The position numbers were made by a program, and so were the translations under genes. A DNA stretch of 33,887 nucleotides from a virus (Duplodnaviria > Heunggongvirae > Uroviricota > Caudoviricetes). Positions 1 through 33,887 of the stretch are shown in pieces (within the stretch, counting starts at the first letter, position 1; every line of letters begins with the position of its first letter). The notes beneath the pieces are model-generated. The model searched no databases, was not told the DNA's origin, and worked only from the letters and a program-made list of their open reading frames with translations. Where the stretch lies: positions 1 to 33,887 of IMG/VR virus record IMGVR_UViG_2740892429_000002, one strand, 5' to 3'.

Positions 1-264
1 ATGCTTGATAGGATGTACCGTTTTTGAAAAACAACTAGTTATACACTTTGTGGGAGCCTATTGGGAACCTGCCATTCTTAGAAAGCATCATTTGTCCATC
101 ACTTCAATTGACCATGATTAAAGCCAGCTATAAACTTGACAAACAAGGTAACTGGTTGCTTAGGCTCAAGTGGGCACACCATAAGAAGCTCATGTTGGTG
201 ATGAAGCGACCCATGAAGTATCGAGAATAATTACAAAGTTCACTATCTTTTTGAGGTTTCTTAT

Positions 265-837
265 ATGTTTTGCGAAGAAAAAGTAGCTCAAATGGCTGCA
301 TACCTACTTCTTAAGCGAGGTGGGCGCATGGCATATCTGAAACTGATGAAGCTGCTCTATCTGTCTAACCGCAAGTCGATTTTGAAGCATGGCAGGATGA
401 TCGGCGAAGATAGCCTTTACTCTATGAAATTTGGACCAGTCATGTCGAATACGCTGAACTTGATTCGTGGTAAGGCTGAAGGCATTGGTGACTACTGGTA
501 CAACTTGATAGAGACGAACGGGCATGATGTGTTGTTGCGTTCAGATCCGAGGGAAATGGATGCAGACGAGGTCTTTGATGAGTTGAGCCGTGCAGATATC
601 CGGATTTTAGATGAAATCTATTCTCTGTATGGGCATATGAACCGATTTGATCTCGCAAACATGACGCATTTAGAAAGCGTTTGTCCAGAGTGGCACGATC
701 CCGGCTATTCCCGTAAGCCTATAGATCTGAAAGAAATGCTGATCAGTGAGGGTAAAAGCGAGGATGAGGCTAATCATATAATTGGCAAAATGGAAGAATC
801 TCAGAAACTTAAGGAATTTTCTTTGCAATTATCATGA
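265..837 (+). CDS. DUF4065/Panacea-domain protein (SocA/GepA-like), putative antitoxin
   Basis: 190-aa ORF with GAGG about 8 nt upstream of ATG. N-terminal motif AAYLLLKRGGRMAYLKLMKLLYLSNRKSILKHG...MKFGPVMSNTL matches the DUF4065 (COG3600) signature as I recall it. Stop overlaps the next start (ATGA). Confidence 0.65.
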   Translation: MFCEEKVAQMAAYLLLKRGGRMAYLKLMKLLYLSNRKSILKHGRMIGEDSLYSMKFGPVMSNTLNLIRGKAEGIGDYWYNLIETNGHDVLLRSDPREMDADEVFDELSRADIRILDEIYSLYGHMNRFDLANMTHLESVCPEWHDPGYSRKPIDLKEMLISEGKSEDEANHIIGKMEESQKLKEFSLQLS

Positions 838-1253
838 CGGATTATCAGCCATACAGGAAAGGAACTGTGCTTGCCCCAACAGGGCCATGCAATCATCTTC
901 ATGTGATTTGTAATGATCCTGTTTATTACCCCGTTAACGATTGTTATTGTGTTTTAGTTGTTAATATTTCTAGTATCAAGGATGGTGTCCCCCACGATCC
1001 GTCTTGCGTCTTGAATTCTGGTGATCATCGCTTTATCAAGCATCCAAGTTATGTTGTTTACGCTGAAGCTATAATTTGGCGAGTGGATAACATGGTTAGA
1101 AAGCAGCGATCGGGTGAGATTTCTGTTCATGATGATATGCCAGAAGCTACATTCAATAGAATTCTGGACGGTTTTGATATATCTGATGAAGTTACGCCAA
1201 AGAACCTTAAATTTAAAAATAAATATTGCGTATCATCTATTGATGATGAGTAA
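834..1253 (+). CDS. hypothetical protein, translationally coupled partner of the Panacea-domain gene (putative toxin/effector)
   Basis: 139-aa ORF whose ATG overlaps the upstream stop by 4 nt (ATGA) with no SD of its own. No family recognised; Cys/His-rich N-terminal half (GPCNHLHVICND...CYCVLVV). Confidence 0.5.
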   Translation: MTDYQPYRKGTVLAPTGPCNHLHVICNDPVYYPVNDCYCVLVVNISSIKDGVPHDPSCVLNSGDHRFIKHPSYVVYAEAIIWRVDNMVRKQRSGEISVHDDMPEATFNRILDGFDISDEVTPKNLKFKNKYCVSSIDDE

Positions 1254-1292
1254 ACAACAGGAATTTTTTCGGTATAGCTTCTGGAGTTTTCT

Positions 1293-1466
1293 ATGGAAGA
1301 TCAAAAAGCAACCAAGCCACAGGTTAAGTTCGACACAATGAAAGCATTCGCAGGTATGGGGGCTGCTGTTGAAGTTCTGATGAAGGCTGCTCCTAATGCG
1401 TTCACTCACGCTACTGTCTCTGGTAAAGAGCAGCAGGGTAAGCTTCGTCGTCGCAAAGTAGCATGA
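1293..1466 (+). CDS. small hypothetical protein (57 aa)
   Basis: ATG preceded by CTGGAG about 7 nt upstream, ends TGA about 20 nt before a strong hairpin plus T-run. Too short for the ORF track; translated by hand (MEDQKATKPQVKFDTMKAF...). Confidence 0.35.
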   Translation: MEDQKATKPQVKFDTMKAFAGMGAAVEVLMKAAPNAFTHATVSGKEQQGKLRRRKVA

Positions 1467-1485
1467 TCATAGCTGGTGCTTTTTG

Positions 1486-1512
1486 AAAACCCGCCTTTAG
1501 GCGGGTTTTTTC
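1486..1512. terminator. bidirectional rho-independent terminator between convergent transcription units
   Basis: AAAACCCGCC-TTTA-GGCGGGTTTTTT: GC stem flanked by an A-tract and a T-tract, so either strand gives a hairpin followed by a U-run. Confidence 0.65.
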
Positions 1513-1513
1513 T

Positions 1514-1795
1514 TTAGTGATGTTCTTTGCCCTTCTGTTTGCCTGTTCTGACCTGTTCCCACTCGATACGTCCTTCTTCTCGTCTTTTGTCTATGTATTC
1601 CGCAAGATCCTGAATATTGATGCAACGTTTTGCTTTTTGTGATGTGCCGATGCGATATGTTGGAACGGGCAACTTACAAGCGTTTGCTTTTGCTTCTGCC
1701 GTGGCTGGACTCATGCCAAAGTACTTTTGGCTAACTGCTGAGAGTTCAATGTTAGGGGTATTGAATTCAGCCATCAGTAAAAACAAGGTGTTCAT
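1514..1795 (-). CDS. excisionase-like / PrtN-family small DNA-binding protein
   Basis: Occupies the xis position at the end of the early-left operon. The ATG at residue 10 of the track ORF has GGAG about 8 nt upstream; motif CINIQDLAEYIDKRREEG resembles PrtN/excisionase-like proteins (from memory). Confidence 0.5.
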   Translation of the reverse strand: MNTLFLLMAEFNTPNIELSAVSQKYFGMSPATAEAKANACKLPVPTYRIGTSQKAKRCINIQDLAEYIDKRREEGRIEWEQVRTGKQKGKEHH

Positions 1796-1831
1796 AATTT
1801 TCTCCATCAAAACCGGCTGCACCCGGGAAAA

Positions 1832-2407
1832 TCATAATTCTGTGCTGGTGGCAGGAATTAATTTCTGCCAGATAGCGGAAACATATTTTGCCTGATGACG
1901 GGCATCGGCCAGGGCGTTGTGCCGTTCGCCATCGAAAGTCATGTCTATTTTGGGGTCGAATCCGATGGAACGCCCAAGCGTAACGATCGTGCGTACATCG
2001 TGGTCATTCCAGTATGCCCACGGGCAGATTTGTCCTGCTCGCTCATAAGCTCCACGTAAAATTACGTTGTCGAAGGTGGCCCCGTTACCCCAGACTTTTA
2101 AATATTTCGTATTGGCTGCGTGCCGGTTAATGAAATGATTTAGTTCTGAGAGAGCATCGCTGATCGACAAAGTATCATCAATACAGATTGCAGCTCGTGC
2201 TTCAGGGCTTTGTTTCAACCACCACAGGATGGTATCGCCGTCAGGTGTAGCTCCTTGCCCCATAGCACTTTCCAGGCTAACAACCGTATAGAATTCTTGT
2301 CCGATGTCTCCGGTTTCTGGAGTGAAGAACACCGCGCCAATGGAAACGATCGGTGCATCCTTATTTTTCCCCATCGTCTCAAGGTCGATCATTAAGTTGT
2401 TCATCAC
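1832..2407 (-). CDS. DnaQ-like 3'-5' exonuclease (DEDDh)
   Basis: 191 aa; IDLETMG near the N-terminus and HNALADA near the C-terminus are the exonuclease acid/His motifs. AGGTG RBS; ATG overlaps the upstream stop. Confidence 0.75.
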   Translation of the reverse strand: MMNNLMIDLETMGKNKDAPIVSIGAVFFTPETGDIGQEFYTVVSLESAMGQGATPDGDTILWWLKQSPEARAAICIDDTLSISDALSELNHFINRHAANTKYLKVWGNGATFDNVILRGAYERAGQICPWAYWNDHDVRTIVTLGRSIGFDPKIDMTFDGERHNALADARHQAKYVSAIWQKLIPATSTEL

Positions 2408-3219
2408 TTCACCTCTTGTGATGGTTTTGCTGCAAAATACTCGATACCTTTATCCCAGATAGATTTTATGGTCGACCACGTGACTGGCACTTTAATTTCA
2501 ATACGTCCGCTCCCGTCACAGGTATCGCAATCATCATCGCCAAAGCATTCCAGGCAGCTTATAAACGTAGTTTCTGAAAATTCACCGGATAGCACCCCCT
2601 TAGCGCCGTTCTCGGCTGTTAGTCTCTTCGGCACCATAACCCAACCATCCGGAGTTACCGGAGAGTTGCCAGACAGTGCGTTCTGCAATCGTTCCAGCTT
2701 AACGTATTCCTGAACCCTGTTTCCGTCGCACGCCTGAAGCCATTGCACAGCCTTTTGCGCATCAGTGTGAAAGGCACAAGTGCGACCGTCATCAAATTGC
2801 ATTTCGTAGAGGTCAGCAACCTGTTTAAACTGCGTTTGTGGCAACTTGTAAGCCCGGCTTGCAGGTACGGCACTATAGAGCATGGCAGCGCGGCAGGCAT
2901 TCCAGCCTGTAGCGTATGCAGCCGCTTTGCTGCTGCCTTCAACTGGCGCATCCTGCCAATACATTTCTTCCGGCACTACCGGCGCTGGAGGGACAGTGTA
3001 AAGCTGGTGCGTTCCATCAGGCAGCGAGTGACCTACATACTCACCGAACCCGTCAACACACATGCTCCCATCTTCAATAATGCATGACGCTACTGGCTCC
3101 GCTTCCAGCGATGCCAGAGCAATTTCATAAGCCCGGCGCTCAATATTGTCTCGAACGTCCAGGCTGCCTATGCGTTCTTTGATTTCTTTAATCATTTCTT
3201 TGTCGGTTAAAGTTGTCAT
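2404..3219 (-). CDS. hypothetical prophage protein with Cys-rich C-terminal region
   Basis: 271-aa ORF, GAGGA RBS 7 nt upstream, coupled to neighbours; C-terminal CLECFGDDDCDTCDGSG cluster suggests metal binding. Confidence 0.6.
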   Translation of the reverse strand: MTTLTDKEMIKEIKERIGSLDVRDNIERRAYEIALASLEAEPVASCIIEDGSMCVDGFGEYVGHSLPDGTHQLYTVPPAPVVPEEMYWQDAPVEGSSKAAAYATGWNACRAAMLYSAVPASRAYKLPQTQFKQVADLYEMQFDDGRTCAFHTDAQKAVQWLQACDGNRVQEYVKLERLQNALSGNSPVTPDGWVMVPKRLTAENGAKGVLSGEFSETTFISCLECFGDDDCDTCDGSGRIEIKVPVTWSTIKSIWDKGIEYFAAKPSQEVK

Positions 3220-3222
3220 GTG

Positions 3223-3510
3223 TTAGTCCTCATCCACTTCAACGCCATCTTTCAGCGTGATGCCGTGCCAATCATCAGCCCAACTGGTTAGCCCTGGCGC
3301 ATCAATGCTAGGCATATAAACGCTTGCAGTGTGGTAGCCCTTATCGTTATCAATGCTGGCAACGTGCTCGCCGTTGTATGCGCTCAGCGTGTCCAGGACG
3401 CTATAAAACTTTCCTCCGGCTGCCCTGAAATCCTTTACAGCCTTCACAAGGCGATTCCACGCTTTTTCCTGTTCTGGCGTCAGGTCGATTAATTCCTGCA
3501 AAGTTGCCAT
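3223..3510 (-). CDS. hypothetical protein (95 aa)
   Basis: Start moved to the Met at MATLQELIDL, which has GGAGAG upstream and sits 1 nt after the upstream gene's TGA. Confidence 0.5.
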   Translation of the reverse strand: MATLQELIDLTPEQEKAWNRLVKAVKDFRAAGGKFYSVLDTLSAYNGEHVASIDNDKGYHTASVYMPSIDAPGLTSWADDWHGITLKDGVEVDED

Positions 3511-3511
3511 A

Positions 3512-4297
3512 TCACTCTCCTTTGATGCGAATGCCAGCAAGCCAGTTTCTTATGCCGATATATTCAGCGTTCCTGAAACCGCTTTTTACATATACAAATG
3601 GCAAGCGAAGATTGTGACCATTGGCTGCCAGGTAGTCTTTACAACCCTGTTCGGTGAAACAGCAGGTAACGAATTCATCAATATCTTTCACAGCAACGCG
3701 CCGCCATTTTTCTGGTGGCTCTCGAAAGTTTTCATGAAGTAGTTCGAGACGACGACTTTGGCGTTTATTGGCTTCATTGCCATCTTCATCAACCCAGACA
3801 ATCCGGTCATAGTCATAATCAGCATCAACAACGATTTCGCGCTTTTGATACACACAAAACATAGGGTCTGACGTTATATGATTGTCCTGTGTTCGAATAT
3901 TTTCACCGATGATGCCAAACGAATCTGGTGCAGATTTTGTCTGCAACTCTGCTATGCGCTTACTTCCATCCGCGATTACTCCCTCGTAATACACACGCTG
4001 CTCGTTGAGTTTTGATTTTGTCTCCTCAAGCTCAACTCTCAGCTTCCCTACCGTTAGCGCAATATCCTCGTTCTCCTGGTCGCGGAGTTTGATGTATTGC
4101 TGTTTTTCGTCCAGCTCATCCAACAGCCCGGCGATAATGTCCACTTCCCGATGACGGATTTCTCGCTTAAACGCCGCTAAAGCTGCATCACAATCCTGTT
4201 CAGCGTTTGGACTGTCTGGCTTTTCCTGATACCACGCCAGAGTCGATTGATAGTTTTGTGCTGCCTTACGCAACGCCTGATAGTCAATCTCGCTCAC
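3512..4297 (-). CDS. hypothetical protein with coiled-coil N-terminal half (262 aa)
   Basis: The track ORF (3512..4645) has an implausible Arg-rich N-terminus. A GTG start preceded by AAAGGAGG lies inside it (VSEIDYQALRKAA...) and overlaps the stop of the upstream 82-aa gene. Confidence 0.55.
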   Translation of the reverse strand: MSEIDYQALRKAAQNYQSTLAWYQEKPDSPNAEQDCDAALAAFKREIRHREVDIIAGLLDELDEKQQYIKLRDQENEDIALTVGKLRVELEETKSKLNEQRVYYEGVIADGSKRIAELQTKSAPDSFGIIGENIRTQDNHITSDPMFCVYQKREIVVDADYDYDRIVWVDEDGNEANKRQSRRLELLHENFREPPEKWRRVAVKDIDEFVTCCFTEQGCKDYLAANGHNLRLPFVYVKSGFRNAEYIGIRNWLAGIRIKGE

Positions 4298-4532
4298 TGG
4301 TGCCTCCTTTACGGATCTGCGCTGCGATGCACGAAAAAAAAGACTCTCGCGTATGACAGTTAAGAGCTGGTGCGAACGCCGCGTTAAGAACGGCGGCATC
4401 ACAGCCGTCATCAATATAGAGCGCAATTTTTTTCTCCAGGCGCGCTTTGGCTTCCTGCAACTGCATACCCCGGCACGCACGCGGGATATACTCAGCAATT
4501 TGAGCGATAGATTTTTCGTTCTGTTTAAACAT
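4284..4532 (-). CDS. hypothetical small protein (82 aa)
   Basis: ATG overlaps the stop of the upstream 67-aa gene, and its own stop overlaps the downstream GTG start. Confidence 0.5.
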   Translation of the reverse strand: MFKQNEKSIAQIAEYIPRACRGMQLQEAKARLEKKIALYIDDGCDAAVLNAAFAPALNCHTRESFFSCIAAQIRKGGTSERD

Positions 4533-4728
4533 GCTTCACCTCGATAGGCTTGATGGTATCGATCAGCAGTCGGCGGCGAGTATTTTCTGCAAAGTGGCGG
4601 CGTCCGGTTTCTTTGTGGTAAAACTCGTTTTTTCCGACGACCCACATCCGCTTTGTCTGGTGCAGTTTTTTTACCTGCGGACCGTCTCGGGTGATAACAA
4701 TTCCTGTATGAGTTTTTATCACGCTCAT
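4525..4728 (-). CDS. hypothetical small protein (67 aa)
   Basis: ORF in the coupled early-left operon; 4-nt overlap with the upstream gene end. Confidence 0.45.
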   Translation of the reverse strand: MSVIKTHTGIVITRDGPQVKKLHQTKRMWVVGKNEFYHKETGRRHFAENTRRRLLIDTIKPIEVKHV

Positions 4729-5087
4729 TTTTTATTCTCCGGTGCTTTCGGCATTACTGCCCAGTGAGTGATATTGACGTTTTCAAGGTCCCCGACCTGA
4801 AATGTCCACTGCCATTCTCCGGTTTCTTTTTGTCCCCAGGTGTACCAGAGAGAACGCCAGCCAATTAGCCAGCCTTCTCCGTTAGCATCAAATAACAGAA
4901 CACTTTCATTTGCTGGCGGCAGTTCAGCTGACACTGGTATTATTTTGTTTTCCAGTGCCGCACATTTAGCTTCAAGCGCATCGAATTTACGTACCAGGTA
5001 CTCAGCATTTGTTTCATTCACTTTCAGATCTCGTGGTACACATTTCCCGCGAAGAAACCCTTCCATTTCGAAAACATTCATGCGCAT
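4725..5087 (-). CDS. hypothetical early-left protein (120 aa), YfdS-like by size and position
   Basis: ORF overlapping the upstream HD-domain gene by 10 nt. Size and order match the CPS-53 yfdP-Q-R-S block (recollection only). Confidence 0.5.
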   Translation of the reverse strand: MRMNVFEMEGFLRGKCVPRDLKVNETNAEYLVRKFDALEAKCAALENKIIPVSAELPPANESVLLFDANGEGWLIGWRSLWYTWGQKETGEWQWTFQVGDLENVNITHWAVMPKAPENKK

Positions 5088-5614
5088 GTGCGTAACTCCG
5101 ATAACTCGTTAAAGCGCTCCATAAACATCCCGTAGGCATGGCTCGGAGCCAGTGGAATAACTTTGAACATTTCTGTTGCCGGGATACCTTCCAGTACTGG
5201 CCAGAAAGAGCCATCATCAAGCCCGAGATCGCGGCGTTCGGTTGCCAGCATGATGAGATCGGCATATTTCACAGGCGTGCTCATAACCGGGGGTAACCCG
5301 TATTTCTCACGGATTACGGCGTCTATTTTTTCTTCCATCCGTTTATAGTCAGGAAGAAGGCGTTTCAGTGGAGCGGGAATGTCCTGGCAATACGCTTCTG
5401 TTGCATCATGCATTAACGCTTCAAAAGCAAATTCCTGCGGCACCAGCTGGCTGCAAAGCACCGCATGCTGGGCGACACTGTAGAAGTGTGAAAGATGTCC
5501 TGCAAAGCGACAGATATTTGAAAGGGAAACCGCGATATCGTTAATCACGATGTCGTCTTTATTTATCTTGTCATAATAAAAATGCTTCCCGGAAAAAGTT
5601 TTAATAAATGACAT
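5078..5614 (-). CDS. HD-domain phosphohydrolase (YfdR / 5'-deoxynucleotidase-like)
   Basis: Start set at MSFIKTF (GTGGAG RBS). Motifs ICRFAGH and HDATEAYCQDIP fit the HD metal-binding pattern. Confidence 0.7.
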   Translation of the reverse strand: MSFIKTFSGKHFYYDKINKDDIVINDIAVSLSNICRFAGHLSHFYSVAQHAVLCSQLVPQEFAFEALMHDATEAYCQDIPAPLKRLLPDYKRMEEKIDAVIREKYGLPPVMSTPVKYADLIMLATERRDLGLDDGSFWPVLEGIPATEMFKVIPLAPSHAYGMFMERFNELSELRTCA

Positions 5615-5742
5615 TTCGTTCTCCACTTTATATGCGCTGCACCGCGCTGAATTCGGGTAAAAGGAATCCCGCACCATCCGGCGATTATTGAGTTAATTAC
5701 GTTTCCATAAATGCCCCCGCAGGGGCATTTGCAGTAATGAAA

Positions 5743-6567
5743 TCAGGCGGTGAAAGTACCAATAAAGGTTTCTACTTTGCTGTCTTTGAATTTCTCAACA
5801 AGCAGATCACGAAATTCGTTAGCCATTTCTTCCTGCACTGCTTCCAGCTGAATAATGCGCAGAACCAGTACAGGACGATCGCCAGTGATAATGCTGAGGC
5901 GTAATTTAAATGGACGTTCTTTCAGACCTTCAAACGGAACGCATTTAAATTCAAATGCCACTGGCATAATATCTTTGGTTTTCGCTTCGACAGACTCCAT
6001 CAGGGAGCGTTTGCCGCTGAAGTCATTATCTTCAAAATCAGCGGTCTGGTTTGCTTCAATCGTGATTTTACGGACAGCCGCAGCCGCTTTTGTTGCCTGA
6101 ATAGCGTCACCATTAGCATCAAAGCCCACAAGGTAGTCGGCCCAGTCTTCAATCCATTCTGCCAGTGACTTCTGGGAATGACGCTCGCCGTTAACAGACA
6201 ACAGAGCAGAGAACGGTGCTGTCTTTTTCAGTTTGAGAGTGGCGGTGTTATCTGCGTGACCTGGTTCATCAATAGTACCCAGGTTAAGCACACTGACGGC
6301 TCGCATATTATCGGCATCGATAAAGCAGCGGGTGCCTTCATCTGCAAGATCTTTAGAATAACGGGTAAAGTCATCGATGCTGGCAGTGGAAAGCGCACCA
6401 CGGAAACGGAAGCGATTTAAATTAAATTTTTCCAGATCATGAATGCGGAAATTCTCAGGCAATGCCACAGCATCGGCACCAATCTTACTGATAATTTCAT
6501 TAACACCCTGAGCAGAAATAAGAGCATGGATTTGATTAATTGCGGTTGCGTCTAAGTTCTGAGACAT
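5743..6567 (-). CDS. DUF2303 / YfdQ-like protein
   Basis: 274 aa, GAGGA RBS. The N-terminus [11 protein letters not shown] and the size match my recollection of CPS-53 YfdQ. Confidence 0.6.
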
Positions 6568-6632
6568 AATAAGTCCTCACTATATAAAGATATTCAGTGA
6601 TGAGATAAATAATCAGTTAATTAAGAACGATA

Positions 6633-6995
6633 TTAATGACCTGCTGCGCGGAGTTTTCCGTCAGGTTCACCGGCAAGAGTCAGTAATTGTCCCTGGTCTT
6701 CCTGCAGAATAGTCAGGCGACCACCGCGATTGACATACATCGGCGTTTCGGTGGTGTCTTCTTCAGAAATTTTCCCGCGGTTAGTCGGGCGAACATATGA
6801 AAGTTTGTGTTTGATTTTCACACGGTTCTCATCAAACGGTTCGATTTCCAGGTTGAGCGAGACCTTACCTTTGGTTTTCGTGTTCATCACACCGGAAGCG
6901 ACTTCACTGAGAACAGCGCCGATTTTGGTTTCAAATACGCCGCCGTCCAGCTCCCCGATAAATGCCTGCACATCAGTACTGCGTTCGCTAGCCAT
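6633..6995 (-). CDS. hypothetical protein (120 aa), first gene of the early-left operon (YfdP-like)
   Basis: The track ORF extends into the leader. The Met at MASERSTDV has GAGGAG 7 nt upstream and gives 120 aa. Confidence 0.55.
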   Translation of the reverse strand: MASERSTDVQAFIGELDGGVFETKIGAVLSEVASGVMNTKTKGKVSLNLEIEPFDENRVKIKHKLSYVRPTNRGKISEEDTTETPMYVNRGGRLTILQEDQGQLLTLAGEPDGKLRAAGH

Positions 6996-7129
6996 TTTGC
7001 TGCTCCTCATCATATCGACCCTGCAAGGTCGGTTGGTTTCTCCACAAAACAGAGAAGAACACCTGCGGTGACTGCCGCCCGGATGGATTGGGTTATGAGC
7101 CCGTCGTCCGGTGATGCTCTTCTCTGTTT

Positions 7130-7178
7130 TGTAAAAAGAGCGGTACCAGCCGGAAGCAAGTGTACAAACTGGTACCGC
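7130..7178 (-). terminator. rho-independent terminator in the early-left leader
   Basis: On the minus strand, GCGGTACCAG ... CTGGTACCGC (perfect 10-bp arms) followed by UCUUUUUAC. Confidence 0.5.
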
Positions 7179-7620
7179 CAAAGCAGTGGCTGTTGTGGTG
7201 ACCGGTGCTGATCTCCGGCTTGCGGTTATTTCAGACTCTCACGGGCGTTTAATTGCCCCGCCGAACAGCTCTTTTCCGCAATAGCTGCAATGTCTTTCGC
7301 GCATCAGCCTGCGCATTCACCACAACGCTGAGAGCACTTAGCCAGTTACGGCACCACACTTTGTCGCGGTTCCATAAATGCCCTCATCGTTGCACCCTGG
7401 TCTCTTCCCAGGCGTCAAACCGAATCGCCACGCTGGTTAGGCGTCTTATCAGCATCCTCATTGACTTGCACATTCCGGCTACCTGGTTTGTCTGCTCGAG
7501 CAAGGAGTGGATTGTCCCCTTTAACGTCCCCAGACCGCTAACGACGCATGTGCCATACGCCGTGTTACAACCAAATTTTGTTAGGACCTTGTTTGTTGGT
7601 CTGGAAAGAAAGATAAAATG

Positions 7621-7662
7621 AAATTGCGTAATGTGCAAGTGTTTTGTTGCGAGATATGCAAT
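7621..7662. promoter_or_regulatory. OL-like operator pair / PL region
   Basis: Two 15-bp sites, TTGCGTAATGTGCAA and TTGCGAGATATGCAA (TTGC-N7-GCAA), 24 bp apart, the same pattern as at OR. Confidence 0.45.
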
Positions 7663-7671
7663 AGCGTGAGT

Positions 7672-7700
7672 AATGAAAAGCCACCTTCTGGTGGCTAATT
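7672..7700 (-). terminator. terminator downstream of the repressor gene
   Basis: On the minus strand, GCCACC-AGAA-GGUGGC followed by UUUUCAUU, directly after the cI-like stop. Confidence 0.55.
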
Positions 7701-7717
7701 GATGTTGAGGTAGGGGG

Positions 7718-8410
7718 TTAATTGTGTCGCTTAAGGGTTTGTGACTGACTGATTAAGACCTTTCCAAAGACCATAAACCGGTGTTCGTTTTCGCTGGTAA
7801 TTCCCCATTCGCGGTAAATCTGATTATCAGAAATTACCAGCAGTTTATCAGGTATCATTTGCAGTCGTTTGACGTAAATTTTATCATCAAAACCAAATAC
7901 ATATATACCATCCCCATCAAACTGATTGATACTGATATCAACGAAGATGAGATCTCCTGGCTCAATGGTTGGACACATACTGTCCCCACGAACGTTGATA
8001 ACTTTAATGTGATTTGCTGGTCGTCCACCAAACATCGATACAGCATTATCAGTTCTGTATTCAATGGCATGAATCACATCAATGACATCACCGCCCTGGA
8101 TAAGGCCATTTCCCGCACTGGCACTGACATCCAGCATTTCAATACGGAATACATCCTTCACCTGCGCAACATCCTCACTAATACTGTTTTTACATACAGT
8201 ATTACTTTTGAGGTCTGAGGTAAAGAGATCAGCAATATCAACACCTAAGCTCCTGGCAATATTACTCAGGGCTTGTTCAGTGAATTGTTTCTGCTTACCT
8301 GTTTCGAGGCGCGAGATATTCGCCGCATCCACTCCTATTGCTTCAGCGAGATCGGCGATTTTCATGTTCTTCGCCTGGCGAAGTTGTCTGACTCGATTTC
8401 CTATGTTCAT
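7718..8410 (-). CDS. cI: CI-like prophage repressor (HTH_XRE plus S24 LexA-type peptidase)
   Basis: 230 aa; N-terminal HTH (IADLAEAIGVDAANISRLETG), C-terminal GDSMCPTI serine motif and KR dyad. Divergent from cro across an operator-rich intergenic region. Confidence 0.9.
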   Translation of the reverse strand: MNIGNRVRQLRQAKNMKIADLAEAIGVDAANISRLETGKQKQFTEQALSNIARSLGVDIADLFTSDLKSNTVCKNSISEDVAQVKDVFRIEMLDVSASAGNGLIQGGDVIDVIHAIEYRTDNAVSMFGGRPANHIKVINVRGDSMCPTIEPGDLIFVDISINQFDGDGIYVFGFDDKIYVKRLQMIPDKLLVISDNQIYREWGITSENEHRFMVFGKVLISQSQTLKRHN

Positions 8411-8507
8411 GCGTTTATTACATTTCTTTATTGCGCGTTAAGCAAATCAACTTGCGCAAAATATTTGCGTGAAATAATATGCTCATCACGCAATATGTGG
8501 AGGTTAT
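8411..8507. promoter_or_regulatory. OR operators with divergent PRM/PR promoters
   Basis: TTGCGCGTTAAGCAA (8431-8445), near-palindrome CGCAAAATATTTGCG, and TGCGTGA...TCACGCA. Candidate PR -35 TTGCGC (about 8452) and -10 TAATAT (about 8475). No SD precedes the cI ATG. Confidence 0.55.
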
Positions 8508-8768
8508 ATGCAATCACCATTACGGAATGTGCGTAAGGCGCACGGATTTACTTTGCAGCATGTTGCTGCGGGCGTTCAGGTCAATCCAGCGACGCTGAGT
8601 CGTATTGAAAGACTGGAACAAATTCCATCTATCGATCTTGCAGAACGTCTGGCCAATTTTTTTAAGGGTGAAATCAGCGAAATGCAGATTCTTTATCCGG
8701 CACGTTTTCAATCTAGCCAAAACCAGAATGGGTTTAAACCACAGGAACAGGAGGTAAGCCGTGGGTAA
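8508..8768 (+). CDS. cro: Cro-like HTH regulator
   Basis: 86 aa with HTH_XRE motif (LQHVAAGVQVNPATLSRIE), GGAGG RBS, first rightward gene. Confidence 0.75.
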   Translation: MQSPLRNVRKAHGFTLQHVAAGVQVNPATLSRIERLEQIPSIDLAERLANFFKGEISEMQILYPARFQSSQNQNGFKPQEQEVSRG

Positions 8769-9312
8769 GCATCATTGGAAAGTGGAAAAACAACCTGAAT
8801 GGTACGTGAAAGCTGTCAGAAAAACTATCGCGGCATTGCCTGGGGGTTACGCTGAAGCTGCTGACTGGCTGGATGTAACAGAGAACGCTTTATTCAACCG
8901 CCTTCGTGCAGATGGCGATCAGATTTTCCCGCTGGGATGGGCAATGGTTTTACAGCGCGCGGCTGGCACTCACTACATTGCGGATGCTGTCGCACAGTCT
9001 GCTGGTGGGGTGTTCGTATCGCTTCCTGAAATTGAGGAAGTAGAGAACGCCGATATAAACCAGCGCCTGCTGGAAGTCATCGAACAGATCGGGAATTACT
9101 CAAAGCAGATTCGTTCGGCAATCGAAGATGGGGTCGTGGAGCCACACGAGCAGACAGCAATTAATGATGAGTTGTATCTGTCAATTTCGAAGCTCCAGGA
9201 GCATGCAGCACTGGTCTACAAAATCTTCTGCGCTCCAGAAAAGAGTGACGCCCGCGAGTGTGCAGCTCCGGGCGTCGTGGCGTTTTGTGTCTGTGGAGAA
9301 ACTAACGCATGA
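8761..9312 (+). CDS. CII-position regulatory protein (CII/YdaT-like)
   Basis: 183 aa, GTG start after AGGAGG. The position after cro suggests a lysogeny-establishment regulator; family assignment is uncertain. Confidence 0.45.
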   Translation: MGKHHWKVEKQPEWYVKAVRKTIAALPGGYAEAADWLDVTENALFNRLRADGDQIFPLGWAMVLQRAAGTHYIADAVAQSAGGVFVSLPEIEEVENADINQRLLEVIEQIGNYSKQIRSAIEDGVVEPHEQTAINDELYLSISKLQEHAALVYKIFCAPEKSDARECAAPGVVAFCVCGETNA

Positions 9313-9722
9313 ACAGTTTAACGGCAAATAACCGTTTGTCGCAACAGCTGGTGGTCAGTGTCGCTGAACACCTGTTGTTACGGCATGAATGCAGATTACC
9401 AAATCACTTGGCTGTAAGTAACCACAGAGAACTTTACCTGACTGTGGGGGGCGAGTTGTGCAGGAACTTAACCGCTGGTTTCGTGACGGAAGAGGGCTTT
9501 ATGTCCATGTTATTCGTTGGGAGCCAGAAACACAGCGCGTTATCTATCTTCGCAAAGACTACCCGCATGAGTGCTTTAGTCCTTTGTGGAAATTCAGGCG
9601 TGATTTTGTTGAGTGTGAAGGACCACCAGCACATTGATTCTGCCATTCCGGGACGTTACACTGTTCAGGCACCTTATAAAGCGGGTGCCGGGCGTGGAAA
9701 CTCGGAATTCACCAAAGCGCAC

Positions 9723-9746
9723 AACCGCGCTCTTGCGGTTTTTTTG
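9723..9746 (+). terminator. intrinsic terminator in the early-right operon
   Basis: AACCGC-GCTCTT-GCGGTT followed by TTTTTTT. Confidence 0.5.
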
Positions 9747-9914
9747 TGTAATGAGCAGCATTACGCCCAAATTATGGTGGGGCGTGCAGGGCCAACTTCG
9801 GTTGGGCCGGGTTCTTTGGTGACCGGTATTTCCACCCCTGTACGTCTCACCACCAATAAGGTCGTGGAAAGCCTTGGTGGTGAGTTATTAAAAATCACCA
9901 AAGAGGCTGCCATC

Positions 9915-10460
9915 ATGGCTACGATCCCAACCCTCACTCAACCTGAAATTGCCATCGTTGATGGTCAGGCTGTTACTTCATCCCTGGCTGTTGCCAACTT
10001 CTTCTCCAAACGTCATGACGATGTACTGAAAAAGATCCGCACGCTTGAATGCTCTGCATCATTCACTTCCCGCAATTTTTCGGCGAGTGATTACACCGAT
10101 TGCACAGGCCGCAAACTACCTTGCTATCAAATAACCCGCGACGGCTTTGCGTTTCTTGCTATGGGTTTCACGGGTAAACGTGCTGCCCAGTTCAAAGAGG
10201 CATACATCAATGCCTTTAACCAGATGGAGAAACAGCTTTCAAATCCCTCTGTACTGAGCGACGTTGCACATAACGCCAGCGTTCTCTATTCCTACATTTC
10301 ATCAATTCATCAGGTCTGGCTGCAGCAGCTTTATCCTATGTTGGCAAAAGCCGAATCTCCGCTGGCTGTTAGCTTGTATGACTATATTAATGATGCTTCG
10401 GCACTGGCCTGCCTCATAAATTTGTCGCTGAACCCTTCAGAGGTAAGGGGGCGCAAATGA
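9915..10460 (+). CDS. Rha-family phage regulatory protein
   Basis: Internal ATG (AAGAGG upstream) of the long track ORF. The N-terminal motif TSSLAVANFFSKRHDDVLKKIRTL is the Rha signature. Confidence 0.75.
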   Translation: MATIPTLTQPEIAIVDGQAVTSSLAVANFFSKRHDDVLKKIRTLECSASFTSRNFSASDYTDCTGRKLPCYQITRDGFAFLAMGFTGKRAAQFKEAYINAFNQMEKQLSNPSVLSDVAHNASVLYSYISSIHQVWLQQLYPMLAKAESPLAVSLYDYINDASALACLINLSLNPSEVRGRK

Positions 10461-10681
10461 TCCGGAATATTTTCAAACGGTTTACCAATCAGACTTTCCG
10501 TTGTCCTCGTCCGGGTCAGTGGTACACCACACCTGCAGGGCATGTTCTACGTGTTAGCCTGGTTGACCGTGAATGTCAGAAGGTGATTTGTGAACCGCTG
10601 GGCCGTAGTTACCGCGTCAGTATGCCGCTTATAGCCTTTCGCTCCGGAAAAAACATGAAGCATCTCGGAGGTGCTGCATGA
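10457..10681 (+). CDS. hypothetical small protein (74 aa)
   Basis: ATGA-coupled to Rha upstream and to the initiator gene downstream. Confidence 0.45.
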   Translation: MIRNIFKRFTNQTFRCPRPGQWYTTPAGHVLRVSLVDRECQKVICEPLGRSYRVSMPLIAFRSGKNMKHLGGAA

Positions 10682-11496
10682 GTATGGAGCTGATGGTTAA
10701 AGCGATGAAAATTCGAGTGGGTAATCCATTGCGAAAACTGGTTCTGATCAAGCTGGCTGATAATGCCAGCGATCAGGGGGAGTGCTGGCCCAGCTACCAG
10801 CATATTGCTGACCAGTGCGAGATTAGTAAACGTTCTGTGATGAATCATATTGCGGCCCTTTGTGAGTCCGGGCTGGTAAAAAAAGTCACTCGGAAAGGTG
10901 AAAAAGGTAACTCAAGTAATATCTATCTCCTTCATCTGGATGGTGCAGGAGATTCACTAGGGGGTAGTGCAAATAATTCACTATCTGGTGCAGCAAATTC
11001 ACCAGGTAGTGCAGGAGTTGCACCAGGGGGTAGTGCAGGAGATTCACCCAGAACCAGTCACTCTTTTGAACCAGTCAAAGAACCAGTCAATGAACCAATA
11101 GCTGTTGGTGCATCAGTTGATGAGTCCGTGCGAGTTCGTTCAAACCGACCGGAATACTCTCCGGAGTTTGAGCAGGCATGGCTGGCATATCCCAAACGTG
11201 CTGGTGGCAATTCAAAATCTGCAGCCTTCAAAGCCTGGAAAGCCCGTTTGAATGAGGGAGTAAACCCCGAAACCATGCTGGAAGGTGTGAAACGCTACGC
11301 GGGCTGGGTATCTGCGATGGGTAACAGCGGCACACAATTTGTGAAACAGGCTGTCACGTTCTTTGGTCCGGATCGTCATTTCGAAGAATCCTGGGAAGTT
11401 CCTGCGGTATCTGCAGCCAGACGCGAGGACCCGTACTTCAAAGCCAGTTACGACAACGTGGACTACAGCCAGATCCCGGCAGGATTCAGGGGGTGA
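10678..11496 (+). CDS. replication initiator (O-like) with N-terminal HTH and low-complexity linker
   Basis: 272 aa, GGAGGTG RBS. N-terminal wHTH (LADNASDQGECWPSYQHIADQCEISKRSVMNHIAAL); Gly/Ser/Ala linker encoded by DNA iterons; conserved C-terminal domain. Confidence 0.65.
   Translation: MSMELMVKAMKIRVGNPLRKLVLIKLADNASDQGECWPSYQHIADQCEISKRSVMNHIAALCESGLVKKVTRKGEKGNSSNIYLLHLDGAGDSLGGSANNSLSGAANSPGSAGVAPGGSAGDSPRTSHSFEPVKEPVNEPIAVGASVDESVRVRSNRPEYSPEFEQAWLAYPKRAGGNSKSAAFKAWKARLNEGVNPETMLEGVKRYAGWVSAMGNSGTQFVKQAVTFFGPDRHFEESWEVPAVSAARREDPYFKASYDNVDYSQIPAGFRG
10943..11089. repeat. iteron cluster (candidate replication origin) inside the initiator gene
   Basis: GTGCAGGAGATTCAC twice (about 10943 and 11033), GGTAGTGCA three times, and GAACCAGTCA three times in tandem (11051, 11068, 11080). 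Confidence 0.55.
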
Positions 11497-11498
11497 TT

Positions 11499-11987
11499 AT
11501 GAGTCTTTTGAATGAAGTTAAGAAATTCATTGAAGCCCATCCGGGGTGTACTTCCGGAGACATTGCGGATGCTTTTGCAGGTTACTCACGACAGCGCGTT
11601 CTGCAGTCAGCAAGCAAGTTACGTCAGAGTGGGCGTGTGGCTCACCGTTGTGAAGGAGATACACGCAGACATTTCCCGCGCCTGACTGAGAGAGCGCAGG
11701 AGCCGGAACCACAACCAGTTCGTGAAACCAGACCTGTGCGCAATTTCTATGTCGGCACTAACGATCCCCGGGTGATTTTGTGCCTGACCCGCCAGGCTGA
11801 AGAACTGGAGTCTAGGGGCTTATACCGTCGTGCTGCAACGGTGTGGATGGCGGCATTCCGTGAAAGCCACTCCCAGCCAGAACGAAACAATTTTCTGGCG
11901 CGTCGTGAGCAGTGCTTACAGAAAAGCAGCAAGCGCGCAGCATCGGGTGAAGAGTGGTATCTGTCAGGGAATTACGTGGGGGCTTAA
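11499..11987 (+). CDS. PerC-family transcriptional regulator-like protein
   Basis: ATG after GGGGG. C-terminal AEELESRGLYRRAATVWMAAF...RREQCL matches the PerC/Pch pattern. Confidence 0.55.
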   Translation: MSLLNEVKKFIEAHPGCTSGDIADAFAGYSRQRVLQSASKLRQSGRVAHRCEGDTRRHFPRLTERAQEPEPQPVRETRPVRNFYVGTNDPRVILCLTRQAEELESRGLYRRAATVWMAAFRESHSQPERNNFLARREQCLQKSSKRAASGEEWYLSGNYVGA

Positions 11988-12640
11988 TGAGTAATAAATA
12001 TTGTCAGGCACTGGTGGAACTGCGGAACAAACCAGCCCATGAACTGAAGGAAGTGGGCGATCAGTGGCGCACGCCGGACAACATTTTCTGGGGAATTAAC
12101 ACTCTGTTTGGCCCGTTTGTTCTGGATCTGTTTACTGACGGTGATAACGCCAAATGTGCCGCGTATTACACGGCGGAAGATAACGCGCTGGCGCATGACT
12201 GGTCAGAACGTCTTGCGGAGCTTAAAGGTGCTGCCTTTGGTAATCCCCCATACAGCCGCGCCAGTCAGCATGAGGGGCAATACATCACCGGCATGCGTTA
12301 CATCATGAAACATGCCAGTGCCATGCGTGATAAGGGCGGGCGCTATGTTTTCCTGATCAAAGCGGCCACCAGCGAAGTGTGGTGGCCGGAAGATGCAGAC
12401 CATATTGCTTTTATTCGCGGGCGTATTGGTTTTGAACTGCCTGCCTGGTTTATCCCGAAAGACGAGAAGCAGGTGCCGACAGGCGCTTTCTTCGCTGGTG
12501 CTATTGCTGTTTTCGATAAGACCTGGAAGGGACCGGCAATCAGCTACATCGGGCGCGATGAACTTGAGGCATGTGGTGAGGCGTTTCTGGCGCAGGTTCG
12601 CCAGCAGGCGGAAAAACTGGTCAGGGAGATGGCGGCATGA
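11987..12640 (+). CDS. phage Dam-type DNA N6-adenine methyltransferase
   Basis: Start at MSNKYCQ (overlaps the upstream TAA, TAATG). Catalytic FGNPPYS motif. Confidence 0.8.
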   Translation: MSNKYCQALVELRNKPAHELKEVGDQWRTPDNIFWGINTLFGPFVLDLFTDGDNAKCAAYYTAEDNALAHDWSERLAELKGAAFGNPPYSRASQHEGQYITGMRYIMKHASAMRDKGGRYVFLIKAATSEVWWPEDADHIAFIRGRIGFELPAWFIPKDEKQVPTGAFFAGAIAVFDKTWKGPAISYIGRDELEACGEAFLAQVRQQAEKLVREMAA

Positions 12641-12963
12641 CGACGTTAACTCAATGCCAGCAGCAGGTGCTGGATATGCTGATTTCTTACCAGAAAGAAC
12701 GTGGCTTCCCGCCAACTAATCAGGAGGTGGCAACCATGCTGGGATACCGTTCAGTGAATGCAGCGGTGGAGCATCTTCGCGCACTGGAGAAAAAAGGCGT
12801 CATCACGATAAAGCGTGGCGTGGCACGGGGGATAACGCTTCATACCGCGGTGAAGGACGACGACAGCGAGGCAGCCGGGATTATCCGCGCACTGCTTGCC
12901 GGTGAGGAAAACGCCAGACTGCGTGCAGCCCACTGGTTACATGAGAGGGGCCTGAAAGTATGA
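12637..12963 (+). CDS. LexA N-terminal DNA-binding-domain-only protein
   Basis: 108 aa. MTTLTQCQQQVLDMLISYQKERGFPPTNQEVATMLGYRSVNAAVEHLRALEKKGVI parallels the LexA wHTH; there is no S24 peptidase domain. Confidence 0.7.
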   Translation: MTTLTQCQQQVLDMLISYQKERGFPPTNQEVATMLGYRSVNAAVEHLRALEKKGVITIKRGVARGITLHTAVKDDDSEAAGIIRALLAGEENARLRAAHWLHERGLKV

Positions 12964-13349
12964 AGCTGATCCTGCCTTTCCCGCCCAGCGTGAACACGTA
13001 CTGGCGACACCCCAACAAAGGGGCGTTTGCTGGTAAGAGTCTGATAAGCGCAGCGGGGCGCAAATTCCAGAGCGCGGCATGCGCAGCAATAGTTGAGCAG
13101 TTACGTCGTCTGCCGAAACCAACGTCGGCACCTGCTTCAGTGGAGATCGTGTTGTTTCCTCCGGATAACCGGATCCGCGATCTGGACAACTATAACAAGG
13201 CGCTGTTTGACGCCCTGACCCACGCGGGTGTGTGGGAAGACGACAGACAGGTGAAAAGAATGCTGGTGGAGTGGGGACCGGTTATCCCGAAAGGGAAGGT
13301 CGAGATCACTATCAGTAAGTACGAGAAAACGGCGGGTGCAGCCGCCTGA
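12960..13349 (+). CDS. rusA: RusA Holliday-junction resolvase
   Basis: 129 aa with RusA motifs (PPSVNTYWRH, DLDNYNKALFDALTHAGVWEDD). Confidence 0.85.
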   Translation: MKLILPFPPSVNTYWRHPNKGAFAGKSLISAAGRKFQSAACAAIVEQLRRLPKPTSAPASVEIVLFPPDNRIRDLDNYNKALFDALTHAGVWEDDRQVKRMLVEWGPVIPKGKVEITISKYEKTAGAAA

Positions 13350-13368
13350 TCAAGAGGAGAAACGAAGT

Positions 13369-14166
13369 ATGAATAATCTGATGGTCATTGATGGTATTGA
13401 AGTTCGTCGTGATGCTTATGGTCGTTACAGCCTGAACGATTTGCACAGGGCTGCCGGTTCTCTGGATAAGCATAAGCCTGCATTCTGGCTCCGCAATGAG
13501 CAAACTGAACGTTTAATAAGCGAGTTGCAGATTTGCAACTCGGTCAATATAGAGCCAGTTAACGTTATTCGTGGCGGAAATAGCCAGGGGACGTATGTCT
13601 GCAAAGAACTGGTGTATGCCTATGCAATGTGGATCAGCCCGTCATTCCATCTGAAGGTGATCCGTACTTTCGACATGGTAACCAGCGCACCGGAAAAATT
13701 ATCCGGACAGGCTGCTGACAAGATGCAGGCTGGTGTGATCCTGCTGGACTTTATGCGCCGGGAATTAAACCTGTCTAACTCATCAGTGCTTGGAGCCTGT
13801 CAGAAACTCCAGGAGGCTGTTGGCTTACCGAATCTGGCACCGCGCTATGCCATTGATGCTCCTGCTGACGCGCCTGATGGCTCAAGCCGCCCCACGCTGT
13901 CACTGAGTGCACTGCTGAAGCAGTATGGTATCCGCCTGACAGCTAATCAGGCATATCACCAGATGGCGAAGCTGGGGATCGTTGAACAACGTGAACGATA
14001 CAGCCGCACTGCGATTAACAACATCAAAAAATTCTGGTCGCTGACGGCGAAAGGCTGCATGTTCGGCAAGAACATCACCAGTCCCGCAAATCCGCGCGAG
14101 ACGCAGCCGCATTTCTTCGAATCCCGGTTCCCTGAGCTGTTAAAGCTGCTCGATACCGTTCATTGA
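13369..14166 (+). CDS. KilA-N domain protein (anti-repressor-like)
   Basis: Start at MNNLMVIDGIEV with AGGAG RBS. N-terminal KilA-N-like region (GRYSLNDLHRAAG...KPAFWLRNEQT). Confidence 0.65.
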   Translation: MNNLMVIDGIEVRRDAYGRYSLNDLHRAAGSLDKHKPAFWLRNEQTERLISELQICNSVNIEPVNVIRGGNSQGTYVCKELVYAYAMWISPSFHLKVIRTFDMVTSAPEKLSGQAADKMQAGVILLDFMRRELNLSNSSVLGACQKLQEAVGLPNLAPRYAIDAPADAPDGSSRPTLSLSALLKQYGIRLTANQAYHQMAKLGIVEQRERYSRTAINNIKKFWSLTAKGCMFGKNITSPANPRETQPHFFESRFPELLKLLDTVH

Positions 14167-14167
14167 G

Positions 14168-15163
14168 GTGACCGTGAGAGCGCTACTGACCCCTGAAATT
14201 GCCCCGCGTATGGGGATCGTATTGTTCAGGCCCGGTTCAGAGCTGATGCCCCTGTTTATGCAGGGGCGTGTCCTGCTGGAGCCTGAGCCGGAACGTTATT
14301 CATCTTTCGCCAGTGGTGCCGTTCCGGCGGCATCACAACCGCTGGCGGATGATCCTGCCGTTCGGGCCGTGTTCCGCAATGAGGCAGTGATTCGTCGTGC
14401 TGGTGGAGTGGAATGTCTTGAACGCTGGTTACTTCGTGAAAAAGGTTGCCAGTGGCCTCATTCCGACTGGCACAGCGAGAACATGACCACAATGCGACAC
14501 ACGCCGGGCGCAATCCGTCTGTGCTGGCACTGCGATAACCAGCTGCGCGATCAGTTCACGGAACGGCTGGAATCAATGGCAACGGATAACTGTACCCGCT
14601 GGGTGTTGTCTGTTGTGCGTCGGGATCTCGGTTTTGATGACAGTCACGTTGTGACAATGCCGGAACTGTGCTGGTGGCTGATTCGTAATGACCTGGCGGA
14701 TGCCTTACCGGAAAGTGCAGCCCGTAAGGCACTGAGATTACCGAAGCCTGTTGTGCCGTCTGTCACCCGGGAAAGTGACCTTGTGCCTTCGGTTCCTGCC
14801 ACCAGCATCATCCAGGATAAAGCGAAAAAGGTGCTGGCGCTGAAAGTGGATCCAGAGTCGCCGGAGTCTTTTATGTTACGCCCAAAACGTCGCCGCTGGG
14901 TTAATGAAAAGTACACGCGCTGGGTTAAGACACAGCCGTGTGCATGTTGTGGAAAGCCTGCTGATGATCCCCACCACCTGATAGGTCACGGTCAGGGTGG
15001 AATGGGAACAAAAGCGCATGACCTTTTTGTGTTGCCTTTGTGCAGAAAGCATCACGACGAGCTGCATGCGGATACCGTGGCATTTGAAGAGAAGTATGGC
15101 TCCCAACTGGAGCTGATATTTCGTTTTATCGATCGTGCGCTGGCAATTGGCGTGCTGGCCTGA
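14168..15163 (+). CDS. DUF968-type nin-region protein with HNH-like zinc-finger C-terminus
   Basis: 331 aa. C-terminal [28 protein letters not shown]...CRKHHDELH. Start codon uncertain (GTG at 14168 or a downstream ATG). Confidence 0.55.
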
Positions 15164-15180
15164 TTTTGTGGAGAAAGTTG

Positions 15181-15546
15181 ATGCGTGATATTCAAATGGT
15201 TCTTGAACGTTGGGGGGCATGGGTGGCAAATAATCACGAGGATGTCACCTGGTCGTCTATTGCTGCAGGATTTAAAGGACTAATCCCTTCAAAAGTAAAA
15301 TCCCGCCCGCAATGTTGTGACGATGACGCGATGATCATTTGTGGGTGCATGGCTCGCCTGAAAAAGAACAACAGCGATTTGCACGATTTATTAGTGGATT
15401 ATTATGTAGGTGGTATGACGTTTATGGCGCTTGCCCGTAAACATGGGCGTTCTGATTGCTGGGTTGGGCGTTTATTGCAAAAGGCTGAAGGTGTAGTTGA
15501 TGGCATGTTAATGATGTTAGAAATTGAGCTAGAGATGGATCGTTAG
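15181..15546 (+). CDS. Q: late-gene antiterminator Q
   Basis: ATG after [43 protein letters not shown] matches the Q family of phage 82/DLP12 (QuuD-like) as I recall it. Confidence 0.75.
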
Positions 15547-15588
15547 AAGACCTCTTATTGAGGGGGTAATTGAATCAGTTTAATGTGT

Positions 15589-15620
15589 GGGGAGTCGATT
15601 TATTCTCCCCATTTTATTTA
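15589..15620 (+). terminator. intrinsic terminator downstream of Q
   Basis: GGGGAG-N10-CTCCCC followed by ATTTTATTTA. Confidence 0.5.
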
Positions 15621-15630
15621 ATTAGTTTAC

Positions 15631-16077
15631 TTAAGGTTTTAATTCATCAAGACGTTGTTGGATAGTGTTTTTGCTTGCGTTGTCTGTTATAGCCATTTGT
15701 TGTACTTGCCCCATTGCCATTTGAGTTTCCATCCACATATCGGCCCACACTTTTGTATCGTTATTAACTTGAGCGATAGTAAATCTGACTTTTGATACCG
15801 GGGTTGTTGAATAGGCATTTCCGATTAACATTTGTCCAAAAAAAGCAGAGCCGCCTTCCAGTTCTTTACCACATATAACACTGCTGTTATCCGCGTTGTA
15901 AATTATCAACCCTCTACTATTGCAGTAATTCACAAGGGCATCTTTGACTTTATCTTTTGTCGTATTTTGATAAACCCCCTCAGGTTTTCCTGATTGAGTT
16001 TTCTTTATCAATGGTACGGAAGAAGTACAACCTGAAATGATAGTTGCGCTAAGTAATAGTACAGTCATTTTATTCAT
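15631..16077 (-). CDS. lipoprotein of unknown function (moron, opposite strand)
   Basis: 148 aa with signal peptide and lipobox (LLLSATIISGC). Markedly AT-rich relative to its neighbours; transcribed against the flanking phage genes. Confidence 0.7.
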   Translation of the reverse strand: MNKMTVLLLSATIISGCTSSVPLIKKTQSGKPEGVYQNTTKDKVKDALVNYCNSRGLIIYNADNSSVICGKELEGGSAFFGQMLIGNAYSTTPVSKVRFTIAQVNNDTKVWADMWMETQMAMGQVQQMAITDNASKNTIQQRLDELKP

Positions 16078-16142
16078 GTTTCTTATCCATTGCTAAGGGT
16101 ATACCCACACAATTATTTTTATTGGAGATGAATAATCAACCG

Positions 16143-16170
16143 TTTACAATCGTAAAAAATCAAATATGCT
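16143..16170 (+). promoter_or_regulatory. candidate late promoter (PR'-like)
   Basis: TTTACA, 16-bp spacer, TATGCT, about 50 nt upstream of a terminator, giving a short 6S-like arrangement. Weak evidence. Confidence 0.25.
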
Positions 16171-16200
16171 GTTAAGAGTGGTTACTTCGCCACACAACTT

Positions 16201-16226
16201 AAACCCGCCGCTGAGCGGTTTTTTTT
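16201..16226 (+). terminator. intrinsic terminator (candidate tR')
   Basis: AAACCCGC-CGCTGA-GCGG stem followed by TTTTTTTT. Confidence 0.5.
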
Positions 16227-16324
16227 GTACCTGTAAACTTGGTGCAGTACAGTAAACACGCTGGTGGTCGTGAATACTGACTTTTTATCTTGCTGGCTTT
16301 TTAGACAAGAGTTATTGGTATGTC

Positions 16325-16552
16325 ATGTTAACCAGAAGGGAAAAAGACATGCTAAAACAGCAAGATATGACAGAAACCGCCGCCGCAGTCCTTCATTTCT
16401 TACCTGCTGACAAGTGGGTAACGCCACGCATGATGACGAGAACTACCGGAGTAAGCGAAGCCCGGTGCCAGTTAATACTGACTCAGTTAGTTCTGGCGGG
16501 TCTGGCGAAGGATAACGGCGGGTACGGGAATAAATTCAGACGCTGCCAGTAA
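16325..16552 (+). CDS. small putative winged-helix protein (75 aa)
   Basis: ORF just upstream of the methyltransferase; no strong SD. Helix-rich segment TGVSEARCQLILTQLVLAGL. Confidence 0.4.
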   Translation: MLTRREKDMLKQQDMTETAAAVLHFLPADKWVTPRMMTRTTGVSEARCQLILTQLVLAGLAKDNGGYGNKFRRCQ

Positions 16553-16702
16553 TGGCGGTTTCCTGCTGTGAAAATGGGCGGCTGGTGGGTGTTGGTAGCA
16601 CCTGCCAGCCATTCGCTCATGCTTACTGGTCACAAGCGAACCACGGCCCACTGCTTTAGCGCAAAAGCAGAGTGAGCCTACCAGAGTTACGCTTACTGAT
16701 CC

Positions 16703-17755
16703 ATGAAAAATACTGTAAAAATAAACAGTGTTGATTTAATCAACGCTGATTGCCTGCATTTTATTCAGTCCCTGCCTGATGATTCCATTGACCTGATTGT
16801 TACCGATCCGCCGTACTTCAAGGTGAAACCCAACGGCTGGGACAATCAGTGGAAAGGGGACGAAGATTACCTTAAGTGGCTGGACCACTGTCTGGCCCAG
16901 TTCTGGCGGGTGTTAAAACCTGCCGGAAGCCTTTACCTGTTCTGTGGGCATCGCCTGGCATCTGATATTGAGATCATGATGCGTGAACGTTTCAACGTGC
17001 TTAACCATATCATCTGGGCGAAGCCGTCCGGACGTTGGAATGGGTGTAATAAAGAAAGTCTGCGTGCATATTTTCCTGCCACAGAGCGCGTTCTGTTTGC
17101 TGAACATTACCAGGGGCCATATCGCGGCAAAAGTGACGGCTATGCGGCAAAAGAAAGGGAACTCAAACAGCACATAATGGCACCGCTGATATCGTATTTC
17201 AGGGATGCTCGTGCCGAACTGGGTATAACGACAAAACAAATTGCCGAAGCCACAGGTAAGAAAAATATGGTTTCCCACTGGTTTGGTGCCAGTCAGTGGC
17301 AGTTGCCGAATGAGGCTGACTATCGGAAGTTACAGGCACTGTTTTCCCGTATAGCGGCAGAGAAGTTTCAGGAACAACAACTGGAACAACCACACCACCA
17401 GCTGGTGGCATCTTATGATTCACTGAATCGCAAATATTCTGAATTGCTGGATGAGTTTAAATCTCTCCGGCGCTATTTCTCCGTATCAGTCTCCGTGCCT
17501 TATACCGATGTCTGGATGCATAAACCCGTTCAGTTCTACCCGGGGAAACATCCGTGTGAGAAACCGGCGGATATGCTCAGGCAAATAATCAATGCCAGTA
17601 GTCGACCAGGTGATCTGGTTGCTGATTTTTTTATGGGATCCGGTTCCACAATAAAAGCAGCAATGGCGCTGGGGCGTCGGGCCTTAGGTGTTGAGCTTGA
17701 GTCAGAGCGGTTTAACCAGACAGTGAAAGAGATAAACGAGCTGGTGGGGAAATAA
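16703..17755 (+). CDS. orphan DNA methyltransferase (N6-adenine/N4-cytosine class, DPPY motif)
   Basis: 350 aa. IVTDPPYF catalytic motif near the N-terminus and an FxGSGST AdoMet-binding motif near the C-terminus. No cognate restriction gene nearby. Confidence 0.8.
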
Positions 17756-17759
17756 TCTG

Positions 17760-17788
17760 GTGGCCACGTCAGGTGGCCTTTTTATTTC
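17760..17788 (+). terminator. intrinsic terminator after the methyltransferase
   Basis: GGCCAC-GTCA-GGTGGCC followed by TTTTTATTT. Confidence 0.55.
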
Positions 17789-17822
17789 CATTACACAGCA
17801 CCCGCATCTGCGAGGTGGGGTT

Positions 17823-18038
17823 ATGAAATCCATGGATAAGTTAACAACGGGTGTCGCCTATGGCACCTCAGCAGGTAGTGCCGGGTACTGGTTTTTACAG
17901 TTGCTCGATAAAGTCACGCCCTCACAGTGGGCGGCAATAGGTGTGCTGGGTAGTCTGGTATTTGGCTTGCTGACGTATCTGACAAACCTTTATTTCAAGA
18001 TTAAAGAAGACAAGCGTAAGGCTGCACGGGGAGAGTAA
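17823..18038 (+). CDS. phage-21-type pinholin (class II holin, dual start MKSM)
   Basis: [71 protein letters not shown] closely matches S21 as I recall it. GAGGTGGGG RBS. Confidence 0.85.
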
Positions 18039-18042
18039 TTCA

Positions 18043-18594
18043 ATGACTCAAAACTATGAACTGATTGTGAAAGGGATCCGCAATTTTGAGAATAAAGTTA
18101 CGGTAACTTTAGCGTTACGGGACAAAAAACGCTTTGACGGTGAAATTTTTGACCTGGACATCTCGCTGGACCGTGTTGAAGGTGCCGCGCTGGAGGTTTA
18201 TGAGGCAGCAGCCAGAAGGAGCATCAGACAGGTCTTCCTGGATGTTGCTGCTGGGTTATGTGAAGGGGATGAGCAGTCGCCGGAAAAGCGCCCCGTAATT
18301 TTAGATGCGAAGAATGTGTGGATAACCTACAAAGGAAAGCTACCGGGAAGAATTACTGGTTCTCTGAAGACGCCACCGACGGCATTGCGGTCAGAAAAAG
18401 ATGATATTGAATCGCCCATTGAAAAACTGGAGGGCAGAGTCGCTGATCTGAATAAAAAATTGTCGGTGCTGATCCCTTCTGAAGATGAAAAAAAACGCCG
18501 CGATGAGCAGTTTGCGGCGTTTTACGATTATTGCATTGAGGTTACTCGCAGGAATTTTGTGAAGATTTTTGAGGAGGGTAAATCTCTTCAGTAA
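18043..18594 (+). CDS. hypothetical protein (183 aa) inserted between holin and endolysin
   Basis: ORF starting 5 nt after the holin stop, GGGGAGAG upstream. No recognisable domain; charged, partly coiled-coil C-terminal half. Confidence 0.55.
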   Translation: MTQNYELIVKGIRNFENKVTVTLALRDKKRFDGEIFDLDISLDRVEGAALEVYEAAARRSIRQVFLDVAAGLCEGDEQSPEKRPVILDAKNVWITYKGKLPGRITGSLKTPPTALRSEKDDIESPIEKLEGRVADLNKKLSVLIPSEDEKKRRDEQFAAFYDYCIEVTRRNFVKIFEEGKSLQ

Positions 18595-18802
18595 GCTTAA
18601 TGGCGGACGCTGCAATTAATTCAGGAAGATCCGCAAGGTCATCTGTCAGTGGATATGATGAAAAATCGGCGGCAGTTCTGTTAAGAAGCGCTTTAACTAA
18701 TTCCTTTTCTTTCTCCGGCAACAAGTTGATTAGAGCTACGACTGCTTGCCTGAGTGCGATTAAATCAGCAAAAGTTTGTTTTGGTAGATTTGTGTAATCC
18801 AT
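18542..18802 (-). CDS. hypothetical acidic protein (86 aa), convergent with the 183-aa gene
   Basis: Start at MDYTNLPK with AGAGGTG RBS. Its 3' end overlaps the 3' end of the plus-strand gene by about 50 nt. Confidence 0.5.
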   Translation of the reverse strand: MDYTNLPKQTFADLIALRQAVVALINLLPEKEKELVKALLNRTAADFSSYPLTDDLADLPELIAASAIKLTEEIYPPQKSSQNSCE

Positions 18803-18915
18803 AGTCACCTCTGTGTTTATCAGATTGACATCCTCCTCCCGCCAGTGCCCATCACTGGCGAGGTAAGATTTAACATATCCGGGGATTTGAAGCCGATAAA
18901 TCCTGATAAATATCC

Positions 18916-19449
18916 ATGAGCGCAAAAATCAAATATGGCCTGTCGGCTGCCGTTCTGGCACTGATTGCCGTCGGTGCGCCTGCGCCTGACATTCTTGACC
19001 AGTTTCTGAATGAAAAGGAAGGTAACCATACCACGGCATACCGCGATGGTTCCGGCATCTGGACCATCTGTCGTGGTGCCACAATGGTGGATGGTAAGCC
19101 CGTCATACCGGGAATGAAGCTGTCGAAGGAAAAATGCGACCAGGTTAACGCTATTGAACGTGATAAGGCGCTGGCATGGGTGGAGCGCAATATTAAAGTA
19201 CCACTGACCGAACCACAGAAAGCGGGTATAGCGTCATTTTGTCCCTATAACATTGGCCCCGGTAAGTGTTTCCCGTCGACGTTTTATAAGCGGCTGAATG
19301 CCGGTGATCGTAAGGGTGCATGCGAGGCGATTCGCTGGTGGATAAAAGATGGTGGGCGCGATTGCCGCATACGTTCAAATAACTGCTATGGACAGGTTAT
19401 TCGTCGTGACCAAGAAAGCGCATTAGCCTGTTGGGGGATAGATCAGTGA
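18916..19449 (+). CDS. SAR endolysin (T4-lysozyme-like muramidase)
   Basis: N-terminal signal-anchor-release segment ([16 protein letters not shown]) and E-8aa-D-5aa-T catalytic triad ([18 protein letters not shown]). Confidence 0.85.
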
Positions 19450-19913
19450 GCAGAGTCGCCGCGATTATTTATGCTCTGGTTATCTGCATCATCGTCTGCC
19501 TGTCGTGGGCGGTCAATCATTACCGTGATAACGCCATCGCCTACAAAGAACAGCGAGATAAAAAAGTCAGTGAGCTGAAGCAGGCGACCGCCACCATTAC
19601 TGACATGCAGCAGCGCCAGCGTTCTGCTGATGCACTCGATGCTAAATACACGAAGGAGTTAGCTGATGCGAAAGCTGAAAATGATGCTCTTCGGCGCAAG
19701 CTTGATAATGGTGGTCGGGTGTTCGTCAAAGGAAAATGCCCTGTGCCATCCTCAGCCGAAACCTCCAGCGCCTCCGGCATGGGCAATGATGCCACCGTCG
19801 AACTCTCTCCAGTTGCTGGACGAAACGTTCTCGGTATCCGGGACGGAATCATCAGCGACCAAACAGCACTGAGAGCGCTTCAGGAATACATCAGGACGCA
19901 ATGCCTTCGATGA
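19446..19913 (+). CDS. Rz: i-spanin Rz
   Basis: GTG start overlapping the endolysin stop. N-terminal TM segment and a sequence close to lambda Rz ([26 protein letters not shown]...[17 protein letters not shown]). Confidence 0.85.
19666..19872 (+). CDS. Rz1: o-spanin Rz1 (embedded lipoprotein)
   Basis: 68-aa ORF in the +1 frame inside Rz; lipobox LIMVVGC, proline-rich PPAPPAW; AAGGAG RBS. Confidence 0.8.
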
Positions 19914-20053
19914 TAGCGATAATTTTACTTATCATCCTTCACATCTGGCTCTGTAGACAGGGTGGTGATCACTTCTGGAGTGAATCCAGATTAAACATCT
20001 CATTGCTGATGCTTGATATTGAGCATCTTGCGCGCGGTAAGGGGCTGCGTTGA
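19910..20053 (+). CDS. candidate small membrane protein (47 aa)
   Basis: Hand-translated ORF whose ATG overlaps the Rz stop (ATGA). N-terminal hydrophobic stretch [13 protein letters not shown]. No SD of its own. Confidence 0.3.
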
Positions 20054-20728
20054 GATAAGGGCCAGTCATTACAAATACCAGGATTTAGCCTCGTATTCGC
20101 GGGGCTTTTTATTGCCATTACAAAAGCCACTCCCTACAGAGTGGCTTTGATAATGGCTTATACCCTACACGGGATAACTTAACTGATATCCCTTTTAACG
20201 GATAAAGGTATTCAAGCCTGACACATCATGCGCTGTATCGTCGCCGTATTCCCGTATTAACAGAGACCGTAGCCCGACGGGGAACTCCTTCTGCGAGAGT
20301 GTGCGGGAATAATCAAAAACGATGCACACCGGGTTTTTACCGCGCTAATGATTCGCGGGTTTGTCCCTCATGCTCGCCAGTCCTGTGCGGGGGTGGAAGA
20401 AACAGGACACTCACACAGATTCTTGTGGGTACGATGCTATTCCTTTCTGGATTATCCCGATGCCATTCATGCAGGGTGCTGTATCAGACGTTCGTCATGG
20501 CTGTCAGGCTGACGGGTCCTCCCGGTGGGGTGGCCTGCCACGGGGCGGGAGCGTCGCGGAAAAAGGCTAGTTTTTGCATTTTTATTGGCCACCATCATCT
20601 TTGCATCTTATTGATTATTAATGGTTATTTGTTTTTTGCATGTCGAATTGAGTGTTTTTTGTTCGACATCGAACGCGTTTTCTTAAAGTTGTTCGCACGA
20701 TGCATGTTTAAAGCTCTCCGGAGGAAAT
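20054..20728. other. cos-proximal noncoding region upstream of the terminase small subunit
   Basis: No credible ORF. 9-bp perfect hairpin AAGCCACTC...GAGTGGCTT (about 20121-20148), a GC-rich block at 20500-20560, TTTTGCAT repeats, and inverted repeat ATGTCGAA-N16-TTCGACAT just upstream of the Nu1 start. Confidence 0.35.
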
Positions 20729-21220
20729 ATGGATCATGAGTTGAAAAACCTGGTGCTGAATATTAATCAACTGGCGGCTTTATCTGGTCTGCACCGCCAG
20801 ACTGTCGTGGCAAGACTGAAAAACATTCGTCCCGCTGGTGGACATGACAAACTCAAGCTATACCGGTTGACCGATATTCTGACTGAATTTATGGGGTTAC
20901 CACCGCCGGTTGCTGAGGGTGAAATGGATCCACATGAACGCAAAGCCTGGTATCAGTCTGAACGTGAGCGTCTTAAGTTCGAACAGGAAACGGCACAACT
21001 CATTCCGGCCAGTGATGTCAGACGGGAGTTTGCCATCTGGGCAAAAGCGGTCGTGCAGGTGCTGGAGACATTACCGGATATTCTGGAACGTGACTGCGGC
21101 CTGCAGCCTGCCGCTGTGAGCCGTGTTCAGTCCATTATTGATGATCTGCGCGATCAGATAGCCCTGCGGGTGACCGAAGCAGGTGCGGATGATGAGGAGG
21201 AATTACAGCAGGAGGAGTAA
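20729..21220 (+). CDS. nu1: terminase small subunit (Nu1-like)
   Basis: 163 aa; N-terminal wHTH (INQLAALSGLHRQTVVARL), acidic C-terminus; GGAGGA RBS. Confidence 0.8.
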   Translation: MDHELKNLVLNINQLAALSGLHRQTVVARLKNIRPAGGHDKLKLYRLTDILTEFMGLPPPVAEGEMDPHERKAWYQSERERLKFEQETAQLIPASDVRREFAIWAKAVVQVLETLPDILERDCGLQPAAVSRVQSIIDDLRDQIALRVTEAGADDEEELQQEE

Positions 21221-23322
21221 TGCTGAATCAGGAAACCGCAAAGGCAGCACGAACCGATTCAGGTTATATCCTTCGCGCACCGAGACGAATGCGGGTTGCT
21301 GATGCCGTTGCTCAGTATATGCGGGTGCCCATGGGGGCAGGGAACTCAGTCCCGTGGGATCCGCTGGTGGCACCGTATGTTATTGAGCCGATGAACTGCC
21401 TGGCCTCGCGTGAATACGACGCAGTGATATTTGTTGGCCCGGCACGAACCGGCAAGACTATCGGCCTGATTGACGGCTGGGTGATTTACAACGTGATTTG
21501 CGACCCTGCGGATATGCTGATCATTCAGATGACGGAGGAAAAAGCCCGCGAACACTCCAAAAAACGACTCGCCAGAACGTTTCGCGTCAGCCCGGAAGTG
21601 GTCAGTCGCCTGAGTCCGAACAAAAATGACAACAACGTTTATGACAGAACATTCCTTGCTGGCAACTACCTGAAAATCGGCTGGCCGTCAGTCAATATCA
21701 TGTCCTCATCAGATTATAAATGCGTCGCGCTGACGGATTATGACCGTTTTCCGGAAGATATTGATGGCGAGGGGGATGCTTTCTCTCTTGCCTCAAAACG
21801 TACCACAACATTTATGTCCAGTGGTATGACGCTGGTGGAGAGTTCCCCCGGCAGGGATGTGAAGGATGTGAAATGGCGACGGACTTCACCGCATGAGGCT
21901 CCACCAACCACTGGGATACTGTCGCTCTATAACCGTGGCGATCGCCGTCGCTGGTACTGGCCCTGTCCACACTGTGGTGAGTATTTTCAGCCCTGCGGCG
22001 ATGTGGTTGCTGGTTTCCGTGATATTGCCGATCCCGTGCTGGCAAGTGAGGCGGCTTATATTCAGTGTCCTTCCTGTTCAGGACGGATTATGCCTGAACA
22101 AAAACGTGAGCTGAACGGACGTGGGGTCTGGCTGCGGGATGGTGAATCCATCAATGCGGATGGCAGTCGTTATGGTGATCCCCGACGCTCACGTATTGCG
22201 TCATTCTGGATGGAGGGTCCGGCAGCTGCTTACCAGACACTCTCGCAACTCGTTTACAAACTGCTTACTGCAGAACAGGAATACGAGACAACCGGAAGTG
22301 AAGAAACACTCAAGACGGTTATCAATACCGACTGGGGATTACCTTATCTTCCCCGCGCCAGCATGGAGCAACGAAAAAGTGAACTGCTTGAGCAGCGGGC
22401 AGAGCCAGTTCCTTCCCGCAGTGTGCCGGATGGCGTTAATTTCCTTGTGGCGACAGTGGATGTGCAGGCGGGACGTCATCGCCGTTTTGTGGTTCAGGTA
22501 ACGGGCTATGGCAGCCGTGGCGAACGCTGGATTATTGATCGTTACAACATCACGCAGTCATTGCGCGGTGACAGCGACGGGGAGAGCCAGCGAATTGATC
22601 CGGCCAGTTATCCGGAAGACTGGGATGTCCTGCTGACGGATGTTTTTCATAAAAGCTGGCCGCTGGCCTCCGATCCTTCTCAACAAATGCGACTGATGGC
22701 AATGGCGGTGGACTCCGGCGGTGAAGACGGGGTCACTGATAATGCCTATAAATTCTGGCGTCGTTGCCGTCGTGATGGCCTTGGTAAACGTATTTACCTG
22801 TTTAAGGGCGACAGCATCCGGCGCGCAAAACTGATCACCCGTACATTCCCTGATAACACCGGACGAACGGGCCGACGGGCGCAGGCCGCAGGTGATGTAC
22901 CGCTCTGGCTTCTTCAGACGGATGCCCTGAAAGACCGGGTGAATAACGCGTTATGGCGTGACTCGCCAGGTCCCGGCTATGTGCATTTCCCTGACTGGCT
23001 GGGGAGCTGGTTTTACGACGAACTGACGTATGAAGAGCGGAGCAGTGACGGGAAATGGAGTAAGCCGGGTCGCGGTGCCAACGAAGCTTTTGACCTGATG
23101 GTGTATGCCGAGGCTCTGGTCATTCTGCATGGATACGAAAAGATCCGCTGGCCGGATGCACCGGAGTGGGCGAGCCGGGAAACCTGGCTGGAGTGTGTCC
23201 CGGACAGTACCGAACCGTCACCCTCACCGGAACCGGTATCCACGCCTGTTAAAAAACAAAAACGGAAGAAAACAGTAACTGACGATGTTAACCCCTGGCT
23301 GACTTCCGGAGGATGGTTATGA
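21220..23322 (+). CDS. A: terminase large subunit (GpA family)
   Basis: 700 aa with Walker A-like GPARTGKT and CPHCGE zinc motif, as in lambda gpA. Confidence 0.9.
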   Translation: MLNQETAKAARTDSGYILRAPRRMRVADAVAQYMRVPMGAGNSVPWDPLVAPYVIEPMNCLASREYDAVIFVGPARTGKTIGLIDGWVIYNVICDPADMLIIQMTEEKAREHSKKRLARTFRVSPEVVSRLSPNKNDNNVYDRTFLAGNYLKIGWPSVNIMSSSDYKCVALTDYDRFPEDIDGEGDAFSLASKRTTTFMSSGMTLVESSPGRDVKDVKWRRTSPHEAPPTTGILSLYNRGDRRRWYWPCPHCGEYFQPCGDVVAGFRDIADPVLASEAAYIQCPSCSGRIMPEQKRELNGRGVWLRDGESINADGSRYGDPRRSRIASFWMEGPAAAYQTLSQLVYKLLTAEQEYETTGSEETLKTVINTDWGLPYLPRASMEQRKSELLEQRAEPVPSRSVPDGVNFLVATVDVQAGRHRRFVVQVTGYGSRGERWIIDRYNITQSLRGDSDGESQRIDPASYPEDWDVLLTDVFHKSWPLASDPSQQMRLMAMAVDSGGEDGVTDNAYKFWRRCRRDGLGKRIYLFKGDSIRRAKLITRTFPDNTGRTGRRAQAAGDVPLWLLQTDALKDRVNNALWRDSPGPGYVHFPDWLGSWFYDELTYEERSSDGKWSKPGRGANEAFDLMVYAEALVILHGYEKIRWPDAPEWASRETWLECVPDSTEPSPSPEPVSTPVKKQKRKKTVTDDVNPWLTSGGWL

Positions 23323-23531
23323 ACCAGAATGATATCGAAGCCATGATTCAGCGTTATACGGAAGCTGAAATGGCGGTGCTGGACGGAAAATCCGTCACCT
23401 TTAATGGTCAGCAGATGACCATGGAAAACTTATCTGAGATCCGGCAGGGACGGCAGGAGTGGGAGCGCCGCCTTGCGGCTCTGATTACACGACGACGGGG
23501 GCATCCCGGGTACCGGCTGGCGAGGTTCTGA
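23319..23531 (+). CDS. W: head-tail joining protein (gpW-like)
   Basis: 70 aa using the second ATG (6 nt after GGAGG), overlapping the terminase stop; position equivalent to lambda W. Confidence 0.55.
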   Translation: MNQNDIEAMIQRYTEAEMAVLDGKSVTFNGQQMTMENLSEIRQGRQEWERRLAALITRRRGHPGYRLARF

Positions 23532-25039
23532 TGGCAATTCTTGATGATGTGATTGGCGTTTTTTCACCAGGATGGAAAGCGGCAAGGCTGCGTTCCCGTG
23601 CGGTGATCCAGGCTTATGAGGCCGTAAAAACGACGCGGACACACAAAGCCCGGCGGGAGAACCGAACTGCCGACCAGTTAAGCCAGTACGGGGCCGTGTC
23701 GTTACGTGAGCAGGCCCGTTACCTTGATAACAACCACGATCTGGTTATTGGTGTATTTGACAAGCTGGAAGAACGGGTGGTGGGGAAAAACGGGATTATT
23801 GTCGAGCCACATCCGGTATTACGCAATGGGGCCATTGCCCGTGATCTGGCAGCGGAGATACGCACCCGATGGAGTGAATGGTCTGTCAGTCCGGAAGTCA
23901 CCGGGCAGTTTACCCGTCCGATGCTGGAACGTCTGATGCTGCGTACCTGGCTGCGCGATGGTGAGGTGTTTGCCCAGATGGTTTCCGGGCGCATAAACAG
24001 CCTGACGCCTTCTGCCGGTGTTCATTTCTGGCTGGAGGCGCTCGAGCCGGACTTTATTCCCATGACCAGTGATGAGAGCAACAGGCTGAATCAGGGCGTG
24101 TTTGTTGATGACTGGGGGCGTCCCGAAAAATATCTGGTGTATAAAAGCCGTCCCGTATCCTGGCGGCAGATGGAAACCAAAGAAGTGGATGCAGAGCGAA
24201 TGCTGCATCTTAAATTTGTTCGCCGTCTGCACCAGATGCGCGGGACGTCTTTGTTGTCCGGTGTGCTGATCCGCCTCAGTGCCCTGAAAGAGTATGAAGA
24301 TTCTGAGCTGACTGCAGCAAGGATCGCCGCTGCTCTGGGGATGTACATCCGGAAAGGCGACGGGCAGAGCTATGAACCGGATGGTAATGGCAGCAAGGAG
24401 AATGAACGCGAGCTTACCATTCAGCCAGGCATTATTTACGACGATCTGAAACCCGGCGAAGAAATCGGAATGGTGAAGTCGGATCGTCCCAATCCTAACC
24501 TTGAAACTTTTCGTAATGGTCAGTTGCGTGCCGTGGCGGCGGGCAGTCGTCTGAGTTTTTCCAGTACGGCACGCAACTATAACGGCACTTACAGCGCCCA
24601 GCGTCAGGAACTGGTTGAGTCTACTGATGGCTACCTGATCCTGCAGGACTGGTTTATTGGTGCCGTCACCCGCCCGATGTATCGTGCCTGGCTGAAACAG
24701 GCTGTGGCATCCGGTGTTATCAGGCTACCCCGCGATCTTGACCGTTCTTCACTGTATACCGCGGTGTATTCCGGACCGGTGATGCCGTGGATTGACCCTG
24801 TTAAGGAGGCTGAGGCCTGGAAAATCCAGATTCGTGGTGGAGCGGCGACAGAATCAGACTGGGTACGTGCTGGTGGTCGTAATCCGGATGATGTCAAACG
24901 TCGGCGCAAGGCCGAAATTGATGAAAACCGCAAGCTGGATCTGGTATTTGATACCGATCCGGCCAGTGATAAAGGAGGCAGCAGTGCCGCAACGAAACGA
25001 CAGGAGCCGCAGCACACCGACGACCAGTCCGAAGAATAA
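23531..25039 (+). CDS. B: portal protein (gpB-like)
   Basis: Start at MAILDDVIG, overlapping the W stop by 1 nt; about 500 aa in the lambda B position. Confidence 0.8.
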   Translation: MAILDDVIGVFSPGWKAARLRSRAVIQAYEAVKTTRTHKARRENRTADQLSQYGAVSLREQARYLDNNHDLVIGVFDKLEERVVGKNGIIVEPHPVLRNGAIARDLAAEIRTRWSEWSVSPEVTGQFTRPMLERLMLRTWLRDGEVFAQMVSGRINSLTPSAGVHFWLEALEPDFIPMTSDESNRLNQGVFVDDWGRPEKYLVYKSRPVSWRQMETKEVDAERMLHLKFVRRLHQMRGTSLLSGVLIRLSALKEYEDSELTAARIAAALGMYIRKGDGQSYEPDGNGSKENERELTIQPGIIYDDLKPGEEIGMVKSDRPNPNLETFRNGQLRAVAAGSRLSFSSTARNYNGTYSAQRQELVESTDGYLILQDWFIGAVTRPMYRAWLKQAVASGVIRLPRDLDRSSLYTAVYSGPVMPWIDPVKEAEAWKIQIRGGAATESDWVRAGGRNPDDVKRRRKAEIDENRKLDLVFDTDPASDKGGSSAATKRQEPQHTDDQSEE

Positions 25040-25052
25040 TTCCTGGTTCAGG

Positions 25053-27011
25053 ATGCAGGCTGGTCACCAGAGTGACGCGGATATTTATATTTATGACGAG
25101 ATTGGTTTCTGGGGTGTTACAGCGAAGCAGTTTATCAGTGATCTGAATGCACTGGGCGATATCACCCACATTAATCTCCATATTAATTCACCGGGTGGCG
25201 ATGTCTTTGAAGGCATCGCCATTTTTAATGCGCTGAAAACACATGGGGCGTCCATTACCGTTTATGTCGACGGTGTGGCGGCGTCAATGGCGTCGGTCAT
25301 TGCGATGGTGGGAAACCCGGTCATTATGCCGGAAAACACCTTCATGATGATTCATAAACCATTTGGCTTTACGGGCGGTGATGCGGAGGACATGCGCACC
25401 TATGCCGACCTGCTCGATAAGGTTGAGGCGGTTCTGTTACCCGCTTATGCACAGAAAACCGGGAAAACCACCGATGAAATTGCTGCCATGCTGGCGGATG
25501 AGACCTGGATGTCCGGTGCCGAATGTCTGGCACATGGATTTGCTGATCAGGTAACGCCAGCCGTTAAGGCAATGGCATGTATTCAGTCAAAACGTACAGA
25601 GGAATTTAAAAAGATGCCGGAATCCATTCGAAACATGATTACTCCGCCACGCAACAGTGCTCCACGCGTACAGGATAATGAACCTGTAGCCTCCCGGACG
25701 CCAGTGCAGGCAGCAGCACCTGTGGTGGATGAAAACAGTATCCGTGCGCAGGTACTGGCAGAGCAAAAAGCGCGTGTAAACGGTATTAATGATTTGTTTG
25801 CCATGTTTGGCGGGCGTTATCAGACGCTGCAGGCTCAGTGTCTTGCCGATCCTGAATGTTCGCTGGAGCAAGCCCGCGAAAAGCTGTTGAACGAGATGGG
25901 GCGCGAGTCCACGCCATCCAATAAAAATACCCCGGCTCATATTTATGCCGGTAACGGTAATTTTGTGGGGGACGGGATCCGCCAGGCGCTGATGGCGCGT
26001 GCCGGATTTGAAAAAACCGAACGTGATAATGTCTACAACGGGATGACCCTGCGTGAATATGCTCGTATGTCACTGACTGAACGGGGGATTGGGGTTTCCA
26101 GTTATAACCCGATGCAGATGGTCGGTGCGGCGTTCACACACAGTACGTCTGACTTCGGTAATATTCTGCTGGATGTTGCGAACAAAGCCATTCTGCAGGG
26201 CTGGGAAGATGCCCCTGAAACCTATGAACAGTGGACGCGGAAAGGTCAGTTGTCTGATTTTAAAATTGCCCATCGTGTGGGTATGGGGGGCTTCAGTGCT
26301 CTGCGTCAGGTGCGTGAAGGGGCGGAATATAAATACGTCACCACCGGAGATAAACAGGCCACTATTGCACTGGCGACCTATGGCGAGCTGTTCAGTATCA
26401 CCCGTCAGGCCATTATCAATGATGATCTGAATATGCTGACCGATGTCCCGATGAAACTGGGCCGTGCGGCGAAATCCACTATTGCCGATCTGGTTTATGC
26501 CATTCTGACGTCTAACCCGAAAATCTCCACAGATAATGTAAGTCTGTTCGATAAAGCGAAACATGCAAACGTACTGGAGAGCGCTGCAATGGACGTGGCA
26601 TCGCTGGATAAAGCCCGCCAGTTGATGCGTGTTCAGAAAGAGGGGGAGCGTCATCTGAATATTCGTCCTGCGTTCGTACTGGTACCGACGGCGATGGAGT
26701 CTGTTGCTAACCAGGTCATTCGCTCCTCAAGTGTCAAGGGGGCTGACATTAACGCCGGTATTATTAACCCGGTGAAAGATTTTGCGACCGTTATTGCAGA
26801 GCCTCGTCTTGATGATAACAGCCAGACCACTTTCTACCTGGCTGCGTCCAAAGGCTCCGATACGATTGAAGTGGCTTATCTCAACGGTGTGGATACGCCA
26901 TATATTGATCAGATGGAGGGCTTCAGTGTGGATGGCGTGACAACGAAAGTGCGTATTGACGCCGGTGTCGCGCCAGTTGATCACCGCGGTCTGGTGAAAT
27001 GTACGGCGTAA
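25053..27011 (+). CDS. prohead protease (ClpP-like) fused to major capsid protein
   Basis: N-terminal ClpP-like region (DEIGFWGV...INSPGGDVFEG...VDGVAASMASVIAMVG), C-terminal capsid-like region. Start uncertain (first ATG after the portal stop, weak SD). Confidence 0.75.
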   Translation: MQAGHQSDADIYIYDEIGFWGVTAKQFISDLNALGDITHINLHINSPGGDVFEGIAIFNALKTHGASITVYVDGVAASMASVIAMVGNPVIMPENTFMMIHKPFGFTGGDAEDMRTYADLLDKVEAVLLPAYAQKTGKTTDEIAAMLADETWMSGAECLAHGFADQVTPAVKAMACIQSKRTEEFKKMPESIRNMITPPRNSAPRVQDNEPVASRTPVQAAAPVVDENSIRAQVLAEQKARVNGINDLFAMFGGRYQTLQAQCLADPECSLEQAREKLLNEMGRESTPSNKNTPAHIYAGNGNFVGDGIRQALMARAGFEKTERDNVYNGMTLREYARMSLTERGIGVSSYNPMQMVGAAFTHSTSDFGNILLDVANKAILQGWEDAPETYEQWTRKGQLSDFKIAHRVGMGGFSALRQVREGAEYKYVTTGDKQATIALATYGELFSITRQAIINDDLNMLTDVPMKLGRAAKSTIADLVYAILTSNPKISTDNVSLFDKAKHANVLESAAMDVASLDKARQLMRVQKEGERHLNIRPAFVLVPTAMESVANQVIRSSSVKGADINAGIINPVKDFATVIAEPRLDDNSQTTFYLAASKGSDTIEVAYLNGVDTPYIDQMEGFSVDGVTTKVRIDAGVAPVDHRGLVKCTA

Positions 27012-27034
27012 ACGTCGCAGACAACAACTCTGAT

Positions 27035-27054
27035 GGCCCGTAAGGGCTTTTTTT
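27035..27054 (+). terminator. intrinsic terminator after the capsid gene
   Basis: GGCCC-GTAA-GGGCT followed by TTTTTTT. Confidence 0.45.
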
Positions 27055-27097
27055 GTACCTGAAATCAGCCCCTGAACGGGGCTGTGCGGAGACAGTT

Positions 27098-27421
27098 ATG
27101 GCAAAGAATTTTGTAGAAGAAGGAAAAACGGTGGCGATTGTTGCCAGTGCAGCCATCAGCAGCGGAGATCTGGTGCAGGTGGGCGATGTTTTTGCGGTGG
27201 CGCTGACCGATATTCCACAGGGTGAAACAGGCGACGGCATGACCGAAGGTGTGTTTATGCTGCCTAAGCTGAAAACGGATGACATGAAAACGGGTAAGAA
27301 GGTTTATCTGAAGTCCGGAAAAGTTCAGCTGACTAACAGCGGCTCTGATCCGCTGGTCGGGGTTGTCTGGGCAGATGCCGGAACCAGTGCAGAAGAAGTG
27401 CCGGTAAAACTCAATGTCTGA
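27098..27421 (+). CDS. small head-associated protein (107 aa)
   Basis: Start at MAKNFVEEGK with GGAGA RBS; sits between capsid and head-tail adaptor. Family uncertain. Confidence 0.5.
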   Translation: MAKNFVEEGKTVAIVASAAISSGDLVQVGDVFAVALTDIPQGETGDGMTEGVFMLPKLKTDDMKTGKKVYLKSGKVQLTNSGSDPLVGVVWADAGTSAEEVPVKLNV

Positions 27422-27689
27422 TCCCTTTTCCCGGTTGGCAGCGCGTATGGATGCGATCACGGTCAGAAAGATGGGAAAGACAGCCTCGATTAATGATGTC
27501 GATATGACTGTGATCCCGGGAGAAACACTGGCAGAGCTGAATGCTCTGTCCGGACCTGCGGTCTCTCTGGTGGTGTTTTCTTCGGGATACCGCCCACGGC
27601 GCGGGGATCGCGTTGTTTATGACGGACAACAATGGACGGTCACACGGCATGAACGCTTTAACGGTAAGCCAATGATCTTTATTGAGTAA
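27414..27689 (+). CDS. head-tail adaptor (gpFII-like)
   Basis: 91 aa; RRGDRVVYDGQQWTVTRH parallels lambda FII RRGDTLTIGEENFWVDRV. Confidence 0.6.
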   Translation: MSDPFSRLAARMDAITVRKMGKTASINDVDMTVIPGETLAELNALSGPAVSLVVFSSGYRPRRGDRVVYDGQQWTVTRHERFNGKPMIFIE

Positions 27690-27700
27690 AGAGGTGTGGG

Positions 27701-28279
27701 ATGAAGGGGCTTGAGAATGCCATCCGCAATCTGAACAGCCTTGATACCCGTATGGTGCCACAGGCCAGCGCATGGGCGATAAACCGTGTGGCACAGAAAG
27801 CGGTCTCGGTTGCCACCCGGCAGGTTGCCGGGAATACCGTTGCGGGAGATAACCAGGTGAAAGGGATCCCCCTGAAACTGGTACGTCAGCGTGTCCGGGT
27901 GTTTAAAGCCAGTCCGTCAGGAAAAATGACGGCCAGGATCCGCGTTAACCGGGGCAATCTGCCCGCCATTAAGCTGGGGACAGCCCGGGTCAGACTGGCC
28001 CGGCGTGGTGGAAAACTGCAGTACCGTGGCAGTGTGCTGAAGGTGGGTAAATATCTTTTCCGGGATGCGTTTATTCAGCAACTGGCGAATGGTCGCTGGC
28101 ATGTGATGCGGCGTATTGATGGCAAAAATCGTTACCCCATTGATGTGGTGAAAATCCCGCTGTCCGGACCGCTGACACAGGCATTTGAAGATGCCCGCGA
28201 CCGCATCATTGCTGCGGAAATGCCGAAACAGCTGGGGTATGCACTGAAACAACAACTGAGGTTATGGCTGACCCGATGA
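27701..28279 (+). CDS. Z: minor tail protein Z-like
   Basis: 192 aa, the same length as lambda gpZ, with closely similar termini (MKGLENAIRNLNSL..., NGRWHVMRRIDGKNRYPIDVVKIP). Confidence 0.75.
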   Translation: MKGLENAIRNLNSLDTRMVPQASAWAINRVAQKAVSVATRQVAGNTVAGDNQVKGIPLKLVRQRVRVFKASPSGKMTARIRVNRGNLPAIKLGTARVRLARRGGKLQYRGSVLKVGKYLFRDAFIQQLANGRWHVMRRIDGKNRYPIDVVKIPLSGPLTQAFEDARDRIIAAEMPKQLGYALKQQLRLWLTR

Positions 28280-28677
28280 ACCGACATACACAAATCCGCC
28301 AGGTCGTACTGGCACGCCTTCGGGAACAGTGTGGAGACAGCGCCACGTTTTTTGACGGGCTTCCGGCATTTGTTGATGCGCAGGAACTGCCTGCCGTGGC
28401 GGTGTGGCTGAGTGATGCTCAGTACACCGGAAAAATGACGGATGAAGATGACTGGCAGGCTGTTCTGCATATTGCTGTCTTCATCCGGGCACAGGCACCG
28501 GATTCAGAGCTGGATATGTGGATGGAGAGCACCATTTTCCCGGCCCTGAATGATGTACCGGCACTTTCCGGACTCATCGACACCCTGATCCCACTCGGTT
28601 TTAACTATCAACGTGATAATGAGATGGCCACCTGGGCGATGGCGGAAATCACGTACCAGATCACGTACACGAATTAA
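28264..28677 (+). CDS. U: tail terminator protein U-like
   Basis: 137 aa in the lambda U position, overlapping the Z stop. Confidence 0.6.
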   Translation: MADPMNRHTQIRQVVLARLREQCGDSATFFDGLPAFVDAQELPAVAVWLSDAQYTGKMTDEDDWQAVLHIAVFIRAQAPDSELDMWMESTIFPALNDVPALSGLIDTLIPLGFNYQRDNEMATWAMAEITYQITYTN

Positions 28678-28687
28678 GGAGGTGGCA

Positions 28688-29431
28688 ATGACCACACCAA
28701 ATCCACTGGCAAAGACGAAAGGTGCGGGGACGACGTTCTGGATGTATACCGGCAACGGCGACGCATTTGCGAACCCTTTGTCGGACACTGACTGGCTGCG
28801 TCTTGCGATGGTGAAGGATCTGCAACCTGGCGAAATGACCGCTGATGCAGAAGATGATACTTATCTCGATGATGAAGATGCAGACTGGAAAACGACAACC
28901 CAGGGGCAGAAATCAGTCGGTGATACTTCGGCGACGCTGGCCTGGCGTCCGGGTGACAGCGGGCAGAAAAAACTGGTTCAGTTGTTCGACTCCGGTGAAG
29001 TCTGCGCGTTTCGTATCAAATATCCCAACGGTACTGTTGATGTTTTCCGTGGCTGGCTGAGTTCACTGGGTAAAACCATTGCCTCAAAAGACGTGATGAC
29101 CCGCACTGTGAAAATCAGCGGTGTGGGGCGTCCGTATCTGGCAGAGGAAGGCACTGAAACAGTGAGCGTTACCGGGCTGACGGTGGCACCGGCATCTGCC
29201 AGTGTAAAAGTGGGAGCAACCACCACGCTGACCTTTACAGTAAAACCTGACGGAGCCAGTGACAAAGCGATCAGTGTGCATTCGTCAAATCCACAGACTG
29301 CCACGGTGACCCTGAACGGGCTTGTAGCCACGGTGAAAGGCGTGAAGCAGGGCAGTGTCAGCATTGTGGGCATGACCGCTGACGGGAATTTTGTGGCTGT
29401 GGCTGCGGTGACTGTCAGCGCCGCAGGTTAA
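28688..29431 (+). CDS. V: major tail protein V-like with C-terminal Ig-like (Big_2) domain
   Basis: Start at MTTPNPLAK after AAGGAGG. C-terminal Thr/Val-rich beta segment typical of Big_2. Confidence 0.8.
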   Translation: MTTPNPLAKTKGAGTTFWMYTGNGDAFANPLSDTDWLRLAMVKDLQPGEMTADAEDDTYLDDEDADWKTTTQGQKSVGDTSATLAWRPGDSGQKKLVQLFDSGEVCAFRIKYPNGTVDVFRGWLSSLGKTIASKDVMTRTVKISGVGRPYLAEEGTETVSVTGLTVAPASASVKVGATTTLTFTVKPDGASDKAISVHSSNPQTATVTLNGLVATVKGVKQGSVSIVGMTADGNFVAVAAVTVSAAG

Positions 29432-29488
29432 CAGGACGATACTCATCATTTGCCCCGGTTATCCGGGGCTTTTTTGCAGGTGGAGAAC

Positions 29489-29878
29489 ATGATGTTTCTG
29501 AAACAGGGCACGTTTAATTATGAAAAACAGTCCGTGGTGCTCAGTGAGCTGTCCGGGCTGCAGAGAATTGAATATCTGGCGTTTGTTCAGCAGCGAACGG
29601 CAAAGTTTGATGCCGGTGAGGGAGAACTGCCGGAGGCTGAACGACAGATTGCTTTTCTGCGGATGGGGATGGATATCAATGCCTGGCTGGTTTCCCGCTC
29701 ACTGTGGAATGCGGATCAGTCTAAGGATGTAGAGACGCTTTGCGCATCCGTTATTACAACATGGTCGTATGATGCCCTGGGTGCGGGGGCGGAGATGGTT
29801 CTGTCGCTGAGCGGTATGGGGGCCATTGATAATGCCGGGGATGATGAGCATGAGGCGCTGACGCCGGAAAAGTCCTGA
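29489..29878 (+). CDS. G: tail assembly chaperone G
   Basis: Start at MMFLKQGTFNYEK after GGTGGAG; lambda gpG-like N-terminus (SELSGLQRIEYLAF). Confidence 0.7.
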   Translation: MMFLKQGTFNYEKQSVVLSELSGLQRIEYLAFVQQRTAKFDAGEGELPEAERQIAFLRMGMDINAWLVSRSLWNADQSKDVETLCASVITTWSYDALGAGAEMVLSLSGMGAIDNAGDDEHEALTPEKS

Positions 29879-30216
29879 CGCGGGAAATGCAGTTTGTCAT
29901 GCGGCTTGCCCGGGAGTTCCGGCGGGCAGACTGGCGGCGGATGCTGTCGGAAATGTCGGCCACTGAGCTTGGTGAGTGGGGCGATTATTTCCGGATGCAG
30001 AGCTTCAGTGATGTGTGGATGGATGCGCAGTTTGCCTCGCTGAAGGCATTGATCGTGAGAATGGTGTCCGGCAGCAGTGATGCTGCGGTGGCTGATTTCA
30101 GCCTTTTACCGGAAGAGAACGGGATACCGGAGCGAACGGACGAAGAACTGATGCATCTTGGGGAAGGTATTTCCGGAGGTGTGCGTTATGGACCAGATAG
30201 CCAACCTGGTAATTGA
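29854..30216 (+). CDS. T: T segment of the G-T tail assembly chaperone, expressed by -1 frameshift from G
   Basis: Frame -1 relative to G is open from 29854, with no credible independent start; it overlaps the last 8 codons of G and continues to 30216. Confidence 0.6.
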   Translation, partial: GADAGKVLTREMQFVMRLAREFRRADWRRMLSEMSATELGEWGDYFRMQSFSDVWMDAQFASLKALIVRMVSGSSDAAVADFSLLPEENGIPERTDEELMHLGEGISGGVRYGPDSQPGN

Positions 30217-33200
30217 TTTGGGGATTGATGCGGCAGAGTTTAAAAATGAAATCCCCCGTATCAAAAACCTTCTGAATGGTGCAGCCAGCGATGCAGAACG
30301 GTCTTCTGCCCGTATGCAGCGTTTTATGGAGCGTCAGACTCAGGCCGCCCGGCAGACAACGCAGGCGGCGTCTTCGGCTGCAACAGCCGCATCCGTCCAT
30401 GCGCAGACGGTGGAGAAGAACGCACAGGCTCATGAACGCATGGCCCGCGAGGTGGAGAAAACCCGCCAGCGTATGGAGGCGCTGAGCCAGAAAATGCGCG
30501 AGGAACAGGCGCAGGCCATGGCTCTGGCGGAGGCTCAGGATAAAGCGGCTGCTGCGTTTTATCGTCAGATTGACAGTGTGAAACAGGCCAGTGCGGGTCT
30601 GCAGGAATTACAGCGTATTCAGCAGCAGATCCGACAGGCCAGAAACAGTGGCGGGATTGGTCAGCAGGATTATCTGGCGCTGATTTCTGAGGTTACGGCG
30701 AAAACCCGTGTTCTTACACAGGCTGAGGAAGAGGCTACCCGACAGAAAGTGGCGTTTATCCGTCAGCTTAAAGAGCAGGCAACCCGCCAGAATCTTTCTT
30801 CTTCTGAGTTGCTTCGTGCTAAGGCTGCCCAGCTGGGGGTAAGCAGTGCTGCAGAAGTGTATATCCGCAAAATGGAGCAGGCAGGAAAAGCCACGCATTC
30901 GCTGGGGCTGAAAAGTGCAGCGGCCCGTCAGGAGATAGGCGTTCTGATAGGTGAACTGGCCCGCGGAAATTTAGGTGCGCTGAGGGGATCCGGAATAACG
31001 CTGGCTAACCGTGCCGGGTGGATAGACACATTGATGTCACCGAAAGGCATGATGCTTGGCGGGGTTATTGGCGGTATTGCCGCGGCTGTCTATGGTCTGG
31101 GTAAAGCCTGGTATGACGGTCAGAAGGAGGGGGAAGAATTTAACCGCCAGCTGTCGCTGACGGGGCATTATGCCGGAGTCACTGCCGGGCAGCTGTGGAC
31201 GCTCAGTCGTGCTATTTCCGGGAATGGTATCACGCAACATGCTGCAGCCGGTGCGCTGGCTCAGGTGGTGGGGAGTGGTGCATTTCGTGGAAACGATATC
31301 GGTATGGTGGCGAGAGCTGCCGCACAGATGGAGCGATCGGTTGGCCAGTCGGTCAGCGATACCATAAATCAGTTTAAGCGGCTGAAGGATGATCCTGTAA
31401 ATGCCGCGAAGTCTCTGGACAATGAGCTGCATTTTCTTACTGCCACTCAGCTTGAGCAGATACGCGTCCTTGGAGAGCAGGGGCGGTCCAGTGATGCGGC
31501 ACGGATAGCCATGTCTGCACTGGCAGAGGAAACCGGTCGGCGTACTGCGGATATTGATAATAACCTCAATGCGCTGGGCAGTACGCTGCAAACTTTGTCT
31601 GACTGGTGGAAGCAGTTCTGGGATGCGGCCATGAATATTGGTCGTGAAGATTCGCTGGATGCGCAGATTGCCACTTTGCAGGAGAAAGTGTCGCGGGCGA
31701 AAAGACTCCCCTGGACGGCATCATCTTCTCAGGTTGAATACGATCAGCAGCGTCTTAACGATCTTCAGGAGAAAAAACGCCAGAAGGATTTGCAGGATGC
31801 AAAAGAGCAGGCAGAGCGGAATTATCAGGAGCAACAGAAACGCCGTAATGCTGAAAATGCTGCACTGAACCGGATGAATGAAACGGAAGCTGCACGACAT
31901 CAGCGTGAAATTGCGCGTATTAATGCCATGCAGTACGCCGATCAGGCTGTCAGGGATGCGGCGATACAACGTGAAAATGAACGTTACGAGAAAGCCCTGG
32001 CATCCGGTAAGAAAAAAACACGCGAAACCCGTAATGATGAGGCCACCCGGTTATTGCTGCAGTACAGTCAGCAACAGGCACAGGTGGAAGGACAGATTGC
32101 TGCTGCAAGACAGTCAGCAGGCATTGCCACTGACAGGATGACAGAAGCGCATAAACAGCTTCTGGCTCTGCAGCAGCGCATCAGCGATCTGGACGGGAAA
32201 AAACTGACGGCAGATGAAAAGAGTGTGCTGGCCCGTAAAGATGAACTGATTCAGGCACTGACGCTGCTGGATGTAAAACAGCAGGAGCTTCAGAAACAGA
32301 CGGCACTCAACGATCTGAAGAAAAAAACAATTCAGCTGACCAGTCAACTGGCTGAAGAAGAGCGCGCTCAGCGTCAGCAACATGACCTGGATATCGCCAC
32401 GGTTGGTATGGGTGATCAGCAGCGGCAGCGATATCAGGTACAACTGAGTCTTCGCCAGAAATACCAGCAACAGCTGGAGCAGTTGAGGCGGGATAGTGAG
32501 CAGAAAGGGACATATAACACGGATGACTACAGAAAGGCCGAGCAGGCGCTGACGGAGAGTCTGAACCGACAACTGAATGAGAATCGCCGTTACTGGCAAC
32601 AGCTTGAAATTGCTCAGGGTAATTGGAAAAACGGAGTCCTGCGTGCACTCCAGAATGTCACTGAGAATGCGGATAACACAGCCGGGACAGTGGAACAGTT
32701 GTTCACGTCTGCGTTCAGTAGCATGAGTGACTGGCTGGCGACATTCTGTACTACAGGCAAACTCAATTTCAAATCTTTTACTTCTTCTGTGCTGTCAGAT
32801 ATGTCCAGAATCATGGCTCAGATAGCTTTAATGAAAGCGGTAAAAGGCATTGCTTCCGCGCTGCCTTTTGATTTTGTAGCCAATGCTGATGGCGGTGTTT
32901 ATCAGTCGGCTGATTTGAGTCGCTACAGTGGCACGGTGGTTAACCGTCCGACGTTTTTTGCTTTTGCAAAAGGCGCGGGTGTGATGGGGGAAGCTGGACC
33001 TGAAGCCATTCTGCCACTGCGTCGTGGTGCTGACGGTAAGCTGGGGGTTGTGGCGGATATTGGTGGTTCAGGTATGGCGATGTTTGCCCCGCAGTACAAC
33101 ATCGAGATCAATAACGATGGCACGAACGGGCAGATAGGTCCTGCTGCCCTGAAGGTGGTTTATGACCTTGGGAAAAAAGCGGCAGCGGACTTTATGCAAC

Positions 33201-33244
33201 AGCAGGCCCGTGATGGTGGTCGGTTAAGTGGAGCATATCGGTAA
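30188..33244 (+). CDS. H: tail tape measure protein (gpH-like)
   Basis: About 1018 aa, very long coiled-coil Gln/Ala/Arg/Glu-rich protein; GGAGGTG RBS; overlaps the T end. Confidence 0.9.
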   Translation: MDQIANLVIDLGIDAAEFKNEIPRIKNLLNGAASDAERSSARMQRFMERQTQAARQTTQAASSAATAASVHAQTVEKNAQAHERMAREVEKTRQRMEALSQKMREEQAQAMALAEAQDKAAAAFYRQIDSVKQASAGLQELQRIQQQIRQARNSGGIGQQDYLALISEVTAKTRVLTQAEEEATRQKVAFIRQLKEQATRQNLSSSELLRAKAAQLGVSSAAEVYIRKMEQAGKATHSLGLKSAAARQEIGVLIGELARGNLGALRGSGITLANRAGWIDTLMSPKGMMLGGVIGGIAAAVYGLGKAWYDGQKEGEEFNRQLSLTGHYAGVTAGQLWTLSRAISGNGITQHAAAGALAQVVGSGAFRGNDIGMVARAAAQMERSVGQSVSDTINQFKRLKDDPVNAAKSLDNELHFLTATQLEQIRVLGEQGRSSDAARIAMSALAEETGRRTADIDNNLNALGSTLQTLSDWWKQFWDAAMNIGREDSLDAQIATLQEKVSRAKRLPWTASSSQVEYDQQRLNDLQEKKRQKDLQDAKEQAERNYQEQQKRRNAENAALNRMNETEAARHQREIARINAMQYADQAVRDAAIQRENERYEKALASGKKKTRETRNDEATRLLLQYSQQQAQVEGQIAAARQSAGIATDRMTEAHKQLLALQQRISDLDGKKLTADEKSVLARKDELIQALTLLDVKQQELQKQTALNDLKKKTIQLTSQLAEEERAQRQQHDLDIATVGMGDQQRQRYQVQLSLRQKYQQQLEQLRRDSEQKGTYNTDDYRKAEQALTESLNRQLNENRRYWQQLEIAQGNWKNGVLRALQNVTENADNTAGTVEQLFTSAFSSMSDWLATFCTTGKLNFKSFTSSVLSDMSRIMAQIALMKAVKGIASALPFDFVANADGGVYQSADLSRYSGTVVNRPTFFAFAKGAGVMGEAGPEAILPLRRGADGKLGVVADIGGSGMAMFAPQYNIEINNDGTNGQIGPAALKVVYDLGKKAAADFMQQQARDGGRLSGAYR

Positions 33245-33573
33245 TGGAGACGTTTCACTGGAAAGTGCGCCCGGATATGAATGTGGTATCAGAGCCGAAA
33301 GTGGTGACAGTGAAGCTGGGCGATGGTTATGAACAGCGTCGTGCGGCGGGACTGAATAACCAGTTGTCGACTTACAGCGTGACGATACGTGTTCGTAAAT
33401 GTGAACACCCATCTTTAAAAGCCTTTCTGGAACGGCACGGTGGCGTCCGCGCATTTCAGTGGACGCCACCTTATGACTGGAAGCCGATCAGGGTGGTTTG
33501 TCGTAAATGGTCGGCAAGCGTGGGGGCGTTGTGGGTAACCATAACGGCAGATTTTGAACAGGTCGTGGCATAG
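33244..33573 (+). CDS. M: minor tail protein M
   Basis: 109 aa, the same length as lambda gpM, with matching motifs (FHWKVRPDM, GDGYEQR, HGGVRAFQWTPPYDW, FEQVV). Confidence 0.85.
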   Translation: METFHWKVRPDMNVVSEPKVVTVKLGDGYEQRRAAGLNNQLSTYSVTIRVRKCEHPSLKAFLERHGGVRAFQWTPPYDWKPIRVVCRKWSASVGALWVTITADFEQVVA

Positions 33574-33582
33574 GAGGCTCTG

Positions 33583-33887
33583 ATGCAGGATATTCCACAG
33601 GAAACACATCATGAGACGACACGCCTCACTCAGTCAGCCCAGGTGGTGCTCTGGGAAATCGATCTGACAGAGGTCGGTGGTGAACGTTATTTTTTCTGTA
33701 ATGAGCAGAACGAAAAAGGTGAGCCGGTTACCTGGCAGGGGCGGCAGTATCAGGCATACCCTATTCAGGGGACGGGATTTGAACTGAACGGCAAGGGCAG
33801 TGCTGCCCGTCCGACACTGACGGTTTCTAACCTGCACGGAATGGTCACCGGGATGGCGGAAGACCTGCAGAGTCTGGTCGGCGGAAC
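33583..33887 (+). CDS. L: minor tail protein L (3'-truncated by the window end)
   Basis: MQDIPQETHHETTRLTQSAQVVLWEIDLTEVGGERYFFCNEQNEKGEPVTWQGRQYQAYPIQG closely matches lambda gpL; the ORF runs off the window. Confidence 0.8.
   Translation, partial: MQDIPQETHHETTRLTQSAQVVLWEIDLTEVGGERYFFCNEQNEKGEPVTWQGRQYQAYPIQGTGFELNGKGSAARPTLTVSNLHGMVTGMAEDLQSLVGG

Follow-up and report, generated by a model that had tools for sequence, protein, structure and literature searches.

The window analysed here, a 33,887-nt stretch of DNA from a Caudoviricetes virus (IMG/VR record IMGVR_UViG_2740892429_000002), contains genes for two DNA methyltransferases, raising the question of what these enzymes do for the phage and how they are controlled. 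A preliminary description, made from the sequence alone, had taken both to be orphan enzymes of one prophage. Profile searches agreed with this: in what is a lambdoid prophage, one enzyme matched PF01555 and the other PF05869 and TIGR01712, and the scan of the other ORFs (taken individually up to the structural genes that lie beyond ~20.7 kb) turned up neither a restriction endonuclease nor a PADLOC defence protein. Family membership, gene order, linkage and covariation were observed or computed here (Table 1). Both methyltransferases are ordinary, previously catalogued genes of E. coli lambda-like prophages. The finding as first stated therefore changes little, since these are standard genes of such prophages and the activity of the DPPY enzyme can be read from M.EcoGII. 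The sole item that is apparently undescribed is a conserved, folded RNA leader upstream of the gene for this second enzyme.

Table 1. Features of the window relevant to the two methyltransferases
Feature	Position	Strand	Basis or remark
Phage Dam-type N6-adenine DNA methyltransferase, 217 aa, nin-like region	11987..12640	+	PF05869, TIGR01712
Q-type late antiterminator, marking the start of the late region	15166..15546	+	PF06530, E 2.1e-51
Candidate late promoter pR' (TTTACA, 16 nt, TATGCT)	16143..16170	+	Consensus scan; function putative
Candidate tR' terminator, short GC stem then T8	16204..16227	+	Terminator scan
Small stand-alone winged-helix protein, 67 aa	16349..16552	+	Homologue starts; predicted fold
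Conserved structured leader of the methyltransferase mRNA, 138-nt spacer	16565..16702	+	Covariation, conservation, linkage
Leader helix P1	16575-79/16646-50	+	
Leader helix P2	16580-91/16599-610	+	
Leader helix P3	16613-17/16635-39	+	
Leader helix P4	16651-57/16664-70	+	
Leader helix P5	16672-77/16691-96	+	Ends 6 nt before AUG; covers -12..-7
M.EcoGII-family beta-class N6-adenine methyltransferase, 350 aa	16703..17755	+	PF01555; identity to M.EcoGII and Anc291
Terminator-like hairpin and T-run between methyltransferase and holin	17762..17787	+	Scan; directly after methyltransferase stop codon
P21-type holin S, start of lysis cassette	17823..18038	+	PF04971, E 3.6e-35; CDS limits per PhiR40_1

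Two orphan methyltransferases and their genomic context

The smaller enzyme had been assigned to the Dam type and its gene to the nin region, and both assignments were borne out. The 217-aa protein matched the PF05869 Dam profile (E 9.7e-46, 156 bits against a cut-off of 28.1) and the TIGR01712 equivalog model (255.6 bits against 97.05), and contains the motifs LDLFT at aa 46 and NPPY at aa 86. Translational coupling links its gene both to the PerC-like gene before it and to the LexA-DBD-like gene after it. Among the best phage matches listed, which include those in PhiR40_1, SfV, mEp460 and Stx2a_WGPS2, identity was 98-100%. The Dam enzymes of phages T1 and HP1, which methylate GATC, are likewise small, orphan, phage-encoded proteins with an NPPY motif that belong to PF05869 and TIGR01712 (T1 Dam itself matched PF05869 with E 1.7e-70). 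The window enzyme, however, is only 24% identical to T1 Dam over 138 aa, so GATC specificity in the lambdoid subgroup is a family-level prediction and the assignment of this target a weak one. The observed/expected ratio of GATC in the window was 0.80, a value that is no guide to Dam specificity. Identity with M.EcoGV was considered and rejected, because M.EcoGV is said to resemble closely the phage PA8 enzyme of the MT-A70 type, and the latter lacks similarity to the window protein.

The 350-aa enzyme matched PF01555 (N6_N4_Mtase) over aa 29-341 with E 2.3e-42, and its motifs follow the beta-class order, with DPPY at aa 35, a central TRD and FMGSGST (FxGxG) at aa 310. It was identical to M.EcoGII at 280 of 349 positions (80%, with 90% positives) over the full length, with two gaps, both outside the TRD (residues ~160-237), and to the active reconstructed ancestor Anc291 at 310 of 348 (89%); the reference sequences were taken from the OCR text of a supplement, so these identities may be off by one or two residues. 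M.EcoGII and the reconstructed ancestors, Anc291 included, methylate adenine in any sequence context, Anc291 doing so on DNA 2.5 times faster than M.EcoGII in vitro. The enzyme is thus a member of the M.EcoGII family, which methylates adenine at N6 in essentially any context, and the same activity is predicted for it. The preliminary description had called both target specificities unknown; this no longer applies to the DPPY enzyme, and for the Dam-type enzyme it gives way to the family-level expectation of GATC. In principle, specificity could have shifted with the ~20% divergence from M.EcoGII.

The position given earlier for the second enzyme, between a putative late promoter and the holin and followed by a terminator of its own, was corroborated. 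Among known structures, those of phage 21 Q (6P18 and 6JNX) are relatives of the Q product (E 7e-9). In the Stx phages Stx2a_WGPS2 and phiP27, the pR' segment aligns with the sequence that follows Q, and both phages carry stx beyond it in the same orientation. The segment containing pR' and tR' is homologous across the phages compared, and the tR' hairpin and T-run are kept in those of E. coli, Hafnia and Morganella. In phage Ayreon, a terminator is annotated at the site equivalent to that found between methyltransferase and holin. The methyltransferase occupies the late-operon position held by stx in Shiga-toxin phages, and the order Q, small ORF, methyltransferase, then stx or holin recurs in Stx2a_WGPS2, phiP27, Hafnia yong2 and Morganella IME1369_02. 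No tRNA genes like those downstream of pR' in Stx phages were present in the window. Mosaic boundaries are common in lambdoid phages. The sequenced phages PhiR40_1 and PhiR55_1 contain the same module at 99% nucleotide identity, and the segment spanning small ORF, leader and methyltransferase was matched in 1457 of 5426 complete E. coli genomes.

The preliminary description had proposed an anti-restriction or an epigenetic role, and only the former found support. The M.EcoGII family is generally taken to protect against restriction (PMC12707154, PMC5778455). The latter paper describes these enzymes as prophage-borne, unexpressed in the lysogen, toxic if expressed and thought to be induced with the prophage. 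An EcoSal review groups M.EcoGII with Mu Mom, both toxic and both silent in lysogens; the homologues in EC958 were predicted to be inactive from RT-PCR, and those in 95JB1 leave no methylation motif. Since lysogens do not transcribe close homologues and bear no motif from them, epigenetic manipulation of the host is unlikely. For the same reason, lysogens lacking a new motif would not refute activity, and the lysogen-motif test proposed earlier would probably come out negative while leaving enzyme activity unrefuted. The comparison of lysogen and cured-strain methylomes is therefore the wrong one, and DNA from induced virions is the informative material.

From position and from homologues we infer when both enzymes are expressed and what they do, anti-restriction included. 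In the lysogen, pR' transcripts would end at tR', leaving the toxic methyltransferase off; the terminators on both sides of the gene and its AUG lacking a Shine-Dalgarno sequence fit such silence. Upon induction, Q-modified RNA polymerase would pass tR', and the methyltransferase would be produced along with the functions for lysis and packaging. The 350-aa enzyme would then methylate replicating progeny DNA, and in the next host the virion DNA would be resistant to the many restriction systems of Types I, II and III that are blocked by m6A. The role of this M.EcoGII-type enzyme is thus likely to be the methylation of progeny DNA against restriction rather than host epigenetics. Such protection is conditional, as m6A-dependent Type IV enzymes target heavily m6A-modified DNA. 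The 217-aa PF05869 enzyme, encoded in the nin-like region, would be made earlier and most likely supplements the GATC methylation of quickly replicating phage DNA, as its family membership suggests; while lambda replicates rapidly, Dam methylation of its DNA is incomplete (PMC11037411). Taken as a whole, with this mechanism included, an E. coli lambdoid prophage carrying two catalogued, self-protective orphan adenine methyltransferases is in our judgement the probable explanation of the locus.

A conserved structured leader of the methyltransferase mRNA

The spacer between the small ORF and the methyltransferase gene was found to be a conserved RNA element. Both sides of the helix had changed in 24 of the 35 pairs examined, compared with 11.1 ± 1.9 in shuffled alignments and 7-10 in slid controls, and the G-U pairs of P2 and P5 place the leader on the + strand. 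Among the occurrences found, the leader lay only upstream of M.EcoGII-family methyltransferases, and in all 118 untruncated IMG/VR occurrences the methyltransferase ATG was at +130..133 after it. Its median nucleotide identity (87%) exceeded that of the methyltransferase coding sequence (74%). A covariance model recovered the junction core in Gilliamella, where blastn shows no sequence similarity. The Rfam 15 models gave no match at E ≤ 1 to the leader or the Q-to-holin region (15000..18600, both strands), and term searches and sections of PMC5778455 and PMC11551740 yielded no mention of the upstream winged-helix gene or the structured leader in the M.EcoGII literature.

The leader can form two mutually exclusive folds, and the AUG of the methyltransferase gene is without a Shine-Dalgarno sequence. 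Because P5 covers the nucleotides just before this AUG in one of the folds, the leader most likely gates the translation or stability of the methyltransferase mRNA, a function that we infer from the structure. In E. coli the P2 hairpin is not an intrinsic terminator, since the U-tract is missing there, and the leader is thus not simply a second terminator in this species. A terminator-like P2 followed by a U-run does occur in Xenorhabdus and at two loci of Proteus (P. hauseri and P. cibi).

These observations can be joined in a single reading. The leader would be an undescribed cis-regulatory RNA of ~140 nt in the M.EcoGII family, with a P1-P2-P3 three-way junction core present from Escherichia to Gilliamella; its two exclusive folds, one covering the Shine-Dalgarno-less start, would keep a toxic, context-free enzyme off until late infection, the switch being operated by the 67-aa protein, by autoregulation through the methyltransferase or by a metabolite. 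We advance this combined reading tentatively, as one that may well be correct but is a little easier to doubt than to accept in its entirety. The 67-aa protein, the 138-nt leader and the methyltransferase gene form one conserved module, and RNase III is a further candidate for operating the switch. In the strongest version of the RNA-switch reading, the winged-helix protein would also join the enzyme and alter what it methylates; if true, the non-specificity of M.EcoGII would partly reflect its study without a partner.

The small winged-helix protein and alternative readings

The ORF preceding the leader had been described as coding for a 75-aa protein. The frame is indeed open from the ATG at 16325, but the conserved start is the ATG at 16349, which yields 67 aa; most homologues, like the CDS annotated in PhiR40_1, begin there, and a Shine-Dalgarno-like AAGGG lies ahead of it at 16336-16340. 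The suggestion of a winged helix held up: an AF2 model built on an alignment of 20 rows predicted this fold with a pLDDT of 87, and the putative recognition helix is invariant among homologues. Matches listed by two fold searches were Zalpha domains and generic regulators. The Zalpha domain of ADAR1 is a compact winged helix of ~65 aa with a conserved Asn and Tyr in helix 3 and a Trp in the wing. A DpnI-like m6A reader was also considered and rejected, DpnI being absent among the matches listed by either search. The winged-helix gene is usually, not always, linked to the methyltransferase, and this linkage extends across genera. It was absent from 20 of the 76 informative species-level loci retaining the methyltransferase (about a quarter), 12 of which matched the leader by blastn, and in Gilliamella, too, leader and methyltransferase persist without it. 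The winged-helix protein can therefore not be an obligatory activator.

Several other explanations were weighed. The controller-like arrangement seen in the preliminary description, in which the winged-helix protein would act like a C-protein, binding an operator and timing or limiting methyltransferase transcription, appears quite improbable. A small ORF directly upstream on the same strand, often linked to the methyltransferase and predicted to have a fold of the DNA-binding type with an invariant putative recognition helix, is what such a controller would look like; the fold, however, differs from that of C-proteins, the profile search gave no HTH_3/XRE match, and the ORFs scanned included no restriction gene. 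Further, no convincing operator or C-box-like palindrome was found upstream (the inverted-repeat arms detected lie inside the transcribed region), and the consensus scan revealed no promoter-like site between the small ORF and the methyltransferase gene, which suggests that expression of both relies on pR' and Q. The loci that lack the protein, the 12 with a leader among them, also speak against it. The same protein might instead be a specificity or targeting subunit, forming with the methyltransferase a holoenzyme whose activity in vivo would differ from the non-specific one of M.EcoGII cloned by itself and may, for instance, be aimed at RNA or particular DNA. We regard this as improbable, even though there is a precedent in phage PA8, where PNB-2, a small wHTH protein encoded upstream, redirects an MT-A70 enzyme to 16S rRNA (PMC10810198), and linkage of the two genes is conserved across genera. 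According to PMC5778455, the gene upstream of M.EcoGII was left out when the enzyme was characterised, and the enzyme methylates RNA as well as DNA, which would fit a missing partner, but it was highly active alone. The window proteins, moreover, are not homologous to the PA8 pair, many loci have the methyltransferase without the winged-helix gene, and the two genes are separated by a 150-nt structured spacer rather than joined in a coupled junction.

Expression of either or both methyltransferases in the lysogen, with epigenetic reprogramming of host gene expression as the result, is very improbable. Some prophage methyltransferases do so (e.g. M.EcoGIII), and the Dam-type gene shares an operon with a PerC-like activator; yet lysogens carrying homologues show no additional motif, the gene for the 350-aa enzyme is flanked by terminators behind a candidate Q-dependent promoter, and GATC is already methylated by the host. 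The least probable of these alternatives is that the spacer owes its conservation not to RNA structure but to something else, such as a site acting at the DNA level, a leader peptide or a junction left by recombination between phage modules. An invariant ATG does open a frame starting MGGWWVL, with two Trp codons, and mosaic boundaries of the kind mentioned above could produce such a junction. This frame, however, has no Shine-Dalgarno sequence and stops after seven codons in at least 19 of 47 sequences, diverging in the rest, and a leader peptide was rejected. Against this alternative also stand the compensatory changes, well above both controls, the G-U pairs, which fit the + strand only, and the recovery of the junction core in Gilliamella. 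M.EcoGII itself is a widely used reagent (chromatin footprinting, RNA labelling), which lends interest to its natural control. The conserved structured leader and the small partner protein provide testable handles on how a phage controls a dangerous enzyme, and also allow specificity in vivo to be compared with that in the test tube.

Comparison with known systems

The nearest described relatives of the second enzyme are M.EcoGII and M.EcoGI from a prophage of E. coli O104:H4 C227-11 (Murray et al. 2018; PMC5778455). Like the window enzyme, these are beta-class PF01555 proteins of 349-350 aa; M.EcoGII also shares the order DPPY, TRD, FxGxG, the lambdoid prophage location and the absence of a restriction partner. 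It differs by the divergence given above, and the activity of the window allele is a prediction from its sequence. In phage Stx2a_WGPS2, which encodes a relative with 93% identity, the small ORF, leader and methyltransferase are ordered as in the window.

The C-protein controllers of Type II restriction-modification systems resemble the locus in that a small nucleic-acid-binding protein is encoded upstream of a modification gene. They belong, however, to the HTH_3/XRE proteins, recognise C-boxes and set the timing of a restriction gene, features not found in the window. Phage PA8 offers a closer parallel in gene order, its M.EcoPA8orf6770P being a prophage 'DNA adenine methyltransferase' encoded after the small winged-HTH gene for PNB-2 (PMC10810198). 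This enzyme, in contrast, is of the MT-A70 type (PF05063) with a DPPW motif; its gene belongs to the early-left region, lysogens express it, and its target is 16S rRNA (PMC10810198). BLASTP comparison of the PA8 pair with both window enzymes and the winged-helix protein gave no similarity (E 7-16), and the small ORF was thus rejected as a PNB-2 homologue.

The com-mom operon of phage Mu has no homology to the locus, and Mom does not methylate. Com is a zinc-finger protein whose gene overlaps mom, whereas the small protein of the window is a winged helix encoded 150 nt away and dispensable in many loci. The two systems are nevertheless alike in design: in both, a toxic DNA-modifying enzyme, made only late in Mu and probably so here, is preceded by the gene for a small protein and by a leader structure that can lie over its translation start.

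Methyltransferase genes and their surroundings

ORF listing and profile searches bore out the preliminary description in finding a PF01555 (DPPY) enzyme and a Dam-type enzyme in this prophage. No restriction enzyme or PADLOC defence protein was matched among the other ORFs scanned in the window; calling both enzymes orphans is therefore correct within it. The remaining scanned ORFs are of kinds usual in phages (CI-like repressor, CII, Rha/Ash, replication protein, PerC-like protein, LexA-DBD-like protein, RusA, KilA-N, DUF968, lysozyme and Rz), and the window contains no tRNA genes. Around the DPPY enzyme the gene order is Q, a minus-strand ORF, a promoter-like site, a GC hairpin with T8, the small ORF, the methyltransferase, a hairpin with T-run and the holin, i.e. 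a lambdoid late-region junction. The enzyme thus lies between putative late promoter and holin and is followed by a terminator-like hairpin, in line with what had been described.

Features of the two methyltransferase regions
Feature	Position	Strand	Remarks
PerC-like activator (YfdN-like)	11493-11987		flanks Dam-type gene
Dam-type methyltransferase, 217 aa	11987..12640	+	PF05869 Dam, E 9.7e-46
LexA DNA-binding domain protein, 108 aa	12637-12963		without S24 peptidase; flanks Dam-type gene
Q antiterminator	15166..15546		PF06530; related to phage 21 Q structures
Lipoprotein-like ORF, 148 aa	15631..16077	-	signal peptide, lipobox-like LLSATIISGC; phrog_3152 (function unknown)
Promoter-like site (candidate pR')	16143..16170
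Short GC hairpin + T8 (candidate tR')	16204..16227		directly after promoter-like site in order
Small ORF, predicted winged helix, 67 aa	16349..16552	+	phrog_331 (function unknown)
Structured RNA leader, 138 nt	16565..16702	+	directly upstream of methyltransferase ATG
DPPY methyltransferase, 350 aa	16703..17755	+	PF01555 N6/N4 DNA methyltransferase, E 2.3e-42
Hairpin + T-run	17762..17787		between methyltransferase and holin
P21-type holin (holin S)	17823..18038

The lipoprotein-like ORF is inserted antiparallel, with the Q gene on one side and the candidate pR' on the other; it looks like a moron with promoter-like sites of its own (16139-16112 and 16096-16067), and a hairpin at 15589-15608 is common to it and the end of Q. 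Beyond holin S, accessory genes break up the lysis cassette (18043..18925): a DUF1327 ORF (183 aa) separates the holin from the lysozyme gene, and a 127-aa ORF on the opposite strand overlaps its end. At the left prophage end, a SocA/Panacea antitoxin-domain ORF (265-837) overlaps a 139-aa ORF (834-1253) without family match; the two may form a toxin-antitoxin pair.

The Dam-type enzyme, with NPPY at residue 86, scored 255.6 bits (cut-off 97) against the NCBIfam equivalog TIGR01712, 'phage N-6-adenine-methyltransferase'. Among the best phage matches listed (PhiR40_1, SfV, mEp460, Stx2a_WGPS2 and Stx2c phages) it was 98-100% identical, and in PhiR40_1 the annotated neighbours likewise include LexA-like and RusA genes. 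At both ends of the gene the stop codon of one reading frame overlaps the start codon of the next (11493..12963), which suggests that the PerC-like, Dam-type and LexA-DBD genes form one translationally coupled operon. M.EcoGV, the 'Dam homologue' of O104:H4, is according to published descriptions closely similar to the methyltransferase of phage PA8; the latter is an MT-A70 enzyme (PF05063) without similarity to the Dam-type enzyme, and M.EcoGV was therefore rejected as the identity of the Dam-type enzyme. Phage T1 Dam, with E 1.7e-70, is likewise a PF05869 protein, but the two enzymes share only 24% identity, over 138 residues. Since the M.EcoGV link fails and the identity to T1 Dam is this low, GATC specificity is a prediction at family level. 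GATC occurs in the window at 0.80 of expectation, which is unremarkable; the longest GATC-free stretch (2387..4314, 1.9 kb) covers Ead/Ea22-like early-left genes. Lambda DNA is only partially Dam-methylated during rapid replication (PMC11037411), which could plausibly explain why a phage encodes a Dam of its own.

The DPPY enzyme as a member of the M.EcoGII family

In the DPPY enzyme, DPPY (residue 35) and FMGSGST (residue 310) stand in the beta-class motif order. Comparison with M.EcoGII, using the sequence printed in the supplement of the SUPREM paper (PMC11551740), gave 280 identical residues out of 349 (80%; 90% similar) from end to end, with two gaps, neither in the target-recognition domain. 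Identity was higher still (310/348, 89%) to Anc291, a reconstructed ancestor described there as methylating DNA about 2.5 times faster than M.EcoGII. According to PMC5778455, M.EcoGII is a 349-aa, beta-class, non-specific adenine methyltransferase of an E. coli O104:H4 prophage that also binds and methylates RNA; it is reported there as not expressed in the lysogen, and its constitutive expression as deleterious. On every feature testable from sequence the DPPY enzyme is a member of this family, and it should methylate adenine in any context. The preliminary description had both target specificities as unknown; given this close homology, that of the DPPY enzyme is effectively known.

Phages PhiR40_1 and PhiR55_1 match the 3-kb Q-to-holin stretch at 99% identity from end to end. 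The methyltransferase part of this stretch also occurs in mEp460, cdtI, SfV, Ayreon and Stx2c phages, annotated merely as 'DNA methylase', while the segment 16250..17800 (small ORF, leader and methyltransferase) matched 1457 of 5426 complete E. coli genomes, with a coverage of 80% or more in 1120 of these. In Stx2a_WGPS2 (whose methyltransferase is 93% identical to the printed M.EcoGII sequence) and phiP27, small ORF and methyltransferase are flanked by Q and by the ileZ/argO tRNA genes and stx2, and the candidate pR'/tR' segment aligns with the corresponding segment of both phages. This shared order and alignment would therefore place the methyltransferase within the Q-dependent late transcription unit.

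An anti-restriction role is likely. Epigenetic manipulation of the host lysogen, also proposed earlier, appears unlikely by analogy with M.EcoGII and its homologues, which are silent or leave no motif in lysogens: the homologue of ST131 strain EC958 was predicted inactive from RT-PCR, those of O111 STEC were classed 'nonspecific' and their lysogens showed no motif, and a recent review groups M.EcoGII and Mu Mom as lysogen-silent and toxic. The two-methyltransferase finding as stated is already known biology.

A conserved structured leader

The approximately 150 nt from the small ORF to the methyltransferase ATG are strongly conserved in Escherichia, Hafnia and Morganella phages. When loci were compared with the window at species level (41 comparisons), this spacer had a median nucleotide identity of 87%, the methyltransferase coding sequence one of 74% and the 300 nt upstream one of 57%; in 39 comparisons the value for the spacer was above that for the coding sequence. 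The window has one copy. An exact-motif scan of IMG/VR found at least 121 occurrences in at least 120 DNA stretches; among the matches listed, the leader was associated with M.EcoGII-family methyltransferases only, and the ATG lay at +130 to +133 after the motif in all 118 occurrences untruncated by a contig end. One IMG/VR contig (L152) has two full copies about 3 kb apart (287..431 and 3272..3416, minus strand; 127 and 128 bits), each motif occurrence being scored with a methyltransferase match after it, which suggests tandem or duplicated late-region modules.

The data fit a five-helix model: the long hairpin P2 and P3 meet in a three-way junction closed by P1, and P4 and then P5 come next, the 3' strand of P5 stopping 6 nt short of the AUG. 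Changes on both sides were seen in 16 of 35 pairs in a MAFFT alignment (shuffles, 8.0 ± 1.6; partner-slid controls, 4-8). A covariance-model alignment, which adds Gilliamella and, being fitted to the model, leans towards it, gave 24 of 35 (shuffles, 11.1 ± 1.9; slid controls, 7-10). Pairing in P1 is complete (100%), and two independent compensatory changes occur there; the P3 column pair 55/83 is CG in 20 cases, AU in nine, UA in eight and UG in four. The frequent G-U pairs assign the RNA to the plus strand. Upstream of Gilliamella methyltransferases the covariance model found the P1-P2-P3 core where blastn found nothing.

A second, mutually exclusive fold, with an extended P2 stem (AUGGGC/GCUCAU) plus GGCCCAC/GUGAGCC, is equally compatible and lies close to the minimum-free-energy fold. 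It consumes the 5' strand of P5 and thus frees the region before the AUG, which has no Shine-Dalgarno sequence. Xenorhabdus leaders are shorter, with a terminator-like U-run after the hairpin, and hairpin plus U-run recur in Proteus at two loci (P. hauseri and P. cibi). In Photorhabdus the leader is short as well, yet retains window-like sequence after the hairpin, and E. coli has no U-tract there. A leader peptide is improbable: read from the invariant ATG, the frame closes after seven codons in many sequences and diverges elsewhere. We read the leader as a putative cis-regulatory element that would gate translation or stability of the methyltransferase message. Leader and methyltransferase co-occur without the winged-helix gene, so the winged-helix protein cannot be the sole partner of the leader. 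Other candidate triggers are a metabolite, RNase III and autoregulation by the methyltransferase, an enzyme type that, in M.EcoGII, also binds and methylates RNA.

The small winged-helix gene and known systems

The small ORF had been given 75 aa; its frame is indeed open from ATG 16325, but the conserved start is the in-frame ATG 16349, eight codons downstream and preceded by AAGGG (16336-40). This region (AAGGGAAAAAGACA, 16336-49) is complementary to upstream TGACTTTTTATCTT (16278-91) and TGGCTTTTT (16294-302), so this start may also be hidden in a hairpin; an invariant AGAGTTA block sits between the complementary segments. The protein matched nothing in Pfam or NCBIfam; the annotations of a few homologues read TrmB-family or DprA-like winged helix. 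A confident AlphaFold model (pLDDT 87; 20 homologues as input) predicts three helices and a beta-hairpin wing, in agreement with the winged helix suggested earlier. Helix 3 (RCQLILTQL..AGL) is invariant, the remainder falling to about 50% identity. The comparison with a controller was rejected, and the protein is not a C-protein: it has no HTH_3 fold, no restriction gene was matched among the ORFs scanned, and no C-box-like palindrome was found.

With one genome taken per species, the small ORF accompanies the methyltransferase at 56 of 76 informative loci; among the matches listed from IMG/VR, it does so at 110 of 121 loci. It is missing from some Trabulsiella, Enterobacter, Kosakonia, Buttiauxella and Kluyvera loci in which leader and methyltransferase persist, and from upstream of the Gilliamella methyltransferases, where the junction core is still detected. 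The linkage is real, not obligatory. Another small ORF sometimes takes its place, and the slot is variable: two loci (L015 and L018; 2558..2797) have a 79-aa cysteine-rich, zinc-ribbon-like ORF (CxxC ... CxxC ... CxxC), and two others (L010 and L014) a 117-aa ORF.

Rfam 15 contained no match to the leader, and no description of it was found in the literature searched; neither the leader nor the winged-helix protein that often accompanies it seems to have been described before, and both merit modest follow-up. In PA8 phage, a small winged-HTH partner redirects a methyltransferase to 16S rRNA (PMC10810198), a precedent that makes it possible that the winged-helix protein alters what the DPPY enzyme methylates. 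However, the PA8 proteins are unrelated to those of the window, and M.EcoGII is fully active alone. Mu com-mom is also unrelated, but the locus, in which a small protein gene and a structured leader precede the gene of a late, toxic enzyme that modifies DNA, would operate in a similar manner.

What the first reader, a model, noticed from the sequence alone, without database searches (positions are those of the whole stretch)
18043..18900. Convergent, 3'-overlapping gene pair inserted between pinholin and SAR endolysin
Phage-21-type lysis cassettes normally run S, R, Rz/Rz1. Here a 183-aa unknown gene (plus strand) and an 86-aa acidic unknown gene (minus strand) sit between holin and endolysin and overlap tail-to-tail by about 50 nt, which allows antisense interference. 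A 7-bp perfect palindrome GCCAGTG-N6-CACTGGC (about 18841-18860) lies in the promoter region of the minus-strand gene. This could be a lysis-timing regulator, a toxin-antitoxin-like pair or a defence moron.
Basis: seen in the sequence. Interest (0 to 1): 0.7.

Follow-up and report, generated by a model that had tools for sequence, protein, structure and literature searches.

The report
Swappable small gene inside phage lysis cassette
Between the holin and endolysin genes of this E. coli prophage sit a common late gene (a long YdfR) and, on the opposite strand, a small self-contained add-on gene, one of at least seven unrelated small genes that occupy this spot in related phages; none has a known function.

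Summary
ORF-A is 18043-18594 (+), 183 aa. ORF-B is 18542-18802 (-), 86 aa, pI 4.6. They overlap tail to tail by 53 nt. The palindrome is 8 bp with a 5-nt spacer, at 18840-18860.

The two genes are not shown to be a functional pair. ORF-A is a long YdfR/DUF1327 protein, the usual occupant of the slot between an S21-type holin and R; the family is in 3667 of 5426 complete E. coli genomes. K-12 YdfR binds the catalytic half of RNase E.

ORF-B is a real gene: dN/dS is about 0.3 across three clades. It looks like an autonomous leftward unit, a moron. It has a conserved 5' block, the palindrome, a Shine-Dalgarno site and an intrinsic terminator (stem plus T8) lying inside ORF-A codons 149-161.

The same 5' block and palindrome precede at least five other unrelated small genes, and a seventh follows the block with a different hairpin. 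So the ydfR-R junction is a cargo hotspot.

No toxin-antitoxin, defence, Pfam or fold match was found. The promoter is only a weak consensus match. Expression and function are untested.

The parts
17823..18038 (+). S21-type class II holin (pinholin type), 71 aa, with the dual-start motif MKSMDK
   Evidence: PF04971, E 2e-35; phrog_9876 and phrog_20, holin. The terminator-like hairpin 17762-17778 lies just upstream.
18043..18594 (+). ORF-A: long-form YdfR family protein, 183 aa, a late-operon gene
   Evidence: PF07041 DUF1327, 136.6 bits against a cut-off of 25, over aa 1-112. phrog_2091 matches full length. 79.7% identical to K-12 YdfR over aa 1-74. dN/dS about 0.4-0.5 in the N-domain (informative pairs) and 0.36-0.38 in the C-module.
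18043..18378 (+). DUF1327 N-terminal domain of ORF-A (aa 1-112): three strands plus one helix
   Evidence: AF2 model: E5-14, E18-27, E34-43, H50-69, pLDDT 70-87; aa 81-121 are disordered. K-12 YdfR residues 1-72 carry the RNase E N-terminal-domain binding surface (PMC13232886).
18409..18585 (+). C-terminal helical module of ORF-A (aa 123-181, two long helices); GC 0.42
   Evidence: Present in the 176/183/211-aa forms. In the 263- and 296-aa forms it is shared only up to about aa 176. A stand-alone 73-aa Salmonella gene matches its last 35-40 aa.
18542..18802 (-). ORF-B: 86-aa acidic soluble protein, predicted three-helix bundle, phrog_2572
18542..18594 (.). 53-nt tail-to-tail coding overlap of ORF-A and ORF-B
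   Evidence: The overlap is 59 nt, in the same relative frame, in the Salmonella clade and the third clade.
18488..18523 (-). Intrinsic-terminator-like hairpin for ORF-B, inside ORF-A codons EKKRRDEQFAAFY. The arms are 18514-18523 and 18492-18501 with a 12-nt loop. On the minus strand an 8-T run follows the GC core (A-run 18488-18495 on the + strand).
   Evidence: Inverted repeat I1, 10 nt, 100% complementary. RNA fold -14.6 kcal/mol, z -4.0 on the minus strand and -18.7 kcal/mol, z -4.4 on the plus strand. The hairpin is kept in all three clades with a compensatory G-C to A-T pair change. It is present in 83 of the fetched ORF-B loci, 82 of them with the identical sequence.
18808..18811 (-). 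Shine-Dalgarno GAGG, 5 nt before the ORF-B ATG (18802-18800)
   Evidence: Read from the sequence. GAGG is kept in the GAGGCG variant carried by 22 or more loci.
18840..18860 (.). Palindrome or stem-loop CGCCAGTG-N5-CACTGGCG in the 5' flank of ORF-B
   Evidence: The inner CCAGTG/CACTGG is nearly invariant and is shared by six unrelated cargo classes. Other clades have a different hairpin at the same position, with compensatory changes between L100 and L105. It is absent where there is no cargo.
18866..18917 (-). Conserved 5' block. The core ATATTTATCAGGATTTATC is at 18913-18895. It holds the only promoter-like hexamers: TTTATC 18900-18895, a 17-nt spacer, then TATGTT 18877-18872. On the + strand the same block is the leader of R.
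   Evidence: The core is unique in the window. It occurs once in every ORF-B locus of all three clades, including places where R is not the neighbour. The hexamers match only 7 of 12 positions and fall below the scan threshold. The promoter role is inferred.
18916..19449 (+). R: phage-21-type lysozyme with a SAR-like N-terminus, followed by Rz at 19431-19913
   Evidence: PF00959, E 1e-24; Rz is PF03245.

Best explanation
The 'pair' is two separate things that abut.

(1) ORF-A is a long form of YdfR (DUF1327), the ordinary late-operon gene found between an S21-type holin and the R endolysin in E. coli lambdoid prophages. By homology with K-12 YdfR, its N-domain probably binds the catalytic half of RNase E and RNA. 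Its C-terminal two-helix module is an add-on.

(2) ORF-B is an autonomous, leftward-transcribed accessory gene, a 'moron', lodged at the ydfR-R junction. The unit runs from a conserved 5' block through the CCAGTG-N5-CACTGG palindrome, a GAGG ribosome site and 86 codons to a stem-plus-T8 terminator. The terminator lies 18 nt past the ORF-B stop, inside ORF-A's last 35 codons. The 53-nt overlap comes from this tight packing and was not shown to be a dedicated antisense device.

The junction is a cargo hotspot. The 5' block is constant, and at least seven unrelated small soluble proteins alternate behind it, most with their own terminator.

Inferred, not shown: ORF-B is made when the late operon is silent (in the lysogen or early in infection). 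Q-antiterminated late transcription reads through the embedded terminator, runs antisense across the whole ORF-B unit and shuts it off. The product is a cytoplasmic three-helix protein that acts by binding another protein. Its target is unknown.
For: ORF-A is the standard occupant of the slot.
- PF07041, 136.6 bits.
- Family hits in 3667 of 5426 complete E. coli genomes.
- Same slot in K-12 Qin, H-19B and Stx phages.
- RNase E N-terminal-domain binding and RNA co-purification were shown for K-12 YdfR, with the surface within residues 1-72 (PMC13232886). ORF-A is 79.7% identical over aa 1-74.
- The C-module is coding, dN/dS 0.36-0.38.

ORF-B is a real gene.
- It is the only open frame in six homologues, dN/dS about 0.3, and indels come in whole codons.
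- Homologues of 38-57% identity exist in Salmonella and in a third clade.

ORF-B looks like an autonomous unit.
- The terminator hairpin plus T8 is confirmed. It is conserved in three clades, with CGCCGC/GCGGCG changing to CGCCACC/GGTGGCG, which alters both encoded residues (RR..AA to RHH..VA).
- The 296-aa YdfR form, which has no minus-strand cargo, has lost one arm of the hairpin.
- The 19-nt core of the 5' block lies about 110 nt upstream of ORF-B in all clades, even where R is not adjacent.
- ORF-B has GC 0.41 against 0.48-0.52 for S, the ORF-A N-domain and R.

The junction is a hotspot.
- A motif scan of viral contigs found seven unrelated cargo families behind the block: 86-93, 90, 91, 95, 98, 104 and 210 aa. 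Many loci have no cargo.
- hhalign probability between families is at most 2.5%.
- Six of the seven are PHROGs of unknown function; the 210-aa protein has no PHROG.
- Each has its own Shine-Dalgarno site.
- Four of the six have a clear hairpin plus T-run after the stop; two are less clear.
Against: - No convincing sigma-70 promoter. The best hexamers (TTTATC, 17 nt, TATGTT) match 7 of 12 positions and were not reported by the scan.
- No transcript, transcription-start or protein data for ORF-B were found.
- The 5' block is also the ydfR-R spacer in phages without cargo. It could therefore be primarily the leader of R.
- About 10% of loci carry ORF-B start-codon (ATG to ACG, 9 loci) or nonsense (1 locus) changes.
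- ORF-B always has a + strand partner ending in the same frame with a related C-terminal 35-40 aa. The ORF-A C-module shares ORF-B's low GC. Both fit joint inheritance and possibly joint function.
- Within E. coli alone, the excess of third-position changes is weak (13 of 27).
Confidence: 0.6

Rival explanations
1. Functional convergent two-gene module. The C-terminal helical module of ORF-A (a stand-alone 73-aa protein in Salmonella) and ORF-B work together. For example, they could be a regulator and its antagonist, or a toxin-antitoxin-like couple. Coupling would be by protein-protein contact and by the complementary 3' ends of their mRNAs. One partner would be made in the late lytic phase and the other in lysogeny.
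For: - In all three ORF-B clades and at least five genomic contexts, ORF-B converges on a + strand gene with a 53-59-nt overlap in the same relative frame.
- The partners share a related C-terminal 35-40 aa: BLASTP E 3e-5; hhalign E 1e-4 and 6e-4.
- The Salmonella 73-aa gene has its own GGGGGG ribosome site and overlaps the Rz-like gene by 8 nt. Its dN/dS is about 0.3.
- The ORF-A C-module and ORF-B share low GC, 0.42 and 0.41.
Against: - Partner homology is confined to the stretch that holds ORF-B's terminator and tail (ORF-A aa 149-183 = nt 18487-18591). It could therefore be a by-product of ORF-B's 3' flank.
- Upstream of that stretch the three partners are unrelated.
- The C-module occurs without ORF-B in the 296- and 263-aa YdfR forms.
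- Other, unrelated cargo genes take ORF-B's place.
- Both proteins are acidic and soluble, and there is no toxin, antitoxin or PADLOC match.
- Known type II toxin-antitoxin pairs are co-directional operons (my own knowledge).
Confidence: 0.2
2. Antisense lysis-timing device. What matters is the leftward transcript, not the ORF-B protein. It pairs with the late S-ydfR-R-Rz mRNA, triggers cleavage between S and R (by RNase III, or by RNase E recruited through YdfR) and so tunes the holin:endolysin ratio or blocks leaky lysis in lysogens.
For: - The whole ORF-B unit, about 380 nt, is complementary to the late transcript between ydfR codon 149 and the leader of R (geometry).
- K-12 YdfR binds RNase E and co-purifies with RNA.
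- The position between holin and endolysin is suited to uncoupling the two.
Against: - ORF-B is under protein-level purifying selection across 38-57% divergence.
- Seven unrelated protein-coding cargos share the slot. Any antisense effect would therefore be generic, not specific to ORF-B.
- In Salmonella the ORF-B cassette lies after Rz, not between holin and endolysin.
- There is no Rfam match in the region.
Confidence: 0.1
3. ORF-B is not a functional gene. It would be a chance antisense ORF in the 3' region of a decaying ydfR locus, and the palindrome would be a chance or R-leader feature.
For: - NCBI's PGAP annotation pipeline calls ydfR here a truncated pseudogene.
- Ten of the fetched loci have a lost start codon or a nonsense codon in ORF-B.
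- Within E. coli the synonymous excess is weak.
Against: - ORF-B is conserved as an intact ORF in three clades with dN/dS about 0.3, and every other frame is broken.
- It has a strong ribosome site and its own terminator.
- It matches a full-length PHROG family.
- The long ORF-A is itself under purifying selection, so the pseudogene call is most likely a model-length artefact.
Confidence: 0.04

Closest known systems
Lambdoid 'morons' such as lambda bor and lom (concept of Hendrix and colleagues; recalled from my own knowledge)
   Same: An extra gene with its own transcription signals, inserted between genes that are adjacent in related phages. Its presence varies among relatives and its base composition differs from its neighbours. 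bor also lies beside the lysis genes on the opposite strand and is expressed from the prophage.
   Different: ORF-B is a cytoplasmic acidic helical protein, not an envelope lipoprotein. It sits inside the S-R interval. Its terminator and last 17 codons are embedded in the neighbouring coding sequence. The site holds at least seven alternative cargos behind one conserved 5' flank. The promoter and prophage expression are not shown.
E. coli K-12 Qin prophage YdfR (P76160, DUF1327/PF07041)
   Same: ORF-A has the same N-terminal domain (79.7% identity over aa 1-74) and the same position between the holin (annotated essD in that record) and rrrQ. It probably shares RNase E N-terminal-domain and RNA binding (PMC13232886).
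   Different: K-12 YdfR is 103 aa. It abuts R directly and has no helical C-module and no convergent cargo gene. RNase E binding has not been tested for the long form.
[quoted passage not shown]
   Same: Fixed flanks in a temperate phage with highly variable, unrelated cargo swapped between close relatives.
   Different: The cargos here are single proteins, six of 86-104 aa and one of 210 aa. The three families scanned (ORF-B, its Salmonella homologue and the 210-aa protein) match no PADLOC model; the other families were not scanned against PADLOC. The site lies inside the lysis cassette and is transcribed against the late operon.
Anti-CRISPR / anti-defence loci of temperate phages (my own knowledge)
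   Same: Many unrelated small acidic proteins of unknown fold alternate at one locus behind a shared upstream element.
Convergent antisense pairs such as lambda oop/cII (my own knowledge)
   Same: Convergent transcription units whose 3' ends overlap, so that one can interfere with the other.
   Different: Both partners here are protein-coding, and the overlap seems to follow from packing. Other cargos overlap ydfR by 35 or 68 nt, or not at all.

Membership tests
YdfR / DUF1327 (PF07041), for ORF-A | Match to the family HMM above the curated cut-off | tested here: met
   136.6 bits against a cut-off of 25, aa 1-112. Database relatives are named 'YdfR family protein'.
YdfR / DUF1327 (PF07041), for ORF-A | Position between an S21-type holin and the R lysozyme in a lambdoid late operon | tested here: met
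   The same order is seen in K-12 Qin, H-19B and Stx2a_WGPS2.
YdfR / DUF1327 (PF07041), for ORF-A | Binding to the RNase E N-terminal catalytic domain and to RNA, as reported for K-12 YdfR | not testable with these tools
Moron (autonomous accessory unit in a phage operon), for ORF-B | Own terminator | tested here: met
   A 10-bp stem (GC core of 6 bp), a 12-nt loop and T8 lie 18 nt after the stop; z -4.0; conserved with covariation. The scan tool missed it because the loop exceeds 8 nt.
Moron (autonomous accessory unit in a phage operon), for ORF-B | Own promoter | tested here: inconclusive
   A conserved 5' block with TTTATC, 17 nt, TATGTT (7 of 12), with spacing kept in all clades. It falls below the consensus-scan threshold. 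No expression data were found.
Moron (autonomous accessory unit in a phage operon), for ORF-B | Present or absent between genes that are adjacent in related phages, with deviating base composition | tested here: met
   Short ydfR abuts R in H-19B, WGPS2 and K-12. GC is 0.41 against 0.48-0.52. Alternative cargos occupy the same site.
Type II toxin-antitoxin pair | Co-directional two-gene operon with recognisable toxin and/or antitoxin domains | tested here: not met
   The genes are convergent. There are no Pfam, NCBIfam or PADLOC matches.
Type I toxin-antitoxin (antisense RNA against a small hydrophobic toxin) | A small membrane-active toxin peptide and a non-coding antisense RNA | tested here: not met
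   Both products are soluble and acidic (GRAVY -0.11 and -0.51) and both are protein-coding under selection. No RNA family matches.
Known anti-phage defence systems (PADLOC-DB 2.0) | HMM match to a defence protein model | tested here: not met
   There were no hits for ORF-A, ORF-B, the Salmonella ORF-B homologue, the 73- and 144-aa partner proteins or the 210-aa cargo.
Antiholin or holin-associated lysis regulators (S21-71 type; T4 RI/RIII type) | A membrane segment or demonstrated binding to the holin, and an effect on lysis timing | not testable with these tools
   Neither ORF has a hydrophobic segment. The ORF-B homologue in Salmonella sits beside a different lysis cassette (holin_8, holin_3_7, GH19 endolysin), after Rz. 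No binding or timing data exist.
Anti-CRISPR AcrIIC4 | Significant sequence or fold similarity | tested here: not met

The most novel reading that the evidence does not exclude
The ydfR-R junction of lambdoid and Stx prophages is a dedicated accessory locus. One conserved leftward control region (the 5' block plus the CCAGTG-N5-CACTGG element) drives a rotating set of unrelated small cytoplasmic proteins. These would be arms-race factors: anti-defence proteins, superinfection-exclusion or defence modulators, or modulators of host RNA decay or of lysis. They would be switched off by late antisense transcription. ORF-B would be one such factor, possibly working with or against the RNase E-binding YdfR it is welded to.
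Probability: 0.3. Interest if true: 0.7.

Novelty: new member of a known kind. Interest (0 to 1): 0.45.

Why it matters
As first described, the finding is mostly ordinary. One gene is the usual YdfR family member, and the other is an already annotated hypothetical protein present in hundreds of E. coli genomes, including enterohaemorrhagic (EHEC) strains.

Three things are useful.

1. It defines a compact hotspot with fixed flanks inside the lysis cassette of lambdoid and Stx prophages. At least seven unrelated small proteins of unknown function alternate there behind one conserved control region. That pattern elsewhere marks phage-host or phage-phage conflict genes, and it gives a short, testable candidate list.

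2. It shows a transcription terminator that is maintained by compensatory changes inside a coding sequence, at the cost of changing both encoded residues.

3. It flags that the long YdfR forms are called pseudogenes by NCBI's PGAP annotation pipeline although they are under purifying selection. This matters now that K-12 YdfR has been linked to RNase E.

Tried and rejected
- NCBIfam and PADLOC scans of both ORFs and of related cargo and partner proteins gave nothing.
- Pfam for ORF-B gave only a sub-threshold ABATE hit (E 0.078).
- Rfam found no family in 17700-19000. The weak GcvB hit (16.7 bits against a gathering score of 42) is chance.
- The afdb50 library was not available.
- A 975-aa repeat protein (P0139) matched ORF-B through eight weak repeats. 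I judged this spurious.
- The + strand ORF 18600-18797 shares third-codon positions with ORF-B, so polymorphism within E. coli could not tell them apart. It was rejected because that frame is broken by stops in every homologue.
- The sigma-70 scan found no promoter for ORF-B in the window or in the Salmonella locus.
- I guessed that the 210-aa cargo of L005 uses the same embedded terminator. That was wrong: it has its own hairpin plus T7 right after its stop.
- Alignment A7 contains a row I mistyped. It is not used; the hairpin variants were recounted from the real loci.
- My first coordinates for L005 and L007 in alignment A6 were off. They were corrected.
- Literature searches for DUF1327, ydfR, the PhiR phage names, and moron or hotspot terms found no study of ORF-B or of this junction.
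Full report
**What is in the sequence.** The window is the late region of an E. coli lambdoid prophage. A DNA methylase gene (16703-17755) and a terminator-like hairpin (17762-17778) come first. They are followed by:
- an S21-type holin (17823-18038, PF04971, dual start MKSMDK);
- ORF-A (18043-18594, +, 183 aa);
- ORF-B on the other strand;
- R lysozyme (18916-19449, PF00959);
- Rz (19431-19913, PF03245).

ORF-B is best read from ATG 18802, which has GAGG five bases upstream, to TAA 18542. That gives 86 aa, pI 4.6. The two ORFs overlap by 53 nt (18542-18594). It is unique in the window. It folds better than all 200 shuffles on either strand.

**ORF-A is an ordinary gene in an ordinary place.**
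- Residues 1-112 match DUF1327/YdfR (PF07041, 136.6 bits) and the whole protein matches phrog_2091.
- DNA of this family is found in 3667 of 5426 complete E. coli genomes.
- The gene sits between the holin and R in K-12 Qin, H-19B and Stx phages.

So the premise that phage-21-type cassettes run S, R, Rz does not describe E. coli prophages.

The family is modular. Short forms of 103-116 aa have only the N-domain. Forms of 176, 183 and 211 aa add a helical C-module. Forms of 263, 268 and 296 aa share that module to about residue 176 and then continue differently.

The AF2 model shows three strands and a helix (pLDDT 70-87), a disordered linker at 81-121 and two long helices at 123-181. The C-module is under purifying selection, dN/dS 0.36-0.38. 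NCBI's PGAP annotation pipeline calls the gene 'YdfR family, missing C-terminus'. That pseudogene call is probably an artefact of a short family model.

**ORF-B is a real protein-coding gene of narrow distribution.**
- It matches phrog_2572 end to end. It has no Pfam, NCBIfam or PADLOC match.
- Close relatives are all from E. coli or Shigella.
- An exhaustive HMMER search and a profile search added homologues of 38-57% identity, in Salmonella enterica and in a third clade known only from metagenome or read-assembly contigs.
- Across these, the ORF-B frame is the only one free of stops, indels come in whole codons, and dN/dS is about 0.3.
- Within E. coli the signal is weak (14 synonymous against 21 non-synonymous changes). 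Nine loci have ATG changed to ACG and one has a nonsense codon.

**ORF-B carries its own signals.** Eighteen bases past its stop, on its own strand, lies a 10-bp stem with a GC core (CGCCGC/GCGGCG) and a 12-nt loop. Eight T follow the GC core (arms 18514-18523 and 18492-18501, T-run down to 18488). The fold scores z = -4.0. The scan tool missed it because its loop limit is 8 nt.

This terminator lies inside ORF-A codons EKKRRDEQFAAFY.
- The hairpin is kept in all three clades.
- In the third clade the arms are CGCCACC/GGTGGCG. A compensatory G-C to A-T change turns RR..AA into RHH..VA in the overlapping protein. This argues for selection on the nucleic-acid structure.
- The 296-aa YdfR form, which has no gene on the minus strand, has lost one arm through a five-codon deletion.

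Upstream of ORF-B lies a block of about 50 nt (18917-18866). Its 19-nt core, ATATTTATCAGGnTTTATC (18913-18895), is unique in the window. The core occurs once, about 110 nt before the ATG, in every ORF-B locus of all clades. That includes the Salmonella loci and L108, where R is not the neighbour.

The block contains TTTATC, 17 nt, TAT(G/T)(T/G)T with conserved spacing. This is only 7 of 12 consensus positions, so the promoter assignment is an inference. The palindrome follows immediately, so it would be at or near the 5' end of the transcript.

In the Salmonella clade and the third clade a different stem-loop occupies the same position. L100 and L105 differ there by compensatory changes.

Within the E. 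coli type, the inner CCAGTG/CACTGG is almost invariant, while the outer two pairs are only loosely kept. The majority allele has a mismatch there, and one variant is compensated. I cannot tell an RNA hairpin from a protein operator.

**The junction is a cargo hotspot.** I scanned viral contigs for the 19-nt core and read what lies behind it. Seven unrelated gene families were found, all on the minus strand, each with its own Shine-Dalgarno site and ATG 100-130 nt from the core:

| Cargo | PHROG | Contigs or loci seen |
|---|---|---|
| ORF-B, 86-93 aa | phrog_2572 | about 15 in the motif scan |
| 90 aa | phrog_2411 | 28 |
| 104 aa | phrog_1853 | 7 |
| 210 aa | none | 4 |
| 98 aa | phrog_25324 | 2 |
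| 95 aa | phrog_10490 | 2 |
| 91 aa | phrog_18136 | 1 |

- Many other loci have the block but no cargo.
- hhalign probabilities between families are at most 2.5%.
- None of the families has a significant Pfam match.
- All are soluble, with pI 4.5-6.1.
- Six classes share the same block and palindrome. The 90-aa class has the block but a different hairpin.
- Four of the six other cargos have a clear hairpin and T-run right after the stop.
- Their overlap with ydfR varies: 35 nt, 68 nt, or a 10-nt gap.
- ORF-B has GC 0.41, against 0.48-0.52 for S, the ORF-A N-domain and R.

These are the marks of morons: autonomous units, variably present, at a site whose right flank is constant.

**Are ORF-A and ORF-B a functional pair?** Some evidence points that way.
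- In every context, ORF-B converges on a + strand gene that ends in the same relative frame, 53 or 59 nt into ORF-B. The partner is a stand-alone 73-aa gene after the Rz-like gene in Salmonella, a 144-aa gene in L108, and DUF1327 fusions of 176-243 aa elsewhere.
- The partners share a related C-terminal 35-40 aa.
- The ORF-A C-module has the same low GC as ORF-B.

Other evidence points against it.
- The homologous stretch is exactly the segment that holds ORF-B's terminator and tail. Upstream of it the partners are unrelated.
- The C-module exists without ORF-B.
- Other cargos replace ORF-B.

I therefore rank the pair model second, at 0.2. Nothing supports a toxin-antitoxin reading.

**How it most likely works.**
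- Shown: the anatomy of the unit, its conservation, and the hotspot.
- Inferred: the late operon is read by Q-modified polymerase, which ignores terminators (established lambdoid biology, from my own knowledge). That polymerase would pass the embedded hairpin and run antisense through all of ORF-B. ORF-B can then accumulate only when late transcription is off, in the lysogen or early in infection, as for other morons.
- Unknown: the target of ORF-B. Its size, charge and helical fold suggest that it acts by binding another protein.

The link to an RNase E-binding neighbour, and the possible 5' stem-loop, are suggestive but untested.

**Comparison with known systems, and novelty.** ORF-A is a member of a known family. 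ORF-B is an uncharacterised PHROG that behaves like a classical moron (compare lambda bor). The less usual features are the terminator embedded in a neighbour's coding sequence and membership in a multi-cargo hotspot inside the lysis cassette. I found no paper describing this junction or ORF-B.

**Verdict.** This is a new member of a known kind, of moderate interest. The most novel reading still open is an arms-race accessory locus, with probability about 0.3.

Noticed in passing
window 9669-9857 (+): Two adjacent Rfam matches above gathering score: isrK Hfq-binding RNA (9669-9745, 62.5 bits) and C4 antisense RNA (9770-9857, 83.6 bits). This looks like a P1/P7-style antisense immunity element inside a lambdoid prophage.
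   Followed up: no
L003 20001-20336; L004 2501-2842: In RefSeq, NCBI's PGAP annotation pipeline calls the long YdfR gene a pseudogene ('missing C-terminus', 336-342 nt). Yet the full 183-codon ORF is intact and its C-module has dN/dS of about 0.37. This is probably a systematic mis-annotation of the long forms.
   Followed up: partly
window 18492-18523; L103 and L108 equivalents: A hairpin inside a coding sequence is kept by a compensatory change that alters both encoded residues (RR..AA to RHH..VA). The structure appears to be selected over the protein sequence.
   Followed up: yes
L005 817-1449 (-), Stx1a phage Stx1_14040: A 210-aa gene with a strong AGGAG ribosome site and its own terminator sits behind the same 5' block and palindrome. 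It has no Pfam, PHROG or PADLOC match. The record instead annotates a 263-aa + strand ORF that runs antisense through it.
   Followed up: partly
L011, L012, L057, L058, L068, L070, L077, L079, L082: Nine loci carry ORF-B with its start codon changed from ATG to ACG. All are linked to the 176-aa ORF-A allele, which has a 7-codon deletion. This may be one inactivated lineage, judging by the Shigella-named proteins of that allele.
   Followed up: partly
L017 2959-4172: An IS element (transposase with HTH_Tnp_1 and rve domains) is inserted in ORF-A and splits it, while ORF-B stays intact.
   Followed up: no
window 17755-17778 (+): A terminator-like hairpin (GGCCACGTCAGGTGGCC followed by a T-run) lies between the methylase gene and the holin. 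It could be a tR'-like site that late transcription must read through.
   Followed up: no
L104 4001-4282 and neighbours (Salmonella enterica): The ORF-B homologue and its 73-aa partner sit after a quite different lysis cassette (Phage_holin_8, Phage_holin_3_7, GH19 endolysin, DUF2514 spanin) and before a DUF1441 protein gene and the large-terminase gene. The cassette is therefore not tied to pinholin/SAR-endolysin systems.
   Followed up: partly
L113 and 27 further viral contigs: In the motif-based sample the most common cargo at this junction is not ORF-B. It is a 90-aa protein (phrog_2411) with its own different 5' hairpin (AGCCTG..CAGGCT), and it overlaps a short ydfR by 35 nt.
   Followed up: partly
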